Sequence record: OR525701.1
Length of the DNA stretch: 64,000 nt
DNA from: Escherichia phage vB-Eco-KMB38
Reading direction: 5' to 3' (one strand)
Shown: in pieces, positions 1 to 64,000 of the stretch
How positions within the stretch are numbered: position 1 is the first letter of the stretch
Layout: each line of letters starts with the position of its first letter
The notes under the pieces: model-generated
The model's database searches: none
Seen by the model: only the letters and a program-made list of their open reading frames with translations
Told to the model about the DNA's origin: nothing
Position numbers and translations under genes: made by a program

Positions 1-1180
1 CGCCAGGATAAGGTTGAACCGGGTGAGAACGACCTTGTGGAATCACCTTGTTTTGTTCTTTAAGGCTATTAAAAATAATAGCATCCCAAGTTTTAATTGG
101 ACTGAACACAGATTGAATCTGAATTTTAGCATAATAACCCATGTCCAAACTCAAGTTGATGAACTGACGCTTAGCATCAATTTGCAATACACGATATACG
201 TCGATAATGTTATAAGAAATATATCGTTGGTGATTGCTTTCACGAAGTTTAGAAATAGGACCGTCGTATTTCAGTTTACCAACGTTCAATTCAAATTCTG
301 AAATGTAATCCAGAGAATACGACGGTTGGTTCGTGAAAGAGAACTTTTTGTAAAGGTCAATGTAATCAAGAACAGAGATACCGAACAATGTAATGATTTC
401 ACGAGAACCATACATGTTTTCGATAACTTTAACACGAGTTTTACGATGTGGTGATAAACGTTTCGCAGTAGATTCGCCAAAAATATTCTTGATTCGGTTA
501 TACACATATGGAATATCAAATGACTCAACGTTCCATCCAGTCAAAATGACAGGAGTTTTCTGTTGCCAGAAGTTGAGATATTCCATCAACAATTCTTTTT
601 CGTTATCGAACGGCATATAAATGATTTTATCGATAATTTCAGATGGAACTTCATCACCGCCTTGTTCTTGAAGCTTAGCAGCGATTTCAATAGACCATTC
701 TTCTACATTACCATATGGAGAATTCAATAGATCAAATACGTAGAACCTGTCGTCAATTGAGTCATAATGGGTGATAGCATCAATCGGATGTTTTGCTTGT
801 GACGGCTCAGGGAACCCATCCGGAGATGTTACTTCGATGTCGAAGTTAGCCACACGAATTTTTGTATGGTCGTATTTGATTTCATAGTTATAAGTGTCAG
901 ACAAATACGCCAATTTGAAATCGTCCATGCCAAGTGCTTCAAGTCCGATATCTTCCATGCGTTTAATCCATTGGGAGGCATCACGCATATTAGCGAACAA
1001 CTTACGAGTACACGGCTTACCGTAGATATCGAAATATTTCGTAGCCTGACTTTCTGGACAATGAGCAAACAGTGATGGTTTATATTCTACTTCACGAGTA
1101 CGTTCACGGCCATTAGAATCGATGTAACGTTCAAAAATTGAATCACCAATCTGTTCAACCGTTAAGTAAAATTCTTTCAT
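1..1180 (-). CDS. 43: DNA polymerase gp43, N-terminal portion (gene continues past window start)
   Basis: Minus-strand frame from ATG at 1178-1180 translates MKEFYLTVEQIGDS..., matching the T4 gp43 N-terminus including exonuclease FDIE motif; plus-strand ORFs in this span are antisense artefacts. Confidence 0.9.
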   Translation of the reverse strand, partial: MKEFYLTVEQIGDSIFERYIDSNGRERTREVEYKPSLFAHCPESQATKYFDIYGKPCTRKLFANMRDASQWIKRMEDIGLEALGMDDFKLAYLSDTYNYEIKYDHTKIRVANFDIEVTSPDGFPEPSQAKHPIDAITHYDSIDDRFYVFDLLNSPYGNVEEWSIEIAAKLQEQGGDEVPSEIIDKIIYMPFDNEKELLMEYLNFWQQKTPVILTGWNVESFDIPYVYNRIKNIFGESTAKRLSPHRKTRVKVIENMYGSREIITLFGISVLDYIDLYKKFSFTNQPSYSLDYISEFELNVGKLKYDGPISKLRESNHQRYISYNIIDVYRVLQIDAKRQFINLSLDMGYYAKIQIQSVFSPIKTWDAIIFNSLKEQNKVIPQGRSHPVQPYPG

Positions 1181-1238
1181 TTAATTTCCTTTAGACGAGT
1201 TATTGTCTTTTGTTTGTTGATGAACTTATTATACTCCA

Positions 1239-1258
1239 AATGGGACCGAAGTCCCATT
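1239..1258 (-). promoter_or_regulatory. stem-loop with UUCG tetraloop between regA and gene 43 (RNA-stability or operator-type hairpin)
   Basis: aatgggac-ttcg-gtcccatt perfect 8-bp hairpin on the minus strand just after the regA stop, followed by a TATAAT-like element. Confidence 0.3.
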
Positions 1259-1261
1259 GCT

Positions 1262-1639
1262 TTAATTACCAATTGTATATTTTGCTTTCAAAGTCCAGTC
1301 ATCTTTCTGTTTAAAAGAGATAACACGGAAGTTATTAGTCAGGCCAAACAGATCTTCACGAGCAGAGTCTTCAATAACAATCAATCCCCAGTCTTCAAGC
1401 AACTGGGCAATCGAATCACGTCGCTGATAGTCTTCACCATCAATATCAACCTGACGTCCATCCATACGCAACATTTCTTTAAAGTGGACGATGTAGTATT
1501 TACCTTGCTTTTGGAGGATATGACAGGACTGATAAAGAACTTTATCCTTGTTATTAGCGATGCCCATACGGGTCAAAGTCTCTTTGACTTTCAGAAAATC
1601 TTCAGGGTTCTTCAATTTAATTTCAATCATTTTTACCAT
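1262..1639 (-). CDS. regA: RegA translational repressor
   Basis: ORF translation [40 protein letters not shown] matches T4 RegA; true start may be the MIEIK Met at 1630. Confidence 0.85.
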
Positions 1640-2196
1640 TCCAATGCTAATTTTTTAAATTGTTTTTGTTCTTTCACATTTTTTGTAACTTCTTTGAGAA
1701 ACTCATCAGTGACCATGGCCTTCAGTTCTTTAAGGACTATTGGCAACTTGTTATTTTTTTCAAGGAGCCGCTTATACTCGGTAGCATCATTCATGTTGAT
1801 TGTGTAATGTTTCATCAACAGTTTGATAACTAGTAACTCTGAAGTGTCTTCGACTAGTTTAGCCCATTTAGAGAATCGACGGCCATGTGGAATTGCCGCC
1901 ATCATATAGTTGAAGTGCGCTTCATCACTTAATTCAGAACCGACTAAGTTCATCATGTAAACAGCTGGCATACATTCTGGGAACTGGGATAATGAGTTCT
2001 CAACCATAAATTTTGAGTAGTCGACCTGAGCAATTGACATAGATTTCTTTTCATTAATAGCATTAATGATTTTAAAGAATTCATTCTCAGGTTTTTCTTT
2101 AAACATATCAGCACATTTTTGAATCGCATCAGCGTCATTAGACTTCCATGCAATTTGGTGCTCGTTAAGCCGGACGTCATCATCGAATAAGTTCAT
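1633..2196 (-). CDS. 62: clamp loader small subunit gp62
   Basis: 187 aa, ends [13 protein letters not shown] and contains [11 protein letters not shown] as in T4 gp62; position between regA and 44. Confidence 0.9.
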
Positions 2197-2197
2197 A

Positions 2198-3160
2198 TTA
2201 TTTCCAAGTCAGTTCGCAGGTCAGTTGAAGAAGCATATACATAACATGTAATTCAATATTACTTGCTAATCCATGAAACTTATTATTTTCGCCTGCAATT
2301 TCATAAAGCGAAATAATACTTTTACCTGGTGCAACTTTGTCATAACACTCAGAAACTAATTTATCGATGAACCATGAATAATCAGCGGCATATTTTGGAG
2401 CTAATGCACGAAGCTGTTTGATATCTTTATTTTTCATTGCTTCTATGACATCATCTACCGTGCCACGATCATTGGTTACAATCGACAAAATACCTGCATC
2501 AAGAACACCTTTAGACGAGTACTGGTCTAATTGACCAATTGTACGACGAAAGTCTGGGAAGTTCTTTTTAACCAGAGCTGCAACAACTTTCATATCAGCG
2601 ATTTCGATATTTTCGTTCTTACAGATTTCAACCATACGATGAATCATTTTCTTCATCATCGATATTTTATCTTCTTCGGTTGGACGTCCGAATTCGATAA
2701 CTCGACAACGACTACGTAACGGTTCGATAATTCCATCGATGTTGTTGGCAGTAATAATAATAGAACAGTTACTAGAGAATTCTTCCATGAATGTACGAAG
2801 GTGACGTTGTGATTCAGCGAGGCCACTACGGTCAAATTCATCAATAACAATAACTTTAGGCTTGCCTTCCATTGAGACTGAACGAGCGAATGCAGTTAAT
2901 GGACCACGCACAAAATCAATCTTACAATCAGAACCGTTGACGAACATCATTTCGGCATTGATATCATTACATAATGCTTTTGCTACGGTTGTTTTACCGG
3001 TACCAGGAGATGGAGAGTGTAAAATAATATGAGGAAGTTTTCCTTTAGATACTAAAGACTTGAATGTTTCATGGTCATACGCAGGCAGAATACATTCGTC
3101 AATGGAAGAAGGACGATATTTCTGTTCTAGAATGTGTTCTTTGGAATTGATAGTAATCAT
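2198..3160 (-). CDS. 44: clamp loader large subunit gp44 (AAA+ ATPase)
   Basis: 320 aa with Walker [11 protein letters not shown] and Walker B VIVIDEFD; T4 gene order. Confidence 0.9.
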
Positions 3161-3235
3161 GTAATTTTCCTCATTATCATTAAACTGGAGGATTTCTCCT
3201 CCATAATCGTATCACAATAAACGTAAAGCTTTGAC

Positions 3236-3922
3236 TTAGAAGTCGTGAGTAGAATCGGCTTCCATCGCAATAACATAACTTACTTGAGAGCTTTCAAACT
3301 TAGCTGCAACTTTATCACCAGCTCCCCACAACATTACTTTATAATTACCTGGCTGGATTTTCATATTAGCCATATTGATTACGAAGTTAAAGTTATTAGA
3401 ACCGTCATAATCAGTAAGAGTCAAAGAATACTTAGGACGAGTTAGTCCGGAATCTTCAACTTTATTATAGCCATTGATAACAATTTTACCATCTTTATTT
3501 GTAATAGCAATTGTATCAATCTGAAGACCACGTGAAACTCGAAGCAATTGTTGAAGGTCTTCAGCTTTAATTTCAGTAATCACAGAAGCCACTGGGAATT
3601 GAATTGGCTTATTAGGAAAAACAATGGTGCTCTTGTCAGCGGCAGGCCAATAAACTGTGGAACGTGTATCTGCAATTTTAATATTGCCATCAGTATGCAT
3701 TGAAATTTCGGCATCATCAGACACTAGACTCAAAATGCTTAAGAAGCTATTCAAATCATAAAGTGCTACGTCAAAATCAATTTCATCAGAGATATTTGCT
3801 TCCGCATAAGTGGTGCCATTAACTGCACGAGTCATAATAAATTTACCTTGACTCAGCAGAATGCCAGAGTTAATAGAGGCAAAGTTTTTCAGAATAGCGA
3901 TAGTATCTTTAGACAGTTTCAT
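3236..3922 (-). CDS. 45: sliding clamp gp45
   Basis: MKLSKDTIAILKNFASINSG...EADSTHDF, close to T4 gp45 along its length; start set at the MKLSKD Met. Confidence 0.9.
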   Translation of the reverse strand: MKLSKDTIAILKNFASINSGILLSQGKFIMTRAVNGTTYAEANISDEIDFDVALYDLNSFLSILSLVSDDAEISMHTDGNIKIADTRSTVYWPAADKSTIVFPNKPIQFPVASVITEIKAEDLQQLLRVSRGLQIDTIAITNKDGKIVINGYNKVEDSGLTRPKYSLTLTDYDGSNNFNFVINMANMKIQPGNYKVMLWGAGDKVAAKFESSQVSYVIAMEADSTHDF

Positions 3923-3964
3923 TTTATTTCCTTTCAAGACAATTCAAAGTTTATAACAAATTTA

Positions 3965-4381
3965 TTATGCAGCAACCATCTGCTTTTTAATAGCTTCAGG
4001 CAGTGATTCAATATATTCTGGAATTTTAGAAGCAACAATTTCGCCAGCTGCAATTAGTTGTTCGTCGGCATCAACACAGTAAAAATCTTCAAGGCGTTCA
4101 GAACCGTCTTTATCAAGAACGATTTTAGCACCTGCTTCGATAGAATCTTTATAGTGCTTACGCATCAAATGAATCCACATATCAGACACATCGTTATCAA
4201 TAAAGCCATAAATCATAAAACGAGTTTCTTGTGGCAAAGATTGGAGTTTTTTAGCACTTGCGTCATCACAATGCAGGACCCATGCTTTACGAACACGATT
4301 ATGGTTATGTGGGTTAGCGTCAGTACGGATAGAAGTAACTTTCAGATCAGCAGCAGTGAAACCTTTAGCAGTAGTAAACAT
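3965..4381 (-). CDS. rpbA: RNA polymerase binding protein RpbA (by position)
   Basis: 138 aa ORF between 45 and 46 as in T4; sequence not independently recognised. Confidence 0.55.
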   Translation of the reverse strand: MFTTAKGFTAADLKVTSIRTDANPHNHNRVRKAWVLHCDDASAKKLQSLPQETRFMIYGFIDNDVSDMWIHLMRKHYKDSIEAGAKIVLDKDGSERLEDFYCVDADEQLIAAGEIVASKIPEYIESLPEAIKKQMVAA

Positions 4382-4393
4382 ATTATTTCTCTC

Positions 4394-4594
4394 TTATTCG
4401 TAGAAGTCGGTAACTGTCCATGCGGAATTGCGATTAGACATTATTTTATTATACTCATCTTTAAAAGCAGATTTGAGCATTTGTTCAGTAACAATATGTT
4501 CTTCACCTGAAAACGTATTGGTCAAAACATATTTTTTAATTTCAGGGACAACGAGAAGATGTTGGCCGGTTGAATACTCCATGTTGTTCTCCAT
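4394..4594 (-). CDS. hypothetical protein (T4 45.2 position)
   Basis: 66 aa ORF in same orientation between rpbA and 46. Confidence 0.5.
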   Translation of the reverse strand: MENNMEYSTGQHLLVVPEIKKYVLTNTFSGEEHIVTEQMLKSAFKDEYNKIMSNRNSAWTVTDFYE

Positions 4595-4636
4595 TTAATT
4601 TGATGTGGTCATTATAACCACATCATGTTAAAGCGT

Positions 4637-6325
4637 TTATGAAACAGTCATCACAGTAAATCGTCCAACTTTGCTCATTTGAAGATGTTGTCCATAAGCT
4701 TGTGGGTCATGGTCTCTGTGACTAATTATAAACACGTTTGCATCGGTTAGAGAGTTAAGAATTGTTGAAATAGCTTTAATACCTTCAGAATCAGTCGCGG
4801 AATCCATGACTTCGTCCATAATTAATGTATTGATTCTAACACCAGAGACCTTTTCAGCAATATCTCGCCATGTAAACAACAATGCGATATCGATACGTGC
4901 CTTTTCACCTTGACTAAATGAAGCATAACTGAACTCTTCACGGCCACGTGATTTTATAGATTCATTGAATTCTTCGTCAATAGAAAACACGTAATCAGCT
5001 TCCATGATTTTAAGATAATGGTTAATCTGCTTGTTGAACAGAGGCACATATTTTTTAATGATAGCACCTTTAATACCAGAATCTTTTAACATATCTGTGA
5101 TAATACCACGATGGTATTTTTCAAGAACGATATCCGATTTTGTTTTAATGATTTTATCAAGTTCTTTTTGAAGCAAAGCTATCTCATCGGCATGGTCGAT
5201 AAATTCCGCCGAGGCTTGTTCTATTGCAGCTTTAACTTTCTTAGCTTTATCAATAGTGGCAATCATTGCTTGTTTCTTGGTGCGAATATCAGATGCAAGG
5301 TCCTGCTTAGTCTTAACATTAGCTCTATATTCGTCCACTAGGACACTCAGATTATCTCTGTGGCAGGTAAGTTGCTCGAATGAGTGATTACATTCATGAA
5401 GCTTATCGGTAATCTTAGAGACAATAGGATCACCCTGGTGCAACTGTGATGCGCAAGTAGGACATGTACCGCCATCATGATACATCTTAATAACTTTGTT
5501 GTATGAGTCAATTTTAGATTTAATCAAGAATGCTTCTTGTCCTATCTTGTTGAATGCCTCAGTAGGGTCTTCATCAAGAACGATATTAAGTAGTCGCTCA
5601 TTAGCTTCTTCGATCTCTGCTTTTAATGAACGAGCTTCTTTGGCTAGGTCGTCATACATATTCTGTAGACGCGCTACATTATCACCAGATAATTTCTTTT
5701 GACGTTCGATATTTTCGTTATAAATCTTAATTTGTTGGATAATACCATCTTTCTTGGCATCGAGAACTTGTCCCTGGGAATTAAGTTCTCGAACTTGAGA
5801 CTTATTGATTTTATCCATTTCAGCGAGTGTGCCAACTTCTAAAAGGTCTTCGACAAGTTTTCTACGAGCAGGGGTGCTAAGAGCCATGAAAGGGGTATAC
5901 CCTGCCGTCCCAAGCACAACGATTTGTTTAAAAGACGCGTATGACATTCCGATGCTACGTTCAAATTCTTCTTGGAAGTCACGACTGCTGGCAGATTCAT
6001 CGAGACGAACACCGTCAACGGAGATTTCGAAAATATTGGGCTTTTGGCCGCGTCTAATGAAGTATTTTTTATCATCGAATTCCATCCAAAGCTCAACTAA
6101 GAGCTCTTTCTTGTTCGTGCTATTAATGATTTGTCCTTTCTTAACATCACGAAATGGTTTACCGAAAAGTCCGAAAGTAATGGCTTCTAACATCGTAGAT
6201 TTACCACCGCCATTTTTACCGGTGATTAAGGTCTTTTGGACTTTATCTAATTGGATATCGATAGGATTCCCACCTACCGACATGATGTTTTGATAACGAA
6301 CACGATTTAATTTAAATGATTTCAT
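4637..6325 (-). CDS. 46: recombination endonuclease subunit gp46 (Rad50/SbcC-like ATPase)
   Basis: 562 aa, Walker A GKNGGGKST, long coiled-coil middle, CPTC zinc hook, C-terminal signature and D-loop region. Confidence 0.9.
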   Translation of the reverse strand: MKSFKLNRVRYQNIMSVGGNPIDIQLDKVQKTLITGKNGGGKSTMLEAITFGLFGKPFRDVKKGQIINSTNKKELLVELWMEFDDKKYFIRRGQKPNIFEISVDGVRLDESASSRDFQEEFERSIGMSYASFKQIVVLGTAGYTPFMALSTPARRKLVEDLLEVGTLAEMDKINKSQVRELNSQGQVLDAKKDGIIQQIKIYNENIERQKKLSGDNVARLQNMYDDLAKEARSLKAEIEEANERLLNIVLDEDPTEAFNKIGQEAFLIKSKIDSYNKVIKMYHDGGTCPTCASQLHQGDPIVSKITDKLHECNHSFEQLTCHRDNLSVLVDEYRANVKTKQDLASDIRTKKQAMIATIDKAKKVKAAIEQASAEFIDHADEIALLQKELDKIIKTKSDIVLEKYHRGIITDMLKDSGIKGAIIKKYVPLFNKQINHYLKIMEADYVFSIDEEFNESIKSRGREEFSYASFSQGEKARIDIALLFTWRDIAEKVSGVRINTLIMDEVMDSATDSEGIKAISTILNSLTDANVFIISHRDHDPQAYGQHLQMSKVGRFTVMTVS

Positions 6326-6576
6326 ATGTATTCTCTTCGAATGAAGTCCTCTACATATTTTAACATGTCATCTCTATCAGCAAAATATTCATCTAGTTCT
6401 GCATACATAACAACACCTGGTGCATACTCACAGGTAACATACATTGTTCCAAAGAAACGAGGAGTTGATTCCTCGTAATTCTCAGTCCATTCAACGATAC
6501 CAATATAACCGTCACCAATACTAAATTCATGACGATGGATTTCACAATCAGTCTTCGTCATTATACGCATCCTCAA
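6322..6576 (-). CDS. hypothetical protein (T4 46.1 position)
   Basis: 84 aa ORF, start overlaps gene 46 stop region. Confidence 0.5.
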   Translation of the reverse strand: MRMRIMTKTDCEIHRHEFSIGDGYIGIVEWTENYEESTPRFFGTMYVTCEYAPGVVMYAELDEYFADRDDMLKYVEDFIRREYI

Positions 6577-6805
6577 TACACGCTTCAGCCATTTTAAGAA
6601 TAGAGCCGGGAGTATCGTTGTCCATTATATTAAAGCTAAATTCAATAGCCCAGTCGGTGCAGACATGAACTGCTTTAACTTCATTGCCTTCAACGCGTAA
6701 TGGCTCAATCCAATACTTGATGGTGTTCTCGAATCCATCATCATCTTTAACGTCTATTTCAACTTCAAGCCCGAGCCCAGCATTGTTAAATTCATCTAAA
6801 GTCAT
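6548..6805 (-). CDS. hypothetical protein (T4 46.2 position)
   Basis: 85 aa acidic ORF between 47 and 46. Confidence 0.5.
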   Translation of the reverse strand: MTLDEFNNAGLGLEVEIDVKDDDGFENTIKYWIEPLRVEGNEVKAVHVCTDWAIEFSFNIMDNDTPGSILKMAEACIEDAYNDED

Positions 6806-7821
6806 TGTGTTGCCTCAATATAAAGTTCGTTGGAATATTTGACCAGCGCTTCTCTGTCTTCGTCTGAGATATCTGGAATCGCGTCAATATATTCTTTAAT
6901 GATATCTTGAAGTGATTTAATCTCGATTTCCTGGTCATCATCAGATTCAACACTGTTATCAACTTTAGAAACCATACGAAGAGAGTGAACTACTTTTTCA
7001 AGTTCAGATTCAAACTTAGTCAACTCTGAATCAATTTCTGATACTATAACACGTAAGGCTAGATTAGTATAATCAGAATAATTGATTTTGCCTTTAAACG
7101 GATAAGTGATTCGTCGATGCCATGTTGTTTCATTAGGAATAAATTCCATACGTTCAACATCAGTGTCAAATACCCAGAATCCGCGCGGGTCATTCTCATC
7201 ACCTGCAGTAAGTGTCCATGGTGTCCCAATATATTTGACGTTAGCAGCTTCAGAGATTGTGTGGAAGTGGCCGGACCAGACTTGTTTATAGGTCTTTAAG
7301 AAATCAGGTTCAAGCCCATGAGACTTCATTCCTTTATAGAAATAAAAGCCGTTTAATTCCCAGTGACCAACACAATACGCGGCAGAAGAAGTCTTGATGT
7401 GCTCTAAGATTTCACCTGTATTTTCTTCACACATCCATGGAACGATATCAATCAAACATCCGCCAAAATCTACAGTAGTCGGATGCTCGTAAATAGTAAA
7501 GTTTTCAAATTGAGTTAACAATTCAGAAACAGTGTTAGGTGTTATTGTATTCTTAAACGCCATGTCATGGTTTCCTATCGTGACATGAACGTGAATGCCT
7601 GCTTTAGAAATCATATCAACGATTTCACGATTGAATTCCATTGTACGATGTGTTATTGCTTTACGGACGTCAAACCAATCGCCGTACTGAATCCAAGTTT
7701 TAATCCCGTGTTTCTTAGAGTATTCAATTGCTTGACGAATACCATCACGTTGAATATCTTGAACCCATGGGTCGTCTTGTTTGACTCCGATATGGAAGTC
7801 GCCTAAGTGCAAAATTTTCAT
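6802..7821 (-). CDS. 47: recombination nuclease gp47 (Mre11/SbcD-like)
   Basis: 339 aa, MKILHLGDFHIG and GNHD phosphoesterase motifs, close to T4 gp47. Confidence 0.9.
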   Translation of the reverse strand: MKILHLGDFHIGVKQDDPWVQDIQRDGIRQAIEYSKKHGIKTWIQYGDWFDVRKAITHRTMEFNREIVDMISKAGIHVHVTIGNHDMAFKNTITPNTVSELLTQFENFTIYEHPTTVDFGGCLIDIVPWMCEENTGEILEHIKTSSAAYCVGHWELNGFYFYKGMKSHGLEPDFLKTYKQVWSGHFHTISEAANVKYIGTPWTLTAGDENDPRGFWVFDTDVERMEFIPNETTWHRRITYPFKGKINYSDYTNLALRVIVSEIDSELTKFESELEKVVHSLRMVSKVDNSVESDDDQEIEIKSLQDIIKEYIDAIPDISDEDREALVKYSNELYIEATQ

Positions 7822-7867
7822 ATTATTTCCTCATTAGTTAATTCATTTTATCATCCGTTTATAAAGC

Positions 7868-7896
7868 AAAAAAAAAAAGGAACTCCGAAGAGTTCC
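7868..7896 (-). terminator. intrinsic terminator upstream of gene 47
   Basis: ggaactc-ttcg-gagttcc hairpin followed by an 11-nt U run on the minus-strand transcript. Confidence 0.65.
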
Positions 7897-8069
7897 TATC
7901 CACATAGTACACCGTACAGAGGCTCATTTGAACTTTTAAATCGAATGGGCTTGTATGTAATAGTTCCTTCGGCTTTAGCTTTATCATAAGACTCTTTAAA
8001 ACGTCTCATTCTTTCTGCTTTGCCTTTACGGATTTTATCGAAATTTTCAGAAGTCGGGATGTTCGTCAT
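7896..8069 (-). CDS. small hypothetical protein (57 aa)
   Basis: ATG at 8067-8069, translation MTNIPTSENFDKIRKGKAERMRRF...; below the ORF-track cutoff; ends in the terminator. Confidence 0.3.
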   Translation of the reverse strand: MTNIPTSENFDKIRKGKAERMRRFKESYDKAKAEGTITYKPIRFKSSNEPLYGVLCG

Positions 8070-8108
8070 GCATAAGCACCTCTCAGAAAATGCCTAAATC
8101 AATTTCTC

Positions 8109-8330
8109 TCATCGTTTCCACCATTTCTTAACTTGAAATGAATCGACCCACACGAGTTGTTTTGGGTCTGCCTTTACAATAGGCGGACAAATTTCTGTAA
8201 TAGAACCGTCGTGATATTCCTTTTCAGAAATTTTAACACAAAGAGGACCACCCAATTTAACGGTGAACCCTGCGTTCAGCTTCAGACGTTTAAACTTTGT
8301 TTGAACTAGCGCCATTAATGATGTCCTCAA
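8109..8330 (-). CDS. hypothetical protein
   Basis: 73 aa ORF; no a-gt-sized gene present here. Confidence 0.4.
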   Translation of the reverse strand: MRTSLMALVQTKFKRLKLNAGFTVKLGGPLCVKISEKEYHDGSITEICPPIVKADPKQLVWVDSFQVKKWWKR

Positions 8331-8613
8331 TAGCCTGACGAGTAGTAACCCACTGGATTTTAATTAACTTGTCATTATACGGTTGTCGTAGAATATCCCG
8401 AGATTTCTTAATAGCATATTCGTAAGCTTCGAAGTTGTTTTGAATTGCTGCTTCTTGAGCATGTGCATAAAGACGGTTTAGTTCAAAACGATTCTTTTTA
8501 AGAATCTTTTCGGATTTTTTACGTGCTTCAGCTTCATTTTTCTTTTGGATTTCTTGTAGCATTTTAGCTACTGCATCTTCTGCTTCTTTATTTTCAATAA
8601 TCTCGGTAGTCAT
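8290..8613 (-). CDS. hypothetical protein
   Basis: 107 aa ORF, charged helical composition. Confidence 0.5.
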   Translation of the reverse strand: MTTEIIENKEAEDAVAKMLQEIQKKNEAEARKKSEKILKKNRFELNRLYAHAQEAAIQNNFEAYEYAIKKSRDILRQPYNDKLIKIQWVTTRQAIEDIINGASSNKV

Positions 8614-8614
8614 A

Positions 8615-8830
8615 TTATCTCATTAAATTAAAATAAAAACGTCCATCCTCTTCAATACAGAACTCATATTCAACTGGAGTCCCGTTTATCGAAAATGACA
8701 CGTCATGTGGGTTCAAAGGGTCGATGTCAAAATTAATTTTAAATTCACGACCCAACAGTTTTACCAAATAAGGGATTGCTTCGTCAAAAGGTTCTTCTAA
8801 GTAGTTAGAGATGTCAATTGTCATCCTCAT
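8615..8830 (-). CDS. hypothetical protein
   Basis: ORF 8615-8908 trimmed to the internal Met (MRMTIDIS) so it does not overlap gene 55. Confidence 0.45.
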
Positions 8831-9389
8831 ATAAAAAATCCAAACTAGGCGAATCGCTAACAACTTCCTTCTTTTCAGCCCCAGGAGCTTTATAAGCGGA
8901 TTCTTCATAATGCGTCATTTTATCGTAGATGTCTTGAATAAACGTTTCATCTACCAACGCTACCATATCATCGTCATGACTGTCGTAGACATTATGAACG
9001 AAGTAACTATATTTCTTTGCAACTTCCTTACGTTCTTTTTTGATACGTTGGACAAAAGCATTAAAACAAGCTCGAGTTATGTATGCATGTGGGTTATTGT
9101 ACTTAGTTTCGTCGAAATTATGAAGTCCCTTAATAGAGGCTTCAATCCCATCTGCAATCATCTCCTGCTTCCAAGACTGGGTATATCCTGAAAAGTTGAA
9201 ACGTTTGGACAGGCCTTCGGCGATAAGCATAATTGCTAAACCGATGGTATCATTCTGACGAATAATTTTGTTTGGGTCTTTATTATTTAAGAGCTCCTTT
9301 TTCCACTCGATTATAGCGGCGAGAAGCTCTTTATTATTCACATAGTTATTTTTAGGTTTTTGTTCAGTCATAAGTACCTCTTGGCTCAA
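8814..9389 (-). CDS. 55: late sigma factor gp55
   Basis: [27 protein letters not shown]...SPSLDFLYE, near-identical to T4 gp55 over most of its length. Confidence 0.9.
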
Positions 9390-9443
9390 TTCATAGGTCT
9401 ATTATATCATAATATTTAGAGACCTATCTTAAAGCACGAGATA

Positions 9444-9713
9444 CTATCGGAGCAAACAATACGCCTGGAATACTTTTTCCATTAAACGTTTGAACTCATG
9501 GTTATCGATATAAAGCTCAGTAAGACCGGCATTATAAAGAAAATCTAAAAAGTTCTCATGTGTTTCGTTATAGTCGCCTTCGTTTAATTGAGATACATGA
9601 GTTTCCCAAAAACCAACACCTTTAACGAATGGAAAATACGTGACTTTCATGTATTCGTCAACATAAAATTCGCCCAGCTTTTCTTCAGTTATACTGATTC
9701 GAGTTAATTTCAT
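9444..9713 (-). CDS. hypothetical protein
   Basis: 89 aa ORF. Confidence 0.5.
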   Translation of the reverse strand: MKLTRISITEEKLGEFYVDEYMKVTYFPFVKGVGFWETHVSQLNEGDYNETHENFLDFLYNAGLTELYIDNHEFKRLMEKVFQAYCLLR

Positions 9714-9937
9714 TCTAGTTCCTTTGCTGCTTCAAGAGCAGCATCCAGCGAATCAAATTGGTCAACGAAATCAATATTCAACGCATCGTCAACCGTAGCA
9801 TATAACCACCATTGTTTGAATTCGTATTCTAGAATAAATCCAGGACCTTCAATCTGAGGAAGACCTAGACTATTTGTACCAACTTCGTAACCAGCTAGAC
9901 GCAGGTCATTAATCAAAGTTTCTGTTAATACGCTCAT
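9710..9937 (-). CDS. hypothetical protein
   Basis: 75 aa acidic ORF, 4-nt overlap with neighbour. Confidence 0.5.
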   Translation of the reverse strand: MSVLTETLINDLRLAGYEVGTNSLGLPQIEGPGFILEYEFKQWWLYATVDDALNIDFVDQFDSLDAALEAAKELE

Positions 9938-10266
9938 TTTACCGCCTTAACAATTTTAAGGTCAACGAATTTTTTCTTACGTTGATTTTTCATACGACGG
10001 ATAGTCTTTTCAGAGATTTCATGTTTCTGATAAGCTTTAGATTCAACACCAAATGCAGCAACGTCAAATTCAGAAAGAATATATTGTACTAGAATTTCAC
10101 GAATAGAATTACGTCCAATTTTCTGGTCGTGTTTTTGCATGATTTCATAAAGACGGAATTCCCACGCATCAAGAACTTGAGGAGTAACAATATTGCCAGA
10201 TTCCAGAAGAGCAACAACTTTATCGAAAGCGAAAGAATTAACTACGTTTTTGATTTTAGTAGACAT
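9934..10266 (-). CDS. hypothetical protein
   Basis: Start moved to ATG at 10264-10266 (MSTKIK) preceded by gaggaaa Shine-Dalgarno. Confidence 0.5.
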   Translation of the reverse strand: MSTKIKNVVNSFAFDKVVALLESGNIVTPQVLDAWEFRLYEIMQKHDQKIGRNSIREILVQYILSEFDVAAFGVESKAYQKHEISEKTIRRMKNQRKKKFVDLKIVKAVK

Positions 10267-10303
10267 ATTATTTTCCTCGGTTATTTTATTATCCAACGAG
10301 AGA

Positions 10304-10332
10304 ATTATACTCTGCTCTCAAGAGTTTGTATA
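10304..10332 (-). promoter_or_regulatory. sigma70-type early promoter (copy A of a repeated about 28-bp promoter element)
   Basis: Minus strand TATACA-N17-TATAAT; element attatactctgctctcaagagtttgta recurs at 40641. Confidence 0.4.
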
Positions 10333-10572
10333 CTATTTTTTAAGCATGAAAAGCAAGTAATTTGTATCGCGTGGAGTAATATCAACACCCATATCAAAGA
10401 TGCCTTTATAGATTGGGTATTTGTTTTCGGTTGTATCGAAGCTGAAACTATTTCCATCACATCTAACAGTAATAGCATCTGTTAAAATGTCATACTCAAT
10501 CCTAACAATTGAATCCCCGATTTTAACGTCGAGGTGTTTTTTGAATTTGATAAAATCTAATTCTTGAGCCAT
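10333..10572 (-). CDS. hypothetical protein
   Basis: 79 aa ORF. Confidence 0.5.
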   Translation of the reverse strand: MAQELDFIKFKKHLDVKIGDSIVRIEYDILTDAITVRCDGNSFSFDTTENKYPIYKGIFDMGVDITPRDTNYLLFMLKK

Positions 10573-10635
10573 GATATTTTCCTCATTTTAAGACGATAGG
10601 AAGACATGTTATTATCTTCCTATCGTTGTACATTA

Positions 10636-10848
10636 TTAACCGAACTTTTTAGCGCCTTTCCAGCCTTCGTACATAACTGCGCAAGTCAATAGCACGGCAT
10701 GTTGGCATTCTTTGTATTTGTAAATCCAGAACCAGCGTAAAAAGTCTTCATCCTCAACACCGTTGAGTTTCATATTGGCAAAGAATTCGGCACGTTCTTC
10801 ACGAAGTTGCCATGACACAATATTTTCAGGATTCATTTTGTGTTCCAC
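10636..10848 (-). CDS. hypothetical protein
   Basis: 70 aa ORF. Confidence 0.45.
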   Translation of the reverse strand: MEHKMNPENIVSWQLREERAEFFANMKLNGVEDEDFLRWFWIYKYKECQHAVLLTCAVMYEGWKGAKKFG

Positions 10849-10967
10849 GCCCCATTTTCATCGATGAACTTAATCCAGTCATTTACAGACCATTTAGTTG
10901 TATCGCCCTTTGGATTAACATTTAAAGTATATAATCCCTGCTTAAAAAGCATTCGTTTGATATTCAT
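10833..10967 (-). CDS. small hypothetical protein
   Basis: ORF 10833-11060 trimmed to the Met with gaggaaatt SD to avoid a long overlap. Confidence 0.35.
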   Translation of the reverse strand: MNIKRMLFKQGLYTLNVNPKGDTTKWSVNDWIKFIDENGAWNTK

Positions 10968-10974
10968 AATTTCC

Positions 10975-11268
10975 TCAACTGTAACGATAACATTCGTTAG
11001 CTTTACGTTTGGCTTCAGTATGAGAAGTATTATAATCATAATCTTCTTTACTGTAAACATCTTTTTTCAACTTACGAACTTCTTTGCGGAGTTGTCGATT
11101 CATTTCGTTCTTGACTTCAGAATCAACGCCTTTCATACGTTTCCATTTATCTGAGCGGAAGATGTTTTCAACCATGTCTTTGTGGCTAACACCGTCAGGA
11201 GCTTTACGCTTACCAAAATAGTCATAATCACGAACTTTCAAATCTTTACGACGATATGTTTTACCCAT
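10975..11268 (-). CDS. hypothetical basic protein
   Basis: Start at MGKTYRR Met preceded by gaggtac SD; K/R-rich. Confidence 0.5.
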   Translation of the reverse strand: MGKTYRRKDLKVRDYDYFGKRKAPDGVSHKDMVENIFRSDKWKRMKGVDSEVKNEMNRQLRKEVRKLKKDVYSKEDYDYNTSHTEAKRKANECYRYS

Positions 11269-11275
11269 AAGTACC

Positions 11276-11524
11276 TCAGAGGTTGATCGATACAACGCGT
11301 TTGATAAAATTCACTTCACTTACTGAAAGGTCTTTAAGACCGATTGATTCTAAACGCTGAGTAAGCGTCAACATCGGGATATAATCCCAATGAGTTTTAT
11401 TTGCTTGATAAGTACGAACGCCATTAGCAATTTCAACATGCAAATCGGAAATGGTAATGAATACCGGATGCTCGTCATTAACTTTAAGGGTTAGAACAAC
11501 CTTCTTTGAATCTAAACTAATCAT
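11276..11524 (-). CDS. hypothetical protein
   Basis: 82 aa ORF. Confidence 0.5.
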   Translation of the reverse strand: MISLDSKKVVLTLKVNDEHPVFITISDLHVEIANGVRTYQANKTHWDYIPMLTLTQRLESIGLKDLSVSEVNFIKRVVSINL

Positions 11525-11703
11525 GGTTTAATTTCCTTCGCAATTGAACAGAAGATACCACGGTCACAAAGCATTTCACCAATTTCTGGATATTTGATTG
11601 AACGGTACCAAACATCCAGGCTTGAAACTCTGGTTATCTGTATGGCATTACCATTGACAGAATAGTACTGGTCAACCTTAATTTCTTTATCTTCAATTGT
11701 CAT
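11521..11703 (-). CDS. hypothetical protein
   Basis: Internal Met (MTIEDKEIKV); upstream part of the long ORF reads through a promoter-like region. Confidence 0.4.
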   Translation of the reverse strand: MTIEDKEIKVDQYYSVNGNAIQITRVSSLDVWYRSIKYPEIGEMLCDRGIFCSIAKEIKP

Positions 11704-11869
11704 TTTATTTTCCTCTATAGTAGATGGTTTAATCTTAACACATTTATTGAGGATGTAAACTGTTTTATGAAAATATTTTTTGATTTGAGAGGGGCACAAG
11801 GAGATAGTGAAGTGAAGATTCCAATGGATTATATTAGAAATGAGATAAAGAAGACCAGGCGGCACCTGG

Positions 11870-12193
11870 TCAATCTTCTATGATATCAGAGTCATATCCT
11901 AATGAAATCAAGGACTTTTTAAACTCTGCAATATTCTTTTGTTTCTTATCATTTAAAAATATGACAGGATAACGAATATTAAGTGAAGTGAATCCTGCAC
12001 GTTTAGCAAGAGATACGATTAAAGGACGGTCATATTCAATCTTACCATTATTAGTGAGGACTTTATAAAATGTATAAGGAGCATTGAGCTCCTTTAAAAG
12101 TTTTGTAACAGTATAACATCCTGGACAACGTCCAACTTCTTCAGGGATGCCATAAATTTCAATCTTGTTCTTTAAGTTCGAGTTTTGTTCCAC
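11870..12193 (-). CDS. nrdH: glutaredoxin/NrdH-like redoxin (thioredoxin fold, CPGC)
   Basis: KIEIYGIPEEVGRCPGCYTVTKLL thioredoxin-fold start with CxxC; probable GTG start at 12191-12193; adjacent to nrdG/nrdD. Confidence 0.55.
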   Translation of the reverse strand: MEQNSNLKNKIEIYGIPEEVGRCPGCYTVTKLLKELNAPYTFYKVLTNNGKIEYDRPLIVSLAKRAGFTSLNIRYPVIFLNDKKQKNIAEFKKSLISLGYDSDIIED

Positions 12194-12476
12194 GAGAAAT
12201 AATTCCTTGGTAAGCCCAATAAGGAGGATTAACAGAATCCTCACCCGAGTTTTCTTCAGGAAAATAAACCTGGATAACGAAGCCGGATTCATCAAATGTA
12301 AAATAAACTGTAGGCAGTTCACCTAACAATTCGACACGAGCATTAATTTCTTCGAGATCTCGTTCACGTCCAGCCCAAAAACTAGGATTTAGATTACATT
12401 CGTAAAAATAATAGTCATTACCGAACATATCAAACCCCTTCCAACTCTCTACCACGTACCGCTCAAAACTAATCAT
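12159..12476 (-). CDS. hypothetical protein
   Basis: 105 aa ORF. Confidence 0.5.
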   Translation of the reverse strand: MISFERYVVESWKGFDMFGNDYYFYECNLNPSFWAGRERDLEEINARVELLGELPTVYFTFDESGFVIQVYFPEENSGEDSVNPPYWAYQGIISRGTKLELKEQD

Positions 12477-12478
12477 AA

Positions 12479-12694
12479 TTAAGCCTTTTTATCAAGAACA
12501 GAATTCAGTTTGTTAGTAATTTTGTCCAGACGCTCATTGAACTCACTAGAAGATAAACCCTTTTCTGGAGAAATTAAACTAATCACGAAAAATACACCAG
12601 TAAAAGGAATAAGAAAAATAGCTCCAACTGCCATAAACAAAAAGAACGTTACAGTTGTAAGAAAATCAGCTAAACCTTTACGAAATTTGTACAT
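12479..12694 (-). CDS. hypothetical small membrane protein
   Basis: 71 aa, one long hydrophobic segment. Confidence 0.5.
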   Translation of the reverse strand: MYKFRKGLADFLTTVTFFLFMAVGAIFLIPFTGVFFVISLISPEKGLSSSEFNERLDKITNKLNSVLDKKA

Positions 12695-12804
12695 ATTTAC
12701 CCTTAATTAACTAAGCATTGATAATCATTAAACTATATTGCGAATAAAATTCTGGACCAAAACGAAAAATCATATCATTTATAGTATCCATAATGTAATT
12801 CAAT

Positions 12805-13275
12805 TTAATCATGTTTCCACACCCCATCGGTATTTGACCAAAGACGCTGATTATCTGATCCTCGCCACAGCTTTTTAGTCGGAAGATTTTTCTCATACTT
12901 CCCATCAATAATAACATCAACATATTTAAGCATTTCTAGTTGTTTAATATCTTCAAACTTATATCCTGTCCACAACCAAATGCTTTTATTGGGATAAAGA
13001 TTTTTTACTGTTTGAGCAATGCGATGAATAACATCTCGGTTATCAGGATAGAGAGGGTCTCCTCCGGTTATAGTTAATCCTTCTATATAATCATTATTCA
13101 AACATTCAATCAATTGTTCTAGTGTTTCACCAGTGAATGGAATACCATTTCTAGCATTCCATGTTGATTTATTATAACACCCTTCGCATTTATGCAAACA
13201 ACCCGTAACGAAAAGAACGACCCTGCAACCAGGGCCATTCACAAAATCGCAAGGATAAAATCTATCATAATTCAT
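12805..13275 (-). CDS. nrdG: anaerobic ribonucleotide reductase activating protein NrdG (radical SAM)
   Basis: 156 aa with CxxxCxxC-type cluster (GCLHKCEGCYN), overlaps nrdD stop. Confidence 0.85.
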   Translation of the reverse strand: MNYDRFYPCDFVNGPGCRVVLFVTGCLHKCEGCYNKSTWNARNGIPFTGETLEQLIECLNNDYIEGLTITGGDPLYPDNRDVIHRIAQTVKNLYPNKSIWLWTGYKFEDIKQLEMLKYVDVIIDGKYEKNLPTKKLWRGSDNQRLWSNTDGVWKHD

Positions 13276-15089
13276 TGGTGTTTAACCCTATGCATGATTT
13301 CTTTATTTTTGCCGAGATTAAATCCGCGTTCGTTCGGATTTCCCAAATAACCACAAGTTCTTCTTATTGTGTTCATCTTTTTAGGGTCAGTTTCTCCGCA
13401 AACTGAACAAACAAATCCGTTTTCAGTAGGAGTCATTTCATGGGTACTTCCACATGTAAAACATTTATCTACTGGCATATTAACACCAAAATAATCTAAA
13501 TGTTGTGCGGCATAATCCCATACAGCCTCAAGACCTTTTAAGTTATTTTTCATATCAGGAAGTTCAACATAAGAAATGTGACCACCGGTCGCAATGAAAT
13601 GATATGGCGCTTCACGAGAAATCTTTTCAAACGGAGTAATATTTTCTTCTACTGAAACATGGAAACTATTAGTGTACCAGCCTTTATCAGTAACATCTTT
13701 TACACTTCCATATTTTTCTGTATCAAGTTTACAGAAACGATAACACAAGTTTTCAGCAGGAGTAGAATACAAGCTAAAAGCAAAACCGGTTCTTTCAGTC
13801 CACTGTTTAAGATGAGCATTCATTTTAGTTAAAATTTCTTGTCCAATATCACGACCGACAAGAATATTCAATTCGTGAATACCAATGTATCCTAGGGACA
13901 CTGAACTTCTACCGTTTTTAAATAACTCAATTATATCGTCATCAGGTTTAAGACGAACCCCGAATGCACCTTCTTGGTAAAGAATAGGAGCAACAGTCGC
14001 TTTAACTCCTTTTAAGGAACTAATTCTACACATCAAAGCTTCAAAACACAAATCCATTCGTTCATTGAACAATTCGGCAAATTTCTGTTCATTGAATTGT
14101 GTTCCAATATAAGAATCTAACGCAATGCGAGGAAGATTCAGTGTTACAACACCAAGATTATTGCGTCCATCAAGAATTTCATTACCAGTCGAATCTTTCC
14201 ATACACTCAAGAAACTACGGCAACCCATTGGAGAAACTGGAACTGAAGAACCAGTAATAGCTTTATTATTCTTAACCGAAATAATGTCAGGATACATTCT
14301 TTTGCTTGCACATTCTAACGCAAGTTGTTTAATATCATAGTTCGGATCATCTTTATAAAGATTAACACCTTCTTCAACGAACATAACAAGCTTAGGGAAA
14401 ATAGGAGTTATTCCATCACGACCAAGGCCTTTAATGCGGTTTTTAAGAATTGCTTTCTGAATCATTCGTTCAGTCCAGTCGGTTCCTGTACCAAATGTAA
14501 TTGTTACAAAAGGAGTCTGTCCGTTTGAACTAAAGAGAGTATTTACTTCATATTCATAAGCTTGGAATGCATCGTATACGTCTTTTTCTGTTTTAGATTG
14601 AGCATAATTCAACGCATCAGCGATTTGCCATTTTTCTGCATCTTCAACATGTTTAGCGTATGTGCGTTTAACATAAGGAGAAAGAACTTTATCGACATTC
14701 GCAAATGTAGTTCCGCCATATTGGTGTGAAGCAACTTGTGCGGTAATTTGTGCCATAATTGCAGTAGCAACGCCAATAGATTTAGGCGTTTCAATTTGAG
14801 CATTGCCTAATTTAAATCCATTCTCAAGCATCCCCTTTAAATCGACTAAACAGCAATTAGTAAATGGAAGAGCAGGAGAATAATCAATATCATGCATGTG
14901 AATGATTCCGCTTTCATGCGCATTCATAATAAAAGACGGGACCATATTTTTGGCAATGTGCTTAGACACAATACCAGCCATAAGGTCCCGTTGAGTTGGA
15001 AAAACACGAGAATCTTTATTAGCATTCTCGTTTAAAAGGTCTTTATTAGTTTTATGAATTAATCCTTCAATTTCTTTTTCAATTTTCAT
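13272..15089 (-). CDS. nrdD: anaerobic ribonucleoside-triphosphate reductase NrdD, uninterrupted
   Basis: 605 aa continuous ORF, C-terminal Cys cluster CFTCGSTHEMTPTENGFVCSVCGE and glycyl-radical region RRTCGYLG; no intron. Confidence 0.9.
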   Translation of the reverse strand: MKIEKEIEGLIHKTNKDLLNENANKDSRVFPTQRDLMAGIVSKHIAKNMVPSFIMNAHESGIIHMHDIDYSPALPFTNCCLVDLKGMLENGFKLGNAQIETPKSIGVATAIMAQITAQVASHQYGGTTFANVDKVLSPYVKRTYAKHVEDAEKWQIADALNYAQSKTEKDVYDAFQAYEYEVNTLFSSNGQTPFVTITFGTGTDWTERMIQKAILKNRIKGLGRDGITPIFPKLVMFVEEGVNLYKDDPNYDIKQLALECASKRMYPDIISVKNNKAITGSSVPVSPMGCRSFLSVWKDSTGNEILDGRNNLGVVTLNLPRIALDSYIGTQFNEQKFAELFNERMDLCFEALMCRISSLKGVKATVAPILYQEGAFGVRLKPDDDIIELFKNGRSSVSLGYIGIHELNILVGRDIGQEILTKMNAHLKQWTERTGFAFSLYSTPAENLCYRFCKLDTEKYGSVKDVTDKGWYTNSFHVSVEENITPFEKISREAPYHFIATGGHISYVELPDMKNNLKGLEAVWDYAAQHLDYFGVNMPVDKCFTCGSTHEMTPTENGFVCSVCGETDPKKMNTIRRTCGYLGNPNERGFNLGKNKEIMHRVKHQ

Positions 15090-15559
15090 TTTAAACTCTT
15101 TCTAAGCTGCTTTTTGAATGAAGCTATTAATTGTGTTTTAGTATCTGATTCATTATATTCAAATCCTCTTTGAAGCATCTCGGTCATCATTTCCTCTTTA
15201 CCTAGTCTTGAGAACTCTTTAGTTTTGTCTGGAACAAAATTAGGATGGATATTATTATCAGAATAATCTTGTTTCAAATAAGCGAGAAGAGCTTCAAGCC
15301 ATTCTAGGTAGTCGACATCACGGCCTTTAAGACCAGAACGGTTGAACTTATGCTTCATTTGACCTTCTGCTGCGTTGCACAGATTACAGAGTAATCCACG
15401 AACTCTACCGGCTTTTGGCCCGTTTAATTCATGGTCGTGGTCAAGATGGTTACCTTGAACATCAGGGTCTAATTCACGGTGGCAAATAGGACACTTACCG
15501 TTCTGTGCATCATAAAATTTTTGTTTTTCTTCTTTATATTTTGCGCCTGATAATAACAT
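15086..15559 (-). CDS. 49: recombination endonuclease VII gp49
   Basis: MLLSGAKYKEEKQKFYDAQNGKCPICHRELDPDVQGNHLDHDHELNGPKAGRVRGLLCNLCNAAEG, close to T4 endo VII. Confidence 0.9.
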   Translation of the reverse strand: MLLSGAKYKEEKQKFYDAQNGKCPICHRELDPDVQGNHLDHDHELNGPKAGRVRGLLCNLCNAAEGQMKHKFNRSGLKGRDVDYLEWLEALLAYLKQDYSDNNIHPNFVPDKTKEFSRLGKEEMMTEMLQRGFEYNESDTKTQLIASFKKQLRKSLK

Positions 15560-15594
15560 GATAAACCCTTACCTTAAATAGATAAGGGTATTTA

Positions 15595-16008
15595 TTAACT
15601 TAAACGTCTTTCTAAATATTCAATGTATTCTGCGGCTGCTTGCATCAGGTTACCTTCATAGCCGTCGTTATTTTCTTGTCCGGCTAATTTAGCTAAAGCA
15701 TAAGAAATACGTTCACCTTCGAATTCGCCAAGTCCACCATCACAAACTACTTGGTCAATTTCTTCGAGTTCATCTATTGAATGGGATTCCCAGAAGCACC
15801 AAAGAGAAGTATCACGGTCATAGATGCAAAGTTTCTCACCTGTGTTCAACATCACTTCGATAATGCCATGGTCGCCATAACCATCTTCGGTAGTAGTACC
15901 AATTACCTTGATGATCATATCTTTCTTTAATTCAGGAAACTTGACTTGTAGTTCTTCATCTTCTTTAACAATCTTGAACCATTTACCGCGAGTTTCAGAA
16001 ATATTCAT
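15595..16008 (-). CDS. hypothetical protein
   Basis: Start set at ATG 16006-16008 (MNISETRGKW) where the upstream small ORF ends. Confidence 0.5.
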   Translation of the reverse strand: MNISETRGKWFKIVKEDEELQVKFPELKKDMIIKVIGTTTEDGYGDHGIIEVMLNTGEKLCIYDRDTSLWCFWESHSIDELEEIDQVVCDGGLGEFEGERISYALAKLAGQENNDGYEGNLMQAAAEYIEYLERRLS

Positions 16009-16009
16009 A

Positions 16010-16180
16010 TCAATATTCTCTATAAAAGTTACGATGAGAACGTTTAGCTTTGCGAAGCTGACGTTTAGTAGGACGAACTGTAAATGGTTGTCCAGAGAAA
16101 AAATTCGGATCGGTTTTAATAAGCAAATACCAATCATGTTTGCCATTTTTTAATAAACGGTACAATAATTTAACTTGCAT
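16010..16180 (-). CDS. small basic hypothetical protein
   Basis: 57 aa from MQVKLLYRLL; K/R-rich tail; adjacent non-overlapping with next gene. Confidence 0.35.
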   Translation of the reverse strand: MQVKLLYRLLKNGKHDWYLLIKTDPNFFSGQPFTVRPTKRQLRKAKRSHRNFYREY

Positions 16181-16308
16181 AATAATCTCTTCCCATTTCC
16201 ATATCAATTAATTCATTTATTGAAGGTTCATCATAACACGTTTCTTCGTCGTTGTAAACTATTTCAACGTCTGGCTCGACAGTCTCCCAACGAGCAGAAT
16301 ACCACGGT

Positions 16309-16665
16309 TTAACCCCGGAGTTTATTGAGCTCTTCATAATCAATCCAGGATTCTAGCCCTGACGGCAGGTCACATTCAATGTTCCACAGAAGCTCTTCAA
16401 TAGCTTGCAGGCGATTATATTCTTCAACGGTAATGGTAACCATTGGTGCAACCGGTTCTGCCTTTTTAACCATCATATCGTTCATCAGGACGTAAAGGTC
16501 ATCACGAACGGCAGTGTCGCTCCATCCCCATGATTTGGCTTCGTAAGCTAATGATGAAGGGAGCACATTTAAAACTTCAATAATAGTTGGAGCATCAGGA
16601 CCAAGTTCATTGGCACAAACTTCGTATACATCTTGGAAATCTTTAAGATTTAATGAATATGACAT
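16309..16665 (-). CDS. hypothetical acidic protein
   Basis: 118 aa ORF. Confidence 0.5.
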   Translation of the reverse strand: MSYSLNLKDFQDVYEVCANELGPDAPTIIEVLNVLPSSLAYEAKSWGWSDTAVRDDLYVLMNDMMVKKAEPVAPMVTITVEEYNRLQAIEELLWNIECDLPSGLESWIDYEELNKLRG

Positions 16666-16683
16666 TTAAAATATTCTCGCAGT

Positions 16684-16980
16684 TTATTGTTCTACACATG
16701 CACAGGAAACTTCGAAGTCAGGACCACCGTATTCCCAGTGGTATTCACCAACAGGAATCCAGTCACCATGCTCGTTTTCTTCATAGTCCTCAGGCTCAAG
16801 GCCAACGAATCGCCATTGGACACCGATGATTCTATTACCCATCATTACTCGAAATTCGCCCCATGGATTATCAATAGCATACTGAATATCGTTCTTAGCA
16901 CGAGAGCACATTTCTTGATATAACAAAGTTTCTAATTCGTCCTGGTCATAAGGGCCTGGGAAAGTTAAATCGATATTCAT
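16684..16980 (-). CDS. hypothetical acidic protein
   Basis: 98 aa ORF. Confidence 0.5.
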   Translation of the reverse strand: MNIDLTFPGPYDQDELETLLYQEMCSRAKNDIQYAIDNPWGEFRVMMGNRIIGVQWRFVGLEPEDYEENEHGDWIPVGEYHWEYGGPDFEVSCACVEQ

Positions 16981-17240
16981 TTAAAATATTCTCGCAGTTG
17001 GTCAAATCCACCAATGTGACTTCCGTCAGGAGCAAACACTTGAGGCATCGTCAATCCAACATGTGTTTCACGTCCAAGCTTAGCCAGAAGCTCAGCAATT
17101 TTTTCTTCATCGAATACACCTTTTTCCGGCATAACATTAATGAATTCGAATGGCTGTTTCTTAACAGTCAGCAATCGTTTCGCGTTATCACAATAAATGC
17201 ATTTATGAATAGTAGAGTCATACCCGTACACTTTAAACAT
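16977..17240 (-). CDS. nrdC: thioredoxin/glutaredoxin NrdC
   Basis: MFKVYGYDSTIHKCIYCDNAKRLLTVKKQPFEF...GGFDQLREYFK, near-identical to T4 NrdC. Confidence 0.85.
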   Translation of the reverse strand: MFKVYGYDSTIHKCIYCDNAKRLLTVKKQPFEFINVMPEKGVFDEEKIAELLAKLGRETHVGLTMPQVFAPDGSHIGGFDQLREYFK

Positions 17241-17646
17241 TATTTTTCCTTTCATCGATTAAATATGCAATGCCAAATACAATACATGTAATAAAACCTG
17301 TGATACAGATAGAAACCAACAACACTGTACCAAAGAACCAAATCAAGTTATCTTTAGTAGTTTGTTTGATATCCATCTCACGAATTTCTATAGCTATCGT
17401 ATCACCTTTATTCAGAAGCGTATAAAACGACGGTGATACACGCCTGTCAAAAACTCGTCCTTGTTCATCTTTATAAACTGCAATAAATTCTAATTTAGAA
17501 TATTTTCCTGTAGATTGTCCTGAGATTAATTCCACTACCTCCACAGGAATTACTTTAGTTTCCATGTAAGTATTCTGGCTGTTCCAAATGAATGGAATAA
17601 TAGCAAAAACTAAAGCTGCGATAAAACAACGAAGGCTATATCTCAT
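17233..17646 (-). CDS. hypothetical membrane protein
   Basis: 137 aa, N- and C-terminal hydrophobic helices. Confidence 0.5.
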   Translation of the reverse strand: MRYSLRCFIAALVFAIIPFIWNSQNTYMETKVIPVEVVELISGQSTGKYSKLEFIAVYKDEQGRVFDRRVSPSFYTLLNKGDTIAIEIREMDIKQTTKDNLIWFFGTVLLVSICITGFITCIVFGIAYLIDERKNNV

Positions 17647-17951
17647 TATAATGTTCTCTCAAATTTGTGGAAGCATTTACGGCATTTCAATTTCAAGTTA
17701 TCAGTGGTCCAGTTAACCAGTTGGACTTGGATAGTTCCACATTCCGGGCATGGATGTTTTGCTGCCGATTTGGCAGCATTTTCACGTCGTTCAACCATTT
17801 TCATTATTTCGTTCCATGCCGGAGGAACGAACTCTTCTTCACTATGAATTTTATCTCGTTGAACAAATTCAATCTTTGAACTATCGTCAATAAACTTAAC
17901 CAAGCCATGATTAGTGCTCATATCAATATCCTCTAAAAGACGTAGTTTCAT
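17646..17951 (-). CDS. hypothetical zinc-ribbon protein
   Basis: 101 aa with CPEC...CRKC pair. Confidence 0.5.
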   Translation of the reverse strand: MKLRLLEDIDMSTNHGLVKFIDDSSKIEFVQRDKIHSEEEFVPPAWNEIMKMVERRENAAKSAAKHPCPECGTIQVQLVNWTTDNLKLKCRKCFHKFERTL

Positions 17952-18895
17952 TATAAAACCTCAATGGCATTTCGTAAACCGTCCGCTTTCGCATTCAGAG
18001 CTTTTAACGATTTAGTTTGTTCTGCAATCTGGGCTTCGACTTCTTTCAGACGAGATTTGAGGTACTCACGTTCTTCAGCCATGATATCAACCTTTTCTGC
18101 TTTAGGTTCTTTAATAGGCTTAAACACATTAGGGTTCTTCAGTTTAATTTTAATTCGAGAACTGAATAACATTGAACCGTTATCTTCGGTTTCGTCGAAC
18201 ATTTCAACAACATCCATAGTCTGTAACATCATACGAAGTTTATAAGACAGCGAACGAACGGTTTTGTTGTGCTTATTAATTTCTTCGGCTTTCATTGTAC
18301 CGAGATTACGTGAGTAATAATAAGGAACCTGGATATCAATTGATAATGATGCGTTACCATTACCTGTTGGTTTGAATACTGCAGTAACCCAATCTTTAAC
18401 ATGAACTTTATTTGTACGTCCATCGCCACCTGTGAATAATTTACGAGAATGTTTAAAAAGCATATTCACTTGGTTATTGAATTCACAAGCAAATTTATCA
18501 GCAAATTTAGTTTCAGGAATGGTAGATAACCAATCAGCTAAATGAGTCTTTTTAACATCATTAACAATAGTGAATTCAACCAAATCGGTTTTAGATGTCA
18601 CAGATTTAATAAAGCTCGGCTTCATAAAGTTTTTAATGTTATCGCGAGCTACAGTAGAAGATAATAAACGAGAACGTTTGAACCATTGAAGCAGTGTCCC
18701 TAATGAATGAGAATACGCATTTTGAGTATCTTTACAGATATGATTTTCTTGGCCTGTGTATGTACCAAAATCGCGAAGAATACCACTTACTACATCTCGG
18801 TGTGGAACATCAAATCCTAATGAACCAGAAGCACGTTGGGCATGAACGTTAGCGATAAGACCTGCAAAGTATTCAATGTAATGTGAACGTGTCAT
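17951..18895 (-). CDS. hypothetical protein, paralog family member 1 (C-terminal coiled coil)
   Basis: 314 aa ORF with own upstream promoter; shares local similarity with the next ORF. Confidence 0.6.
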   Translation of the reverse strand: MTRSHYIEYFAGLIANVHAQRASGSLGFDVPHRDVVSGILRDFGTYTGQENHICKDTQNAYSHSLGTLLQWFKRSRLLSSTVARDNIKNFMKPSFIKSVTSKTDLVEFTIVNDVKKTHLADWLSTIPETKFADKFACEFNNQVNMLFKHSRKLFTGGDGRTNKVHVKDWVTAVFKPTGNGNASLSIDIQVPYYYSRNLGTMKAEEINKHNKTVRSLSYKLRMMLQTMDVVEMFDETEDNGSMLFSSRIKIKLKNPNVFKPIKEPKAEKVDIMAEEREYLKSRLKEVEAQIAEQTKSLKALNAKADGLRNAIEVL

Positions 18896-18924
18896 AATAT
18901 TTTCCTCTCGTTAAGATAGATTCA

Positions 18925-18953
18925 TTATACTCCAACCATCCTTGGTTGTAAAC
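18925..18953 (-). promoter_or_regulatory. sigma70-type early promoter
   Basis: Minus strand GTTTAC-aaccaaggatggttggag-TATAAT. Confidence 0.5.
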
Positions 18954-18957
18954 TGAT

Positions 18958-19917
18958 TTATGATTTTAATGCATTCATTGCGTTAAAAAGTTTAGAGTAC
19001 TGCAACTGGAGATTCGTTACAACACTTTGAGCATCACGAAGCTTAGCTTGTGCTTTGTCAAGTTCAACAGACAGTTGGTCTATAGTGGCCTTGATTTGAT
19101 TGTAATGGTAATCTTCGGCCGGAAGAAGGTCATTAGAAACATTTAGTTTTACTGCAGACAGTTTGCACACATTTGGCAAACCTTTAAACATTGATTTACC
19201 CGAAGTAGAATAAGCACTTAGGACTTCGGCCTGTTCAATTGGGGTTCCAGTAAGCGATGCTTCAAACAATGCATTTTCCTTTTTAAGATTTTGATAGTAT
19301 TCAGAGTCTTTGTGCCACCATGGCGCAGGAACCTTTTTACCAATAGATACACGAGCCTGGATAGCGATATTGCCCTTATTCTTGATAGGGTCGATAATAT
19401 TAAGCTCACGAGAATAAATTGCTTTAATCTGGTGGATATTATCACCTAAAACTTCCAGTGCTTGGTGGAATACACGAGCAACATTATCATTCTTAGGTTT
19501 ATATGTAAGAGTGAACTCATTCTCACTGATAACCATGATTTCTAACTTATCGTAAGTATATTTCAAATGTTTCATGTTAATTGCTTGAGGACGAATACGA
19601 GAAGCAATGGCCATCAGATTGTTAAGGTTATTTCGGAACTGTTTAGCAAAATATTGTCCGCAGCCGCCGATACAAAAATTACGAAGTTTCTGTTTGGCTA
19701 ATAAACGGCTGAACTCACCATTTTTAATGAACTCTTTAACGGGTGTGTTAGTAACGCATTCAAATTGAGTAAACATACGAGAATTAATCCCATAATATGA
19801 ACAGATTTCCTCAATCTCTTCAGGAGTCTTTACAGGCATACGGATAGGATTAGGTCCTGGAGTATATGCGTTCGAGGTAAATTCTTTGATAAGTTCTCTA
19901 CGTGTAATAAAAGCCAT
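18958..19917 (-). CDS. hypothetical protein, paralog family member 2 (C-terminal coiled coil)
   Basis: 319 aa ORF with own promoter. Confidence 0.6.
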   Translation of the reverse strand: MAFITRRELIKEFTSNAYTPGPNPIRMPVKTPEEIEEICSYYGINSRMFTQFECVTNTPVKEFIKNGEFSRLLAKQKLRNFCIGGCGQYFAKQFRNNLNNLMAIASRIRPQAINMKHLKYTYDKLEIMVISENEFTLTYKPKNDNVARVFHQALEVLGDNIHQIKAIYSRELNIIDPIKNKGNIAIQARVSIGKKVPAPWWHKDSEYYQNLKKENALFEASLTGTPIEQAEVLSAYSTSGKSMFKGLPNVCKLSAVKLNVSNDLLPAEDYHYNQIKATIDQLSVELDKAQAKLRDAQSVVTNLQLQYSKLFNAMNALKS

Positions 19918-19944
19918 TTTATATTCCTCATGTTGAAAAATTTA

Positions 19945-19971
19945 TTATACTCCAACCGTCCTTGGTTGTAC
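19945..19971 (-). promoter_or_regulatory. sigma70-type early promoter (near copy of 18925 element)
   Basis: Minus strand GTACA-aaccaaggacggttggag-TATAAT. Confidence 0.45.
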
Positions 19972-19972
19972 A

Positions 19973-20968
19973 TCATTCCTTAAGAAGTTTTACTACTTGA
20001 ATAAGATTAGCTCGTTCTGTTTTATTTTTACCGTTTAAGCCCGCTAATCGTGAGATTTCATCATCAGTCTGTTGAATAGTTACATTAAGTTCGTTAATCA
20101 AAGCTTCAAAGTATTTGATTTGCTCAGCATGTTTTGATTCAAATTTCTGAACCGGAATAACGTCTTGGTTTAGTTCATCAATAAGGTCTTTAAGAGCATC
20201 TTCTTGGTTGATATCATATTCAACTTCTTTTATTTCTTCAACGAGCTCGTCTTTATATCTAACGTCTTTTAGTCCTGGTGCTGGTCCTGAAATCTCTTCT
20301 TTAAGAGTGCAAACATATCCAATACGATATCCAGTGCCGTCTCGCTTGATATCAACTTCGTCGATAAATCCACAATGTTTGAGACCAGAGCCGATTAGGT
20401 CAAAATATCCTTGACGACGTCCTTCAAACGTTACACGAACTACTAAGACAGTTTTGCCTGCAACCTTTTGAAGCTCACATTTATAAAAGTCAGTTGAACC
20501 TGAATAACGTGGATGAGTTTTAAAGTTCATCTGACGATATATGCCCATTTGTAAACGTGCTGTTACGGCCATAAAACGTGTTTGGTTCTCGTTAAGATGA
20601 GCAACAATCCATTTCAAAGGCATTTTACACTGTTCACGACCGAACAAATCAGTACGTCCTAGATTACGCAGGATGTTGTTAGAGTTAATCATCGACAGAA
20701 CGTTAAGTTTATTCAGCGCGCTGAAGATTCCATCAGCCATTGATTTTCCGTAGCCTTTACACGCTTTAATAAGCGCTCGCGGTAGATTAGTATAGATTTC
20801 AGACGGCATATGAAAATCAAATTTACTAACCAGTAATTGATGAACTTGGATAGCAATTCGTTCATAATTAAGTGCTCTGCGATCATTATGGTCTTTAAAC
20901 CACACTTTAATCTGTGAAGCACATAAACCGTTAATTTCATGTTTTACCGCATCAGATGTAATGCTCAT
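19973..20968 (-). CDS. hypothetical protein, probable paralog family member 3 (C-terminal coiled coil)
   Basis: 331 aa ORF with own promoter. Confidence 0.6.
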   Translation of the reverse strand: MSITSDAVKHEINGLCASQIKVWFKDHNDRRALNYERIAIQVHQLLVSKFDFHMPSEIYTNLPRALIKACKGYGKSMADGIFSALNKLNVLSMINSNNILRNLGRTDLFGREQCKMPLKWIVAHLNENQTRFMAVTARLQMGIYRQMNFKTHPRYSGSTDFYKCELQKVAGKTVLVVRVTFEGRRQGYFDLIGSGLKHCGFIDEVDIKRDGTGYRIGYVCTLKEEISGPAPGLKDVRYKDELVEEIKEVEYDINQEDALKDLIDELNQDVIPVQKFESKHAEQIKYFEALINELNVTIQQTDDEISRLAGLNGKNKTERANLIQVVKLLKE

Positions 20969-21003
20969 AACTATTTCCTCAGATTGAATTGGAACTCAAA
21001 ACC

Positions 21004-21027
21004 ATTATAACCCGTCCTTGGGTAAAG
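21004..21027 (-). promoter_or_regulatory. sigma70-type early promoter
   Basis: Minus strand CTTTAC-ccaaggacgggt-TATAAT, same spacer element with covarying flanks. Confidence 0.4.
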
Positions 21028-21030
21028 CGT

Positions 21031-21558
21031 TTATGCGTGAACCGACTTTAAACGTTCTTCAAATTTCCGAAGAGTACTAATACGTTCTGCTTTCTGTTTT
21101 GTATAGTTTGCAATACGTTCTGAAGTGAGAGCGTATCGTTCGTTTACTGTTTCTTTCATGAAGTCAGGGATTTCACGAGAAGCTTTAATTTCATCAAACT
21201 TATCGAGTACTGCCTGGTCTTCAGCGATTAAATTTTCGTACATCTCGATATCTTTCTTGATAAACTCGATATCTTCCTGGGTTACTTTGGATAAACGAGA
21301 TGCTTTATCCTTTTTGTACTGCTCGTTAGTTTCACGAGACCAGAATAATGTACGTTTTTTGTTAGTGTTTTTGTAGACTTCCACAATTCCAACCGAATCG
21401 ATGATAACAATCCAATTCCAGCGAGATTTGAAAATCTGACCTCCGTCCACGGTAATCTCGTTACCATAAGCAACGTCATTAAAGAACTTGCTTTGTGCTT
21501 CAGATTTAAATTTACCGTCGTTATAATTTACCAGGTTGAAAATATCTTTAGCGTTCAT
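21031..21558 (-). CDS. hypothetical protein
   Basis: 175 aa ORF with helical C-terminus. Confidence 0.55.
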   Translation of the reverse strand: MNAKDIFNLVNYNDGKFKSEAQSKFFNDVAYGNEITVDGGQIFKSRWNWIVIIDSVGIVEVYKNTNKKRTLFWSRETNEQYKKDKASRLSKVTQEDIEFIKKDIEMYENLIAEDQAVLDKFDEIKASREIPDFMKETVNERYALTSERIANYTKQKAERISTLRKFEERLKSVHA

Positions 21559-21585
21559 GTTTTACCTCCAGTAGTTGATAGGTCT

Positions 21586-21614
21586 ATAATAACATAATCA
21601 TAGACCTTGTAAAC
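21586..21614 (-). promoter_or_regulatory. sigma70-type early promoter with inverted repeat
   Basis: GTTTAC-N17-TATTAT followed by agacctatcaac; arms aggtctat/atagacct flank the -10. Confidence 0.5.
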
Positions 21615-21616
21615 AA

Positions 21617-21904
21617 CTAAAAGAAACTTTTTTCGGTATTTTTTCCACTGAACCAAACCGACTTCGGGATTTTTTGTAATTTTTCAGATTTAAGTTTCTC
21701 TTCCTGTTCTTTCTTATACACATCCTTATCGTACTGGAGCATCTCTATGGCATTCTTTTGCAAACGATCTAAGGTAATTAAGGCTTTAGTTTTTCCTTTC
21801 AAGGAAGAGTCCTGGCGAACCTCCTCGCTATATTGCATTGTAGAACTAACCATACGATGAGCATAGAGTTCGACTGCGGCTTTAATTTTTTGCATAAAAT
21901 CCAT
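21617..21904 (-). CDS. hypothetical protein
   Basis: 95 aa ORF with aaagagga SD. Confidence 0.5.
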   Translation of the reverse strand: MDFMQKIKAAVELYAHRMVSSTMQYSEEVRQDSSLKGKTKALITLDRLQKNAIEMLQYDKDVYKKEQEEKLKSEKLQKIPKSVWFSGKNTEKSFF

Positions 21905-22042
21905 AACATATCCTCTTTGATTTGTACATCATTATTTTTAAATATTTCTATGCCCTCAGTAGGTTCCTGGTGTCCTTCTTTGAGGTAAGCCATATGATTA
22001 TTCATCTTTATGGCTTTTGTTACCTCAGAACTTCCTATAAGC

Positions 22043-23023
22043 TTATTTCAGTAAAGTTACTTCAGAGATTTCCTCCCAACCATCTTTATCAGTTGAAATA
22101 AAATCTGCTACATAAAGAGCCGTACGTAATGACACATTGCGAAGACGAGATATGTTAGCCTTCATCCAGGACAATGCTTTATACGTTTCTGCATCCGTCA
22201 GACCACGTTTCTGCATCATGTCAGTAGATAATATTACATCTTCAACTCGAACCATAATCTCTTCATTAGAGTGTACTCCAAGGTCAAGATACACTGAACG
22301 AGATACTAAAGCTTGAAGGTGTGGAGCAAGTTTCGAACCACGTTCTAACTCTTTATCGATATCAACGTTTGTAATGAAAACGATAGTACCTTCAAACTCA
22401 AATTCTTTATCAATACCCTTATCATCAAGATAAGATGATGCAGTGCTCCAGCAAACTTTGCGTTTATCACCAGTATCTAATGCTGCTTTAAGAAGGTTCA
22501 AGATATCCATATCCGAGAATACGTCAACGTCGTCGATTAAGAGAACGCTGTCTGCATCACGGTTGAGCCAAAGTTGTTCGTAAAGGCCAATACCTGAGAT
22601 TTTACCATTAATGCTTTTGTATTTGATGAAACCGTTATCATTAGCATTATTAAGCGCTCTATCCAGAGAATACGTCTTACCAATACCGGCTGCACCTGAA
22701 ATAATGAGTGAACGAATTTTGCCATCGATAATGCCATTCGTCATCATGTTCATTACTTTAAAGCGTTTGTTGATACGAGTTTTCATATCTTCAGTGCTTT
22801 CAACAACTGCAACTGGTGATGTCTCAGCTCCTTCCATTACGATATCTGATTTGAAGACCCATACTCCACGTTCAGAACCATCAATCATAACGAAAATTTT
22901 ACCGTCACCTAAGTGGGAACATTCAGGATTAAGCTTTGCCGGGAACCAGGTCTTTGTGGCAACATAAGAACCGGAGATTTCGTTATTACGATAGATACCT
23001 TTTTTGATTTGAACGTTGAACAT
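22043..23023 (-). CDS. P-loop AAA+-type ATPase, function unknown
   Basis: Walker A GAAGIGKT, Walker B VLLIDDVD, sensor-like FITN; start set at second ATG (MFNVQ) which has a ggaga SD. Confidence 0.65.
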   Translation of the reverse strand: MFNVQIKKGIYRNNEISGSYVATKTWFPAKLNPECSHLGDGKIFVMIDGSERGVWVFKSDIVMEGAETSPVAVVESTEDMKTRINKRFKVMNMMTNGIIDGKIRSLIISGAAGIGKTYSLDRALNNANDNGFIKYKSINGKISGIGLYEQLWLNRDADSVLLIDDVDVFSDMDILNLLKAALDTGDKRKVCWSTASSYLDDKGIDKEFEFEGTIVFITNVDIDKELERGSKLAPHLQALVSRSVYLDLGVHSNEEIMVRVEDVILSTDMMQKRGLTDAETYKALSWMKANISRLRNVSLRTALYVADFISTDKDGWEEISEVTLLK

Positions 23024-23061
23024 TTTATTCTCCAATTTACTCATTTCGTTTCGATAGGTCT

Positions 23062-23090
23062 ATAATAACATATCCTAAAAGCATGTACAC
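23062..23090 (-). promoter_or_regulatory. sigma70-type early promoter
   Basis: GTGTAC-N17-TATTAT-agacctatc on the minus strand upstream of the ATPase gene. Confidence 0.45.
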
Positions 23091-23137
23091 TACTTTTTAA
23101 AAATATTTTGACCCCCTAAAGGGCCCGAAGGCCCTTA

Positions 23138-24127
23138 TCATTTATAGTATGAATTGTGGTTTTCTAAGTAGACTTGCTCAAGGAAGTCATCCCAGAAACT
23201 CATATCTACTTTTTGCTGCATACCGTTCTTAGCAGCTTGTTCTGCCGCATGTTCAACTTGGTCAACGATATCTTCTAGGAATTCTTGTACAGTTTTAAAT
23301 GTATGTTTACCAAGCTTAACATCGAGAATAAATGGAGCATCCTTAAGCGGGTAAACCAGGTCGCCGGTTTTGTAAATTTCTAAGAGCTGAAGTCCACCAC
23401 GGCATGCATGACTCAATGCTTTCCAATCAATACCTTCATTGGCTTCTGCCTTACGAGCACGTTCACCGTAGTTCTCTTCAAGTTTAACCAGGATGGCATT
23501 GAACTCTTTATTGGTTAACGTATCTTGGAATTTACGGTCCAACAGACTATAGAATGTTTGCTTACCTGTTTTCTCGTTTTCAGTTTCAACCCATGAAGCA
23601 AATTCACCTACAGGCAGAACATTCTTCATATGTGATAAACGAATTACTGCACCATTATCAAAGTATTGTCCCCATTCATTAGAACGTTTAAGGGCTTGGC
23701 GGAGAACAGCCAGACGAGAACCCTTGACACCGTATTTAGAAGCTTGCTTACGGACGTACCCTAAATAAGATTTCATGTTAGTGGTATAGAAACGAGACCT
23801 GTTATCTTGAATATACTTCCATACATCAGGCAAATCAGATTTAACTACTAGACTTGGTGGAGTGTGAAGCATATCTAATGCGACGGTTTCACCATCTGCA
23901 GCTAGTTTAAAGAAATATTTGAGACTATACAACTCGTGGTCAATATCATCTTTAGTGTTTTTAGATGATGTGTTATTCGTGTTCTTGCTCATGTGTTCTT
24001 TAACATTACCGGTCAAGATATCACGAGCGTGAGGGACATAAATTTCTTTAAAATCGACGTCAGATTCAGGAGTAGACGTTCCATAAAGGTGGCTACCAAA
24101 GTAGCCTTTCATAATTGTTTTCATCAT
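23138..24127 (-). CDS. Pol-beta-superfamily nucleotidyltransferase-fold protein, function unknown
   Basis: N-terminal GSHLYGTSTPESDVDF (G-S...D-x-D) then ALDMLH acidic strand and helical C-terminal half; ATGA stop-start overlap with upstream membrane ORF. Confidence 0.6.
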   Translation of the reverse strand: MMKTIMKGYFGSHLYGTSTPESDVDFKEIYVPHARDILTGNVKEHMSKNTNNTSSKNTKDDIDHELYSLKYFFKLAADGETVALDMLHTPPSLVVKSDLPDVWKYIQDNRSRFYTTNMKSYLGYVRKQASKYGVKGSRLAVLRQALKRSNEWGQYFDNGAVIRLSHMKNVLPVGEFASWVETENEKTGKQTFYSLLDRKFQDTLTNKEFNAILVKLEENYGERARKAEANEGIDWKALSHACRGGLQLLEIYKTGDLVYPLKDAPFILDVKLGKHTFKTVQEFLEDIVDQVEHAAEQAAKNGMQQKVDMSFWDDFLEQVYLENHNSYYK

Positions 24128-24597
24128 TTAGCCTTATATTCAAGGGTAGGACAGACTTTTTCTTTACGAGCTTTAAGGTATTCACCTATTAATGATTTCT
24201 TACGTTCAATAGGCCCAAGTCCATTTTTAATTCGTTCTTGGTTTTGTGCAATGAGCTCAATTTCTTTATAATATTTTCTGTCGTTATATTTGTCTAACAA
24301 CCAAGATGGACCAATTACCGCCCCGACAGCAATAAGAACCATTACTGATATTGTTAAAATGCCTATACCAATTGAGGCTGGAACTAATGTCCATAGACTG
24401 CTAAAAACAAAGAATTTAGTTAAAATTTCCTGGCCAATGATTGTGGCTGCTGCTAAAATCGCAAATCCAATAATCGAAACAGCTAATACCGGAATAAACG
24501 TTTTCCAAAAATAAGCACATAATGTTTTCGGACGATTCCATGTACTATTGAATGCGGCATAAATTTTATAGTGCCAAGAGTTTTCATTGATAATCAT
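24124..24597 (-). CDS. hypothetical membrane protein
   Basis: 157 aa, two to three hydrophobic helices, basic C-terminal tail. Confidence 0.5.
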   Translation of the reverse strand: MIINENSWHYKIYAAFNSTWNRPKTLCAYFWKTFIPVLAVSIIGFAILAAATIIGQEILTKFFVFSSLWTLVPASIGIGILTISVMVLIAVGAVIGPSWLLDKYNDRKYYKEIELIAQNQERIKNGLGPIERKKSLIGEYLKARKEKVCPTLEYKAK

Positions 24598-24606
24598 AAT
24601 AATTCC

Positions 24607-25137
24607 TTATTTCAAAGTTGGGATAATAGAATCAAGATAAGCTTTAAGAGCAACTGCTTCATCTTTGTCTAATGCAACGATATGTTGACGAAGGTCATCA
24701 ATTTGGCGAATAACTACAACATCACCATCTTCATAAGAAGGATTAACACTCAGGACTGTTGTATAGTCAGGGTTGTCCGGATTTGTAATAAAAGCATTAC
24801 GGCATTTAGCCCATTGAAGTTTGGCCTTTTTGGCTGTTTCAGATTCCATGAATTCTTTCACTTTAGTGACGAATGTTTTCCAATTATTAATAGAAAAACA
24901 TTCGTCTTCTGTTTCGATATTAACCCCACTATAAAGTCCATGATAAAAACGAACTTGAAGGTCTTCGTTAATGTTAATTACAGATGCATGGCCTGGTGGA
25001 TTGAGTTTCAAAATCTTGTCCAGTTCCATAGGAAGAATAGTAACCGCATCATCTTCTTGTGTCAGAACGTAAGCATACCCGCGTTTTTCAATACATAAAT
25101 CACCAAACAACTCAGTCGTTTCAATTACAGTTTTCAT
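24607..25137 (-). CDS. hypothetical protein
   Basis: Start at MKTVIETT ATG; track start is a TTG. Confidence 0.5.
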   Translation of the reverse strand: MKTVIETTELFGDLCIEKRGYAYVLTQEDDAVTILPMELDKILKLNPPGHASVININEDLQVRFYHGLYSGVNIETEDECFSINNWKTFVTKVKEFMESETAKKAKLQWAKCRNAFITNPDNPDYTTVLSVNPSYEDGDVVVIRQIDDLRQHIVALDKDEAVALKAYLDSIIPTLK

Positions 25138-25138
25138 A

Positions 25139-25318
25139 TTATTCACCAATTAAAGTTTCAACAAAATTCACCAAATCATTCTGACAAGCATCAACCTGAT
25201 TTTCATAAAAGTCTACGTTATCATTTACCGCGTGATAAGCTACATCATTCAAATCTGAATCGGCTTCACGTAAGTCACGGATAAGGTCCATCAATTTATT
25301 AGCTTGTTCACGGGTCAT
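25139..25318 (-). CDS. small hypothetical acidic protein (59 aa)
   Basis: MTREQANKLMDLIRDLREADSDL...; stop overlaps next start (TAATATG); below track cutoff. Confidence 0.3.
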   Translation of the reverse strand: MTREQANKLMDLIRDLREADSDLNDVAYHAVNDNVDFYENQVDACQNDLVNFVETLIGE

Positions 25319-25483
25319 TTTACCATACTCGCTTCAATAAGATTCACTATGCCGTTTACCATGTTATAAGTAAACATTGGATAATTGTATTGTACTACAA
25401 CATAAGCGATAAGCAAAAGTTTCATTTTGTTCTCCATTTGTTTTTGGTAGGACTACTATAACACAGTCCTACCAAGATGTAAA

Positions 25484-25717
25484 CTACCGATTGTGTTTTA
25501 AATGTTGATAAAGTTCTTCAACTTGTTTAGGGTCCAAAACAATTAAGTCATTTTCTTGACGAAGATAAATCCATCCCTTATCCCCAGGACCATTTTTACA
25601 AAACATCACCACCGTATCATCATCTTCAGCGCTTTCAGGTAAAAGTTCAAGTACACCGTCTTCAGATTTTCCAGTATAATCGTAAAGCATAATATCCTCA
25701 CATAATCTCGTTAACAT
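25484..25717 (-). CDS. hypothetical protein
   Basis: 77 aa ORF downstream of a promoter at 25455-25484. Confidence 0.45.
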   Translation of the reverse strand: MLTRLCEDIMLYDYTGKSEDGVLELLPESAEDDDTVVMFCKNGPGDKGWIYLRQENDLIVLDPKQVEELYQHLKHNR

Positions 25718-25877
25718 ACATTTGCAATTCGGTGTGCGTATCAGCCATCTTTTTCATAGCTCTGTTAATGTCGATATCACCGTCTTCACACCCATGGGCA
25801 TTTTCCCAATCAGATACAGCGTTAGCATACTCTTCAATCAAAAACATTAACTTAGAAATTTTTTCTTTACGTGACAT
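25698..25877 (-). CDS. hypothetical protein
   Basis: Start at MSRKEK ATG with gaggaga SD. Confidence 0.4.
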   Translation of the reverse strand: MSRKEKISKLMFLIEEYANAVSDWENAHGCEDGDIDINRAMKKMADTHTELQMYVNEIM

Positions 25878-25944
25878 AACGTTCTCCTCTAGTAAGTAAG
25901 GTCTACTATAACACAACCTGAGGAGAAGTAAACTGTTAAATGCA

Positions 25945-25980
25945 AAAAAGCCCCAACCTTTCGGAAGGGGCTTTGATTAG
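25945..25980 (-). terminator. intrinsic terminator, copy 1 of a 36-bp direct repeat
   Basis: agcccc-ttccgaaaggtt-ggggct hairpin (GAAA loop) then UUUUU on the minus transcript; identical 36 nt at 26568-26603. Confidence 0.6.
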
Positions 25981-26534
25981 TTTTTGTAATATCGTAAAGG
26001 GTTGATATGGAATGAAAGCATTGCGCGTGGAATAGGACGACTCAAAAGACTCTTAAGTTTCCAACCACAGTAAACACGCAGATAAAATGTAATACCACCA
26101 ACCTTAAGATAAGGTATAGCAGCGAATAATCCCCATGCAGACTCGTTCCAAACTAAAAGATATCCATGATGTGCCGGATCAGGAGATCCAGATTTAGTTT
26201 CAGCGTTGCCTTTATAGTGCCATTCTGATGAAGCTTCGCGACCTAAAACATGATACGAAAAATTATATGCTTTGTTGCGCCATAACCAAGCTACGCGTTG
26301 AGCATATTTACCTATAACAGGAATTTTACGTATTTTAGACCAACGTTCAACATGACCACGGTCACCATCGATAGGATTATCGTAAGTCATCATCCAGTCA
26401 AAGCCATAAGGTAGTTTACCTGTTTTTTCACTATGGAATGGAACTACAAATGGTGCTAGAATAATTGCTAAAATCGCTGCGATCCAATCTATAGGAACAA
26501 GAACAACCCAACTTATGTATTTTAAAAATTTCAT
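25977..26534 (-). CDS. hypothetical membrane protein, late-promoter driven (T4 rI.1 position)
   Basis: 185 aa, N-terminal TM segment; TATAAATA late promoter 25 nt upstream; flanked by identical terminator repeats. Confidence 0.55.
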   Translation of the reverse strand: MKFLKYISWVVLVPIDWIAAILAIILAPFVVPFHSEKTGKLPYGFDWMMTYDNPIDGDRGHVERWSKIRKIPVIGKYAQRVAWLWRNKAYNFSYHVLGREASSEWHYKGNAETKSGSPDPAHHGYLLVWNESAWGLFAAIPYLKVGGITFYLRVYCGWKLKSLLSRPIPRAMLSFHINPLRYYKN

Positions 26535-26558
26535 ATATCCTCTCTTAGTTTACAAGGA

Positions 26559-26566
26559 TATTTATA
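26559..26566 (-). promoter_or_regulatory. late promoter TATAAATA
   Basis: Exact TATAAATA on the minus strand 25 nt upstream of the 26534 start. Confidence 0.55.
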
Positions 26567-26567
26567 C

Positions 26568-26603
26568 AAAAAGCCCCAACCTTTCGGAAGGGGCTTTGAT
26601 TAG
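26568..26603 (-). terminator. intrinsic terminator, copy 2 of the 36-bp direct repeat
   Basis: Same 36 nt as 25945-25980, immediately after the rI stop. Confidence 0.6.
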
Positions 26604-26902
26604 ATAGATGTAGGCTCTAATTTTATTTTCATGAACTCGGCAAATTGTCTGGCAGTTTTTATGCCTTGTTCCTGGCATTCAAATGCATCATCACAGGGGC
26701 TATTTTTGTAATGCTTTGCCATATACTTATAGAATTTTTCAGAATTCTCGACATTTTGAATTTCGAACAAAGTATATACGTTTTTAATCCCTGATTCCAT
26801 AAAGTTATCAAAGTACGGGTCAACATATGCAGTGCCAACAATAGGAGTCGTTGCTGCAAAAAACCCCAGCATCGCCACAATGGCTATCGCTCTTAAGGCC
26901 AT
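26600..26902 (-). CDS. rI: lysis inhibition regulator RI (antiholin)
   Basis: MALRAIAIVAMLGFFAAT...VDPYFDNFMESGIKNVYTLFE resembles T4 RI; signal-anchor N-terminus; position next to tk. Confidence 0.8.
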   Translation of the reverse strand: MALRAIAIVAMLGFFAATTPIVGTAYVDPYFDNFMESGIKNVYTLFEIQNVENSEKFYKYMAKHYKNSPCDDAFECQEQGIKTARQFAEFMKIKLEPTSI

Positions 26903-26914
26903 ATAGGCCTCCTG

Positions 26915-27127
26915 TTAATTTTGGCCAGTATTTATTTTTCGCCTTTGGACGGCCTTAACATCTGCGAGGTATTTTTCCAGCTTGCGCTTGCGTGTATAAT
27001 CAGCTTTAGAACCAGTTTGACGGATATCCTCGTTTAAATGAGAAATAGAATGTCCTAATTCTCTTCGGATTTCATCCAATTGGGTTACAGTAAGATTACG
27101 AAGTTGTCTTTCGTTTAATTGCTGCAT
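26915..27127 (-). CDS. hypothetical protein (T4 rI.-1 position)
   Basis: 70 aa ORF with minus-strand TATAAATA 25 nt upstream. Confidence 0.5.
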
Positions 27128-27151
27128 ATATACCTCTTGGTTAGATATTAG

Positions 27152-27159
27152 TATTTATA
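27152..27159 (-). promoter_or_regulatory. late promoter TATAAATA
   Basis: Exact TATAAATA on minus strand between tk and the 26915-27127 ORF. Confidence 0.5.
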
Positions 27160-27736
27160 ACAACCCTGTCAAATCATTCCAATGCTTCCGGCATAATGAC
27201 ACATATCTATCAGTATCACCAATTTCAATTTGACTGCCATCTGTAATTGGAAGTCCGTCTTCCGTGACTCTAGCTACCATTGTGGCCTTTTTACCGCAAT
27301 GACAGACACCTTTAAGTTCAACAAGCTTATCGGCGATAGCCATTAATGCTTGAGAACCTTCAAATAGATTACCTTTAAAATCTGTTCGTAGTCCATATGC
27401 CATTACCGGCACATTGTATACGTCAACAATACGACTAAGTTGATACACCTTTTCAGTAGTTAAGAACTGAGCTTCGTCAACAAATACACAGTGAATATCC
27501 TTTTGTGCTGCAGCCCATTTATAAAATTCAAAGATATCCATGTCTTTTGTAATTATATTGGCATCCTGACGAATACCAATGCGAGAGACTATTTCACCTT
27601 TTGAATCACGAGTATCAATAGCCGGTTTAAGAACTAATACACCCATGCCACGTTCTTTATAGTTATGTGCGGCAGTAAGTAATGAAGCAGACTTACCTGC
27701 GTTCATTGCTGCATATGTAAAAATTAAACTAGCCAT
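27155..27736 (-). CDS. tk: thymidine kinase
   Basis: 193 aa, P-loop AMNAGKSASLL, DEAQF, C-terminal CHCGKKA...C zinc motif. Confidence 0.9.
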   Translation of the reverse strand: MASLIFTYAAMNAGKSASLLTAAHNYKERGMGVLVLKPAIDTRDSKGEIVSRIGIRQDANIITKDMDIFEFYKWAAAQKDIHCVFVDEAQFLTTEKVYQLSRIVDVYNVPVMAYGLRTDFKGNLFEGSQALMAIADKLVELKGVCHCGKKATMVARVTEDGLPITDGSQIEIGDTDRYVSLCRKHWNDLTGLL

Positions 27737-27745
27737 AAGAGTCCC

Positions 27746-27928
27746 TTATAGTGAATTCACATAGTCAATGAGTTCTTGTTCTTTCCTGTCAAATGATTCC
27801 ATCAATGCTTGATATTCTTCGTCTGTCAAAGGAGCGTATTCATCATACGCACTGGTGGCTGCTTGTTCATCCAATAGGTCATGGATAAGTTCGAACAGTT
27901 TAGTTTTCTCTTCTTTAGTCAATTTCAT
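27746..27928 (-). CDS. hypothetical acidic protein
   Basis: 60 aa ORF. Confidence 0.45.
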   Translation of the reverse strand: MKLTKEEKTKLFELIHDLLDEQAATSAYDEYAPLTDEEYQALMESFDRKEQELIDYVNSL

Positions 27929-28152
27929 TTAGGTTCACCTTCTTTAACGAAATCCGGGTAAGGGTAAAATCCTGAGTAAAACCCTTCACCTTTATGATTG
28001 CTACAACCTTTGTTCGAACAGTAACACCAATAATCAAAATCACAAGCCATTTCGTCATTGCATAAAGCAAAAACTACAGGCCATTCGCATTTTTCGCATT
28101 TAGCACCTGTAAGAATTTTTGTTTGACTCATAGCCATGTCACCTTTAAGCAA
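27925..28152 (-). CDS. hypothetical cysteine-rich protein
   Basis: 75 aa with CEKCEW...C..C.C...C pattern. Confidence 0.45.
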   Translation of the reverse strand: MLKGDMAMSQTKILTGAKCEKCEWPVVFALCNDEMACDFDYWCYCSNKGCSNHKGEGFYSGFYPYPDFVKEGEPK

Positions 28153-28355
28153 TATTCTTCTACATGTTGTTTACGGCCTTTCTTATCAATAAAGGTATAT
28201 TCAACGAATGTTCCGATGTAGTCTTTATCTACATCATGTGGACTATTAATTGGACATTTAGTACGACAAATGCGTTCCCATTGACGAATAATTACTGTCT
28301 TATTCTTTGGGTCATATGGATGTGGATAGTGTATATTCATAACAATGGTTCCCAA
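28128..28355 (-). CDS. hypothetical protein
   Basis: 75 aa ORF. Confidence 0.45.
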   Translation of the reverse strand: MGTIVMNIHYPHPYDPKNKTVIIRQWERICRTKCPINSPHDVDKDYIGTFVEYTFIDKKGRKQHVEEYCLKVTWL

Positions 28356-28834
28356 TCAACAATCACAATTTCTAGTTTAGTGGAATATGTATCTAAAATC
28401 TCTTCGATGACATCCCAGTTTCCACCACCGATACCTGCACCAATTCTTGGCATATAAATTACAGGCTTTGTTATCTTATTCTTTCCGAATTCATTTAATT
28501 CTATTATACAATTCATTAAAGCAGAGTACTCAAAATTAGGTCCCGGCTCAAACTGTGTATAAAGATTAAAGCAATAAGCTTTATGGGTCTTAAAATATTT
28601 TTCATAAACTGAATAAGTCCCGAGTTTAGACTCATCTCCATATACAGTTTGAAGTTTATCGGCTTCCAGAATTTTTGGATAAGCCTTTGCTAATTGTCCT
28701 GCTACACCGGCGCCCATTGTATGAAAACAATTACACCCATGAGCAATATTATTACCTTTAGAAAACAGGGCGACAATATCGCCCTTGATATAGTTTTTAA
28801 TCACTTGCTGCAAGTCCTCTAGTATAAGAGTCAA
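28337..28834 (-). CDS. macro-domain (ADP-ribose binding/processing) protein
   Basis: NIAHGCNCFHTMGAGVAGQLAKAYP aligns to the macro N-x-x-N...GGGVxGAI loop and PRIGAGIGGGN to the second glycine loop (compare E. coli YmdB VNAANPSLMGGGGVDGAIH / FPAISTGVYGYP). Confidence 0.65.
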   Translation of the reverse strand: MTLILEDLQQVIKNYIKGDIVALFSKGNNIAHGCNCFHTMGAGVAGQLAKAYPKILEADKLQTVYGDESKLGTYSVYEKYFKTHKAYCFNLYTQFEPGPNFEYSALMNCIIELNEFGKNKITKPVIYMPRIGAGIGGGNWDVIEEILDTYSTKLEIVIVDWEPLL

Positions 28835-29144
28835 CTAGGCGGTCTACCATAGAATTGCATGCTGCCTTATCTTTAGGTTCCGCCACCGAGCATTCTAATA
28901 TTTGCCATTTTTTATGATATCGTTTAATTAAGGTAGACGCCTTGAACCTACTAGACGCCCCATCTTTTTCTCCGTCTTTATACGCATATAACAATTTTTG
29001 TGAAAAATCTACTTTACACTCTTGACTTTTACCACAATAATCAGACGCCGTTCTGTTTGTATACTCCGTTACATCAGTATATGTAGTATTAGCAAGAGCG
29101 TTAAATGAAACCAAGCCAACTATTAAAGCCAACATTTTGGTCAT
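28797..29144 (-). CDS. hypothetical secreted protein
   Basis: 115 aa with signal peptide MLALIVGLVSFNALA. Confidence 0.45.
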   Translation of the reverse strand: MTKMLALIVGLVSFNALANTTYTDVTEYTNRTASDYCGKSQECKVDFSQKLLYAYKDGEKDGASSRFKASTLIKRYHKKWQILECSVAEPKDKAACNSMVDRLVDSYTRGLAASD

Positions 29145-29683
29145 TCTTTTATTTCCAGTAGTTTATTTGATTTAAGGTAATTAGCCTTTTCTAGGACTTC
29201 AGAAGCATATTTACTTCCAGCACTTGTCTTCCATCCCGCATTGTATGAGGATATAGCTTTTCTTATATCCCCGTTATGTATATTTAACCAATAAGAAAAT
29301 TCGATATAAGCCCATCTGGTTGAATTAGACCGCTTAGATAGCATTTTCTTAATTTGGGCATCAGTCATATTATAACCAAGCTGGTTAATTCTTGCCCTCA
29401 TTGTTGGTAGATAGTTTTGGAACATTCCATACGCATGGTGACCTTTCTTATCTTTAAGATTAATACCAGCAGATGATTCCTGCCATAGTATTGCGGCCAT
29501 TATGTATCCAAGTCCTTTCTTATGCATATTTTCATGCGTTTTAAATTTTCCATCCTTAGAAAACTGCTCCCCAAACTGATAAGCATAATTCAAGTTATCG
29601 AGTTGGACATTACTAAAAGTATGCTCGGAGCTATGTGCTGATAATGAAAGAGCAAATAGACCAGCGAGTAGTGCTTTTCTCAT
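29141..29683 (-). CDS. periplasmic lytic transglycosylase-like protein (SLT domain)
   Basis: Signal peptide then WQESSAGINL...YGMFQ, the SLT catalytic E-S...GxxQ pattern. Confidence 0.6.
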   Translation of the reverse strand: MRKALLAGLFALSLSAHSSEHTFSNVQLDNLNYAYQFGEQFSKDGKFKTHENMHKKGLGYIMAAILWQESSAGINLKDKKGHHAYGMFQNYLPTMRARINQLGYNMTDAQIKKMLSKRSNSTRWAYIEFSYWLNIHNGDIRKAISSYNAGWKTSAGSKYASEVLEKANYLKSNKLLEIKE

Positions 29684-29691
29684 GTTTACCT

Positions 29692-30150
29692 CTAGATTTT
29701 AATCACTGCTTTAGAAGCTTTTCCTGGTAGTCGTTTACTGTTAATAATAGCCATTCTGCATTGAAGAGTCTTCATTTTGAACGCTGGATTTTCGCGACAA
29801 ACTGTAAGTCCTAACCAAAGATTTCCATCAGTTATTTCTAAACGGCCCGGGCGATATTCGACACCTTCGACAAAATCTTCATCAACATCTGGACGTGCCG
29901 GCATTGATAAAAATTCTGCAACTTCTTTAACATGATTTTTTACTTTACGAAATAATTCAAAAACGTAATTCTCATCTATTTCTCTCTGGATGGCACGATC
30001 TAAGAGATGTTGAGAATACTTGATATGAAAGCCGGGTAGCCCAAGAGACTTTGCAGCATCTTTTATACCGGCATTTATTTTGCGGAACTCCGTTTCAAAG
30101 ATTCGACGGAGTTTATTACGGCGGATAAAAACGTCTGAATTGATAGTCAT
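29692..30150 (-). CDS. regB: RegB endoribonuclease
   Basis: MTINSDVFIRRNKLRRIFETEFRKIN...RLPGKASKAVIKI, close to T4 RegB; start at the MTIN Met. Confidence 0.85.
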   Translation of the reverse strand: MTINSDVFIRRNKLRRIFETEFRKINAGIKDAAKSLGLPGFHIKYSQHLLDRAIQREIDENYVFELFRKVKNHVKEVAEFLSMPARPDVDEDFVEGVEYRPGRLEITDGNLWLGLTVCRENPAFKMKTLQCRMAIINSKRLPGKASKAVIKI

Positions 30151-30178
30151 TTTGATTTCTCCTCTAGTTGACATGTCT

Positions 30179-30207
30179 ATAGTAACACAACTAGAGGAGA
30201 AGTAAAC
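30179..30207 (-). promoter_or_regulatory. sigma70-type early promoter
   Basis: GTTTAC-ttctcctctagttgtgt-TACTAT on the minus strand upstream of regB. Confidence 0.45.
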
Positions 30208-30211
30208 TACT

Positions 30212-30427
30212 TTATTGATAAAATGGAGTTAAAGCCCAAGATTCTTTAGATACCATATTGGCGAAATGCCTCATCTCTTCGATTTGGCGACGACGTTGGT
30301 CAGCATAGTCTTCTTCGCCTTCTTCCTTACAATCTTCAAGGTCTTCTTCAAGATACTTTAAGTATTCACTACAAATTTTGTTGACTTTTTCTTGAAAGTC
30401 CAATAACCCGGTAATAGTAGAAGCCAT
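30212..30427 (-). CDS. hypothetical protein
   Basis: 71 aa acidic ORF. Confidence 0.45.
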   Translation of the reverse strand: MASTITGLLDFQEKVNKICSEYLKYLEEDLEDCKEEGEEDYADQRRRQIEEMRHFANMVSKESWALTPFYQ

Positions 30428-30693
30428 TAGTATTTTTCCTCAGGTCGAAATACTGCACGGCATGCCCACATACTAGCTTCTTTTAGATGTTGCTTAGCAT
30501 ACTTAAGAGCCTGCACTGCATCCATATCTTCTTTGGTTTGTTGCTCTGTTTCGTTTTCTTTCAAGATATATGCTTCTTCAATCAGAGCATCAAACATCAA
30601 TCCAAGACGGACTTCAGCATCTTTGATAGCGTTCACTTTATTGATTTTATCGTCGGTATGCGGCTTGTAGCCTTTGATGTCTTCAATCGACAT
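30427..30693 (-). CDS. hypothetical protein
   Basis: Start at MSIEDIKGY ATG with gaggaaatt SD. Confidence 0.45.
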   Translation of the reverse strand: MSIEDIKGYKPHTDDKINKVNAIKDAEVRLGLMFDALIEEAYILKENETEQQTKEDMDAVQALKYAKQHLKEASMWACRAVFRPEEKY

Positions 30694-30907
30694 AAGGAAT
30701 TTCCTCATCGGTGGCAAGGTCATATTCGACCAATTGGATAGGCTCGTTAATACCATATCCACGTACAGTGATATCAGTTGTCGGATAGTTTCCAGTAATA
30801 TCACCCATTCTAAATGCTTCAATGAATGATTGCTCGCCTGAGCAACTAAACCAGGCGGCAAAACATTTTAAAACATCTTCAGACCCTTCTATAATCAATT
30901 TAGCCAT
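30683..30907 (-). CDS. hypothetical protein
   Basis: 74 aa ORF. Confidence 0.45.
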   Translation of the reverse strand: MAKLIIEGSEDVLKCFAAWFSCSGEQSFIEAFRMGDITGNYPTTDITVRGYGINEPIQLVEYDLATDEEIPYVD

Positions 30908-31269
30908 TATAGACTCTCGGTAAAGGTACGAGCGATAACGTCGCGCTGCTGTTCCGGAGTCAGAGAGTTAAAGCGAACTGCATAACCGGATACACGGATG
31001 GTCAGCTGCGGATATTTTTCTGGATGCTTAACTGCATCTTCCAGAGTTTCACGACGCAGAACGTTAACGTTCAGGTGTTGACCACCTTCAATTTTAACTT
31101 TAGGTTGATGTTCAATTTCAATTTCACGAGCATTCAAACCGTAGAAAATTTCCGGGTCTACAATAGCGTCTTCTTTAAAAGTCTTAGAGACAATAATCCG
31201 GGCTTGAGTACCGTCTTCAAAATAAATAGTGCCTTTATGTTCACCTTCAAGAATTTGATATGCTTTCAT
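30907..31269 (-). CDS. autonomous glycyl radical cofactor (GrcA/YfiD-like)
   Basis: C-terminus [33 protein letters not shown] is essentially the E. coli GrcA tail including the RVSGY glycine-radical motif. Confidence 0.8.
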
Positions 31270-31275
31270 ATAACC

Positions 31276-31584
31276 TCAATTAGAAAATAAATTTATCCAA
31301 GATTTTTCTTTAATCAAAAATGGGTCGGAATTAAACGCCATTAAACTTTGAGTGATTAATCCCTTAAATGGCCCATCAATAAATTCCATTTTGAAATGCG
31401 GAATACTAGTCATCAACCGTGCATTAGGAGCAGTACAAAGAACCTGCTGCCCTGCGAACGGACCTTTAGTCAAACGATATCGTTTAGGTTTAAAATGGTA
31501 AATCTCATAATTTTCTACAAGGGCCCTTTTATTGCATACTGGGCTATTATAACAATACTCAAAAACTTCAATAGTGGTCATCAT
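31276..31584 (-). CDS. hypothetical protein
   Basis: 102 aa ORF. Confidence 0.5.
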   Translation of the reverse strand: MMTTIEVFEYCYNSPVCNKRALVENYEIYHFKPKRYRLTKGPFAGQQVLCTAPNARLMTSIPHFKMEFIDGPFKGLITQSLMAFNSDPFLIKEKSWINLFSN

Positions 31585-32120
31585 TGCATTCCAATCACAA
31601 AAAATTGAGGACGAGCATTACCGCCGATGCAATATTTGCTTTTGCAACAGTGTTGGACTGTTTTAATATGGATGTCGTAAATCTTATCCATATCAGGAGC
31701 TTTAATAGGCTCGTCAATTATATACAGAATACGAGAAAGCGTTAATCCACGGAATTTATGTCCTTCATTACCAATAAAACTACGGACAGAATCAGTAAAT
31801 AAACGGAATCGAATATCGTCGCTAGAATAACGAGAAAATTCTTTTTTAATGTTGCCAACAGAAATTTTAGCATAAGCTGAAGTATTAGAAAGAACAATAA
31901 CTGTTCCACCATCATATAGCCAATTAACAGCAAAATTAGTTACTGCGGTCGATTTACCTGATTGTCTGCCGCCGTCTAAACGAAGTGTACAGTACTGCTT
32001 GAGTACGTCTTCAAATGGTGGGGCATAACCGTTCTTACAAATTTCTTCTACTCTAGCATCAGAATGGTGTGTAAAAGCATTCATCAGGGATAGATAAGGT
32101 CCGGTTAAAAATGTTCTCAT
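31581..32120 (-). CDS. small P-loop NTPase-like protein
   Basis: GGRQSGKST Walker A and ILYIIDE Walker B-like strand. Confidence 0.55.
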   Translation of the reverse strand: MRTFLTGPYLSLMNAFTHHSDARVEEICKNGYAPPFEDVLKQYCTLRLDGGRQSGKSTAVTNFAVNWLYDGGTVIVLSNTSAYAKISVGNIKKEFSRYSSDDIRFRLFTDSVRSFIGNEGHKFRGLTLSRILYIIDEPIKAPDMDKIYDIHIKTVQHCCKSKYCIGGNARPQFFVIGMQ

Positions 32121-32292
32121 TTAGTTTCTCTTAAGGTTGGGGCCGTTCCGTGGCACATGTTAGGTCCTTCGACTCGCTATGTAAACCCATTACCGCATTG
32201 CGCTCGACCTTATTACAGGTTGGAAAAGGTACATCACTCAGAGGACTCGACGTTCATGAGGAGAGGTTGCGTTTCCCTTTATTAGGCAAGAA

Positions 32293-32622
32293 TTATACTC
32301 TAGGCTTTTGAGCTTGTTTGGTATTGGATTCCCATGCAGCTTTGGTAATTTTGTTAGCGGCATAACCAAAGGCATTAGATAGAACACCTTTAGAGTTGAA
32401 TACATCCAATCCAATAAGTACACCGGCTGTGTTAAATTTAGGAGCAAAGTACGCATTAGTTTTAGAAAGAGCTTTTTTCAATTCAGGGTCTTGAACCAAA
32501 CCATCAAAAACGCCTTTACTATTTACTTTATATGTTACTTTGGGATTTTTACCTTCTTCGATAGCAGCTTTCTGTTCCGCAGATAATGTAACTTCAGTGA
32601 TAAACTCTTGATACGTTTTCAT
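32293..32622 (-). CDS. internal protein (capsid-targeted, CTS MKTYQEFITE)
   Basis: N-terminus matches the T4 internal-protein capsid targeting sequence consensus MKTYQEFIAE. Confidence 0.65.
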   Translation of the reverse strand: MKTYQEFITEVTLSAEQKAAIEEGKNPKVTYKVNSKGVFDGLVQDPELKKALSKTNAYFAPKFNTAGVLIGLDVFNSKGVLSNAFGYAANKITKAAWESNTKQAQKPRV

Positions 32623-32647
32623 TTTGTTCCTATTGTTTTAATTTATG

Positions 32648-32962
32648 TTATTCTTTAGGGAAGTTTTTAGAGTATGCATCATAAAGTTTATTACCAATAC
32701 GACGGAAGACTTTAGCTGCAAAACGGTTTTCAGGGTTTTTAATCATGATTTGCATCATGTAAGTTCCTGCATCCGAAAGAGCTTCTTCATAGTACCCATT
32801 AATTTCTTTAAGAGTCCTACGTTTACCGCCAGGACCATCAACAGTAATTTTCCATTTACCTGTAGAAGTGCGGCTCGGTGGTTCAACTTGTTCAATCCAA
32901 ATATAACCGCCTTCAACGCGTTGGTTGGCGGATTCTGCAATAAATTCTTTATACGTTTTCAT
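32648..32962 (-). CDS. internal protein (CTS MKTYKEFIAE)
   Basis: CTS at N-terminus; body unrelated to neighbouring IP. Confidence 0.65.
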   Translation of the reverse strand: MKTYKEFIAESANQRVEGGYIWIEQVEPPSRTSTGKWKITVDGPGGKRRTLKEINGYYEEALSDAGTYMMQIMIKNPENRFAAKVFRRIGNKLYDAYSKNFPKE

Positions 32963-33025
32963 TTTTGTTTCCTTGTTTGTTTTGATAGAGCAATTATACC
33001 ATATTAATACTTAAGCGTAAACCGT

Positions 33026-33286
33026 TTAAGCTTTACCGCCAGAAATAATTCCGAAGTTGTTAAAATCATATCCAATATCGCCAACGTCTACTTTAGGGCT
33101 TGCTACAACATAAGCAATTTCACTACGTTTTGCATAGGTGTTGATTTCTTTACCATCGCCACCTAAGAAAGAATATCCATTACGTTTTAACGAGCCAAAG
33201 TCTTCCGCATCACCAATGAAAGCTTTAACTTTAAATTTAGGACCTTTGGCATCTGCTTCAAAGATAAATTCTTGATACATTTTCAT
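33026..33286 (-). CDS. internal protein-like (CTS MKMYQEFIFE)
   Basis: CTS-like N-terminus. Confidence 0.6.
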   Translation of the reverse strand: MKMYQEFIFEADAKGPKFKVKAFIGDAEDFGSLKRNGYSFLGGDGKEINTYAKRSEIAYVVASPKVDVGDIGYDFNNFGIISGGKA

Positions 33287-33292
33287 TTTTCC

Positions 33293-33706
33293 TTAGTAAA
33301 TTGATTTACCATAGTATTTGTACCAAGTCGGACGTTGAGCAATTTTTTCATCTAAGCGTGCTTGACTTATCGCAATGGACGCTTCGGACGGGACATAATT
33401 ATTACGAAATTCGGCAGGTATGTCGGAAATATCCTGGACCGTCGTGTCCTTTATTTTGAAACCGCGTTTCAAACATTCAGCGATTAGCTCGATTTGACGT
33501 AAACGTAAAAATTCGAGTTTGTCGTAAAAGAATGTTACGTGACCTGTGCCTAAGATAAATGTTGGAGAGATTTTAAAATCCTTTACACGTTTACCATTTT
33601 GGACATGTTTACGGACTGCACCAAATACGCGTGGTAATTCACGATACTCAGCCATAAGATGTTGGTCGGTCAGTTCAGAAACAAGTGTTAAATTGATACG
33701 AGTCAT
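33293..33706 (-). CDS. denV: endonuclease V (pyrimidine dimer DNA glycosylase)
   Basis: [35 protein letters not shown]...[13 protein letters not shown], near-identical to T4 DenV. Confidence 0.9.
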
Positions 33707-33733
33707 AATTTCCTCCAAGTAGTTGATGAATGT

Positions 33734-33763
33734 ATAGTATCAAAACCCTTGGAGGAAGTAAAC
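33734..33763 (-). promoter_or_regulatory. sigma70-type early promoter
   Basis: GTTTAC-N18-TACTAT on minus strand upstream of denV. Confidence 0.4.
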
Positions 33764-33764
33764 A

Positions 33765-34046
33765 CTATTTTTCTGAAGCGCCTGAAATATATTTTTCAAG
33801 ACGTTGTTTCATCAGCGAGCCGTTCTTAGCGATTTCTTCCGGTTTATCGCACATACGCAACAAGGCTTCAAGCTTAACGATATCACTGGTGCGCTCAAAT
33901 TTGCGAGTATCTATCTTACTAGCAAGTTCAGAAATACGTGCTAATAGACTTTCAGCTTCAACCAAAGCTGCACCTAGCTTAGTTGCAAATGTGTCAGTAG
34001 CTTCGTTAAGAATAGATTCTGATAAAAATTCACTATATGTTTTCAT
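33765..34046 (-). CDS. internal protein-like ([13 protein letters not shown])
   Basis: Start set at the MKTYSEFL Met; helical body. Confidence 0.6.
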
Positions 34047-34531
34047 ATATACGCTTTCCAAGTTCCTGTTTTAAATGTTGATATTACGCGTTTCGCGCGA
34101 TTGGGTGTCTGACGATACCATTTAGATTGGGCTAGATTTACTGCCGCTTCGTCCCAACGTTTCTGTTGAAGCATACGAAGAGAATTAGTAAAACCGGCGA
34201 CGCCTGCTACACCCATTTGGAAGACCATATTGACCAATGCACAACGACGAACCGCATCTAAAGAATCGTATACCGGTTTAAGTTTAGCATTACCCAAGAT
34301 TCCGCGAACGGCTTTATCAACGTCTTCATTAAATAGCTTTTCAGCCTCATCAAGGGTAATTGGACCGTTGCATTTACGGCCGATCATTCTGTCAAGTTCA
34401 GCTTTAGCTACGGCTAAAGATGGGTTCTTTGTTACTAAATGGCCTATGCCAATCGTCCAAAAGCCTTCAGTGTCTTTGTATAAAGTCAGTCTAAGACCTT
34501 CGTCATTACGAAGCATTTCAAATATATTCAT
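34043..34531 (-). CDS. e: lysozyme (endolysin) e
   Basis: [32 protein letters not shown]..., close to T4 lysozyme; ggaggtatt SD. Confidence 0.9.
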
Positions 34532-34565
34532 AATACCTCCCACGTTTATAGGAGGTATTTATTAC

Positions 34566-35024
34566 TTATAGGAGGGTAGTGAGCACCTTATATAATGATT
34601 TGCCCATTACATATTCCCATTGAGAAGGTTTAATTAAAGCGAATGCATCAAATTCAGGAATCTGACGTCCGTCCGGGAATGTATGATAGGAATTACAAAC
34701 ACTATTTCTGAATTGCTCGTGCTCTACAGGGATGGTATATAGGAACAGGTGAATATTCTTATTGTCTGAGTAATGATGTTCACCTAGGTCTTTCAGGAAG
34801 GCAGGGTCATATTGTGTAAACCCAGTTTCTTCTTCGCATTCACGAATAGCGGCTTCGATAGGAGATTCGCCGGGCTCGACACGACCTTTAGGAATATCCC
34901 ACCGATGAGCTAAAGAACCTTTAGGACGAGAACCAGTTACACGCCCCATGAATAATTCTTTATCTTCGGTAAGGAAAATAATACCAGCTGATAGTTCTTT
35001 CACTTTATTTTTCTTACTCATCAT
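34566..35024 (-). CDS. nudE: Nudix hydrolase NudE
   Basis: Nudix box GRVEPGESPIEAAIRECEEETG; start at ATG overlapping upstream stop (ATGA). Confidence 0.75.
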   Translation of the reverse strand: MMSKKNKVKELSAGIIFLTEDKELFMGRVTGSRPKGSLAHRWDIPKGRVEPGESPIEAAIRECEEETGFTQYDPAFLKDLGEHHYSDNKNIHLFLYTIPVEHEQFRNSVCNSYHTFPDGRQIPEFDAFALIKPSQWEYVMGKSLYKVLTTLL

Positions 35025-35512
35025 CTCAAATTCCTGCATTCAGTAATAAAACGTTCAACTTCATTATTCTTGGCCTTTATCTTGGCTTTATGTTCTTGTA
35101 AACTACTTTTAATAAGATTAATAATGATGGCGGCGGTACCGCCGCCAATGATGCCACCAACACCACTTATGATACTAGATGCTAATAAGATAGCAATAAT
35201 ATCAACAAAACCGAAAGAACTCACCTTAGTACTGAAAAACCATATAGACGGTGCAAATATAATCCATCCTGTTATCCATTGACACTTATTGAAAAACTTT
35301 TCAAGCTCAGCTTGAGTTGTTCGTATTACTTCATCGATAGGTTGATATCCATTAATGTATCTGTTCACGATAATACCTGCTGGCTGGTCGATTTTAAATG
35401 CTTGACAATGGCGTTTCACTAAGTATGATGGACATCCTGTCCAATCTATAGAATAATATGAAATACCTTCGTCGCCATCGTCCATGTTTGTCCAGTGAAT
35501 TTTATGTATCAT
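35021..35512 (-). CDS. hypothetical membrane protein, C-terminal FITECR motif
   Basis: 163 aa, glycine-rich TM segment, ends ERFITECRNLR. Confidence 0.5.
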   Translation of the reverse strand: MIHKIHWTNMDDGDEGISYYSIDWTGCPSYLVKRHCQAFKIDQPAGIIVNRYINGYQPIDEVIRTTQAELEKFFNKCQWITGWIIFAPSIWFFSTKVSSFGFVDIIAILLASSIISGVGGIIGGGTAAIIINLIKSSLQEHKAKIKAKNNEVERFITECRNLR

Positions 35513-36198
35513 TACCAGCCTTCCATAGGGAATTCCAGATAAACTTGGGCGTTGACACGAATTTCATTGGTAATCTTTTTAACTCGGTCTGTATTACGAG
35601 ATACACGTCCGAACCAACGCCATCCATTACTAATTGCACGAGAACCAGTGTGCCATGTTTGCCAATCAAACTGAAGAAGAGTACGATCTGGAGCTTCCCA
35701 TTTCTCTAGTTCGCCTTTTTCGATTTTTTCGAGGACTTCTTTGTGCCACTGGCGATAGATAAGTTCGCCATCAGGAATCTGACTGAACTCTGCAGTTCCT
35801 GTTGCAAAATGAGTAGGACACACATCAGCGTTAACAAGACCAAGAATATGTTCAGAATGGTAACGAGGGTTGTCATAATCAGGTTGTCCTGCAGTAATAA
35901 AGTGTTGACCTACCGGAATATCAGGGCGTGGTACATCGTCATGGTGATAACCTGGGATAGCAGGGTACCAACCAGGCATCAGCATGTGGACTCGTGAATC
36001 AAATACAACCTGGTCGGTGTTCCAATCATCAGGCAAGTTCATGATGAAGCTGCGAGTAATAGGACCGCCGTTATTATAAGCAAATTCTAAACTACAGTTA
36101 AAGAACATAGGCTCGTTCTTGATTTTATCATTAGAAATACCGCCGGCAAAACCACCTACTGCACGAGCTTGACTATTAAACACTTTAGAACTATTCAT
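35512..36198 (-). CDS. hypothetical protein
   Basis: 228 aa ORF, W/H-rich. Confidence 0.5.
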   Translation of the reverse strand: MNSSKVFNSQARAVGGFAGGISNDKIKNEPMFFNCSLEFAYNNGGPITRSFIMNLPDDWNTDQVVFDSRVHMLMPGWYPAIPGYHHDDVPRPDIPVGQHFITAGQPDYDNPRYHSEHILGLVNADVCPTHFATGTAEFSQIPDGELIYRQWHKEVLEKIEKGELEKWEAPDRTLLQFDWQTWHTGSRAISNGWRWFGRVSRNTDRVKKITNEIRVNAQVYLEFPMEGW

Positions 36199-36199
36199 A

Positions 36200-36505
36200 T
36201 TATTTTCCTCGACATTCTTTAATGAAATTTTCTAGATTGGTAGATTCAATAGCTTTTTTACGAGCTTCTGCGTGTTCTTCTTCAGACAATTTACGTTTAT
36301 AATTGACCCAGACATTATGGTCGAAACCAGTCGTGGCATATAATATCAATGCTCCAACGAATAGCAAAAACGGCGATAAGAATACAAAACCAGGAACACC
36401 ATCCATATCGTAAGCCTTTTGTAATACTGCAACAGAAAGAGCTACGTAAAAAGGTGATGCAAGTATTGTTAAAAGACCAATTCGGTTGGTTTCTGTTAAT
36501 TTCAT
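36200..36505 (-). CDS. hypothetical membrane protein, C-terminal FIKECR motif
   Basis: 101 aa, two TM helices, ends LENFIKECRGK. Confidence 0.5.
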   Translation of the reverse strand: MKLTETNRIGLLTILASPFYVALSVAVLQKAYDMDGVPGFVFLSPFLLFVGALILYATTGFDHNVWVNYKRKLSEEEHAEARKKAIESTNLENFIKECRGK

Positions 36506-36531
36506 AATATTCTCCTCAAGTTGATAGGACT

Positions 36532-36561
36532 ACTATAACATAGTCCTATAATTGTGTAAAC
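36532..36561 (-). promoter_or_regulatory. sigma70-type early promoter with inverted repeat around -10
   Basis: GTTTAC-N18-TATAGT; arms ataggacta/tagtcctat flank the -10. Confidence 0.5.
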
Positions 36562-36573
36562 AGTTTTGTGAAG

Positions 36574-37530
36574 TTATTTGAAAGGTTTTACCATATGGAA
36601 ATTTTGTTTGAAACGTTTGACGTAATCGTCATGTCCTAAGCGTTGGTACATACTTACAACTTTGCTGTAGTTTTCCCAGGCGTATTCACGGAACCAACCG
36701 GAGGTGATGCTTGTGCAAACTTTTTCTAATGCCATCATGAAACTGGCTTCAGAGTTAATTTCAAAGTTATTAGGAATCTGAGAACGTTCTAATGCTAGTA
36801 CACATGATTCTTCATATACACCGGCCAATTTGACCATTTCTGGTAACGATTCGAACTTCTCGCGTGAGGTCATGACTTCAGAACCATCTTTCATGTAAAA
36901 TGTATAAGCCGGACGGTCTGTTAGTGCAATGGCTTCGTGAATAGTATCATGGTCATATGTGTAGATGTCATCTTTAAAGAATGCGCTTTTAGAAGTGTCA
37001 AGAATCGGGTGAGCATAGTTCAAGGTTTCTTTCTGGCGTTTCAGCATAATTTCAGTAAGTTCATCGTTCAGTGTAACACCTTTACCACGAAGATACTGGA
37101 TATGGTTCATAGTCTTTAAAAAGAATGGATTATTTTTCTTGAAACGATGAGACATTTTAATTGCAAGACATATCTCAGGAGTTGCCCAGTAAAACCCGGT
37201 CAAACGATCTTTAGTCAAATTTTTCTTGGCGTATTTTAAAAGGTCATAAGAAGACGTGAAATCTTCAGGAGTGAGTTCACCGACTAATTCACGAACATTA
37301 GTGATTGCCGGAACAATATATGCTTCAAAATGAGTTTCGCGTCCATTATGGAAGCATTTGAAAACTTGGACATCAGGGTTATCTTGGTGAACATATACAC
37401 CCATCATTTGATTTTTGAATGCATTCCAAGAACCTTGGTCCGCAATAAAGTCCCAATCGCTATTTTTGATAGCGCTAGAATCAATAAGACCATGATAGTG
37501 AAGTGCACGAGAACCAATAACTAACATCAT
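36574..37530 (-). CDS. hypothetical protein, possible nucleotidyltransferase fold
   Basis: N-terminal VIGSRALHYHGLIDSSAIKNSDWDF resembles a G-S...D-x-D NTase core; weak. Confidence 0.5.
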   Translation of the reverse strand: MMLVIGSRALHYHGLIDSSAIKNSDWDFIADQGSWNAFKNQMMGVYVHQDNPDVQVFKCFHNGRETHFEAYIVPAITNVRELVGELTPEDFTSSYDLLKYAKKNLTKDRLTGFYWATPEICLAIKMSHRFKKNNPFFLKTMNHIQYLRGKGVTLNDELTEIMLKRQKETLNYAHPILDTSKSAFFKDDIYTYDHDTIHEAIALTDRPAYTFYMKDGSEVMTSREKFESLPEMVKLAGVYEESCVLALERSQIPNNFEINSEASFMMALEKVCTSITSGWFREYAWENYSKVVSMYQRLGHDDYVKRFKQNFHMVKPFK

Positions 37531-37558
37531 AATATTTTCCTCGGATTAATTCATCAAC

Positions 37559-37810
37559 TTAAATTTCACGACATGCGATATTATATTCATCCCATAGGTC
37601 ATCATGTGAAGCCTCTACCAATGGAACGATTGTACCGTTTATGTCTTCATTATAAGGGCAAATTGTACAGTGCGCATCTTCGAATCGGATGCCTTTGTGT
37701 TCAGATTTTTTATAACGCATATCGAATAACTTTGCAAACTTTTCACGAGTAATAGTTTTAGCAACTACTTCGGTTCCAATACTTTCGTAATAAATCATTG
37801 TGGACTCCAT
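37559..37810 (-). CDS. hypothetical protein
   Basis: 83 aa ORF. Confidence 0.45.
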   Translation of the reverse strand: MESTMIYYESIGTEVVAKTITREKFAKLFDMRYKKSEHKGIRFEDAHCTICPYNEDINGTIVPLVEASHDDLWDEYNIACREI

Positions 37811-37826
37811 TTAATTTGATAGGACT

Positions 37827-37856
37827 ACTATAACATAGCCCTATCTTGTTGTAAAC
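37827..37856 (-). promoter_or_regulatory. sigma70-type early promoter with inverted repeat
   Basis: GTTTAC-N18-TATAGT-agtcctatc; spacer atagggcta pairs with downstream tagtcctat. Confidence 0.45.
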
Positions 37857-37860
37857 TGTT

Positions 37861-38058
37861 TTAGCAAGAATAACTAGACGATACCCAGCCTTGAACAGTA
37901 ATGCTATTATTAGATAATGAGATTGCGTTCTGGAGATTCAGACCTGCGTTATCTTCAATCCATAATGTAACTTCTTCGCGTTCTTCTGTTGCAATTTGGA
38001 ACAGGTTTTCCAGGGCAGCTACTGCCGTACGTACAGCACAATCTAATTCACGAGACAT
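37861..38058 (-). CDS. hypothetical protein, family ending W-V-S-S-S-x-x-C (member 1)
   Basis: 65 aa, ends GWVSSSYSC. Confidence 0.5.
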   Translation of the reverse strand: MSRELDCAVRTAVAALENLFQIATEEREEVTLWIEDNAGLNLQNAISLSNNSITVQGWVSSSYSC

Positions 38059-38067
38059 ATGGTTTCC

Positions 38068-38340
38068 TTAGCAAGTGTGAGAAGATGCGATCCAACCACC
38101 AGTTTCGAGGCTCAGGTTGTAGTCGTATTGGTAAACGTCAGCCCATTCAGCATAGCCGTTTTTTGTACAACGTTCAAGATCGGCTTTAAGCTGTCCGGGT
38201 GAATGATATGTTCCACCCATACCATAAGCTGGATACAAGTCGAATGTTGTGTTTTGTTTATCAGCAATTTCTTTGGCAGCCTCAATAGCTGCATAGATTT
38301 TTGCTACAGCTTCAGCCAGTTCGGTTTGTTCTTTAGACAT
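38068..38340 (-). CDS. hypothetical protein, same family (member 2)
   Basis: 90 aa, ends GWIASSHTC; internal GMGGTYHSPG. Confidence 0.5.
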   Translation of the reverse strand: MSKEQTELAEAVAKIYAAIEAAKEIADKQNTTFDLYPAYGMGGTYHSPGQLKADLERCTKNGYAEWADVYQYDYNLSLETGGWIASSHTC

Positions 38341-38349
38341 AATGATTCC

Positions 38350-38655
38350 TTAGCACAACGCAGAAGACGAAACCCAAGCACCTTCAGTAATAACGTAACC
38401 ATTACCTTCACGCTTAACATCGCCACCATTATTTTCAATTTCATCTTTCATCCACTGGGATACGATTTCACCCTTAGGATAATAAGTACGACCGCTACCA
38501 TAATCACCTACAGAAAATGATACAGAATATTGGTCTGCGATCTTTGTTGCTTCTTCTTCGATACGTTCAGCTTGATTCAGAAGTTTATAAATTGCATCTG
38601 AAGCGGATTTGGCATCATTAAACTCTGGTACTTTAATTTCAATAATCTTACTCAT
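38350..38655 (-). CDS. hypothetical protein, same family (member 3)
   Basis: 101 aa, ends AWVSSSALC; internal YGSGRTYYPKG. Confidence 0.5.
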   Translation of the reverse strand: MSKIIEIKVPEFNDAKSASDAIYKLLNQAERIEEEATKIADQYSVSFSVGDYGSGRTYYPKGEIVSQWMKDEIENNGGDVKREGNGYVITEGAWVSSSALC

Positions 38656-39011
38656 TTTCTACATTCCTTAATAAAGTTTTCTATTGTTTCATTTTCACGT
38701 CTAGCTAGGAGTTCATTATAACTAATCATTTGAGAAGCGTAAACCTTTTTATTTTTCTTGTTATGGTTTATAAAATCGTAGTAAAAATAGACTACAGTAC
38801 AAAAGGATGCGATGGATGCAAAGGCTTGGGTATACCGTAAGTCCTGCCATTGGTCTGTGAATCCACCAGTGTTCCCTATAAATCCTAACACAACGCCGTC
38901 AATAAGAAATCCAACTAATCCAAAGGCAAATCCCATGCCAATACTCATAATAAAAATTAGAATGTTCTCACCAAGAGAAGGCCATACGGTTAAGAGTTGA
39001 GGTTTTTGCAT
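38652..39011 (-). CDS. hypothetical membrane protein, C-terminal FIKECR motif
   Basis: 119 aa, two TM helices, ends IENFIKECRK. Confidence 0.5.
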   Translation of the reverse strand: MQKPQLLTVWPSLGENILIFIMSIGMGFAFGLVGFLIDGVVLGFIGNTGGFTDQWQDLRYTQAFASIASFCTVVYFYYDFINHNKKNKKVYASQMISYNELLARRENETIENFIKECRK

Positions 39012-39385
39012 CTTATTTCCTTAACGAATTCCATAGCTTCTTCATATTCATACTTTTTAACAGCTTCATCATACTGAGCTTGGGCTTTTGCGCACTGAAC
39101 TTTCCACTCGCGAACTCGAGCTCTGTGATGACGGCCTTGGTGCCAATATCCTGCCCAATTAATAGGCATTAATAAAAACGGTACAATAAGTGGTGCGACG
39201 AACATTAATGAAAACGCTGCATCAGACGATATAACTTTATTGGAATCTAAAATAGCTCCTATAATCATAAAGATTAAAAATGCTAAAGCTAAAATAGGGC
39301 CAAATAGTACTTCGTTTGGGATTAATTTACGTTTGTATTCGTATGCCCATGGCTTAATTGGCATGTACAGGGTTGGCTTTGACAT
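38990..39385 (-). CDS. hypothetical membrane protein, C-terminal FVKEIRCK variant
   Basis: Start set at MSKPTLY ATG inside the upstream ORF end; TM helices. Confidence 0.45.
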   Translation of the reverse strand: MSKPTLYMPIKPWAYEYKRKLIPNEVLFGPILALAFLIFMIIGAILDSNKVISSDAAFSLMFVAPLIVPFLLMPINWAGYWHQGRHHRARVREWKVQCAKAQAQYDEAVKKYEYEEAMEFVKEIRCKNLNS

Positions 39386-39956
39386 ATTCTCTACATTCCA
39401 TAATAAATTGCTCAAGGATTAAATTGTTAGTGAAATTAGGACTAACAACCATAGTTTCATAAAGCGCATCAATAGCACTTAAAGCATCAACTCTTTTAAG
39501 CAAAGGCTTGCCTTCATACATAGTTTCAGAATCGACGATTAACGTAAAGTAATATTTTTTATTATCGACTAGAACTTCTGTGTCGATATAAAACATATTA
39601 GACCTCAGAAGCTTATCTCTAAAACCATAATAATCTTCTGAACGTTCGCTGATATATTCCCATTCAGTGTTTAAACAACAAACAGACCACGTAGGAGCAA
39701 CGAAATCAGTGAATCTAATATCATGGTCTGCAACTAGTTTAGCAATAGCTCCGATATCATGAATCATAATACCTGGGGCTAATAAAGATTTTCTGCTATG
39801 GCTAGCCGTTTTCTCAGTGGTCTCATAAGAAGCTGACCAGTACCATTTACGTCCGGTTGCAACATATCGTAATGAATCAACTAAAGACGTAGGTGGATTT
39901 ACCTTATCTCGGAACTCTTCGAACATCGAGTCAATATCATTATTTTGGTTTCGCAT
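39354..39956 (-). CDS. hypothetical soluble protein with FIMECREY near C-terminus
   Basis: Start at second ATG (MRNQNND) which follows an aaggag SD. Confidence 0.5.
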   Translation of the reverse strand: MRNQNNDIDSMFEEFRDKVNPPTSLVDSLRYVATGRKWYWSASYETTEKTASHSRKSLLAPGIMIHDIGAIAKLVADHDIRFTDFVAPTWSVCCLNTEWEYISERSEDYYGFRDKLLRSNMFYIDTEVLVDNKKYYFTLIVDSETMYEGKPLLKRVDALSAIDALYETMVVSPNFTNNLILEQFIMECREYVKANPVHAN

Positions 39957-39974
39957 GTTAACTCCTTTATCATC

Positions 39975-39997
39975 CAAAAGGAGGACCGGAGTCCTCC
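39975..39997 (-). terminator. intrinsic terminator
   Basis: ggaggac-tccg-gtcctcc hairpin followed by UUUUGG on the minus transcript. Confidence 0.55.
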
Positions 39998-40005
39998 GTA
40001 TTATT

Positions 40006-40599
40006 TTATTTCAAAGAGTTAATATATTCTTGTACATCAGCAGAAGTGGTTTCGACACCGGCTGGAGTACCATTGAACGTTTCAACACGAGTCAGAGTGT
40101 CTTCGATATCAACCTTAGTCAGTGCAGCGATTTCAATTACATCATCGGCCGTAGAGATACCAAGGGCATTGGCTGCTCGAGTTTCACGAATGTATTCGAG
40201 TTTGATTGCCAGATTCTGACGAGCATCATCAAGTTCAACCACCTTACGAGCAATTTCAATTCGCATAGCGGCATACCCGTCGGCTTTTGTATTAAGTTGT
40301 TCGGCAGTTCGACGATACAGAAGACCAAGCTTAGCATGCATGGTAACATCTTGTCCTTCGGCCAAGAGCTTACGAATTTCACGTTCCTTAGAAGCGGCTT
40401 GTTTATTCTTTTCAATAACAAGTTCGCGAATACGTTTTTCTTCATTAATAGATTTAACAGAAGCCGTTTTTAGTTCTTTGATTTGGGTAATCAACTTATC
40501 TGCAGCTGCGTTATACTGTTCTTCGACAGTCAGATTTTTAGCCATAGCAGTACCCAGTTTAGTGCGGATGAATTCAACAAGTTTCTTCAGTGTGTTCAT
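40006..40599 (-). CDS. hypothetical coiled-coil protein
   Basis: Start at MNTLKK ATG with aaagg SD; heptad-like charged helical sequence. Confidence 0.5.
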
Positions 40600-40640
40600 A
40601 TTATTACCTTTCAATTGGTGGTTTATTATCCAATGAGAGC

Positions 40641-40670
40641 ATTATACTCTGCTCTCAAGAGTTTGTAAAT
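40641..40670 (-). promoter_or_regulatory. sigma70-type early promoter (copy B of the repeated element)
   Basis: ATTTAC-N17-TATAAT; 27 of 28 nt identical to 10304-10332. Confidence 0.4.
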
Positions 40671-40897
40671 TATTTTTTAATCAAATTGACATAAAACTTG
40701 GCGTCTTCCGGGTGCATGCCTTCACAGTATTCTTCAACCATGAACTTCTTAACAGCTTCATAAGGACCACTCAGATTAAGCTCAGTTGTCCAGAACTTGG
40801 AATCTTGGGCTGAATCGATACGAACTTCAGGGTGACGGTTGCGAATAACTTCTTCGGTATATTCATAATCAACGACATCAATACTAACTTTAGCCAT
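40670..40897 (-). CDS. hypothetical protein
   Basis: 75 aa acidic ORF. Confidence 0.45.
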   Translation of the reverse strand: MAKVSIDVVDYEYTEEVIRNRHPEVRIDSAQDSKFWTTELNLSGPYEAVKKFMVEEYCEGMHPEDAKFYVNLIKK

Positions 40898-40943
40898 TTT
40901 GTTTTCCTCTTGATTTGATGTGATTACTATAACATAAACTTAC

Positions 40944-41108
40944 TTAGATGTAAATTATTTCAACGTCACCTTTAGCGGCTTTATAACCTTCAGCCCAAGA
41001 TACAACAGAGTTTTTATCTGAGGATTCAAATTCAGGCATTGGACTTTCACCGATATTCACACAGTATGTTTCTTCATTTTCATCGAACCAAATAATTAAA
41101 GTAGTCAT
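40944..41108 (-). CDS. small hypothetical protein (54 aa)
   Basis: ATG at 41106-41108 after gaggag SD and a promoter; below track cutoff. Confidence 0.35.
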   Translation of the reverse strand: MTTLIIWFDENEETYCVNIGESPMPEFESSDKNSVVSWAEGYKAAKGDVEIIYI

Positions 41109-41138
41109 TTTGTTTACTCCTCTGTAGTTGATAAGTCT

Positions 41139-41166
41139 ATAGTATCACCATCCTTGGTGCTTGTAC
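41139..41166 (-). promoter_or_regulatory. sigma70-type early promoter
   Basis: GTACAA-gcaccaaggatggtga-TACTAT-agacttatcaac. Confidence 0.4.
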
Positions 41167-41176
41167 ATCGTTATTT

Positions 41177-41482
41177 TTAATTTTTCCAACTTAACAACTT
41201 GTAGTGTCCTTCATTCGTACGAGGTTTATCCCAAGAAATACTAATATATGATTCGCTATCAATAGAAGTCGCCGGGTTTTTCTCTACCGTAAGACCTTCA
41301 CTTTCCAGCCATTCAATAGTATTTGCGCATAAATCAGAAGAACACCTCATCGGGAACCGGCAAGATTTTTCACCTTTAGCTGCAGTGTTATACATCTTTT
41401 CTAGAATACGCTTTTGCACGTTTTTAAAAATAGTTTCAGCAGATTCTTCAGATTTTTTATTCAGTTCAGTATAAAGACTCAT
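41177..41482 (-). CDS. hypothetical protein
   Basis: 101 aa ORF. Confidence 0.5.
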   Translation of the reverse strand: MSLYTELNKKSEESAETIFKNVQKRILEKMYNTAAKGEKSCRFPMRCSSDLCANTIEWLESEGLTVEKNPATSIDSESYISISWDKPRTNEGHYKLLSWKN

Positions 41483-41510
41483 AACATTTTCCTCTGCGGT
41501 TGATAAGTCT

Positions 41511-41539
41511 ATAGTATCATGTCCTTAGAAGAAGTAAAC
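41511..41539 (-). promoter_or_regulatory. sigma70-type early promoter
   Basis: GTTTAC-N17-TACTAT-agacttatcaac. Confidence 0.45.
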
Positions 41540-41571
41540 ATCTTTATGAAATATTTTTATGCCCTAGATAC

Positions 41572-41605
41572 CAAAAAGCCCCAACCGTAAGGAAGGGGCA
41601 TTCTA
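41572..41605 (-). terminator. intrinsic terminator (variant of the repeated hairpin)
   Basis: gcccc-ttccttacggtt-ggggc hairpin then U run on minus transcript. Confidence 0.55.
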
Positions 41606-42070
41606 TTATTTAATTTGTTTAGCAGACCAGATACGGTCTTTAATAAGTTTTTGGATATCTTCAACATACTCAAGGCTATGAGCGTGAGGATTATCTTTGA
41701 AACTATGTGCTCGTGCCAGTTTCTGGCCTTCTGTTTTGATTACTAAAAGCTCTTTAAGAATTGCTTCATACTTAGAAATAATTCCTTTGGCGATATTTTT
41801 TTCTTGAGCTGTTTTAGGGTCCGCTTTTGGCGCAGGTGCTTTACCTGTAGCTTTCTGGAACAATTCACCTGATGCAGCTAGGCTTTTAAAAACTCGGCTA
41901 ACAGTATTAGCATTAGTAAAACCTTCGGCTTTAAAATCTCTAATAAAACGGAAACGTTCTTCATCGGAGGCGTCTTTGTAAGAATATTTACCTGCTTGAA
42001 TTGCTGCAATCGCAGCGGCTTTTACATCTGAACTAGATTGTTCAGTCAAAAATTCAGCGTATGATTTCAT
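41606..42070 (-). CDS. internal protein-like (CTS MKSYAEFLTE)
   Basis: 154 aa with CTS-like N-terminus, Ala/Lys-rich body. Confidence 0.55.
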   Translation of the reverse strand: MKSYAEFLTEQSSSDVKAAAIAAIQAGKYSYKDASDEERFRFIRDFKAEGFTNANTVSRVFKSLAASGELFQKATGKAPAPKADPKTAQEKNIAKGIISKYEAILKELLVIKTEGQKLARAHSFKDNPHAHSLEYVEDIQKLIKDRIWSAKQIK

Positions 42071-42115
42071 GTTGCTTTTCCTAAGTTAATTAACTTATCT
42101 ATTTATTATTATACC

Positions 42116-42143
42116 AAAAAGCCCCAACCTTTCGGAAGGGGCT
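42116..42143 (-). terminator. intrinsic terminator (third identical copy of the hairpin repeat)
   Basis: aaaaagccccaacctttcggaaggggct identical to 25945 and 26568 copies. Confidence 0.55.
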
Positions 42144-42149
42144 AAGCCT

Positions 42150-42456
42150 TGCGGCAACCTTGTCGGGGTTCCACCTGCTAAGGCAAGTGTTTGTACGAAA
42201 CGCCGGGATTCGAACCCGGTTATTAAGTAGTTGACGCTACTCAATATTTTTAAAAGGCCATATCTCGACCATATCCGAACGTTCCGTCAAAAACGCTACT
42301 CGGCTTACGGCAAAGATATTTCCTCGAATCGATAATTCTGTGCGCCGTTTCTGCTGTGAGATAAGGGACTTTAAGATGTCAACTCATGTACGCCTTAAAG
42401 TCGGGTCTTATTCAGGGAACATCAGTCCGACGACTTGCCGGTAGCGACCCGGCTTC
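42150..42456 (-). ncRNA. putative stable small RNA(s) with tRNA-like T-arm
   Basis: About 300 bp with no ORF and high GC for this genome; minus strand has canonical CCGGG-TTCGAAT-CCCGG T-arm and a 7-bp acceptor-like pairing. Confidence 0.4.
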
Positions 42457-42801
42457 TTATTTTGGCATATCATCAATTTGCTCTCGACGCCGACGCCATA
42501 GATTAATCGCTTCATTAACACATTCGGCGTTTGGTATATGACGGCAATAATATAATGATTCACGTTTCTGGAACCGATGTTGCAACGGGATTTCGTTTAA
42601 AAGGTCTTTACGGTCAAAGTATTCAAAACTAGTTAACCCAGAACGGTTTTTAATGAACTTCCAATGTCCAAATTCATTTTGAACATAGATGTAATCGGCA
42701 TGCTGATACAGCGAATTAATCAATCGATGAGAAATAACTGTATCATATTCGTTAAAATAAAACGTTAAATCATGAACTACCAGATAAACATTGCCTTTCA
42801 T
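42457..42801 (-). CDS. hypothetical protein
   Basis: ORF 42457-42849 trimmed to the internal Met so it does not overlap tRNA-Arg. Confidence 0.45.
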   Translation of the reverse strand: MKGNVYLVVHDLTFYFNEYDTVISHRLINSLYQHADYIYVQNEFGHWKFIKNRSGLTSFEYFDRKDLLNEIPLQHRFQKRESLYYCRHIPNAECVNEAINLWRRRREQIDDMPK

Positions 42802-42821
42802 ATTTTCCTCACTTAAAGTTG

Positions 42822-42896
<75 letters not shown>

Positions 42897-42902
42897 AATA
42901 TA

Positions 42903-42976
42903 TGACCCAGACCAGATTCGAACTGGTAACCTTTCCCTTATGAGGGGACTGCTGCTAACCGTTGAGCTACAGGGCC
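42903..42976 (-). tRNA. tRNA with anticodon CAT (Met, or Ile2 if lysidine-modified)
   Basis: GGCCCTGTAGCTCAACGGTTAGC...CCTCATAAGG...ACCAG-TTCGAAT-CTGGT; anticodon loop CTCATAA; D-stem pairing imperfect by hand. Confidence 0.6.
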
Positions 42977-43055
42977 TAAATAACTTTCTATTATGAAAGG
43001 CACTTTAGAGCACCTTTGGTAATAGATGGTATGAATTAATAATAACACATAATTC

Positions 43056-43571
43056 TTAAAGCAAATCAATCATTTTAACAGTTGGCAAAACGATTTCTTC
43101 TTCAATATAAGCAAATTCAACACATTCAACTACACGCAAGAAATCATAATCATAATATTCAGAAGCATGACCAAGAATACCAACGAGACCTTCTGATACT
43201 AAATATCCATTCTCACGGAACAGGTCGAATACACGCGATTCGTCTTCTTCAGATTTATTACCAAGGTCGACTTCAATATCAAAGACCTTTTTAATGAATT
43301 CTGGATAAAGCTGGTCTGAGAACAGTCCTTCAACCAAGTATTCGTAGATTAAAAGCGAGCAATCACTGAATGGTGTATTACCACAGTAACGTTCAGCTTT
43401 AGTGCTGGAATGACGACTCTTAAATTTCTTCAAAAGATATTTAAACTGTTGGAGCTCATGCTCTTCCACTTCAAACAATGTTTTGGTTTTATAGTTGTCA
43501 CCATCATTTTCATAAGTAGTGACATCAATTACGTAACCCTTAGGAATTGTACTGCCTAAACAAATATTCAT
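43056..43571 (-). CDS. hypothetical acidic protein
   Basis: 171 aa ORF. Confidence 0.5.
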   Translation of the reverse strand: MNICLGSTIPKGYVIDVTTYENDGDNYKTKTLFEVEEHELQQFKYLLKKFKSRHSSTKAERYCGNTPFSDCSLLIYEYLVEGLFSDQLYPEFIKKVFDIEVDLGNKSEEDESRVFDLFRENGYLVSEGLVGILGHASEYYDYDFLRVVECVEFAYIEEEIVLPTVKMIDLL

Positions 43572-43575
43572 TTAC

Positions 43576-43866
43576 TCACCGTACCATATTAATGTAATTA
43601 TATTCAATGCAACGTAATTTCAAAGGATTCTTGAAAATATCATATTCAAGAGGGCCTTTTTCTGTTTCAATAAAGAAATCAAAGTTAACTGTGTTAAATT
43701 TATCATCTTCACAGAGTAATTTAACTTGCGAAGATGAACGGTCGATATAAACCTTTTCAACCTCAAAGTTAGTCAGAATACCATAGTCATTAACTAGTGC
43801 TTTAGCTGCACGTTGATCGCTTTCATATCCATTCTCGACAGATTTTACTTTAGCATAAAGAATCAT
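43576..43866 (-). CDS. hypothetical protein
   Basis: 96 aa ORF. Confidence 0.5.
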   Translation of the reverse strand: MILYAKVKSVENGYESDQRAAKALVNDYGILTNFEVEKVYIDRSSSQVKLLCEDDKFNTVNFDFFIETEKGPLEYDIFKNPLKLRCIEYNYINMVR

Positions 43867-44225
43867 GAGTGTTCCACCACTTCAAAGGTATGAGCATCAA
43901 CAATATGATACCAGTCAAAATTTTCTTCTGCGTTTTTATAAATTTCGCGAAGAGCCTCAACAGTTTTTCCTGTAGCAACAAGGTCGTCAATACCGCCAAG
44001 AGGATAACAGTCATATCCAGCAAACAGAAGGAAATTAATAGTTTCTGTAGGTTCTGGATGCAGAACACCGTTATCGTCTACCACTTCAAAGAAAGTGTAA
44101 GAAGGAGTACAAGTTTTAATCCAAGCCCATGCTTGAGCTGCTGAATCAAATGGTCTGCGTATCAAACGACAATCAGGGTCTTTAGAAGGATTTGCTTCAA
44201 AATCTGCATATACATGATATTTCAT
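43863..44225 (-). CDS. hypothetical protein
   Basis: 120 aa ORF; 43850-44068 ORF is an alternative frame. Confidence 0.5.
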   Translation of the reverse strand: MKYHVYADFEANPSKDPDCRLIRRPFDSAAQAWAWIKTCTPSYTFFEVVDDNGVLHPEPTETINFLLFAGYDCYPLGGIDDLVATGKTVEALREIYKNAEENFDWYHIVDAHTFEVVEHS

Positions 44226-44432
44226 TTACTCACCTTTTGCAATTTTATCCATAACAATAGCGATTAAACCGATTAGAAATGCTACTACCAATGAGATAGA
44301 ATTTTCTGTTGTTGTCAGTAGTCCACAAATGAATCCTACAAACATCGAAAAACTAAAGGCCATTGAAGCAATTACTACAGCAACATTACGAATCAGTTCA
44401 GCGCGTTTCATTTTATTTCTCCATTTACTCAT
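44226..44432 (-). CDS. hypothetical small membrane protein
   Basis: 68 aa, two hydrophobic helices. Confidence 0.5.
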   Translation of the reverse strand: MSKWRNKMKRAELIRNVAVVIASMAFSFSMFVGFICGLLTTTENSISLVVAFLIGLIAIVMDKIAKGE

Positions 44433-44446
44433 TTGTTTTGATAGGA

Positions 44447-44478
44447 CTACTATAACATAGTCCTATCGTGTTGTAAAC
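44447..44478 (-). promoter_or_regulatory. sigma70-type early promoter with inverted repeat
   Basis: GTTTAC-N18-TATAGT; arms gataggacta/tagtcctatc. Confidence 0.5.
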
Positions 44479-44481
44479 TAC

Positions 44482-44769
44482 TTACAGAAGAGTTTTTGCA
44501 ATAATTTTAAGCTGAGCTACAGAAATATGCTTAGCTTTAAACAGTGCAGTCTCTTCAGCCGGAGAGATAACAATAGTAGCGCCATCTTTCTTAGCAGACC
44601 ATCCATCCCCTAAGTAAACAGTACCTTTTACTTCTTCACCATCAACCAGACTAATCATTGGTTTACCCTCACGTCCTTTATTTGTTTTAATAACTTCAGA
44701 AGTAAGGGATGCTTCGGTCAGAGTAGAAACGTTAGCAACAGGTGATATAAATTCTTTATAGGTTTTCAT
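44482..44769 (-). CDS. internal protein (CTS MKTYKEFISP), T4 ipI position
   Basis: 95 aa with CTS N-terminus located just upstream of 57B as ipI is in T4. Confidence 0.6.
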   Translation of the reverse strand: MKTYKEFISPVANVSTLTEASLTSEVIKTNKGREGKPMISLVDGEEVKGTVYLGDGWSAKKDGATIVISPAEETALFKAKHISVAQLKIIAKTLL

Positions 44770-44803
44770 TTTATTTCCTTGAGGCTGTTTATTTGATAGG
44801 ATG

Positions 44804-44832
44804 ATAGTAACACACCATCATCCTTATGTAAA
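44804..44832 (-). promoter_or_regulatory. sigma70-type early promoter with inverted repeat
   Basis: GTTTAC-N17-TACTAT; arms aggatgat/atcatcct. Confidence 0.45.
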
Positions 44833-44846
44833 CTGTTTTGTGAAAA

Positions 44847-45532
<686 letters not shown>

Positions 45533-45536
45533 TTTA

Positions 45537-46271
45537 TTACCTTAAGATTTTTTCAATTTTAGAATAAAGCTCTTCTAAAGAGCCGTCGTTTGTAATAACT
45601 AAGTCGCCTTCTTCAATAGGCAACCCAGCTTCTGTAATATGTTTATCAGTGGATTCCGTACCAGAGCGAACCACATGAATAACTGTAGCACCCATCGCTC
45701 TAGCGGTTTCCATTTCATGGACTTGGCGTGTATCGGTCACAACGTAGTAATCGAAATCACTTCCAATATAATCCATATAGTTTAATGCAAAAAGCTTAAC
45801 CCAATACATACGGTCAAATAAATTAACGACAACATCCGTACCGAGGGCTTGCATAAGACGGCGGATCGACCACGTGTCGTTGATATTATTTATAGCTTCA
45901 CGCAGGGCTTCGTACGGTTTAATATCTAGATATGAGTATCCACCTTCTAGTGATGATAATACGTTAACACCATTAATTGGCAGGTATTGTCGTTGTAAAT
46001 AAATTAGCGTTTCTTCCATTAATTCAATAACATCTAATTTATTGAGATTTAATGGTGTTTCACGGTCGTATCCAATACCTTCAAAGTATTCGTATTTCAA
46101 CTCAGTGAATACATCCGGGTTTTCGACGTGTTTACGCTCCCAAGCTATTGCTAGAGAGTCTTTAATTGGATATGCTAATTGATATTTTATGGATTTAAAG
46201 TTTGAATTGATGTAATCAGCAGTAGTGTCTTTACCACTACGTTTGATGCCGCTTAAAAAGATTAGCTCCAT
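45537..46271 (-). CDS. 1: deoxynucleoside monophosphate kinase gp1
   Basis: MELIFLSGIKRSGKDTTADYINSN...WSIRRLMQALGTD...GATVIHVVR, close to T4 gp1. Confidence 0.9.
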   Translation of the reverse strand: MELIFLSGIKRSGKDTTADYINSNFKSIKYQLAYPIKDSLAIAWERKHVENPDVFTELKYEYFEGIGYDRETPLNLNKLDVIELMEETLIYLQRQYLPINGVNVLSSLEGGYSYLDIKPYEALREAINNINDTWSIRRLMQALGTDVVVNLFDRMYWVKLFALNYMDYIGSDFDYYVVTDTRQVHEMETARAMGATVIHVVRSGTESTDKHITEAGLPIEEGDLVITNDGSLEELYSKIEKILR

Positions 46272-46325
46272 AGGTTTTTCCTCATATAATTTATGAACGA
46301 TTATAACATATGGAGCTAGAAGCGA

Positions 46326-46916
46326 TTAGCGCAAGGAAGGATGTCTAGAAATGGATTTAGATTCGGCAGCTTGACGTGGTTGTTGAGATACAATGACTTC
46401 GCCATCCTTTTCTATCGTCATATACGCGTAGTGAATAGTTGCTACGCACGTAACGGCAGGATCAGAGTCTTCAGTGTAACTAAATTCAATTTCGCTCAAA
46501 TCGGAAATCCATGGTTTATAGAAATTTGCCGTCAAAACCACTTCAGTCTTATTGTTGTTTAAAATGTGCAAAGTAACAAACTCAGGACCATCGGAGTGTG
46601 CCGTATTATGGCCGGTTATATAGTTATTAGTGCTGAGCATCCATTTATACATGTTCATCCAGGACGTCATGTCTTCATCAACTATAAATCGTACAATAAA
46701 AGGGTCATATTCAAATGTAGTGCCTGCACGCATTGCACGACCTAGCCCCATTGTGCCAGTCACAGTTTCAACAACAGGAATTCTCACACCTGGCAGTGGA
46801 GCCGTTTGGGCATTGAGCACAAAACCTGAAGTTCGTGTACTATCCGGGATATCCACAACAAAGTTTGTTATATTTGTTTGGTTAAAAATCTGTCTCGCTG
46901 GACGAGTCATAAGCAC
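46326..46916 (-). CDS. 3: tail completion / sheath stabiliser gp3
   Basis: 196 aa ORF in T4 gene 3 position; start may be a few codons downstream. Confidence 0.7.
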   Translation of the reverse strand: MLMTRPARQIFNQTNITNFVVDIPDSTRTSGFVLNAQTAPLPGVRIPVVETVTGTMGLGRAMRAGTTFEYDPFIVRFIVDEDMTSWMNMYKWMLSTNNYITGHNTAHSDGPEFVTLHILNNNKTEVVLTANFYKPWISDLSEIEFSYTEDSDPAVTCVATIHYAYMTIEKDGEVIVSQQPRQAAESKSISRHPSLR

Positions 46917-47012
46917 CTCAAAAACGCTTTAATAAAAATGCAGTATAATGGTTTTAGGTCTCTTCCATTAATCCGGTTCAACAGAATATCAGACGAACGG
47001 AAGAGAATAGAA

Positions 47013-47834
47013 TTAAGACTTCCAAACAGTATTCGCAGAGAAACGTTTTCCTTTTGACATAAACTGCTGAGTAGGTAACATGATTATGTTAGCCCAGTCT
47101 TTAGGAGCTATTTCTGTTATTGTTCCTCTAATGTGGCCTGGCAGGTATGCTTTAATCATTTTGTCGGCACCTTGAAATCCTTTCACCTTGCTCCAATCTA
47201 TCTTCAACTTTGTGTTATTAGTAATAGTAGTTGTGCTAGCATATTGCTTCAGCAATTCTTCAAGAAACTGTTGACGTGCTTTAGGTGGGATATAGTGCAA
47301 GTTTAACCCATACATCAAATTATGTTTACCTAATCCTAAATAAATAATCAAAGGATATCTGTCCCAATACGGCAGAGTATCCTTATGTTTAGCATCATAC
47401 ACGTAAGTATAAATTTTGCCTGGCGTAGGCTTGACTACTTTATGACCTTTTACACTTTTCTTAATTGTTTCAACAAACCACTTAGATGATTTGTTGTTTA
47501 CTGCTGCGCCTTCATTTCTAATCTTTTCTCGTATTGAACTGCGAAACGAGTTTATCATCAGAAGTTGACGTTCTTGCTTATTGAGTTTATTTTTAGGTTT
47601 AGATTCAAGCGTTTCAATTTTCTGTGCAGTCTTAATAGATGATGCATATCTAGACATTGCAGATGTAAACGACGAGTATTTTATTCCTTTTGATTCTGCA
47701 AATGCTTTTGCAGTGATTCCTTTCTCTTTAGCTTTCTTGTATTCTAATCCTATCTCAATCCATTTTCTTTCATTTATAGACTGAGCAATCTTAGGGGCTT
47801 GTACGCCTTCAGATATAATTTGGAATATGCTCAT
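47013..47834 (-). CDS. 2: DNA end protector gp2
   Basis: 273 aa basic ORF between 3 and 4 as in T4. Confidence 0.75.
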
Positions 47835-47836
47835 AA

Positions 47837-48286
47837 TTACCCCTTGTATCCGAGTTTCCTAAGTCCGTCTTCGGTTAGAACTCGAAATTTTATATTTCTC
47901 TTTTCAGCAACAGCTGAGGCGGCTTTCCATTTGTCACAGTTCACGGACCAGGTATATATTTCGTTCATATAACGTTTCTTTGCGGCGGTCGTAAGATTTA
48001 CAGGCTTAATAGGCGGCTGAGTTTCTTTCTTTGGTTTTATTTCTACAAAGAACTCTTGACCTGATGCATCTTTCATCCATATATCCATAAAGTATCGACG
48101 TTTTTTACCTTCTGCGTTACAGAAATATGGAATTACTGCTGTTTCGCTGCCCCATGCAATAATTTCTGGATTTTTATCTAACCATTCGAAAAAGAATTTT
48201 TCCCAGTTTGAACGATATGTTATTTTGGTATGGTCTCCACGGTATTTTTTTAAATTTTTCGGGACCCATTTACCAGAGTAGGCCAT
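47837..48286 (-). CDS. 4: head completion protein gp4
   Basis: Start set at [10 protein letters not shown] Met, about 150 aa as in T4 gp4; minus-strand late promoter 27 nt upstream. Confidence 0.75.
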
Positions 48287-48297
48287 GTTGTCCTCCT

Positions 48298-48305
48298 TAT
48301 AAATA
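48298..48305 (+). promoter_or_regulatory. late promoter TATAAATA for gene 53
   Basis: Exact TATAAATA 43 nt upstream of gene 53 start. Confidence 0.6.
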
Positions 48306-48312
48306 GTATTAT

Positions 48313-48320
48313 TATTTATA
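48313..48320 (-). promoter_or_regulatory. late promoter TATAAATA for gene 4 (divergent)
   Basis: Exact TATAAATA on minus strand, back-to-back with the gene 53 promoter. Confidence 0.6.
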
Positions 48321-48347
48321 CCAATTTCATATTGGAAGGAGACTATT

Positions 48348-48923
48348 TTGTTATTTACATTCTTCGACCCAATAGGATATAGTGCTAAAACCATTAATAA
48401 GAATGCACCTACTATTCCTATGACAGACATATTTCGTAACTATAAAGAGTACTTTAAGCGTGTTGCTGCCAATTATAGATTACGTTCTTATTATATTAAA
48501 GGTTCTCCGCGTCCTGAAGAACTAGCAAACATAATTTATGGAAACCCTCAATTATACTGGGTCCTTTTGATGTGTAATGATAACTATGATCCGTATTATG
48601 GTTGGATTACATCTCAGGAAGCAGCGTATCAAGCTTCTATTCAGAAATATGCAAATGCCGGCGGAGACCAAATTCTTTATCATATTAACGAAAAACGCGA
48701 GAAATTTTATAACTTAGTTTCGTATCCAGATGAGCCATTAGTATGGTATGATAAAGGCGATAAAGCTCGTAAGTATCCACAATATAAAGGACCTTTAGCT
48801 GCAGTAGATACTTATGAAGCGGCAGTATTAGATAATGAAAAACTTCGTAAAATAAAAATTGTTGCAAAAGAAGATATAAACTCGTTTATCACAGATTTGA
48901 TTCGTGAGATGGAGATTGCATAA
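48348..48923 (+). CDS. 53: baseplate wedge protein gp53
   Basis: 191 aa ORF at the T4 gene 53 position, immediately upstream of gene 5; sequence not independently recognised. Confidence 0.8.
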   Translation: MLFTFFDPIGYSAKTINKNAPTIPMTDIFRNYKEYFKRVAANYRLRSYYIKGSPRPEELANIIYGNPQLYWVLLMCNDNYDPYYGWITSQEAAYQASIQKYANAGGDQILYHINEKREKFYNLVSYPDEPLVWYDKGDKARKYPQYKGPLAAVDTYEAAVLDNEKLRKIKIVAKEDINSFITDLIREMEIA

Positions 48924-50656
48924 TGGAAATGATTAGCAGTAGCCTTAATTGGTTCGTGGGTGTTGTCGAGGACAGAATGGACCCATTAAAACAAGGGCGA
49001 GTTCGAGTTCGAGTCGTTGGTCTTCATCCGGCACAGAGAGCACAAGGTGACGTACAAGGTATTCCTACAGAAAAACTTCCGTGGATGACTGTTATTCAAC
49101 CTATTACGTCTGCGTCAATGTCAGGTATTGGTGGTTCTGTTACAGGTCCTGTTGAAGGAACTCGAGTATATGGTCATTTCTTAGACAAATGGAAAACAAA
49201 CGGTATTGTACTCGGTACATATGGTGGAATTGTACGCGAAAAGCCTAATAGACTCGAAGGTTTTTCCGACCCTACAGGTCAATATCCACGGCGTTTAGGT
49301 AATGATACGAACGTATTAAACCAAGGTGGCGAAGCTGGTTATTATTCGAACTCTAACGTAATTCAAGATAACAACTTGGATTATGGTATAAACCCAGACG
49401 ATACAGATTTAGCAAATATTCCAGAAGATGATGACCCTAATTTTACAATAACAGAAATGTTACGTCGTGACGAAGGTCTTCGTGATAAAGTGTATTGGGA
49501 CCATCTCGGGTATCCTACAGTAGGTATTGGACACCTTATCGTAATGGAAAAGACCCGAGACATGTCTCGAATTAATAAATTGTTATCCGATCAAGTAGGG
49601 CGTGAAGTAACAGGAAATCCGGGAACTATTACATTAGAAGAAGCAACAGCGTTATTTGAGAAGGACCTTGCTAAGATGCAGAAAGACATTCGTTCTAATT
49701 CTAAAGTAGGTCCTGTTTATGCTAAAATGAACAGATCTCGCCAAATGGCATTAGAAAACATGTGCTTCCAAATGGGCGTTGGTGGTGTAGCAAAATTCAA
49801 TACTATGCTTAAAGCAATGGCCGAAGGTGATTGGAAAACTGCATACAAATCTGGGCGCGATTCATTATGGTTCCAACAGACTAAAGGACGCGCTTCACGT
49901 GTAACAACAATTATTTTAACCGGTAACATGGAATCATATGGTGTTCCTGTTAAAACACCGCCTTCACCAGGAGTTGGTGCTGATTTAGTTACTAGAAATA
50001 CCGATCCAGACGACCCGGCAGGTCCTCCTGTTCCATTAGATTCACGCATCCTTTTTAAAGAACCAGAATCAAGTTATCGCGGTGAATACCCGTATGTTCA
50101 TGCTATGGAAACAGAAAGTGGTCATATCCAAGAATTTGACGATACTCCAGGTAATGAACGTTATCGCTTAGTTCATCCAACAGGGTCATATGAGGAAGTT
50201 TCTCCGTCTGGTCGTCGCACTCGTAAAACTGTAGAAGACCTTTTTGACATCACTAATGGTGATGGGAATTTCCTGGTTTCTGGTGATAAACTTGTTAACG
50301 TTGGTGCTAACGAAATATATTATAACATGGCGGACCGCCTCCATCAAATAGACGGCAATGACACAATCTTTATTCGTGGCAACCAAGTTAAAACTGTTGA
50401 AGGTGATGGAACTCTTTACGTTAAGGGCAATATCAAAATAGTCGTTGACGGGAATGCAGATATTCTTGTTAAAGGTGATGCTAAGACTCAAGTTGAAGGG
50501 AATCATGACTATACTGTCAATGGTAATGTTAAATGGACTGTCAATGGTAATGTTGATATGACTGTTGCTGGCAATTGGTCGGAGACAATGACTACAATGA
50601 GCTCAATAGCTTCAGGACAATATACTGTTGACGGATCTCGTATTGATATTGGGTAA
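48923..50656 (+). CDS. 5: baseplate hub / tail lysozyme gp5
   Basis: 577 aa, N-terminal OB domain, central T4-lysozyme-like domain (EGLRDKVYWDHLGYPTVGIGHL) and C-terminal VxGxxxxx beta-helix repeats. Confidence 0.92.
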   Translation: MEMISSSLNWFVGVVEDRMDPLKQGRVRVRVVGLHPAQRAQGDVQGIPTEKLPWMTVIQPITSASMSGIGGSVTGPVEGTRVYGHFLDKWKTNGIVLGTYGGIVREKPNRLEGFSDPTGQYPRRLGNDTNVLNQGGEAGYYSNSNVIQDNNLDYGINPDDTDLANIPEDDDPNFTITEMLRRDEGLRDKVYWDHLGYPTVGIGHLIVMEKTRDMSRINKLLSDQVGREVTGNPGTITLEEATALFEKDLAKMQKDIRSNSKVGPVYAKMNRSRQMALENMCFQMGVGGVAKFNTMLKAMAEGDWKTAYKSGRDSLWFQQTKGRASRVTTIILTGNMESYGVPVKTPPSPGVGADLVTRNTDPDDPAGPPVPLDSRILFKEPESSYRGEYPYVHAMETESGHIQEFDDTPGNERYRLVHPTGSYEEVSPSGRRTRKTVEDLFDITNGDGNFLVSGDKLVNVGANEIYYNMADRLHQIDGNDTIFIRGNQVKTVEGDGTLYVKGNIKIVVDGNADILVKGDAKTQVEGNHDYTVNGNVKWTVNGNVDMTVAGNWSETMTTMSSIASGQYTVDGSRIDIG

Positions 50657-50659
50657 TAT

Positions 50660-51175
50660 ATGGCACAAATACTTCCTTTAAATACCGACTTAGGAGAAGA
50701 CATGGAAGGGGCGTCTATTAACGTCCTTTTTACTCCACAGTTAGAAACAACCGAAACTTTAGTGTCAATAAATATAACAGATTATGAACCAACACAAGGC
50801 ATTACTGTAGATGGTAATCGTTTATATGGAACATATGAAAGTGTGTTTAGCTTTTCTTCGGATGCATTGAAATACCGATTAAATGATGATTTTGAAACCG
50901 CATCTTCATGGGATGATTTACCAAAAGATGAATCAACACAGTTATATTTGTGGAGAGCTCCTCAGAATCTTCGTAAAGTGTTTAGTTATACGGTTGAAAT
51001 GATTTATAACCACCAAGAAGAAAGTTCATCAGGCGGTTCTAGAAGTGACTCTGGTGTAGAACCTCCACCGGCTCCAGTACAAAAAACTCTTACTAAGGTT
51101 TATACAAAAACTATAGTAGGAAATTGGAGCAAATGGGCTCATCAATTACGAAACTATGTTTATGCGAGGCCATAA
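50660..51175 (+). CDS. 5.1: gp5.1-like protein
   Basis: 171 aa ORF between 5 and 5.4. Confidence 0.6.
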
Positions 51176-51176
51176 A

Positions 51177-51470
51177 ATGTCTGGATTAAGTTACGACCAG
51201 TGCGTTACAACAGGTCATGAAGCATGGCCTCCTACTGTAATAAATGCTTCCCAATCTAAAGTGTTCACCGGCGGTATTCCTGTTCTTGTAGCAGGAGACC
51301 AAATAACACCTCATACAGAAATTAAAAAACCGTACGAGACTCATGGAGGTGTTACTGAACCTCGTACATCTAAAGTATATGTCACCGGTAAAAAGGCCGT
51401 TCAAATGGCTGACCCAATTTCATGCGGGGATACTGTTTCTCAGGCCTCGTCAAAAGTCTTTATAAAATAG
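51177..51470 (+). CDS. 5.4: PAAR-repeat spike tip protein gp5.4
   Basis: [21 protein letters not shown]...[18 protein letters not shown], near-identical to T4 gp5.4. Confidence 0.85.
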
Positions 51471-51478
51471 GAATTAAA

Positions 51479-53449
51479 ATGGCAAACACTCCTGTAAATT
51501 ATCAATTAGCCAGAACAGCGAATGCTATTCCCGAGATTTTTATCGGTGGTACATTTGCCGAAATCAAACAAAACATTATCGAATGGCTCAATGGGCAGAA
51601 TGAATTTCTTGATTATGATTTTGAAGGTTCACGTTTAAATGTATTGTGCGACCTTTTAGCATATAACACTCTTTATATCCAACAGTTCAGTAATAGTGCA
51701 GTGTATGAAAGCTTTATGCGTACTGCTAACTTGCGCAGTTCCGTTGTACAAGCGGCGCAGGATAATGGATATCTGCCTGCATCTAAATCAGCAGCACAAA
51801 CAGAAATTATGCTCACATGTACGGATGCATTAAATAGAAACTATATCACTATTCCACGTGGTACTCGTTTCCTGGCGTATGCTAAAGGTACTTCTGTAAA
51901 TCCATATAACTTTGTTTCCACCGAAGACGTCATTGTAGTTAAAGACAAAAATAATCAATATTTCCCACGTCTTAGGTTAGCTCAGGGACGTATTGTTCGT
52001 ACTGAATTAACATTTGATAAATTAAAACCTATCATTATTCGTGATAAGAACATTGACCGTAATTTGGTTAAATTGTATGTTGACGGAGCAGAATGGATTA
52101 ACTGGACTCGCAAATCGATGGTTCATGCTGGTTCTACTTCAACCATTTATTATATGCGAGAAACTGTTGACGGGAACACTGAATTTTATTTTGGTGAAGG
52201 TGAAATCTCTATTAACACATCAGAAGGTGCTTTAACATCCAACTACATTGGTGGCCTTAAACCTGTCCAGGGTTCTAAAATCGTAATTGAATATATTTCT
52301 ACTAATGGTGCTGAAGCAAATGGTGCAGTAGGATTCTCTTATGCTGATACATTAGCTAATATCACAGTTATTGGAATTAATGAAAACCCAAGTAATAACC
52401 CTGACTTCGTTGGTGCGGATGGCGGTGGCGACCCTGAAGATATTGAACGTATCCGTGAATTAGGTACAATTAAACGTGAAACTCAACAACGATGTGTGAC
52501 TGCGACAGATTACGACACATTCGTCTCTGAACGATTTGGTTCTATTATTCAAGCGGTTCAGACATTTACAGATTCATCTAAGCCTGGGTACGCATTTATT
52601 GCTGCTAAACCTAAGTCTGGGTTATATTTGACTTCCGTCCAACGAGACGATATTAAAAATTATCTTAATGAGTATAACTTAGGGACGATAACTCCTGTTG
52701 TTATTTCTCCTGATTATTTGTTTATTAAAATGAATATTCGCGTTACGTATGCATTGAACAAATTACAGGAATCTGAACAATGGTTAGAAGGCCAAATTAT
52801 TAATAAAATCGACCGGTATTATATTGAAGACGTGGAAATTTTTAACTCGTCATTCGCAAAATCTAAAATGCTAACGTATGTCGATGACGCAGATATTTCT
52901 ATCATTGGTTCGTCTGCGACTATTCAAATGGTTCGCGAGGTACAGAACTTCTACAAAACACCTGAAACAGGTATTAAATACAATAACCAGATTAAAGATA
53001 GAACATTAGAATCTAACGTGTTTTCATTTGATAGTTTACGCGTTGACCCTGAAACAGAAGCTACTATTAAATATGACGTTCGCATTGTAGGTTCAGATAG
53101 AAATGACCGTGGCATTGGACAAGTTATCATTGGTCCGTTTGCAGATGGCGACGTTATAGAAAATGCTTATATTCAACCATATACTGGTGACGATTTTAAT
53201 AAACTTCATGTTACGGACGGAAGAAACAAATATTACTCTATAGGTGAAGTAAATTATCCGGCTGATTCAATTTATTGGAATATAGCTAAAATTGATTTAA
53301 CTTCTGATAGGTTTGAAGTTCAAACTATTGAACTCTATTCAGACCCAGCTGATGATGTTATCTTTACTAAAGACGGGTCGTTAATTGTATTTGAAAATGA
53401 CTTACGTCCGCAATATTTAACCATAGATTTGGAGCCTATTTCACAATGA
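51479..53449 (+). CDS. 6: baseplate wedge protein gp6
   Basis: MANTPVNYQLARTANAIPEIFIGGTFAEIKQN..., near-identical to T4 gp6; start at the MANTPV Met. Confidence 0.92.
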   Translation: MANTPVNYQLARTANAIPEIFIGGTFAEIKQNIIEWLNGQNEFLDYDFEGSRLNVLCDLLAYNTLYIQQFSNSAVYESFMRTANLRSSVVQAAQDNGYLPASKSAAQTEIMLTCTDALNRNYITIPRGTRFLAYAKGTSVNPYNFVSTEDVIVVKDKNNQYFPRLRLAQGRIVRTELTFDKLKPIIIRDKNIDRNLVKLYVDGAEWINWTRKSMVHAGSTSTIYYMRETVDGNTEFYFGEGEISINTSEGALTSNYIGGLKPVQGSKIVIEYISTNGAEANGAVGFSYADTLANITVIGINENPSNNPDFVGADGGGDPEDIERIRELGTIKRETQQRCVTATDYDTFVSERFGSIIQAVQTFTDSSKPGYAFIAAKPKSGLYLTSVQRDDIKNYLNEYNLGTITPVVISPDYLFIKMNIRVTYALNKLQESEQWLEGQIINKIDRYYIEDVEIFNSSFAKSKMLTYVDDADISIIGSSATIQMVREVQNFYKTPETGIKYNNQIKDRTLESNVFSFDSLRVDPETEATIKYDVRIVGSDRNDRGIGQVIIGPFADGDVIENAYIQPYTGDDFNKLHVTDGRNKYYSIGEVNYPADSIYWNIAKIDLTSDRFEVQTIELYSDPADDVIFTKDGSLIVFENDLRPQYLTIDLEPISQ

Positions 53450-56400
53450 CAGTAAAAGCGCCAGCAGTCACGAGTCTCAGATTATCTAAATTGTCCGCAA
53501 ACCAAGTTCAAATTCGCTGGGATGAGGTTGGCGCTAATTTCTACTATTTTGTGGAAATAGCTGAGACCAAAACAGCTAATGGGGAAGCAATTCCCCGTAA
53601 TAGCTATAGATGGACTAATTTAGGATATACCGCTGATAACAATTTCTTTGAGTCTGGTTTAAATTCATTAACAACATATATGATGCGTGTGGCTACAGCA
53701 GCGGAGGGATTTGAGCAGTCTGATTGGAGATACACCGAAGAGTTTGAAACATTTGAAATAAACGCTTACACATTCCAACATATGATTGAAATGCAATTAG
53801 CTAACGAGTTTATTTCTGAAAAATTTACAAAAAATAATACCAACTACGTTGATTTTAATAATGACACGATCATGGCAGCACTGATGAGCGAGTCGTTCCA
53901 ATTTAGTCCTGCATACACCGATGTGTCATCGATTAGAAATTTTATAATTGGCGAAAATCAGTATCATGAAATCCAGGGGCATATCCAGGACGTATGTAAA
54001 GATATAAATCGAGTATATCTAATGGAATCTGAAGGAATTCTTTACCTTTTTGAAAGATTCCAACCTATTGTAAAAGTGTCTAATGATAAAGGCCAAACAT
54101 GGAAAGCTGTTAAATTGCTTAATGACCGTGTAGGATATCCACTTTCACGAACTGTATATTACCAATCAGAATATACGACGTATTTGCTCGGTTATGATAA
54201 GATTTTTTACGGGCGTAAATCATCCGATATTCGTTGGTCTGCTGATGATGTTCGTTTCAGTTCACAAGATGTAACATTTGCTAAAATCGGGGACCGATTA
54301 AATTTAGGTTTTGATGTAGAGATTTTCGGTACATACGCGTCATTACCAGGAAACGTATCACGTATTGCAGAAGCTATTACTTGTAATGACGACTATGTTT
54401 ATATTGCGGCAAGAGATAAAGTTCGCTTCGTTAAAACCAGTAACGCTCCTATTGATTCAGATCCATTATCTCCGACCTATTCCGAACGGTTGTTTGAACC
54501 CGAGACGTTTACAATAACAGGCAACCCTAAAGCAGTTTGTTATAAAATGGATTCTGTTGGTGGAAGAATATTTGCTCTTATTATTGGTGAAGTCGAAAAT
54601 GTTAATGACGACCCAAGAACAAAGCCTATTTTGGATTCTGTTGATAAAGGTGTATACGTTTTAGACCATGACGCTGGAACATTTAAAAGGATATTTGGTA
54701 ATACCGAAGAAGAACGCCGTCGTATAGAACCGGCTTTCACCAATATGTCTACTGATGGTGTTGAGCTTTATATCTCTTCTAGTAATTTTAAATTTTTAGA
54801 ATCTGATATTGTTGACGACCCAGAAACGCAATCTAAGTATGAACTTTTAAGAGCAGTTAAGTATGAATATCCTAGAGAATGGCTCGCAGATAAACATTAC
54901 CATATGATGATTTTCGCATCAAACGAAGAAAGTAATTGGGAAACTTTTTCACCAACTCCTATGCAGTATTATGCAGAACCTTTCTTTAGTTATTCTAGAA
55001 AATCAGGCACACGTTCTTGGATTAATAACTCTGATAGAGCGGTAGTGATTTATTCTGATTTGCTTTACACAAAGGTAGTGGAAAGCCACCCTAGCACTTC
55101 ACCTGATCGTAAAGTTCATGAATACTGGAATGATGGCGATTGTAAGATTGTTATGCCGAATATAGAATTCACTGGATTTAAAAAATACGCATCTGGTATG
55201 TTGTTTTATAAATCATCAGGTGAAATAATTTCATATTACGATTTTAGTTATCGTGTTAGAGATAACGTTTCTATAATTTGGAAGCCCACTAACGTATTCT
55301 TGACCGCCTCATTACAAAACCAAGAAAAAGAAACTTCTTGGGTTCCTGTTGAAGAGACAGGTCTAGCTGATCCGGATTTACGCCCATTACTCACTACAAT
55401 GATGCCAGAGTCTTATCTGTTGGATAATACAAACTTTGAAGCATTTTGTGAAGCGTATATTCAATATCTTTCTGATGGATACGGGACTCATTATAATAAC
55501 TTATTGAATTTGATTAAAAATAAATACCCACGAGAAGAACACGCATGGGAATATCTTTGGTCCGAAATTTATAAACGGAACATTTATTTGAATGCTGAGA
55601 AACGTGATTTAGTTTCTAGGTTCTTTGAGTCCAGAAGTTATGATTTTTATTCTACTAAAGGAACTGAAGCGTCGTATAAGTTTTTGTTTAAAGTTCTTTA
55701 TAACGAAGACGTTGAAGTGGAAATTGAGTCATCTGCTGGAACAGAGTACGATATCATAATTCAATCTGATTCTATAAGTGAAGATTTGGTTGGACAAACT
55801 ATATACACCGCTACAGGTAGATGTAATGTTACATATTTAGAAAGAAGCTATTCTAAAGGTAAATTACAATGGACTGTGACTATTCATAACCTTTTAGGTA
55901 GGCTTTTAGTCGGTCAAGAAGTAAAAGCCGAAAGACTAGCAGATTTTGAAGGTGAAATAGTTCGCGGTATTAAAGGTAAAGAACTTGCCCAAAACACTAT
56001 CGATTATTTTAATCGTGGTAGAGCTTATTACGTCATGAAAATAAAGTCAAATCTTCCGTCCTCTCGTTGGAAATCTGACGTACTACGTTTTGTACATCCG
56101 GTAGGATTTGGATTTATTGCAATAACCTTATTAACAATGTTTATTAATACAGGATTAACGCTTAAACATGTTGAAACTATTATTAATAAATATAAAAATT
56201 ATAAGTGGGATTCCGGACTGCCTACGGAATATGCAGACCGCGTCGCTCGTTTAGACCCTCAAGGTAATGTAGAATTCAGTCCTGTTACAGGTGAAGTAAT
56301 TTATGATGCTGGTCCTTATGCTGGTATCGAATACCCTTTACCTGCAAATTATAACGAAGAAAATGATAACTCTATTTTCCAAGGACAATTACCATCTGAA

Positions 56401-56544
56401 CGACGCAAGCCAATGAGCCCATTATTTGATGCATCAGGTACAACGTTCTCTAGATTTAGAGAGCTTGTTAATGAAAGATTGCTAGATAACGTGGGAAATC
56501 CTAGAGACCCGATTAATCCACCACAGGTTAAATTAGATGAATGA
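53446..56544 (+). CDS. 7: baseplate wedge initiator gp7
   Basis: 1032 aa ORF in T4 gene 7 position and size. Confidence 0.88.
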   Translation: MTVKAPAVTSLRLSKLSANQVQIRWDEVGANFYYFVEIAETKTANGEAIPRNSYRWTNLGYTADNNFFESGLNSLTTYMMRVATAAEGFEQSDWRYTEEFETFEINAYTFQHMIEMQLANEFISEKFTKNNTNYVDFNNDTIMAALMSESFQFSPAYTDVSSIRNFIIGENQYHEIQGHIQDVCKDINRVYLMESEGILYLFERFQPIVKVSNDKGQTWKAVKLLNDRVGYPLSRTVYYQSEYTTYLLGYDKIFYGRKSSDIRWSADDVRFSSQDVTFAKIGDRLNLGFDVEIFGTYASLPGNVSRIAEAITCNDDYVYIAARDKVRFVKTSNAPIDSDPLSPTYSERLFEPETFTITGNPKAVCYKMDSVGGRIFALIIGEVENVNDDPRTKPILDSVDKGVYVLDHDAGTFKRIFGNTEEERRRIEPAFTNMSTDGVELYISSSNFKFLESDIVDDPETQSKYELLRAVKYEYPREWLADKHYHMMIFASNEESNWETFSPTPMQYYAEPFFSYSRKSGTRSWINNSDRAVVIYSDLLYTKVVESHPSTSPDRKVHEYWNDGDCKIVMPNIEFTGFKKYASGMLFYKSSGEIISYYDFSYRVRDNVSIIWKPTNVFLTASLQNQEKETSWVPVEETGLADPDLRPLLTTMMPESYLLDNTNFEAFCEAYIQYLSDGYGTHYNNLLNLIKNKYPREEHAWEYLWSEIYKRNIYLNAEKRDLVSRFFESRSYDFYSTKGTEASYKFLFKVLYNEDVEVEIESSAGTEYDIIIQSDSISEDLVGQTIYTATGRCNVTYLERSYSKGKLQWTVTIHNLLGRLLVGQEVKAERLADFEGEIVRGIKGKELAQNTIDYFNRGRAYYVMKIKSNLPSSRWKSDVLRFVHPVGFGFIAITLLTMFINTGLTLKHVETIINKYKNYKWDSGLPTEYADRVARLDPQGNVEFSPVTGEVIYDAGPYAGIEYPLPANYNEENDNSIFQGQLPSERRKPMSPLFDASGTTFSRFRELVNERLLDNVGNPRDPINPPQVKLDE

Positions 56545-57541
56545 TTCAAGTGTTGTCTATCGTGCGATAGTTACTTCAAAATTTAGAACTGAAAAAATGT
56601 TGAATTTCTACAATTCAATAGGTGATGGTGATAATAAAAACACCATCTTTATAACGTTTGGTCGGTCTGAACCATGGGCTGCTAATGAAAATGAGGTGGG
56701 CTTCGCCCCACCGTATCCAACAGACTCGGTTTTAGGTGTAGCAGATATGTGGACTAACATGATGGGTTTAGTTAAAGTTATCCCATCTATGTTAGACTCG
56801 GTTATTCCTAGACGTGACTGGGGAGATATTCGTTATCCAGACCCTTATACATTCAAAATAAATGATATAGTCGTATGTAATACAGCCCCTTATAATGCTA
56901 CTGAAGTCGGGGCTGGATGGTTAGTATATCGTTGCGTAGATGTTCCTGATGTTGGGATGTGTTCTATTGAGTCTCTCGACAACAAAGAAGAATGTCTTAA
57001 ATTAGGTGGTAAATGGACACCTTCTGTTAGGTCAATGACTCCTCCTGAAGGTCGTGGAGATGCTGAAGGGATTATCGAAGTTGGTGATGGATATATATGG
57101 GAGTATCTTTATGAGATTCCACCTGATGTGTCTATAAACCGATGTACTAATGAATATATAGTCGTTCCATGGCCGGAAGAAGTTAAAGAAGACCCTGCTC
57201 GTTGGGGATATGAAAACAATCTAACCTGGCAACAAGATGATTTTGGCCTTGTGTATAGAGTTAAAGCAAACATAATTCGTTTTAAAGCCTATTTAGACTC
57301 AGTTTATTTCCCTAATGCAGCACTGCCTGGTAATAAAGGATTTAGACAAATTTCTATTATCACAAACCCCTTGGAAGCTAAACTCCGTCCTAATGACCCT
57401 AATATAAAGGCTGAAAAGGATTATTATGACCCTAGAGATTTACAGCGTCATTCTGGTGAAATGATTTATATGGAAAACCGTCCACCTATTATTATGGCAA
57501 TGGACCAAACCGAAGAGATCAATATTTTGTTTATGTTCTAA
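56537..57541 (+). CDS. 8: baseplate wedge protein gp8
   Basis: 334 aa ORF in T4 gene 8 position and size. Confidence 0.88.
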   Translation: MNDSSVVYRAIVTSKFRTEKMLNFYNSIGDGDNKNTIFITFGRSEPWAANENEVGFAPPYPTDSVLGVADMWTNMMGLVKVIPSMLDSVIPRRDWGDIRYPDPYTFKINDIVVCNTAPYNATEVGAGWLVYRCVDVPDVGMCSIESLDNKEECLKLGGKWTPSVRSMTPPEGRGDAEGIIEVGDGYIWEYLYEIPPDVSINRCTNEYIVVPWPEEVKEDPARWGYENNLTWQQDDFGLVYRVKANIIRFKAYLDSVYFPNAALPGNKGFRQISIITNPLEAKLRPNDPNIKAEKDYYDPRDLQRHSGEMIYMENRPPIIMAMDQTEEINILFMF

Positions 57542-57545
57542 TTTA

Positions 57546-57567
57546 GGGAGACTTCGGTCTCCCTTTC
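57546..57567 (+). terminator. hairpin terminator after gene 8
   Basis: gggagac-ttcg-gtctccc hairpin followed by TTTCGTG, directly before a late promoter. Confidence 0.5.
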
Positions 57568-57570
57568 GTG

Positions 57571-57578
57571 TATAAATA
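57571..57578 (+). promoter_or_regulatory. late promoter TATAAATA for gene 9
   Basis: Exact TATAAATA about 26 nt upstream of gene 9 start. Confidence 0.6.
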
Positions 57579-57603
57579 GTATAAACTATTAAGGATTAGC
57601 CAC

Positions 57604-58467
57604 ATGTATATTCAAACTCCAAAACAATTGATTGACGTTGGCGAAATTGGTAACGCTTCTACAGGCGATATCCTTTTTGACGGCGGTGTTAAAATAAACA
57701 ATGATATAAACGCTATTTACAATGCGTTTGGTGACCAACGAAAAATGGCAACTGCTAATGGGACAGGACCGAATGGACAAATAATCCATGCCACTGGATA
57801 CTACCAAAAAGGAGGCCCTACTGATTATTTCACCCCTGTTCCAGTAGGAAGTAGACACGACATAGATGCTTCTACCGGTGGTGTTATTGTTACTGTTGCT
57901 AGAGGTGAACTCGGCGATTCCGTGGAATTTATAAATTCAAACGGATCAATTTCGGTAAACAACCCATTAAGTATCCAAGCATTAGATTCTATTAAAGGTG
58001 TTGCAGGTAATTTAGTTATAACCACACCTTATACTAAAGTTACTCTTCGTTGTATTTCTTCTGGTGCAGGCGGTTCAATATGGGATTATTCTACAGAAAG
58101 TATGTTTAGTCATACCGAAATTCCTGTAGACGGGACATGGAATATTATTTCGGACTATGTCAATATTCCTCTATTTTATAAAACTGAATATAACGCTGCT
58201 AAACTTTTGGTTACATGCCAATCTGCCAACGGTAGAAAAATTAAATCATGTGAAATAAATATTCTAATAGATACAATTAATTCAAGAGTTATTTCAACCG
58301 AATACGCCGTGATGCGCGTTGGTAATGATAACGAAGAAGATGAAATTGCGAATATTAGTTTTTCGATAATTAACAATTTTGCCACTATGACAGTTTCTTC
58401 ACATATAAATGGTCTTCGAGTGGCAGCTAAAGTTATTTCAACTCAGAAAATTAGGGTCGCTCAATAA
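57604..58467 (+). CDS. 9: baseplate wedge / long tail fibre socket gp9
   Basis: MYIQTPKQLIDVGEIGNASTGDILFDGGVKINNDINAIYNAFGDQRKMA, close to T4 gp9. Confidence 0.9.
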   Translation: MYIQTPKQLIDVGEIGNASTGDILFDGGVKINNDINAIYNAFGDQRKMATANGTGPNGQIIHATGYYQKGGPTDYFTPVPVGSRHDIDASTGGVIVTVARGELGDSVEFINSNGSISVNNPLSIQALDSIKGVAGNLVITTPYTKVTLRCISSGAGGSIWDYSTESMFSHTEIPVDGTWNIISDYVNIPLFYKTEYNAAKLLVTCQSANGRKIKSCEINILIDTINSRVISTEYAVMRVGNDNEEDEIANISFSIINNFATMTVSSHINGLRVAAKVISTQKIRVAQ

Positions 58468-60281
58468 TGAAACAAAATATTAAAATTGGGAACGTCGTTG
58501 ATGACGGACAAGGCGATTACCTTCGTCGTGGTGGTGCAAAAATTAATGAAAACTTTGATGAGTTGTATTATGAATTAGGCGATGGCGAAGTTCCGTATTC
58601 CGCTGGTGCCTGGAAAACATACCATTCTTCAGATGGACTTAATTTAGCTGCTGAATGGGGTAAATCATACGCAATTGATACTTCAACAGGGCGTGTTTCT
58701 ATAAATTTACCTAAAGGAACAGTGGAAGATTATAATAAAGTAATTAGAGCCCGTGATGTATTCGCCACATGGAATATTAACCCTGTAACATTAATTGCTG
58801 CCAGCGGTGATACTATTAAAGGTTCTTCTAGCCCAGTAGAAATCAATGTACAGTTTTCAGACTTAGAATTAGTTTACTGTTCTCCTGGGCGCTGGGAATA
58901 TGTTAAAAATAAACAAATAGACAAAATTACTAGTTCTGATATTAGTAGTGTAGCTCGTAAAGAATTTTTAGTCGAAGTTCAAGGTCAAACTGATTTTCTT
59001 GATGTATTTGGGCCTGTTTCTTATAATGTGAATAATATCCGTGTAAAACATCGTGGTAACGAATTATACTACGGTGATGTGTTCAGTGACAATAGTGACT
59101 TTGGTTCTCCAGGAGCTAATCCTGGTGAAATCGTTGCATTAGATGGTAAAAACATCCGTTTAAGACAACCATGTAATATCGGCGACACCGTACAAATTGA
59201 AACCTTTTTAGATGGGATTACACAATTACGTAGTTCTTATTCTCGCCGCCAAATACGTATTTTAGATTCGAAATTAACAACCCGTCCTTCCTTAGAAGGA
59301 AGTGTATATGTCGCGGATTTGTCAACTTTGAAATCTATTCCTTTTTCGGCATTTGGAGTTAATCCTTCAGAACCGGTCAATACCAATTCTTTAGAAGTTC
59401 GTTTTAACGGTATTCTTCAAGAATTAGCTGGTACTGTTGGTTTACCTATGTTCAGATGTGAAGGTGCTGATGCAGAAACTTCTACCGAGTGTTCAGCTTT
59501 AGGTGGGACTTGGGTTACATCTAACACCGATTATTCTATTGAATACGATGATAACGATGCAACTATTGCACGTGCTTTAGTCTTTGACCGTAAGTTTGAA
59601 GACCAAGACATTATTGATATTACATGGTTTAATAACGATTTAGGCACTTTATTAAGTATCGATGACATTTTAGATACAACTGATGAAAGGTATGTCGCAC
59701 AAGGTGCAACCGTAAATGTGACCGGCGATGTGGCTTTGACCGATTTCAATAATATCGGATGGCCTAATGTAGAATCTGTTCCTGCATATAGCAGGGAATT
59801 CTCGTCTATTGCAAATATTTTTAACACCATTTACCCTGTCGGTACTATTTACGAAAATGCAGTGAACCCTAATAACCCAGCCACGTATTTAGGATTTGGT
59901 TCTTGGAAATTATGGGGACAAGGAAAAGTATTAGTTGGATGGAACGACGATATTAGCGATCCTAATTTTGCATTAAATAATAACGACCTTGATTCTAGCG
60001 GGAATCCTACACATACCGCCGGTGGAACACTCGGAACAACGTCTAACACACTAACTAATTCTGATTTACCTCCTACTCAAACTGACGAGAAAGTTCTTAT
60101 TTCCGATGAGAACGGTACAATTATTATTGGTGGTTGTCAATACGACCCTGATGCAGAAGGTCCTATATACACCAAATACCGTGAAGGCCACGCCACAACG
60201 AATAGTACACACATACCGCCTCAAGCCGTAAATAATATTCAACCGTCAATTACCGTATATCGTTGGGTAAGGATTGCATAA
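58467..60281 (+). CDS. 10: baseplate wedge protein gp10
   Basis: 604 aa ORF in T4 gene 10 position and size. Confidence 0.88.
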
Positions 60282-60940
60282 TGACCATACTTAATACTAA
60301 AGCGGGAGTAATATCCCGCGAAGCAGATTTTTTAGGATTTAGAAAAAATCCTACTCAAATTGATATTTTAAACAACCAAGGCGTAGGTTCTGTAACCATT
60401 TCTCAATTGGCAAAAGGATTCTACGATGATAACGTAGAATCTGCAATAAACGATGTTCATAATATTGCTAGAGCAGATGTAGGAACAGTTACAATTAACA
60501 CCTCAGGTGTATCTCCTGAAGGAACTTCACAGGTAGATTATTGGTCCTTTAGTGGAAGTGTAACTGACCCTAGTTTGCCCGATGGAAGCCCTGTTATTGT
60601 AAAAGTTTATGGGCTTCCTGTTAATGCTACTGTAGGTATGACAGCCGACGAATTTGTTGTACAATTACGTACTACTCTCCGGAATGCGATTTCCGACCAA
60701 TTGGCTATTGCAGAGTATAAAGATGACCCTAATGTTGGGACTAAATTACAAATAACATATTTAGATAACCAAAGACACGTACTCCCAACGTATTCCGCTT
60801 ATGGTATCACGGTTTCTCAAGAAATAGTGTCTCAGGCTAAGTCTGGGTACGGCACTTGGAATTTACTAGGTGCGCAAACCCTTACTCTTGACAACCATAC
60901 TTCACCTACAACCTTTTATTATTTTGTGAGAACCGCATGA
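60281..60940 (+). CDS. 11: baseplate wedge protein gp11 (short tail fibre attachment)
   Basis: Start at [20 protein letters not shown], like T4 gp11; TAATG overlap with gene 10. Confidence 0.88.
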
Positions 60941-62487
60941 GTAACAATACATATCAACACGTTTCGAACGAATCCGTATATGTTGAATTTGACCCTGTAG
61001 GGTCAAATTTTGATAGTTCAATAACCAATGTCCAGGCAGCCTTAGCCTCAATTAGCGCATATGGTGTTAAAGGTGTTCCTGACGCAAGCGAAGCAGAAAA
61101 AGGTGTAATTCAATTAGCGACAGAACAAGAAGTTCTTGATGGATTTAATAGTACTAAAGCCGTTACACCCGCCACATTAAATGCAAGACTTCAGTATCCG
61201 AACGCGTCAGAAACACAGTACGGCGTAACTAAATATGCAACACAAGAGGAGGCCATTGCTGGCACTTTAGACACTGTTTCTATTACTCCGCTTAAATTAA
61301 ACCAAACTATTGATAACACGTTCTCTACTCGTTATTCAACAGAAACAACTAACGGTGTTATTAAAATTGCAACTCAAACCGCTGCACTTGCCGGGTCTGA
61401 TGACACCACAGCAATGACTCCGCTTAAAACGCAGCAATTAGCAATAAAATTAATTTCTCAAATAGCTCCTAATAATGACCCGGCTTCAGAATCTATTACC
61501 GGTGTTGTGCGTTTAGCTACGGTGGCTCAAACACGTCAAGGAACTCTTCGCGAAGGATATGCAATTTCCCCGTATACCTTTATGAATTCTGTTGCAACAC
61601 AAGAATATAAAGGTGTTATACGTCTAGGAACACAAGCGGAAATTAATAGTAATTTGGGAGATGTTGCTGTAACAGGTGAAACGCTAAATGGTAGAGGAGC
61701 TACCGGTTCTATGCGTGGAGTCGTAAAATTAACGACGCAGGCCGGTGTTGCACCCGAAGGCGATGGCTCTGGAGCATTAGCATGGAACGCAGATGTAATT
61801 AATACACGCGGTGGGCAAACTATTAATGGTTCTTTAAATTTAGATCACCTCACAGCAAATGGAATTTGGTCGCGTGGCGGAATGTGGAAAAACGGTGACC
61901 AGCCAGTTGCAACAGAGAGATATGCATCTGAACGTGTTCCTGTTGGAACAATTCAAATGTTCGCAGGTGATAGCGCTCCTCCGGGTTGGGTTTTATGTCA
62001 TGGTGGGACCATTTCTGGAAACCAATTTCCGGACTATCGAAATGTGGTTGGAACGAGATTTGGCGGTGATTGGAATAATCCTGGAATTCCAGACATGCGC
62101 GGTCTTTTTGTTAGAGGAGCTGGCACAGGCAGCCATATTTTAAATAATCGCGGTCAAGACGGCTATGGAAAGGATAGATTAGGTGTAGGATGTGACGGCA
62201 TGCATGTTGGCGGTGTCCAAGCACAGCAAATGTCATATCATAAACACGCTGGTGGATGGGGCGAATATCAACGTCATGAGGCACCATTCGGAGCATCCGT
62301 ATATCAAGGTTATTTGGGTACTAGAAAATACTCTGATTGGGATAATGCGTCATATTTCACAAATGACGGCTTCGAATTAGGTGGTCACCGTGACGCAACA
62401 GGCACTCTTAACCGTGAAGGACTTATCGGATATGAGACTCGTCCATGGAATATATCTTTAAATTATATTATTAAAGTCCATTACTAA
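60937..62487 (+). CDS. 12: short tail fibre gp12
   Basis: 516 aa with repeated GVIx[10 protein letters not shown] motifs and C-terminal receptor-binding domain, T4 gp12-like. Confidence 0.88.
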
Positions 62488-62496
62488 GGGTAAAAA

Positions 62497-63939
62497 ATGA
62501 TCGAATTAAAAAGTCTACCATACGTTGATGGCCCTCCTGATGAGGGTCAAAAACGTTTAAACTGGATTAAAAATTCAGAAGAAATAACTGGCGCTGATAC
62601 GTTATACGGTTCTGAAGGAGTAATGAACCGTCCAATAACAGAAGTTCAACGAAATGTAGAAACAATTAACGATAACGTTAAGACTATCGCAGAATCTTTA
62701 GATATCGCTAATGCTGATATTGTCACAATTAAAAGTATCTTGGATGTTTCTGGTGATGTAGATGCTTTAGCACAAATTGGACATAACACTGATGATATTG
62801 AAGTATTAAAACACACCGTAAATTCACACGGTGTTGATATTTTAAACACTGAAGAAAAACTAGATGATACTATTGCTAATATCGGAGTAGTTAATCCAGA
62901 AACAGATTCGGTGTATCGTACGGTGCGTAACGACCTTCTTTGGATTAAAACCGAATTAGGGCAATATACTGGACAAGATATTAATGGTGTCCCAACCGAA
63001 GGTAATGAAAGCACCGGGATGAAACGACGTATTATTACTAACAGTTCAGTGTTGGTTGACCAAGGCGTTCGTTTAACCGAGTTAGAAAATAAATTTGCCG
63101 ATTCTGACGTTGGGGCTCTGACAACCGAAGTTGAAAACCTCCGTCAAGAAATAGGTCCTAGACCATCGTTAACAGTACCGGTTTACACTCGTTTATCCGG
63201 TATTGATTCATCCATTTCTATCCAAACTAGAGATATTGCGGCATTAAAAGATTTTGTTGGATATCCTAATTCAACCGCTATTAAAACTCAAGTCGAGGCC
63301 AATCGTCTTTCTATATCAACAATAAATTCAGACATTAACTCGCCTGGCGGTATTAAACCACGTTTGACAACGTTAGAAACTACTATAGGCTCTCCAGATT
63401 TACCAACTACTCTTCAGGGTAAGATCAAATTAAATACCGATTCCATTTCAGGTATTAACACAGTTTTAGGTGTTGATTCTTCTAGTGGTTTACGTTTTAA
63501 CGTAGCATGGCTCAATCAGGTGGTTGGCGTTGATTCAAATGGTGGACAACCTGAACCGGCTGGTTCACTTTTATATAGGACTCGTATTCTTGAAACTGGT
63601 GTTACTGACCTAGGCAATAACATTCAAAACGTTCAAACCGAATTGGGAACTAATTCGTCCGGTATTAAAGGACAAGTGACTAGTTTAAATAAACTTATAA
63701 GCGGCACTAACCCAAACGGTCAAACCATAGAAGAACGTGGTATATTGCCAACAGTTAAAAACCATGACACAACAATTATGGCTTTAACTACGCGTGTTAC
63801 CACTTTAGAAACAGACCTTGCTGCAGCAGAAGCAGAAATTCAGGCCCTTAAAGAGGCTGGATATATTGAAGATGCTCCTTCAGACGGTAAATTCTATGTT
63901 CGCAAAGATGGTGCATGGGTTGAACTTCCTACAGCTTAA
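62497..63939 (+). CDS. wac: fibritin (whisker) Wac
   Basis: 480 aa coiled-coil protein ending in foldon-like GYIEDAPSDGKFYVRKDGAWVELPTA. Confidence 0.88.
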   Translation: MIELKSLPYVDGPPDEGQKRLNWIKNSEEITGADTLYGSEGVMNRPITEVQRNVETINDNVKTIAESLDIANADIVTIKSILDVSGDVDALAQIGHNTDDIEVLKHTVNSHGVDILNTEEKLDDTIANIGVVNPETDSVYRTVRNDLLWIKTELGQYTGQDINGVPTEGNESTGMKRRIITNSSVLVDQGVRLTELENKFADSDVGALTTEVENLRQEIGPRPSLTVPVYTRLSGIDSSISIQTRDIAALKDFVGYPNSTAIKTQVEANRLSISTINSDINSPGGIKPRLTTLETTIGSPDLPTTLQGKIKLNTDSISGINTVLGVDSSSGLRFNVAWLNQVVGVDSNGGQPEPAGSLLYRTRILETGVTDLGNNIQNVQTELGTNSSGIKGQVTSLNKLISGTNPNGQTIEERGILPTVKNHDTTIMALTTRVTTLETDLAAAEAEIQALKEAGYIEDAPSDGKFYVRKDGAWVELPTA

Positions 63940-63943
63940 TGAA

Positions 63944-63963
63944 AAGGGCCTTCGGGCCCTAAA
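63944..63963 (+). terminator. GC hairpin after wac (weak terminator / RNA-stability element)
   Basis: agggcc-ttcg-ggccct hairpin, no strong U tract; same hairpin in inverse orientation at 23119-23134. Confidence 0.35.
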
Positions 63964-63971
63964 GGATTTAT

Positions 63972-64000
63972 ATGTCAGGTTATAATGCACAAAACCCTAA
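63972..64000 (+). CDS. 13: neck protein gp13, first 9 codons (runs off window end)
   Basis: ATG at 63972 after aaagga SD; MSGYNAQNP matches the T4 gp13 start. Confidence 0.6.

What the first reader, a model, noticed from the sequence alone, without database searches (positions are those of the whole stretch)
28337..28834. Phage-encoded macro domain protein near tk
The 165-aa product has the two macro-domain glycine loops in the right order and spacing: HGCNCFHTMGAGVAGQLA (compare VNAANPSLMGGGGVDGAIH of E. coli YmdB) and PRIGAGIGGGN (compare FPAISTGVYGYP). Macro domains bind or hydrolyse ADP-ribose adducts. In a phage this could reverse host ADP-ribosylation-based defence (DarT-type DNA ADP-ribosylation), degrade ADP-ribose-derived immune signals, or regulate the phage's own ADP-ribosyltransferases. 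It sits in a run of small accessory genes and shares the region with NudE (Nudix) and a GrcA-like protein.
Basis: partly seen in the sequence, partly recalled or inferred. Interest (0 to 1): 0.65.

Follow-up and report, generated by a model that had tools for sequence, protein, structure and literature searches.

The report
Phage T4 Tk.4/AdfM macrodomain ortholog

Summary
A macrodomain protein is encoded on the minus strand at 28337..28804. The real start is the GTG at 28804 (155 aa), not the TTG at 28834. It passes Pfam Macro (28.8 bits, cut-off 22). It gives a confident AlphaFold model (pLDDT 95.7) whose best solved-structure matches are TARG1, Poa1p, BT1257, DarG and SCO6735.

The window is a Mosigvirus (RB69-like) T4-family coliphage. 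The gene sits at the tk.4 position between vs and tk.3. It is 97% identical to RB69 Tk.4 and 84% identical, without gaps, to T4 Tk.4.

T4 tk.4 was shown in a November 2025 preprint to be required for resistance to DarTG2 and was renamed adfM.

- The family carries an invariant Gln at the position of the catalytic Lys of DarG and TARG1, as in the thymidine-ADP-ribose hydrolase SCO6735.
- It is a standalone lineage, distinct from DarG and from the PhiKZ protein that is also called AdfM.

In passing, a conserved GC-rich hairpin followed by a T-run lies inside the 5' end of the gene.

Interest is low.

The parts
28337..28804 (-). tk.4 / adfM coding sequence (155 aa, GTG start, TGA stop): a single-domain macrodomain protein
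   Evidence: ORF; 84% gapless identity to T4 Tk.4; 97% to RB69 Tk.4, which RefSeq also annotates with a GTG start; JK45 annotates the same 468-nt CDS; Pfam Macro
28802..28804 (-). GTG start codon. It overlaps the end of vs (GTGATTAA), with GAGG 11 nt upstream.
   Evidence: DNA alignment with T4 (ATG) and RB69 (GTG); sequence context; homologs align from residue 11 of the 165-aa ORF
28700..28741 (-). First ADP-ribose-binding loop, residues 22-35 (HGCNCFHTMGAGVA). It includes invariant His22, Gly23, Asn25, Cys26, Gly33 and Ala35.
   Evidence: Invariant columns in 60 homologs. Asn25 is kept in 79/79 viral loci. Asn25 aligns with PhiKZ AdfM Asn23, whose mutation lowers activity. The loop follows strand 20-25 in the model.
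28553..28567 (-). N-L-Y-T-Q motif (residues 80-84) at the end of strand 75-84. Gln84 occupies the column of catalytic Lys80 of DarG and Lys84 of TARG1.
   Evidence: Profile, BLASTP and MAFFT alignments; Gln in 60/60 homologs, 77/79 viral loci and 76/80 bacterial loci
28415..28450 (-). Second glycine-rich (diphosphate-binding) loop, residues 119-130 (PRIGAGIGGGNW)
   Evidence: Aligns directly with PRIGCGLAGGTW of SCO6735 (5e3b) and PRIGCGLAGGKW of BT1257. Pro119, Ile121, Gly122 and Gly124 are invariant. The loop follows strand 115-118 in the model.
28767..28785 (-). GC-rich hairpin (AGGGCGAT-ATT-GTCGCCCT) followed by GTTTTCT, inside the 5' end of the CDS. Side observation; role unknown.
   Evidence: Terminator-like scan; -13 kcal/mol, z = -3.06; conserved with synonymous covariation in the T4-like subclade; no Rfam family
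28797..29144 (-). vs (valyl-tRNA synthetase modifier), the upstream neighbour, which overlaps the tk.4 start
   Evidence: 98% identical to JK45 Vs; same order as in T4 and RB69
28128..28340 (-). tk.3-like small ORF (70 aa), the downstream neighbour. Its ATG overlaps the tk.4 stop (ATGA).
   Evidence: ORF list; PHROG 2008 matches from residue 6 of the listed ORF; JK45 annotation

Best explanation
The gene is the Mosigvirus ortholog of T4 tk.4/adfM. It encodes an 'orphan antitoxin' macrodomain that lets the phage grow on hosts carrying the DarTG2 toxin-antitoxin defence.

DarT2 ADP-ribosylates thymidines in single-stranded phage DNA and so blocks replication. The phage protein most likely binds the ADP-ribose between its two glycine-rich loops and hydrolyses the thymidine-ribose bond, restoring normal DNA.

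The chemistry is probably not that of DarG. Where DarG and TARG1 have a catalytic lysine, this family has an invariant glutamine (Gln84), held near an invariant asparagine (Asn25) and histidine (His22). That is the arrangement described for SCO6735, in which the glutamine positions the distal ribose and a water molecule starts the reaction.

What is shown and what is inferred:
- Shown here: macrodomain fold and class, orthology to T4 Tk.4, and the Gln-for-Lys substitution.
- Shown by others, for T4 only: the gene is required against DarTG2.
- Inferred: the same role in this phage, the enzymatic removal of ADP-ribose from DNA, and the SCO6735-like mechanism.
For: Fold and class:
- Pfam Macro above its cut-off.
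- AlphaFold pLDDT 95.7 with the canonical strand/helix order.
- Foldseek top hits are TARG1, Poa1p, BT1257, DarG and SCO6735, all at probability 1.00.
- Profile hits to the same proteins at E = 1e-17 to 1e-11.

Orthology:
- 84% gapless identity to T4 Tk.4 and 97% to RB69 Tk.4.
- Identical gene order: tk, tk.1-3-like ORFs, tk.4, vs, vs.1, regB.

Function of the ortholog:
- T4 tk.4 was the only DarTG2-specific transposon hit, and its knockout sensitises T4 to DarTG2.
- T2 and T4 stay DarTG2-resistant without adfA and adfN, so another factor was expected (PMC11825919).
- T5, the DarTG2-sensitive control phage, has no member of this family (best E = 0.078).

Mechanism:
- Gln84 aligns with TARG1 Lys84, DarG Lys80 and the PhiKZ AdfM Lys, and is near-invariant.
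- SCO6735 has Gln85 at that position. It cleaves thymidine-linked ADP-ribose on DNA, protects against DarT, and is inactivated by Q85A and nearly so by N27S (PMC9411070).
- Its Gly126/Gly128 loop aligns directly with Gly122/Gly124 here.
- A separate phage macrodomain, PhiKZ gp104, removes DarT2 marks from DNA in vitro (PMC13309987). This shows that the strategy works biochemically.
Against: - No enzymatic assay exists for T4 Tk.4 or this protein. The preprint itself says only that enzymatic removal 'seems likely'.
- The genetic evidence is for T4, not for a Mosigvirus, and comes from a preprint.
- I could not align SCO6735's Gln85 residue by residue with Gln84. The equivalence is transitive, through TARG1 Lys84 (plus PMC9411070).
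- By position, SCO6735's DNA-positioning Lys34 and Lys89 do not appear to be conserved here.
- The N-terminal H-x-C-N-C loop is closest to that of yeast Poa1p, an ADP-ribose-1''-phosphate phosphatase, so a small-molecule substrate cannot be excluded from sequence alone.
- SCO6735, DarG and TARG1 catalytic mutants also inhibit DarT by binding, so protection need not be purely enzymatic.
Confidence: 0.8

Rival explanations
1. The protein neutralises DarT2 mainly by binding and blocking the toxin (stoichiometric inhibition), not by hydrolysing ADP-ribosylated DNA.
For: Catalytically dead SCO6735 (Q85A), DarG (K80A) and TARG1 (K84A) all inhibit DarT activity in vitro, SCO6735 most strongly (PMC9411070). 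The other phage anti-DarT factors, AdfA and AdfB, act by binding the toxin (PMC11825919).
Against: The residues kept invariant across 60 homologs, 79 viral loci and 80 bacterial loci are the ADP-ribose-site residues His22, Asn25, Gln84, Gly122 and Gly124. None of the 80 bacterial relatives examined has a detectable DarT2 homolog within 5 kb (five loci were also checked with Pfam), so conservation is better explained by catalysis. The protein lacks DarG's C-terminal DarT-binding domain (155 aa against 338 for the NCBIfam DarG model).
Confidence: 0.08
2. It is a small-molecule enzyme, as its old annotation says: an ADP-ribose-1''-phosphate phosphatase or O-acetyl-ADP-ribose deacetylase acting in nucleotide housekeeping. 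The DarTG2 phenotype would then be indirect.
For: T4 and RB69 records call it 'phosphatase; contains A1pp phosphatase motif', and PHROG 335 is named 'phosphatase'. Yeast Poa1p is among the best sequence and fold matches. Its His23 and Ser30, both probed by mutation according to the PDB entry titles, correspond to His22 and Thr29 here.
Against: tk.4 was the single DarTG2-specific hit in T4 and is dispensable on a plain K-12 host. No source of ADP-ribose-1''-phosphate is known in T4 infection (my own knowledge, not tested). The 'phosphatase' name is a transferred annotation, not a measurement.
Confidence: 0.06
3. It erases or tunes ADP-ribosylation made by the phage's own transferases (Alt, ModA, ModB) on host proteins or RNA.
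For: T4-family phages encode three ADP-ribosyltransferases (PMC8120803). TARG1-class macrodomains can act on protein and on nucleic-acid phosphate ends (PMC11833690).
Against: Alt, ModA and ModB are arginine-specific. Macrodomains of this class are not known to cleave arginine-linked ADP-ribose (my own knowledge). SCO6735 was inactive on 5'-phosphate and 2'-OH RNA/DNA ADP-ribosylation in the results of PMC11833690. The family also occurs in many phages and bacteria not known to encode Alt/Mod-type transferases (my reading of the hit lists; Alt/Mod genes were not searched for there).
Confidence: 0.04
4. It degrades ADP-ribose-derived immune signals such as Thoeris gcADPR, or other NAD-derived messengers.
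For: This is only the general ability of macrodomains to bind ADP-ribose derivatives. nudE (a Nudix hydrolase) and an acb1/57B homolog lie in the same early region.
Against: No member of the ALC1/TARG1-like class is reported in the papers read to cleave cyclic ADP-ribose isomers. The T4 screen linked tk.4 specifically to DarTG2.
Confidence: 0.02

Closest known systems
T4 Tk.4 = AdfM (anti-DarT factor Macrodomain), NP_049723; RB69 Tk.4, NP_861803
   Same: Same length (155 aa). 84% (T4) and 97% (RB69) identity without gaps. Same position between vs and tk.3, and all family-invariant residues are shared. This is the same gene.
   Different: GTG rather than ATG start, and a different overlap with the vs stop than in T4. 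The DarTG2 phenotype has been measured only for T4.
SCO6735 of Streptomyces coelicolor (PDB 5e3b), a standalone thymidine-ADP-ribose DNA hydrolase
   Same: Standalone single macrodomain of the ALC1/TARG1-like class. It has Gln at the 'catalytic lysine' position plus conserved His, Asn and G-x-G loop residues, is not encoded next to darT, and protects against DarT.
   Different: Only about 21% identity (Foldseek). It is bacterial and expressed from a RecA-NDp promoter (PMC9411070), and its DNA-positioning Lys34 and Lys89 appear not to be conserved here. The Gln-Gln equivalence is transitive, not directly aligned.
DarG antitoxin macrodomain (T. aquaticus 5m31/5m3e, M. tuberculosis 5m3i, Thermosipho DarTG 7omu)
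   Same: Same fold class and the same presumed substrate, thymidine-linked ADP-ribose on ssDNA. The conserved Asn and glycine loops are shared.
   Different: DarG has catalytic Lys80 where this protein has Gln84. DarG also has a C-terminal DarT-binding domain and is encoded beside darT, and neither applies here. The NCBIfam DarG equivalog scores 31.5 bits against a cut-off of 250.
PhiKZ gp104, also named AdfM (chimallivirus anti-DarT2 macrodomain)
   Same: A phage-encoded single macrodomain that counters DarTG2. For PhiKZ, removal of DarT2's ADP-ribose from DNA was shown in vitro (PMC13309987).
   Different: A different lineage. PhiKZ AdfM matches only DarG in the PDB (E = 1e-24 to 1e-17) and has the FPTK..WR lysine motif. 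It shares only a 23-residue BLASTP match with the window protein and is imported into the phage nucleus. Two unrelated acquisitions carry the same name.
BT1257 (PDB 2fg1/2afc), human TARG1/OARD1 (4j5s) and yeast Poa1p (6lfq)
   Same: These are the best sequence and structure neighbours. BT1257 shares the H-x-C-N...Q pattern, and Poa1p shares the H-x-C-N-C loop.
   Different: TARG1 uses a Lys84/Asp125 dyad, where this protein has Gln84 and Gly126. Poa1p is described as a phosphatase. BT1257 has no assigned function.
AdfN (T4 gp30.3), a NADAR-family orphan antitoxin against DarTG1
   Same: The same strategy in the same phage group: a lytic phage carries an antitoxin-like ADP-ribosyl-DNA hydrolase without the toxin (PMC11825919).
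   Different: An unrelated fold (NADAR). It is specific for guanosine-linked ADP-ribose and does not counter DarTG2.

Membership tests
Macro domain (Pfam PF01661) | Profile score at or above the curated gathering cut-off | tested here: met
   28.8 bits against a cut-off of 22; residues 32-146 of the 165-aa ORF cover profile positions 2-117 of 118
Macro domain (Pfam PF01661) | Three-layer alpha/beta/alpha fold with a central mixed beta-sheet | tested here: met
   AlphaFold model with pLDDT 95.7 and pTM 0.91, six strands and five helices in the canonical order. Foldseek probability 1.00 to more than 50 solved macrodomains, TM up to 0.81.
Macro domain (Pfam PF01661) | Two glycine-rich loops in the right places (after the second strand and after the fifth) forming the ADP-ribose diphosphate site | tested here: met
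   MGAG at residues 30-33 follows strand 20-25, and IGAGIGGG at 121-128 follows strand 115-118. Both align with the loops of ADP-ribose-bound TARG1, Poa1p, SCO6735 and DarG.
Macro domain (Pfam PF01661) | Binds ADP-ribose | not testable with these tools
   Needs a binding assay or a co-crystal structure
T4 Tk.4 / AdfM orthologous group | Full-length high identity to T4 Tk.4 | tested here: met
   130/155 identical with no gaps; 97.4% to RB69 Tk.4
T4 Tk.4 / AdfM orthologous group | Conserved position between vs and tk.3 in the tk-regB early region | tested here: met
   Same order in the window, T4, RB69 and JK45
T4 Tk.4 / AdfM orthologous group | Required for growth on DarTG2-carrying hosts | not testable with these tools
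   Shown for T4 only. Consistent with the absence of the family from DarTG2-sensitive T5.
DarG antitoxin (NCBIfam NF048014; PADLOC DarG) | Equivalog score at or above the curated cut-off, i.e. a full two-domain protein | tested here: not met
   31.5 bits against a cut-off of 250. Only profile positions 4-146 of 338 are matched. PADLOC DarG scores 33.2 bits over positions 4-145 of 329.
DarG antitoxin (NCBIfam NF048014; PADLOC DarG) | Catalytic lysine (Lys80 in T. aquaticus and M. tuberculosis DarG) | tested here: not met
   Gln84 occupies that column; Gln in 60/60 homologs and 77/79 viral loci
DarG antitoxin (NCBIfam NF048014; PADLOC DarG) | Encoded next to a darT toxin gene | tested here: not met
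   The neighbours are vs and tk.3. None of 80 bacterial relatives has a DarT2 homolog within 5 kb by phmmer, and Pfam found none in five loci. The probe was a single DarT2 sequence, so sensitivity is limited.
ALC1/TARG1-like macrodomain class | Closest sequence and structure neighbours are TARG1, DarG, SCO6735 and Poa1p rather than MacroD or PARG types | tested here: met
   MacroD-like viral macrodomains appear only at E = 1e-4 or weaker.
ALC1/TARG1-like macrodomain class | TARG1 catalytic dyad Lys84/Asp125 | tested here: not met
   Gln84 and Gly126 (Ala or Gly across the family) occupy those columns
SCO6735-type (Gln-type) thymidine-ADP-ribose hydrolase | Gln at the catalytic-lysine position, with Asn and His in the first loop (SCO6735 Gln85, Asn27, His24) | tested here: met
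   Gln84, Asn25 and His22 are invariant, and the H-x-x-N spacing is the same. Equivalence to SCO6735 rests on TARG1 Lys84 as the common reference (and PMC9411070), not on a direct alignment.
SCO6735-type (Gln-type) thymidine-ADP-ribose hydrolase | G-x-G in the phosphate-binding loop (SCO6735 Gly126, Gly128) | tested here: met
   Direct phmmer alignment of PRIGAGIGGGNW with PRIGCGLAGGTW of 5e3b
SCO6735-type (Gln-type) thymidine-ADP-ribose hydrolase | DNA-positioning lysines (SCO6735 Lys34, Lys89) | tested here: inconclusive
   By spacing, the equivalent positions here are about Ala32 and Gly88, not lysines. I had no full SCO6735 sequence to align.
Poa1p-type ADP-ribose-1''-phosphate phosphatase | H-x-C-N-C loop with His23 and Ser30 (residues mutated in PDB entries 6lfs and 6lft) | tested here: inconclusive
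   HSCNCNGSWGGG of Poa1p aligns with HGCNCFHTMGAG. The His is kept and Ser30 aligns with Thr29. Phosphatase activity itself is not testable here.

The most novel reading that the evidence does not exclude
The T4-type AdfM may not derive from DarG at all. It would belong to a separate, standalone, glutamine-type macrodomain lineage (H-G-C-N-C ... N-x-Y-T-Q, with an invariant Asp49). The 80 bacterial members of that lineage examined here have no detectable DarT2 homolog within 5 kb.

If so, the enzyme works without a catalytic lysine, and its natural substrate range could be wider than DarT2 products. It might, for example, remove other base- or RNA-linked ADP-ribose marks. Anti-DarTG2 activity would then be only one facet of a general 'nucleic-acid ADP-ribose eraser' carried by thousands of phages.
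Probability: 0.15. Interest if true: 0.5.

Novelty: already known. Interest (0 to 1): 0.2.

Why it matters
The gene shows how lytic phages disarm a DNA-modifying immune system, by carrying the antidote enzyme without the poison. For this window the result is confirmatory. It lets the gene be named tk.4/adfM instead of 'hypothetical protein' or 'phosphatase', and it corrects the truncated or over-long gene models found in some records.

Two modest new points would matter to people working on ADP-ribosylation. The T4-type enzyme has Gln rather than the DarG/TARG1 lysine at its catalytic position. And two unrelated phage macrodomain lineages have both been named AdfM, so conclusions from PhiKZ gp104 or DarG structures should not be carried over to Tk.4 without testing.

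Tried and rejected
1. The TTG start at 28834 (165 aa) was rejected. Homologs, T4, RB69 and JK45 all support the GTG at 28804.

2. A residue-level alignment to SCO6735 (5e3b) was only partly obtained. Querying the PDB with the C-terminal half gave the glycine-loop segment alone. The tool prints only the top five alignments, so the Gln85 region could not be shown directly.

3. The profile alignment of PhiKZ gp104 to the family HMM is shifted by two residues around the catalytic motif. I did not use it, and relied on the MAFFT joint alignment instead.

4. A search for DarT next to bacterial relatives found none. This used phmmer with one P. aeruginosa DarT2 against all ORFs of 80 loci, plus Pfam on ten neighbours. 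The single-sequence probe has limited sensitivity, and the loci were pre-selected by the HGCNC and glycine-loop patterns.

5. The sigma-70 promoter scan gave 15 sites against 17.8 expected, so it is uninformative. T4 early and middle promoters are not modelled by the tool.

6. Rfam found nothing around the hairpin.

7. The LeRoux 2022 DarTG paper (PMC9250638) is not held in the library. I therefore could not check whether RB69 itself was tested on DarTG2.

8. Membership of the DarG family was considered and rejected (see the membership test). Thoeris-signal degradation and erasure of Alt/Mod marks were considered and found unsupported.
Full report
**What is in the sequence**

The true start is almost certainly the GTG at 28804, giving 155 aa.
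- Database homologs align only from residue 11 of the 165-aa ORF.
- T4's ATG aligns with this GTG.
- RB69 RefSeq annotates a GTG start, and JK45 annotates the same 468-nt CDS.

The start overlaps the end of vs (GTGATTAA), and the stop overlaps the start of the next small gene (ATGA). The gene therefore sits in a tightly packed, probably co-translated chain.

**Which phage and which gene**

The surrounding 3.3 kb is 100% identical to Escherichia phages EP02SG and PTK, and 98% identical to many Mosigvirus (RB69-like) T4-family phages.

The gene order matches T4 and RB69: tk, three small ORFs, this gene, vs, vs.1, regB, then the GrcA-like vs.6, denV, e and nudE. The gene occupies the tk.4 position. 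Its product is 84% identical to T4 Tk.4 over all 155 residues without a gap, and 97% identical to RB69 Tk.4.

**Is it a macrodomain?**

Yes.
- Pfam Macro scores 28.8 bits against a gathering cut-off of 22.
- PHROG 335 scores E = 9e-67.
- A profile of 60 homologs hits solved macrodomains at E = 1.6e-17 (BT1257), 1e-16 (TARG1), 4e-14 (SCO6735), 4e-13 (M. tuberculosis DarG and yeast Poa1p) and 2e-11 (T. aquaticus DarG).
- An AlphaFold model built on that alignment has mean pLDDT 95.7. It shows the canonical strand/helix order, with the two glycine-rich loops following strands 20-25 and 115-118.
- Foldseek matches it to TARG1, Poa1p, BT1257, DarG, the DarTG complex and SCO6735 at probability 1.00.

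**What it does**

The T4 and RB69 records have long called Tk.4 a 'phosphatase' with an 'A1pp phosphatase motif'.

A transposon-sequencing study posted in November 2025 found tk.4 as the single T4 gene specifically depleted on a DarTG2 host. It showed that a clean knockout sensitises T4 to DarTG2, and it renamed the gene adfM, anti-DarT factor Macrodomain. That filled a gap left by earlier work: T2 and T4 lacking adfA and adfN are still DarTG2-resistant (PMC11825919).

DarT2 ADP-ribosylates thymidine in single-stranded DNA, and DarG2-type macrodomains reverse it.

As a small consistency test, I searched all six frames of T5, the DarTG2-sensitive control in both studies. It has no member of this family; the best hit has E = 0.078.

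Given 84% identity, conserved synteny and conservation of every family-invariant residue, the window's gene very probably has the same role. Enzymatic removal of ADP-ribose from DNA has not been shown for any Tk.4-type protein; the preprint calls it likely. It has been shown for a different phage macrodomain, PhiKZ gp104 (PMC13309987).

**How it probably works, and how it differs from DarG**

Across 60 homologs these residues are invariant: His22, Gly23, Asn25, Cys26, Gly33, Ala35, Asp49, Gly62, Asn80, Tyr82, Gln84, Pro119, Ile121, Gly122 and Gly124.

In profile, BLASTP and MAFFT alignments, Gln84 falls in the column of TARG1's catalytic Lys84, DarG's Lys80 and the lysine of PhiKZ AdfM. TARG1's Asp125 corresponds to Gly126. 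Gln is present in 77 of 79 viral loci and in 76 of 80 bacterial loci.

This pattern matches SCO6735 of Streptomyces coelicolor, a standalone macrodomain that cleaves thymidine-linked ADP-ribose on DNA and protects against DarT. Its Gln85 sits at the DarG/TARG1 lysine position, Q85A abolishes activity, N27S nearly does, and a water-initiated mechanism was proposed (PMC9411070). Its G-x-G loop aligns directly with Gly122-Ala-Gly124 here. BT1257 also has Gln in that column.

I therefore infer a lysine-independent, SCO6735-like mechanism. Gln84 is held by Asn25 and positions the distal ribose. The invariant Asp49 is an untested candidate for a further role. The Gln84-Gln85 equivalence is transitive, through TARG1 Lys84, because I could not obtain the full SCO6735 sequence.

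**Family membership**

The protein is not a DarG.
- The NCBIfam DarG equivalog scores 31.5 bits against a cut-off of 250.
- Only the macrodomain half of the model is matched.
- There is no C-terminal DarT-binding domain, no adjacent darT and no catalytic lysine.

Its 80 best bacterial relatives are standalone proteins, all but one of 146-186 aa (the exception is 229 aa). They come from Ruegeria, Desulfobacter, Verrucomicrobia, Hymenobacter, Vibrio and others. Their neighbours are heterogeneous, and no DarT2 homolog is detectable within 5 kb. The probe was a single DarT2 sequence, and the loci were pre-selected by two family motifs.

PhiKZ gp104, which was independently also named AdfM, belongs to a different lineage. 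It matches only DarG macrodomains in the PDB (E = 1e-24 to 1e-17) and carries their FPTK..WR motif. It shares only a 23-residue BLASTP match with the window protein. Phages have therefore recruited anti-DarT2 macrodomains at least twice, from different branches of the same structural class.

**Distribution**

tblastn finds a relative in 2,795 of 50,697 phage records. These include T4-like phages of Escherichia, Klebsiella, Salmonella, Vibrio, Acinetobacter and Aeromonas, and also Felixounavirus-type (e.g. phages mistaenkt and warpig) and Pseudomonas PAK_P-type phages. Many records already label the gene 'macro domain protein' or 'phosphatase'.

**Rivals**

- Toxin binding rather than catalysis is possible, because dead mutants of SCO6735, DarG and TARG1 inhibit DarT. 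However, the conserved residues are those of the ADP-ribose site, and the bacterial relatives examined have no detectable DarT nearby.
- The historical phosphatase reading cannot be excluded from sequence, since the H-x-C-N-C loop resembles that of Poa1p. It does not explain the DarTG2-specific phenotype.
- Erasing the marks of Alt, ModA or ModB, and degrading Thoeris signals, have no support.

**Side observation**

Nineteen nucleotides into the CDS lies a GC-rich hairpin, AGGGCGAT-ATT-GTCGCCCT, followed by GTTTTCT (28785..28767, minus strand; -13 kcal/mol, z = -3.06).
- It is identical in T4, RB69 and a Tequatrovirus whose protein is only 57-58% identical.
- In the T4-like subclade encoding K-G-D-[IL]-[VI]-A-L, all 12 distinct sequences use C at the three wobble positions the stem needs (GGC, [GA]TC, GCC). 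The loop codon and the last base of the Leu codon vary freely.
- The Lys/Leu pair covaries synonymously: AAG with CTN in ten sequences, AAA with TTR in two, none mismatched.
- One distant ortholog keeps a fully paired stem through GGA...TCC, which also changes Ala to Ser.
- On an alignment of 28 orthologs chosen by identity alone, four of eight pairs show changes on both sides. No shuffle out of 500 reaches the observed covariation, and the observed register beats all slid registers. Relatedness inflates such numbers.
- Rfam has no match.

The hairpin could be an intragenic attenuator or an mRNA-stability element between vs and tk.4. I did not pursue it further.

**Verdict**

The finding is already known. 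The remaining open points are the missing enzymology, the glutamine-type active site, and the naming collision with PhiKZ AdfM. Interest is low.

Noticed in passing
window 28767..28785 (minus strand), inside the 5' end of tk.4: A GC-rich 8-bp hairpin followed by a T-run lies 19 nt after the start codon. It is conserved across T4, RB69, Kagamiyamavirus and Krischvirus orthologs through selected C-ending codons and synonymous covariation (AAG/CTN against AAA/TTR; GGA...TCC in one distant ortholog). It is absent from more distant orthologs and has no Rfam match. It may be an attenuator or an mRNA-stability element.
   Followed up: partly
L002 (MW512264.1, Escherichia phage PTK) 4338..4718; window 28337..28717: The GenBank record of the phage that matches the window almost base for base over the 3.3-kb query annotates this gene as a truncated 127-aa 'hypothetical protein' starting at the internal Met30. 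The GTG start was missed, so the His22/Asn25 loop is cut off.
   Followed up: yes
literature: T4 Tk.4 (bioRxiv 10.1101/2025.11.20.689424) and PhiKZ gp104 (PMC13309987): Two phage macrodomains from different lineages were independently given the same name, AdfM. One is the Gln-type Tk.4, the other the Lys-type, DarG-like gp104. They share only a 23-residue BLASTP match.
   Followed up: yes
window 25977..26534 (minus strand): A 185-aa ORF with an N-terminal hydrophobic stretch (PHROG 2143, function unknown) lies just upstream of rI. It is also annotated as a CDS in phage PTK. No CDS of this size is annotated at the corresponding place in RB69 or JK45, so it looks like a variable accessory gene.
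   Followed up: partly
window about 44850..45302 (minus strand) and 34569..35021 (minus strand): Homologs of T4 57B/acb1 (the anti-CBASS nuclease, 98.7% identical to the JK45 copy) and nudE (Nudix hydrolase, 98%) lie in the same early-gene stretch. The window therefore holds several nucleotide-signal or NAD-related accessory genes.
   Followed up: partly
L086 (phage T5, NC_005859) 7448..9095: T5 has no Tk.4-type macrodomain. It does carry two adjacent genes annotated as Sir2 (T5.102 and T5.105). This is a different NAD-related module in the DarTG2-sensitive phage.
   Followed up: no
alignment A1 and viral loci L093-L171; residue 49 of the protein (window 28658..28660): Asp49, in the third helix, is invariant in 60/60 homologs and 79/79 viral loci. 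It is not conserved in DarG, TARG1 or BT1257. It is a family-specific residue of unknown role and worth mutating.
   Followed up: partly
L026 (Vibrio aestuarianus) 3759..5970: One bacterial relative of the macrodomain sits directly downstream of a phage-type integrase and next to a weak SecB-like ORF. This suggests that some bacterial copies ride on mobile elements.
   Followed up: no

Follow-up and report, generated by a model that had tools for sequence, protein, structure and literature searches.

The analyzed window is a 64,000-nt (64 kb) stretch of DNA from Escherichia phage vB-Eco-KMB38 (OR525701.1), which is an RB69-like Mosigvirus (T4-type). The region is 100% identical to EP02SG and 97.7% identical to RB69, and its gene order agrees with that of both RB69 and T4. 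It contains six genes whose products begin with the capsid targeting sequence (CTS) of T4 internal proteins. Four of them (ipA, ipB, ipC and ipD) reside in the Ip locus e-denV-vs.8, and ipI occupies the Ip locus tRNA.4-57B. The sixth, ipE, belongs to e.8-tRNA, a third variable locus that holds CTS genes in RB69 and Bas37 as well. All features described here are on the minus strand, with coordinates given relative to the window. A sequence-only reading of this DNA had described a cluster of four CTS genes. The four genes are present, but their contiguity is broken between the third and the fourth by denV (endonuclease V, 33293..33706), a conserved context gene that encodes no internal protein and separates ipC from ipD. 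The lysozyme gene e (T4-type, 34043..34531) is likewise a conserved flank of the locus and serves as context only.

When all six frames of the 64 kb were translated and searched with M[KR]x[YF]x[ED]F[ILVM], six matches were returned, each at the start of an open reading frame; the chance expectation estimated from 200 shuffles was a mean of 0.02 matches and a maximum of 1. A looser version of the pattern revealed no extra candidate in the window. These matches confirmed the six CTS-bearing reading frames listed previously, all on the minus strand and with the coordinates and N-termini then reported. The targeting residues Tyr4 and Phe7 follow Met-Lys in all six leaders, residue 8 is Ile or Leu in all six, and Glu10 is found in every leader except that of ipI. 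Experiments with T4 IPIII showed that residues 4 and 7 matter for targeting and residues 8 and 10 for processing, and that the prohead protease gp21 cuts after L/I-x-E (PMC9026906). The earlier expectation that a protease site follows the N-terminal similarity was borne out at the sequence level, as an L/I-x-E motif ends all six leaders, I/L8-x-E10 in five of them and L17-T-E19 in ipI. Codons 1-10 specify the leaders of ipA (MKTYQEFITE, 32593..32622), ipB (MKTYKEFIAE, 32933..32962), ipC (MKMYQEFIFE, 33257..33286) and ipE (MKSYAEFLTE, 42041..42070), in which residues 8-10 read I-T-E, I-A-E, I-F-E and L-T-E, respectively. The leader of ipD spans codons 1-15 (34002..34046) and contains the protease motif twice, as L-S-E (residues 8-10) and as L-N-E (residues 13-15). 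The leader of ipI, MKTYKEFISPVANVSTLTE, spans codons 1-19 (44713..44769); it begins with MKTYKEFISP, lacks Glu10 and carries L-T-E at residues 17-19. Further L/I-x-E motifs occur inside the cargos, making the mature sizes uncertain. The protease gp21 and the scaffolding-core proteins gp22, gp67 and gp68 are all encoded by RB69; their genes lie outside the 64 kb window.

ipA (32293..32622) encodes a 109-aa CTS internal protein that is 98% identical to its orthologue RB69ORF123c, with a predicted mature form of 99 aa and a pI of 9.7. Its family was found in 90 phage records, every one labelled 'hypothetical', and its pN/pS ratio relative to RB69 is 0.11. A phmmer search against 1.8 billion proteins retrieved long proteins, two of the four scanned consisting largely of the MBG repeat (YGX type, PF18676), a comparison in which the summing of scores over repeat proteins inflates significance. 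ipA was approximately 33% identical to single MBG repeats, profile-profile comparison gave a 25% probability over 38 columns, and the Pfam search returned no match to this repeat. Division of ipA into two NUMOD1-like helix-turn-helix units was considered and dropped at a Pfam E-value of 0.15.

ipB (32648..32962) encodes a 104-aa CTS internal protein that belongs to the Ip10 family, as it shares 72% identity over 104 aa with SP18gp124, annotated 'Ip10' (E=3e-46). It was found in 189 phage records, including Escherichia, Enterobacter and Kosakonia phages, and its counterpart in RB69, RB69ORF124c, carries a frameshift. An AlphaFold2 model of ipB, built from an alignment of three sequences, had a mean pLDDT of 47.9 and was unusable.

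ipC (33026..33286) starts 7 nt past the stop codon of denV and encodes an 86-aa CTS internal protein, the orthologue of RB69ORF125c. It matches phrog_2667, annotated 'internal head protein', with E=6e-20; 217 phage records contain it, and its pN/pS relative to RB69 is 0.18. ipD (33765..34046) encodes a 93-aa CTS internal protein orthologous to RB69ORF127c. It is a member of the Ip5 (IpV) family, sharing 47.6% identity over 84 aa with both PST IpV and Bas37_0261 (E=8e-24), and matches phrog_3499 'internal head protein' (E=1e-46). The mechanically called reading frame of ipD extends to a TTG codon at 34061; we placed the start at the ATG at 34046-34044 since it overlaps the stop codon of the lysozyme gene e as ATGA and agrees with the annotation of RB69. 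In the HIDEN-SEQ preprint (10.1101/2025.11.20.689424; Data S3), insertion mutants of Bas37_0261, which is the homologue of ipD in the Ip5 family, became depleted when E. coli CFT073 was the host (log2FC -2.09, with a reported adjusted p of 0) but not in the next host tested. The effect on CFT073 could be polar, as the adjoining gene 57B was depleted too.

ipE (41606..42070), located between e.8 and the tRNA genes, encodes a 154-aa CTS protein of the RB32ORF133c/Bas37_0244 family. The family is represented in 511 phage records, none of which has a label other than 'hypothetical'; ipE is 75% identical to Bas37_0244, and its homologues retain the CTS. The AlphaFold2 prediction (mean pLDDT 75.5) is all-helical with two domains. 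According to the HIDEN-SEQ data for the two hosts that we consulted, Bas37_0244 had no fitness effect. A putative composite terminator/promoter is located upstream of ipE (42100..42143). It is composed of a stem-loop (42143-42120), a T-run, TGGTATAAT (42116-42108) and the late-promoter-like AATAAATA (42107-42100). By its sequence, this element resembles the PeSL elements known from T4-like phages (PMC4122927). The terminator scan did not flag the stem-loop upstream of ipE.

ipI (44482..44769) encodes a 95-aa orthologue of T4 internal protein I (IPI), with which it shares 86% identity, thereby confirming the previous assignment of this gene, which lies between tRNA.4 and 57B, to the ipI position. 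It belongs to Pfam family PF11634 (IPI_T4; E=2.6e-49, 165.5 bits for a cut-off of 25), residues 20-95 aligning with positions 1-76 of 76. The same residues align with residues 1-76 of PDB entry 2JUB (E=7e-41), and residues 20-95 are the predicted equivalent of the mature protein IPI*. T4 IPI and ipI are alike in length (95 aa), in locus (tRNA.4-57B) and in their 19-residue leader ending with L/I-T-E (I-T-E in T4), and differ by a few substitutions in the mature part. Furthermore, T4 DNA is glucosyl-modified, whereas the phage carrying ipI has an arabinosyl modification.

The sequence-only reading had found none of the six cargos recognizable. This part of it has to be revised, since 44482-44769 is IPI, 32648-32962 is Ip10 and 33765-34046 belongs to the Ip5 family, and since the RB69 orthologues of 33026-33286 and 33765-34046 (ipC and ipD) carry the RefSeq label 'internal head protein'. 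No Ip number was found for ipA, ipC or ipE in the annotations examined.

Sequences matching the sigma-70 consensus, the consensus match being all that defines them as promoters, precede ipB (32993..33021; TTTACG, a 17-nt spacer and TATAAT, with TG before the -10 box) and ipI (44804..44832; TTTACA, a 17-nt spacer and TACTAT, with TG). Such matches are no commoner in the ipB region than in shuffles and thus are weak evidence. The exact T4 late promoter TATAAATA was absent upstream of all six genes, and one-mismatch matches near e, ipC, ipB and ipE occurred at roughly background density.

Beyond the leader, the six proteins diverge completely, as previously claimed: Smith-Waterman alignments of residues 11 to the end gave z scores of at most 1.07 against shuffles for all 15 pairs. 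Profile-profile comparison of 12 leader-stripped cargo families assigned every pair a probability of 3% or less. PHROG 3966 strongly matched both ipA and ipB, suggesting paralogy, a relationship that we rejected as direct alignment and profiles revealed similarity in the leader only. As the two proteins are unrelated beyond it, PHROG 3966 appears to merge two families. No similarity to the cargos of T4 IPII and IPIII was detected in the window proteins, BLASTP matches ending at residues 11-18 and profile probabilities being 3% or less. Likewise, a search in the window for the cargo of Ip6/Bas37_0260 aligned the leader alone (profile probability of 0.7% or less).

On a broader scale, 35 CTS proteins from 9 phages sorted into 13 unrelated cargo families, and the same cargo family recurs in different loci. 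Full-length homologues with 35-75% identity and a retained leader exist in other genera. A word-indexed homologue search recovered 2-10 close relatives per protein, which limited alignment depth. Relative to RB69, pN/pS ranges from 0.11 to 0.18, with substitutions mostly synonymous. The best explanation is that the leader is a portable delivery tag and that unrelated cargo cassettes are exchanged among the e-denV-vs.8, e.8-tRNA and tRNA.4-57B hotspots.

The class to which these genes belong and its likely job, the blocking of host restriction enzymes, are already known from the established literature and are textbook T4 biology. According to later papers that cite the work, hypervariable CTS-tagged internal proteins at these loci have been recognized since 1994 (Repoila et al. 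1994, cited in PMC3012670, PMC12373910 and PMC4122927). T4 IPI (Ip1) is an injected inhibitor of the type IV restriction enzyme GmrSD of CT596 (PMC3012670), in line with the earlier description of IPI as an anti-restriction factor. Ip2 and Ip3 block distinct GmrSD variants, those of ECOR21 and ECOR17, respectively, and all proteins of the Ip loci were proposed by the authors to act likewise on GmrSD variants (PMC12373910). RB69 IPI has been reported to inhibit a GmrSD enzyme and to have four residues unlike those of T4 IPI, which may influence the GmrSD variants that it blocks (PMC6024577). By orthology with T4 IPI, ipI would be the only one of the six with a known target. The CTS-bearing protein Bas37_0260, which we identified as Ip6 (IpVI), inhibits McrBC (10.1101/2025.11.20.689424) and shows that the internal-protein class reaches past GmrSD to another type IV enzyme. 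Bas37_0260 resembles the window genes in its CTS leader and type of locus, and its Ip6 cargo has no homologue in the window.

Among the other known systems, T4 IPII and IPIII share the leader MKTYQEFIAE, the protease motif and the e/denV hotspot, and they are likewise small and non-essential. The arrangement differs in that both T4 genes lie between e and denV, whereas the window has one gene there and three between denV and vs.8. When expressed in the host without its CTS, T4 IPIII rescues a deletion phage on a restrictive strain. Ip4-Ip10 of T-even phages similarly combine a single leader with interchangeable cargos; the Yersinia phage PST, for example, has IpIV, IpV and IpVI, and phages Pol and SP18 have Ip10. 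The Ip5 gene of PST and Bas37 resides in the ipI locus, whereas its counterpart in the window, ipD, adjoins e. T4 Alt is also delivered with the DNA before phage gene expression and processed by gp21, but this large enzyme carries a propeptide at each end and lacks the 10-residue CTS. The Dar proteins of phage P1 likewise enter the host together with the DNA and act ahead of phage gene expression, by a packaging route other than that of T4 internal proteins. Dar proteins are not known to use the 10-residue CTS.

We consider it likely that all six genes encode T4-type internal proteins that are tagged, processed and injected, with swapped cargos that probably act as nuclease blockers. Their initial description as candidate injected anti-defence proteins fits both the CTS and protease-site tests and the published model (PMC3012670, PMC9026906, PMC12373910). 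Since Tyr4/Phe7 and L/I-x-E are kept in all six, we read the proteins as putatively packaged, processed and injected, and we hold packaging and processing to be highly probable from the leader sequences. Our literature search found no virion proteome of any Mosigvirus. The leader, of about 10 residues (15 in ipD and 19 in ipI), would bind the scaffolding core so that the protein is built into the prohead, a step suggested by the conservation of Tyr4 and Phe7. gp21 would then cut after the Glu of L/I-x-E, freeing the mature cargo within the capsid; the motif points to this cleavage, and for ipI so does the start of the solved IPI* structure. By analogy with T4, the cargo would exit with the DNA at infection and act in the host cytoplasm ahead of phage gene expression. 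Each cargo would most likely bind and block one variant of a first-response nuclease. The leading candidate targets would be type IV enzymes, of the GmrSD family or otherwise, for which the arabinosylated cytosines in Mosigvirus DNA are the point of attack. One GmrSD-family enzyme, BrxU, cuts arabinosylated Mosigvirus DNA (PMC13390438). By analogy with the characterized internal proteins, an anti-defence function for most of the six is, on balance, the expectation that we favor.

Sequence and profile searches of ipA to ipE against the PDB returned nothing below E=0.1, NCBIfam returned no match, and Pfam yielded only sub-threshold noise (NUMOD1, CsgH). Fold prediction, which had been proposed as a check on each cargo, gave two helical domains for ipE and an unusable model for ipB; it provided no functional clue, and no hint of an inhibitor mechanism emerged from the fold analysis.

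The proteins could instead be generic, basic, DNA-associated contents of the head that neutralize charge or assist DNA packing or ejection without a specific host target. The predicted mature pI of 9.6-9.7 for ipA, ipB and ipE and of 9.0 for ipI is compatible with such a role, as are the approximately 1000 internal-protein molecules embedded in the DNA of the T4 head (PMC3012670) and the lack of a recognizable enzymatic or inhibitor fold in any cargo. However, with a pI of 6.3 ipD is not a basic protein, ipC is no more than weakly basic at 8.2, and IPI* is basic yet a specific inhibitor. Furthermore, a generic role fails to explain why 13 unrelated cargo families move between loci or why Ip1, Ip2, Ip3 and Ip6 have strain-specific phenotypes. 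We consider this explanation unlikely.

Quite unlikely, too, is that the cargos are injected effectors of host takeover, acting for example on transcription, translation or the envelope rather than on defence, like the packaged ADP-ribosyltransferase Alt. T4 Alt shares with the internal proteins its route into the head by way of the core and the protease (PMC9026906), and the two-domain helical architecture predicted for ipE and the weak resemblance of ipA to a surface-protein repeat domain would suit such effectors. However, the cargos measure 76-144 residues and match no catalytic domain in Pfam, NCBIfam or the PDB, and all four characterized small internal proteins are nuclease inhibitors. 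Moreover, Bas37_0261 and Bas37_0244, the homologues of ipD and ipE, were scored non-essential on K-12 (HIDEN-SEQ supplement), as expected of proteins dispensable on a permissive laboratory host. RB69 agrees with this, since its ipB is frameshifted, the leader of its ipD is scrambled and its ipA has Ala10, defects which indicate that individual copies are dispensable in the laboratory.

A further reading is that cassette shuffling has left some of the six genes as leader-bearing remnants, poorly expressed, unpackaged or decaying. In its favor are the ipB and ipD defects of RB69, a truncated gene in the ipE locus of RB69, the match of the last 23 residues of ipC to a separate 38-residue PHROG, the occurrence of an isolated fragment in phage HEMP5, and the failure to find clear late promoters near the six genes. 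We consider this reading very unlikely given that each of the six genes in the window has an intact reading frame and leader, that substitutions relative to RB69 are mostly synonymous, and that intact identical or near-identical copies persist in dozens to hundreds of independent isolates.

Within the preferred reading of the six genes as injected anti-defence proteins, the leader might serve as a general delivery platform and not only against GmrSD. It may be, though we consider it less likely than not, that at least one of the five uncharacterized cargos blocks either a first-response defence outside the type IV enzymes or, by a new fold, a GmrSD-like variant specialized for arabinosyl-DNA. 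The best candidates for a target outside type IV enzymes are ipA (90 genomes) and ipE (more than 500 genomes, in the third Ip locus), as their families have never been labelled internal proteins.

The six genes provide a list of candidate injected nuclease inhibitors in a phage group with arabinosylated DNA. Their value resides in specific target assignments, none of which can be supplied by sequence alone. Pairing the five uncharacterized cargos with their targets would extend the map drawn for T4, in which one internal protein corresponds to one restriction-enzyme variant, and could aid both the understanding and the engineering of host range in RB69-like therapeutic phages.

Scanning the six-frame translation of the window for the T4 capsid targeting sequence (CTS; pattern M[KR]x[YF]x[ED]F[ILVM]) returned six matches, each at the start of an ORF, against a mean of 0.02 in shuffled sequences; a looser pattern yielded no further candidates in the window. 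All six ORFs lie on the minus strand: ipA (32293-32622, 109 aa), ipB (32648-32962, 104 aa), ipC (33026-33286, 86 aa), ipD (33765-34046, 93 aa), ipE (41606-42070, 154 aa) and ipI (44482-44769, 95 aa). These results bear out the sequence-only reading, which had placed the T4 leader at the same six starts. The 30 leader nucleotides differ among the genes at synonymous positions, which argues for conservation at the peptide level and against a remnant of a recent DNA duplication. The upstream regions have little in common except a purine-rich ribosome-binding site. The ATG of ipD shares ATGA with the lysozyme stop codon, and ipC starts 7 nt past denV.

Beyond the leader, the cargos proved as divergent as had been claimed: all 15 pairwise Smith-Waterman scores, from residue 11 to the end, fell inside the shuffle distributions. 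A CTS scan of the window and eight relatives (T4, RB69, PST, SP18, AnYang, fGh-Ecl04, Melville and slur03) identified 35 CTS proteins, which BLASTP sorted into 13 cargo families. Eleven of these, together with Bas37 sequences that included a full-length member of the RB69ORF149c family, gave 12 leader-stripped families for profile-profile comparison, in which no pair exceeded 3% probability. We observed that one cargo family can occupy different loci among the phages compared. Ip5 adjoins e in the window and slur03 and sits at the ipI locus in PST and Bas37, while the RB69ORF156c family is found at the ipI locus in RB69 and beside denV in SP18 and AnYang. PHROG 3966 gives full-length matches to both ipA and ipB (32293-32962; E about 1e-32 to 1e-34); it seems to fuse two families via their common leader, as the two cargos are without similarity. 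The C-terminal 23 residues of ipC (33026-33094) match a separate 38-residue PHROG (35655), and phage HEMP5 has only this fragment (85% identical), both possibly being remnants of cassette exchange.

Amber suppression of T4 IPIII assigned targeting to leader residues 4 and 7 and processing to residues 8 and 10, with the prohead protease gp21 cutting after Glu in L/I-x-E (PMC9026906). Tyr4, Phe7 and Ile/Leu8 are present in all six proteins of the window, and Glu10 in five. ipI carries Pro10, but has L-T-E at residues 17-19, where T4 IPI has I-T-E, and the IPI* structure (PDB 2JUB) aligns to ipI residues 20-95, i.e. begins directly past the Glu of this motif. A putative L/I-x-E site thus accompanies the CTS similarity at the leader end in all six proteins. 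A second predicted site is present in ipD (residues 13-15), and ipE in Tequatrovirus phages has FLNEAVLNE. The RB69 genome encodes gp21 and the scaffolding core proteins gp22, gp67 and gp68, all outside the window region. A literature search found no virion proteome for the genus Mosigvirus.

The 2.5 kb around the finding match Escherichia phage EP02SG at 100% identity, phage PTK at 99.1% and RB69 (genus Mosigvirus, subfamily Tevenvirinae) at 97.7%, and the genes are arranged as in RB69 and T4. Read as transcribed, the minus strand carries nudE, e (lysozyme), a small ORF, denV, three small ORFs and vs.8; its upstream part carries 57B, ipI, tRNA.4-tRNA.2, tRNA genes, a small ORF and e.8-like genes. 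The tRNA genes (42820-42976, minus strand) are only tRNA-Arg(TCT) and tRNA-Met(CAT), as in RB69; T4 and Bas37 have 8-10 at this position. Five neighbouring e.2-e.5-like ORFs on the minus strand between 35021 and 39977 (35021-35512, 36200-36505, 38652-39011, 38990-39415 and 39354-39977) all carry F[IV]xE[CI]R 1-11 residues from the stop (e.g. ...NFIKECRGK, ...NFIKECRK), a common C-terminal tag with no other occurrence in the six-frame translation; three of these ORFs are predicted membrane proteins per the RB69 annotation. Three tandem small ORFs within 37861-38655 on the same strand (equivalents of RB69ORF136c-139c) end in W[VI][SA]SSxxC (37861-38058, WVSSSYSC; 38068-38340, WIASSHTC; 38350-38655, WVSSSALC) and probably form a small paralogous family that shares a conserved Cys-terminal tail.

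Differences from RB69 in the CTS genes are mostly synonymous (pN/pS of 0.11 for ipA and 0.18 for ipC; two non-synonymous and three synonymous changes in ipB). Furthermore, each cargo has full-length homologues with the leader kept: 90 phage records for ipA, with a Dhakavirus relative at 36% identity, 189 for ipB, down to 52% in Enterobacter and Kosakonia phages, 217 for ipC, 496 for ipD and 511 for ipE. This comparative evidence indicates that the six ORFs are real genes. Compared with window 32293-34046, the copies in the RB69 reference (L001/L002) are damaged: ORF124c (ipB) carries a frameshift beyond roughly codon 84, the leader of ORF127c (ipD) is scrambled to MKTYMNFYQNLSLNE, as might result from a compensated frameshift, and ORF123c (ipA) has Ala10 in place of Glu10. 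RB69 also has two CTS genes absent from the window, ORF149c at the ipE locus and ORF156c adjoining ipI (L002 22795-23235 and 26028-26354).

The ipE locus, between e.8 and the tRNA genes, is a third variable locus; Bas37 has two adjacent CTS genes there, whereas RB69 has a truncated CTS gene differing from ipE. The intact Bas37 version of ORF149c, bas37_0243 (L012 1029-1592, 187 aa), is scored 'Essential' by HIDEN-SEQ (1/48 TA sites hit), which is unexpected in an internal protein. Upstream of ipE are a stem-loop, a T-run and a TGGTATAAT element, an arrangement like that of the promoter/terminator cassettes which have been suggested to drive shuffling in T4-like hyperplastic regions (PMC4122927). 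The six genes have no exact late promoter nearby. One-mismatch matches, at background density, precede e (which would serve ipD too), ipB and ipE and occur in the denV end before ipC; sigma-70-like matches with an extended -10 lie upstream of ipB and ipI.

Contrary to the earlier view that no cargo was recognizable, at least three of the six are. ipI is IPI (86% identity to T4 IPI; PF11634, E=2.6e-49), ipB is Ip10 (72% identity to SP18gp124, annotated 'Ip10, similar to Ip10 of bacteriophage Pol'), and ipD is an Ip5-family protein (47.6% identity to PST IpV and to Bas37_0261). RefSeq RB69 and PHROGs both annotate ipC and ipD as 'internal head protein'; ipA and ipE are 'hypothetical' in all records listed, their PHROGs being of 'unknown function'. 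Only ipI matched a solved structure, with none for ipA-ipE. Fold prediction, suggested as a check, gave an AlphaFold2 model of ipE (pLDDT 75.5; N-terminal helical domain, low-confidence Pro/Lys-rich linker, long helical hairpin) but no informative structural neighbour, and the ipB alignment was too shallow for a usable model. A full HMMER search with ipA recovered its own family and long proteins, two of the four scanned being mostly MBG (YGX-type) repeats; with no Pfam score and a profile-comparison probability of 25%, the resemblance is a lead. The mature proteins are predicted to be basic (pI 9.0-9.7), with ipC (8.2) and ipD (6.3) as exceptions.

IPI* inhibits the CT596 GmrSD enzyme (PMC3012670), and IPIII is required on ECOR17 and active without its leader if expressed in the host (PMC9391042). 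Ip1, Ip2 and Ip3 each inhibit one GmrSD variant without cross-protection, and every Ip-locus gene has been proposed to target variants of this family (Silas et al. 2025, PMC12373910). The CTS protein Bas37_0260, an McrBC inhibitor (HIDEN-SEQ preprint, 10.1101/2025.11.20.689424), is Ip6 (from MZ501089) and has no homologue in the window. Insertions in Bas37_0261, the Ip5 homologue, were depleted on CFT073 (log2FC -2.09) and not in the next host, and Bas37_0244, the ipE homologue, had no effect in either (HIDEN-SEQ supplementary tables); a polar effect may underlie the CFT073 signal, given that depletion extended to the adjacent 57B gene. Arabinosylated cytosines occur in Mosigvirus DNA, which the GmrSD-family enzyme BrxU cleaves (PMC13390438); therefore, type IV enzymes are a relevant threat to this phage. 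The observation of six CTS-bearing genes with unrelated cargos is thus confirmed, and their interpretation as candidate injected anti-defence effectors amounts in essence to the published model of an already described gene class, which makes the finding an ordinary one for a T4-type phage.

Follow-up and report, generated by a model that had tools for sequence, protein, structure and literature searches.

In bacteriophage T4 the non-homologous proteins gp43, gp33 and gp55 dock onto the gp45 clamp via similar short C-terminal peptides. The ESCRT-III motif MIM1, (D/E)xxLxxRLxxL(K/R), is likewise found at the C-terminus and binds MIT domains. PspC, PspB and LiaI are small inner-membrane proteins in which a cytoplasmic C-terminal domain binds the helical PspA-family protein encoded in the same operon, the partner of the PspC domain being PspA (PMC5596341). 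Here we describe a C-terminal motif, F-[IV]-x-x-C-R, of T-even-type phages. The window analysed, 64,000 nt from Escherichia phage vB-Eco-KMB38 (OR525701.1), represents an RB69-like Mosigvirus, and its motif genes are e.2, RB69ORF133c, e.3, e.4 and e.5.

Five genes of the window and their common ending

The five ORFs, all on the minus strand, were confirmed with the coordinates and C-termini given in the initial annotation and match annotated CDSs of phages AlbertHofmann and RB69. In gene order from e.2 to e.5 they end in ERFITECRNLR, ENFIKECRGK, ENFIKECRK, EFVKEIRCKNLNS and EQFIMECREYVKANPVHAN, each followed by the stop codon. The e.2 homologue (35021-35512, 163 aa), assigned to PHROG 2203 (‘membrane protein’), consists of a soluble N-terminal part, two hydrophobic segments and a putative cytoplasmic tail ending in VERFITECRNLR, with the motif codons at 35033-35050. 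The RB69ORF133c homologue (36200-36505, 101 aa; motif codons 36209-36226; tail LENFIKECRGK) is a two-TM protein whose homologues are confined to Mosigvirus. The e.3 homologue (38652-39011, 119 aa) is a small membrane protein with the tail IENFIKECRK (motif codons 38658-38675). The two-TM e.4 homologue (38990-39385, 131 aa; motif codons 39008-39028) ends in AMEFVKEIRCKNLNS and carries a shifted variant, in which the Cys position is taken by Ile and a Cys follows two residues later. The e.5 homologue (39354-39956, 200 aa; motif codons 39390-39407; tail LEQFIMECREYVKANPVHAN) is soluble. None of the five proteins belongs to a Pfam family at E ≤ 0.01, and they represent five separate PHROGs to which no function is assigned. 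Upstream of e.5, the e.6 homologue (40006-40599, minus strand, 197 aa) has its C-terminal ending encoded at 40009-40035. A G+C-rich stem-loop followed by a T run (39980-39997, minus strand) marks the intergenic junction between e.6 and e.5, at a position where T4 carries GGGGCTTCGGCCCC; the junctions after the motif genes overlap instead.

The core of the motif is Φ(-3)-x-x-[F/W](0)-[I/V](+1)-x-x-C(+4)-R(+5), after which comes a tail that is basic or short. A chance match in an AT-rich genome, which the initial annotation had named as the result that would overturn the motif, is excluded. Translated in six frames, a ~169.5 kb composite genome contained the strict form F[IV]x[ED]CR four times where 0.28 matches were expected, always in these genes and 1-11 residues ahead of the stop. 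With the loose form [FW][IVL]xx[CMVIAL]R, a search of the C-terminal 24 residues in each of 246 non-overlapping ORFs returned exactly these five genes, compared with ~0.62 expected from the internal rate. Among 123 distinct C-termini, position 0 was F in 116 and W in 7, position +1 was I (96), V (21) or L (6), and position +5 was R (109) or K (14). Cys occupied position +4 in 100 of them (81%; background Cys 1.1%). The motif had been proposed as F-I-x-E-C-R; F, I, C and R stand as its core, but E and the K ahead of it do not. The E or K-E residues track the position of the downstream Shine-Dalgarno sequence.

The spacing i, i+3, i+4, i+7 fits one face of a putative amphipathic α-helix. Where Cys is replaced, the substitutes are M, V, I, L or A, which is what a hydrophobic helix face would lead one to expect. 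The strong preference for Cys is not explained by such a simple model and may reflect metal, redox or modification chemistry.

Codon use, overlapping start sites and gene junctions

That conservation acts at the protein level and does not reflect a copied DNA linker was borne out, as F, I/V, C and R are retained in spite of scrambling at the synonymous sites. In the five genes Arg is encoded by AGG, CGA or AGA and Cys by TGC or TGT, as had been claimed, and Phe by TTT or TTC. The codon comparison that had been suggested gave, for ENFIKECR of e.3 and ORF133c, 4 synonymous and 0 nonsynonymous differences across 8 codons. In the wider set of instances TTT and TTC are mixed, Cys is TGT in 53 and TGC in 47, and Arg uses all six codons. 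The motif codons thus vary freely, which shows that selection acts on the protein. In an alignment of the e.5 superfamily from seven genera (17-24% identity) no columns other than M1, N96, F184, C188 and R189 are invariant. We conclude that this C-terminal ending is a genuine short linear motif under selection.

As had also been noticed, the motif codons overlap the ribosome-binding site or the start of the next gene in many cases. In e.3 the K-E codons AAGGAA form the Shine-Dalgarno sequence of the next gene, whose ATG overlaps the e.3 stop (ATGA), and in e.4 the e.3 ATG sits inside the motif codons AGA-TGC. Conceivably, the peptide is a by-product of translation initiation, being simply whatever the A/U-rich enhancer and Shine-Dalgarno sequence of the coupled downstream gene encode. 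This would suit the position of the next ATG, within -1 to +12 nt of the Arg codon in most cases. It would also suit the two variable residues (x3x4), which are KE, KG or EE and spell AAGGAA, AAAGGA or GAGGAA when the ATG is at most 2 nt away. At spacings of 7-12 nt, Arg is AGG, AGA or CGA in 27 of 30 cases, and AGA and AGG make up 68% of the Arg codons in the first 37 instances compared with 19% genome-wide. However, the Shine-Dalgarno sequence is located in x3x4 or in Arg+1, gene by gene, while F, I/V, C and R remain unchanged. The next ATG follows the Arg codon at anything from -7 to more than 30 nt, and the 37 instances that are more than 12 nt away retain the core with ordinary Arg codons (CGT in 17, CGC in 7). 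Moreover, the variants with Cys (TGY), Phe (TTY) and Trp (TGG) have no Shine-Dalgarno rationale, and F, C and R are the sole invariants of the e.5 superfamily beyond M1 and N96. A Shine-Dalgarno-type element is purine-rich, positioned at a fixed ~5-10 nt from the start and conserved as nucleotides, which the motif as a whole is not; only the x3x4 residues and the choice of Arg codon behave in this manner. The initiation region as the sole cause is largely refuted and we regard this explanation as highly improbable. What the overlapping Shine-Dalgarno sequence does shape is which Arg codon is used and which amino acids, frequently K-E, K-G or E-E, fill the two variable positions.

The initial annotation had further considered a module-junction sequence used in cassette shuffling. 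In T4-like phages such shuffling by PeSLs, i.e. nucleotide-conserved intergenic elements made up of a promoter and a terminator-like hairpin, is documented (PMC2839356, PMC4122927). PeSLs and the motif are alike in being short, conserved and repeated where genes meet in the hyperplastic regions of T4-like genomes (PMC2839356, PMC4122927), and by analogy the motif codons could offer microhomology for recombination. The region is indeed mosaic, with ORF139c-ORF132c lying between e.3 and e.2 in RB69-type phages while the two genes adjoin in T4, and gene indels fall exactly at gene junctions. On the other hand, the synonymous sites of the motif are saturated, as in the comparison of e.3 with ORF133c, so that little DNA homology is left for recombination, and the one resolved indel, that of ORF130c, used a GAGATGA repeat at start/stop overlaps and not the motif codons. 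The motif is coding, conserved as amino acids only, and sits where genes overlap, at junctions that have no promoter or hairpin, unlike a PeSL with its intergenic sigma-70 early promoter and stem-loop conserved as DNA. Promoter- and terminator-like sites do occur here, but in intergenic gaps away from the motif junctions (promoter-like sites at 40669-40641, 37855-27 and 36560-32, the hairpin at 39997-39980). A role in recombination was therefore not upheld as the reason for conservation, and we consider it very unlikely.

Carrier proteins, their distribution and descent

The motif recurs in T-even-type phages of enterobacteria and Aeromonas. Orthologues, whose lack of the motif would have counted against it, keep it in T4, Dhakavirus, Gaprivervirus, Kanagawavirus, Roskildevirus, Mosugukvirus, Marfavirus, Aeromonas phages and Pseudotevenvirus. 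In a survey of 37 loci anchored on e.6, 108 strict matches were found in the 722 downstream ORFs and none in the 594 upstream ORFs; the loose form gave 147 and 5 matches, respectively. The gene directly 3′ of e.6 ends in F[IV]xxC[R/K/I] at every examined locus, including those of Aeromonas phages 65, 44RR and CC2-like phages and of the Pseudotevenvirus Margaery, with the exception of Serratia WSPA, the most divergent e.6 locus, where the adjoining gene has the degenerate ending IIHQAR. Members of the e.5 superfamily are always encoded right after e.6, and the order is e.6, then the e.5-type soluble protein, then two to six fast-evolving small two-TM proteins. The motif is thus a marker of an early-gene module that T-even-type phages have conserved.

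The e.5 superfamily supplies soluble carriers of the motif; the others are e.2 and many small two-TM proteins, besides small soluble carriers of the CIP9 gp242 type and IME08 orf118. In most carriers two hydrophobic segments precede a basic juxtamembrane stretch, and 16-41 residues (typically ~35) then lead up to the motif. We read the tails of the two-TM proteins as putatively cytoplasmic and helical. The predicted model of e.5 is poor (pLDDT 51).

With TM segments at this distance ahead of the motif and the next start within about 10 nt of it in most genes, the peptide bears some resemblance to force sensors, and it could act as a nascent-chain arrest peptide in the manner of SecM or MifM, a ribosome pause coupling insertion of the two TM segments to translation of the next gene. 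The motif is nevertheless shared by the soluble carriers of the e.5 superfamily, in which more than 30 nt can separate it from the next start, and it lacks the features (Pro, Trp, RAPP-type) that mark known arrest peptides. We regard this as the least credible of the readings considered here.

Neither do the tails beyond the motif suit a degradation or targeting tag by which a host protease or quality-control system (ClpXP, FtsH or Lon class) would determine when these early proteins are turned over. The position of the motif at or close to the extreme C-terminus, the basic tail after it (K, R, RK, GK) and, by inference, its use on many unrelated early proteins speak for such a tag. However, anything from 0 to about 24 residues follows the motif, while tags that depend on a free C-terminus normally need a fixed end. 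To our knowledge the motif is also unlike the ssrA-like or MuA-like C-motifs. We consider a tag of this kind quite improbable.

The bodies of the five proteins had been described as unrelated. This holds for e.5 and e.2 compared with the small two-TM proteins, but may not hold among the latter, and the four membrane proteins may not be truly unrelated, because weak similarity links them. With the motif trimmed off, BLAST links the e.3, e.4, ORF133c and PM2/EI families weakly (E 1e-4 to 1e-2 in a 39-sequence database), and hhalign gives probabilities of 30-83% among them. In addition, LF82-1 is a rearranged remnant in which only the last ~30 codons of e.3 are left, and P0076 is an e.3/e.4 chimera. 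Judging by these similarities, the two-TM proteins seem to be paralogues that have radiated and diverged, and the sharing of the motif among them may partly be plain common descent. The motif could even be nothing but a relic of that descent, i.e. a C-terminal helix of tandem two-TM paralogues with an intramolecular or homo-oligomeric role and no shared partner, which e.5 and e.2 acquired by 3′-end capture. The shared architecture, the tandem arrays of two to six genes, the weak links and the rearranged remnants all point in this direction. Yet the motif is just as invariant in the soluble e.5 superfamily, the CIP9 gp242 type and IME08 orf118, which are otherwise unlike the two-TM proteins, and a private structural element is not expected to retain four residues across differing folds amid such divergence. 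We judge a pure relic to be unlikely.

The e.6 protein and known docking systems

Of the roles that the initial annotation had suggested for the shared peptide, we favour interaction over a degradation or targeting tag. On balance, we think it probable that the motif forms a helix which serves docking or assembly in the cytoplasm, with one common partner. Such a helix would bring dissimilar proteins together on a single surface of that partner, on the inner side of the cell membrane. As the partner, e.6 would be the most economical choice: it is the conserved protein of the module and has a Vipp1/PspA-like model and an end helix of the same pattern. The modelled protein is all-helical, a long helical hairpin lying between one N-terminal and one C-terminal helix, and the conservation of e.6 (47-99%) is far above that of the carriers. 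In a Foldseek search of the PDB with the AF2 model (pLDDT 75.6; C-terminal helix block 92), the eight best matches were Vipp1/PspA (prob 1.00, E 2e-3 to 3e-2), and archaeal CdvB2 came next. No match was obtained with e.6 against Pfam, including PspA_IM30, even at E ≤ 10, nor with the single sequence against PDB sequences; a profile search found Vipp1 weakly, at E = 1.7 only, with a collinear alignment (6-138 to 6-140). By its model e.6 may be a Vipp1/PspA (ESCRT-III-like) helical hairpin protein, a family whose fold combines an amphipathic helix at the N-terminus, a long α1/α2-3 hairpin and shorter helices at the C-terminus. Its C-terminus, V/I-x-x-Y-[IL]-x-x-L-K-stop (V-x-x-Y-I-x-x-L-K-stop in the window), has the spacing pattern of the motif, but since Y, L and K are used rather than F, C and R, ‘same motif’ means a resemblance of pattern only. 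By its model and its place in the module, e.6 may be the common partner of the motif.

The reading as a docking helix can be compared with the three systems introduced above. The gp45-binding tails are comparable in that one and the same phage encodes several non-homologous proteins with similar endings; they differ in consensus and in the proteins involved, the carriers here being mostly membrane proteins and the hub a candidate only. With MIM1 the motif shares a short C-terminal helix of putative amphipathic character, hydrophobic residues at i, i+4 and i+7, a closing basic residue and the association with a protein that is, by its model, of the ESCRT-III-superfamily type; the tail of e.6 itself fits the MIM1 spacing. 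However, i+3 is Phe or Trp instead of Arg and Cys takes the place of the last Leu, so the motif is not a MIM1 by sequence. It is also found mainly on the partners and not on the ESCRT-III-like protein, and a non-systematic look at these phages made no MIT-domain or Vps4-like protein evident.

Host PspC offers a parallel because it binds PspA via its C-terminal cytoplasmic domain. As in PspC, PspB and LiaI, the phage two-TM proteins have a putative cytoplasmic amphipathic helix and are encoded downstream of a Vipp1/PspA-like gene, the likeness being one of architecture and linkage. The phage carriers show no sequence homology to PspB, PspC or LiaI, in keeping with the empty Pfam searches; they are phage-encoded, there are several different ones per genome, one of them soluble, and they present a sharply defined F-[IV]-x-x-C-R instead of a leucine-zipper-like segment. 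Taken further, these likenesses would suggest that T-even-type phages encode their own ESCRT-III/PspA-like module for remodelling or protecting membranes, with e.6 as the scaffold and the F-[IV]-x-x-C-R helix, borne by adaptors, as its ligand, an idea which is speculative and on present evidence doubtful. If true, rapidly diversifying small membrane adaptors and one soluble factor would decide where or when e.6 acts on the host inner membrane, and the motif helix would be a viral counterpart of MIM or PspC-type docking.

Five neighbouring genes with a common C-terminal motif

Between 35000 and 40000 the window matches Escherichia phage AlbertHofmann (Mosigvirus) at 100% identity and RB69 at ~96%; the annotation of RB69 names the five genes under study: e.2 (35021–35512), RB69ORF133c (ORF133c; 36200–36505), e.3 (38652–39011), e.4 (38990–39385) and e.5 (39354–39956), all on the minus strand. 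Each belongs to its own PHROG family (five in all), and Pfam returned no domain in any of them. The five C-termini were reread from the sequence and agreed letter for letter with the initial annotation, as did the codon differences within the motif; e.4 carries FVKEIRC. Upstream of this region the two genomes are not fully colinear: from the window start (1–1100) to 35000 the coordinate offset between AlbertHofmann (MZ501047.1) and the window shifts by 529 bp, so that at least one indel separates the two.

Chance expectations for the motif were derived from amino-acid frequencies and internal rates. In a composite genome of ~169.5 kb (AlbertHofmann plus the window) a six-frame scan for F[IV]x[ED]CR gave four matches, 4/4 within these genes and 1–11 residues ahead of the stop, against 0.28 expected over the whole six-frame translation from amino-acid frequencies. 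The looser [FW][IVL]xx[CMVIAL]R, applied to the C-terminal 24 residues of each of 246 non-overlapping ORFs, returned exactly the five genes, with 0.62 expected from the internal rate. These counts answer the concern that so short a match might be expected by chance. The segment ENFIKECR, common to e.3 and ORF133c, shows four synonymous and no nonsynonymous differences and is therefore not recently copied DNA, in agreement with the earlier claim that no DNA linker had been copied. The observation of the motif is thus confirmed, and it extends far past the window.

TM-like hydrophobic segments are present in 76 of the 123 proteins that end in the motif (carriers), about two thirds. In a nine-genome panel most carriers are small, with two TM-like segments followed by a basic stretch and then 16–41 residues to the motif. 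By the positive-inside rule, the basic stretch after the TM segments implies a tail that would be cytoplasmic; it is presumably helical. The soluble carriers are members of the e.5 superfamily, IME08 orf118, and small proteins including CIP9 gp242, EI 6634 and PM2 6933. Once the motif had been removed, BLAST and hhalign still joined e.3, e.4, ORF133c and the two-TM proteins of PM2, EI and IT22 by weak links, and likewise e.5 and the e.5-position proteins of other genera; the same methods gave no link between the two-TM carriers and either e.5 or the N-terminal part of e.2. The description of the five bodies as unrelated therefore stands for e.5 and the N-terminal part of e.2 relative to the two-TM proteins, but not among the latter, which their weak links mark as probably one diverged tandem radiation.

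A second C-terminal signature, G-x-W-[VIL]-S-S-S-x-x-C-stop, in which the protein ends on the Cys itself, is interleaved with the motif genes. It closes small soluble paralogues of 65–105 aa (PHROG 899; in the window 38350–38655, 38068–38340 and 37861–38058, minus strand), with endings such as AWVSSSALC, GWIASSHTC and GWVSSSYSC. One to four such genes occur in 32/39 e.6-anchored loci, and they are also found at the compared loci L007, L012, L013, L016, L017 and L018–L058. An end so rich in Ser and Cys might be a site of post-translational modification or of metal binding. The ORF134c homologue (36574–37530, minus strand; 318 aa; DUF7277 and DUF7275, E 9e-28 and 4e-78) is kept beside these genes in several genera. 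The ORF132c homologue (35512–36198, minus strand; 228 aa; PHROG 1843), without a Pfam match, is 75–93% identical in Tevenvirinae and Aeromonas phages and about 30% identical in Gordonia, Mycobacterium and Bacillus phages, with an invariant C-terminus, NAQVYLEFPMEGW; it adjoins an RtcB-like ligase in one Gordonia phage and lies in a different genomic context in Aeromonas phage 44RR. A small ORF (33765–34061, minus strand) has counterparts annotated as internal head or virion proteins in related phages, and its N-terminus resembles the capsid-targeting sequence with which T4 internal head proteins begin.

Occurrence and composition of the motif

The search of other T4-like genomes suggested by the initial annotation showed the motif in T4 and in several further genera. 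T4 e.3 ends in KEFVIDCRKIK and T4 e.4 in KFVKESRCKSQS, and the C-terminal region of T4 e.5 contains EKFVKECREYVK. The annotated product of T4 e.2 (AF158101, 3492–3961, minus strand; 102 aa) ends early, yet the same frame reopens past two in-frame stops and ends in NNFITECRKLK / KKYAQNLNNFITECRKLK just before nudE, matching the arrangement in T2-like phages (162 aa e.2); by comparison with these, the gap of ~30 codons reads correctly in another frame. This leaves T4 e.2 as either a frameshifted pseudogene or a gene with errors in its sequence. In Dhakavirus IME08, Gaprivervirus VR7, Kanagawavirus CIP9, Roskildevirus IT22, Mosugukvirus PM2 and Marfavirus EI the motif closes 3–7 genes of each genome.

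A set anchored on e.6, the gene at the start of the module, comprised 40 IMG/VR loci with 8 kb on each side, 37 of which were analysed for matches in the last 26 residues of ORFs (strict pattern, [FW][IVL]xxCR). Downstream of e.6 there were 108 strict and 147 loose matches among 722 ORFs, and upstream 0 strict and 5 loose among 594, with 3–6 carriers in a typical genome. The first gene after e.6 is motif-ended in all analysed e.6 loci: it carries FIKECR in Aeromonas phage 65, FVDYCRRTASKK at the end in Aeromonas phage 44RR, and the variant FINYCI/FVEYCI in CC2-like phages. A prospective test on two distant e.6 homologues (~35% identity) gave EKFIHSCKKNVLEKYDP in Pseudotevenvirus Margaery and the degenerate IIHQAR, in two paralogues, in Serratia phage WSPA. 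No new carriers were returned when the five C-termini of the window, combined in a profile of 33 residues, were run against 1.84 billion representatives; apart from orthologues the search recovered just an e.3/e.4 chimera and a single Cys-rich repeat protein, a spurious match, and the motif alone is without statistical power for finding new carriers. Literature searches on the function of e.2–e.6 or on phage-encoded PspA gave nothing relevant; as far as these searches on e.2–e.6 and PspA reach, the motif is not known to have been described.

Counts from 123 distinct C-termini, numbered from the aromatic residue as position 0, gave F116 and W7 at this position, I96, V21 and L6 at +1, C100 at +4 (else I, V, M, L or A) and R109 and K14 at +5, with L47, F18, I15, V14 and A12 at −3. 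Position +2 is mostly K and position +3 is E in 47 (else G, Y, N, Q, S, M and others); K, R, G or E follow +5, and the stop usually lies 1–3 residues on. The background frequency of Cys is 1.1%, and its substitutes in the motif are hydrophobic. The spacing of −3, 0, +1 and +4 would put these residues on a single face of an alpha-helix. When the e.5 superfamily was aligned over 7 genera (17–24% identity), no columns but M1, N96, F184, C188 and R189 were invariant, and BLASTP of e.5 against Dhakavirus members aligned just 14 residues around the motif. With e.5 alone, a locus search found only two near-identical loci and a homologue search three close matches; the 7-genus alignment reached 36 proteins. 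The AF2 model of e.5 from this alignment (pLDDT 51) was judged unusable.

Protein constraint, ribosome-binding sites and gene junctions

The motif adjoins the start of the next gene on its upstream side, as would be expected if it were solely a by-product of that gene's translation-initiation region, and instances were therefore grouped by the distance from the motif Arg codon to the next ATG. At ≤2 nt (the CRK-stop class with ATGA overlap) the two variable positions are KE (15), KG (10) or EE (7), encoded AAGGAA, AAAGGA or GAGGAA, which is the Shine-Dalgarno (SD) site of the next gene. At 7–12 nt the SD lies on the Arg and the following codon, and Arg is AGG, AGA or CGA in 27/30. In the 37 instances beyond 12 nt these positions are diverse and Arg is CGT in 17, CGC in 7 and AGA in 8, close to genome-wide usage (CGT 54%, AGA 15%, AGG 4%). 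F, I/V, C and R are nevertheless retained in every distance class, including these 37, which refutes translation initiation as the sole cause and identifies the E, the frequent K and the choice of Arg codon as an SD overlay. Hence, of the F-I-x-E-C-R first described, the core F-[IV]-x-x-C-R belongs to the protein and the E follows the downstream SD. A RegA or MotA box was rejected for want of conservation at the nucleotide level; the gp21 prohead-protease site (I/L-x-E) and an N-terminal capsid-targeting sequence were rejected as well, since the E is variable and the carriers are mostly membrane proteins. The motif is a clean example of an overlapping ribosome-binding site and protein-level selection both moulding the last codons of packed phage genes, and such joint shaping is relevant to recoding and phage engineering.

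Matches to T4-early-like promoters lie 5′ of e.6, ORF135c and ORF133c, and the gap from e.6 to e.5 contains a GC-rich hairpin. These sites are without exception intergenic, whereas the junctions after motif genes overlap, so that the motif is not an intergenic promoter-early stem-loop (PeSL) cassette (PMC2839356, PMC4122927). The window is without RB69 ORF130c (RB69 locus, 2768–3004; window 35021–35045, between e.2 and nudE), and this deletion joins two GAGATGA repeats (SD-ATG-stop overlaps), not motif codons; it amounts to the precise gain or loss of a single-gene cassette at gene boundaries. In LF82-1 only the last ~30 codons of e.3 are left (4990–5090 of its locus), retaining the motif together with the SD and ATG of the downstream gene, and P0076, a metagenomic protein of 60 aa, is chimeric, joining the N-terminus of e.3 with a segment from the e.3 tail and the C-terminus of e.4. 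Remnants such as that of LF82-1 suggest a way in which new gene bodies might capture 3′ ends. Because synonymous sites are saturated, recombination, judged from the codons, cannot be what keeps the peptide; together with the position of the ORF130c indel at GAGATGA repeats, this speaks against the proposed role of the motif as a junction for cassette shuffling.

e.6 and a possible docking module

The e.6 gene (40006–40599, minus strand) is conserved well above the carriers, with 47–99% identity across genera and 1101 phage records, and is a candidate partner. Its C-terminus, [VI]-x-x-Y-[IL]-x-x-L-K-stop, has the spacing pattern of the motif. In the AF2 model of e.6 (23 sequences; pLDDT 75.6) a helix at the N-terminus is joined by a hairpin with arms of 56 and 59 residues and by a C-terminal helix predicted with confidence. 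When submitted to Foldseek against the PDB, the model returned Vipp1/PspA at ranks 1–8 (prob 1.00, E 2e-3 to 3e-2), with archaeal CdvB2 next. Sequence methods, including PDB searches by sequence and by profile, gave nothing significant, and a thin alignment of e.6, compared by hhalign with an approximate sequence of E. coli PspA, gave no match. One GenBank record of Klebsiella phage EI labels the e.6 protein ‘shock protein A’. With moderate confidence, e.6 is probably PspA/Vipp1-like; possibly it is a phage-encoded protein of the ESCRT-III/PspA superfamily.

On the best-supported reading, the motif would be a C-terminal helix for docking or assembly, kept at the protein level and common to a conserved e.6-e.5-(small membrane protein)n module. 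Carriers would dock or assemble via this common helix, with the SD overlay acting on its variable positions. e.6 is the leading candidate for the docking partner, if still a rather unlikely one. The motif is the first handle joining e.2–e.6, genes that over a thousand sequenced T4-like phages conserve, into one functional module, and turns ‘hypothetical proteins’ into a testable hypothesis of a single partner surface with multiple adaptors. Its peptide is a ready bait for pull-downs and a sequence signature for further members in new phage genomes. If e.6 is indeed PspA/Vipp1-like, the module would contain a phage-encoded ESCRT-III superfamily member together with adaptors of its own. The host protein PspC, whose cytoplasmic C-terminal domain binds PspA (PMC5596341), is the closest functional analogy for small membrane proteins that have a putatively cytoplasmic C-terminal helix and are encoded beside a PspA-like gene.
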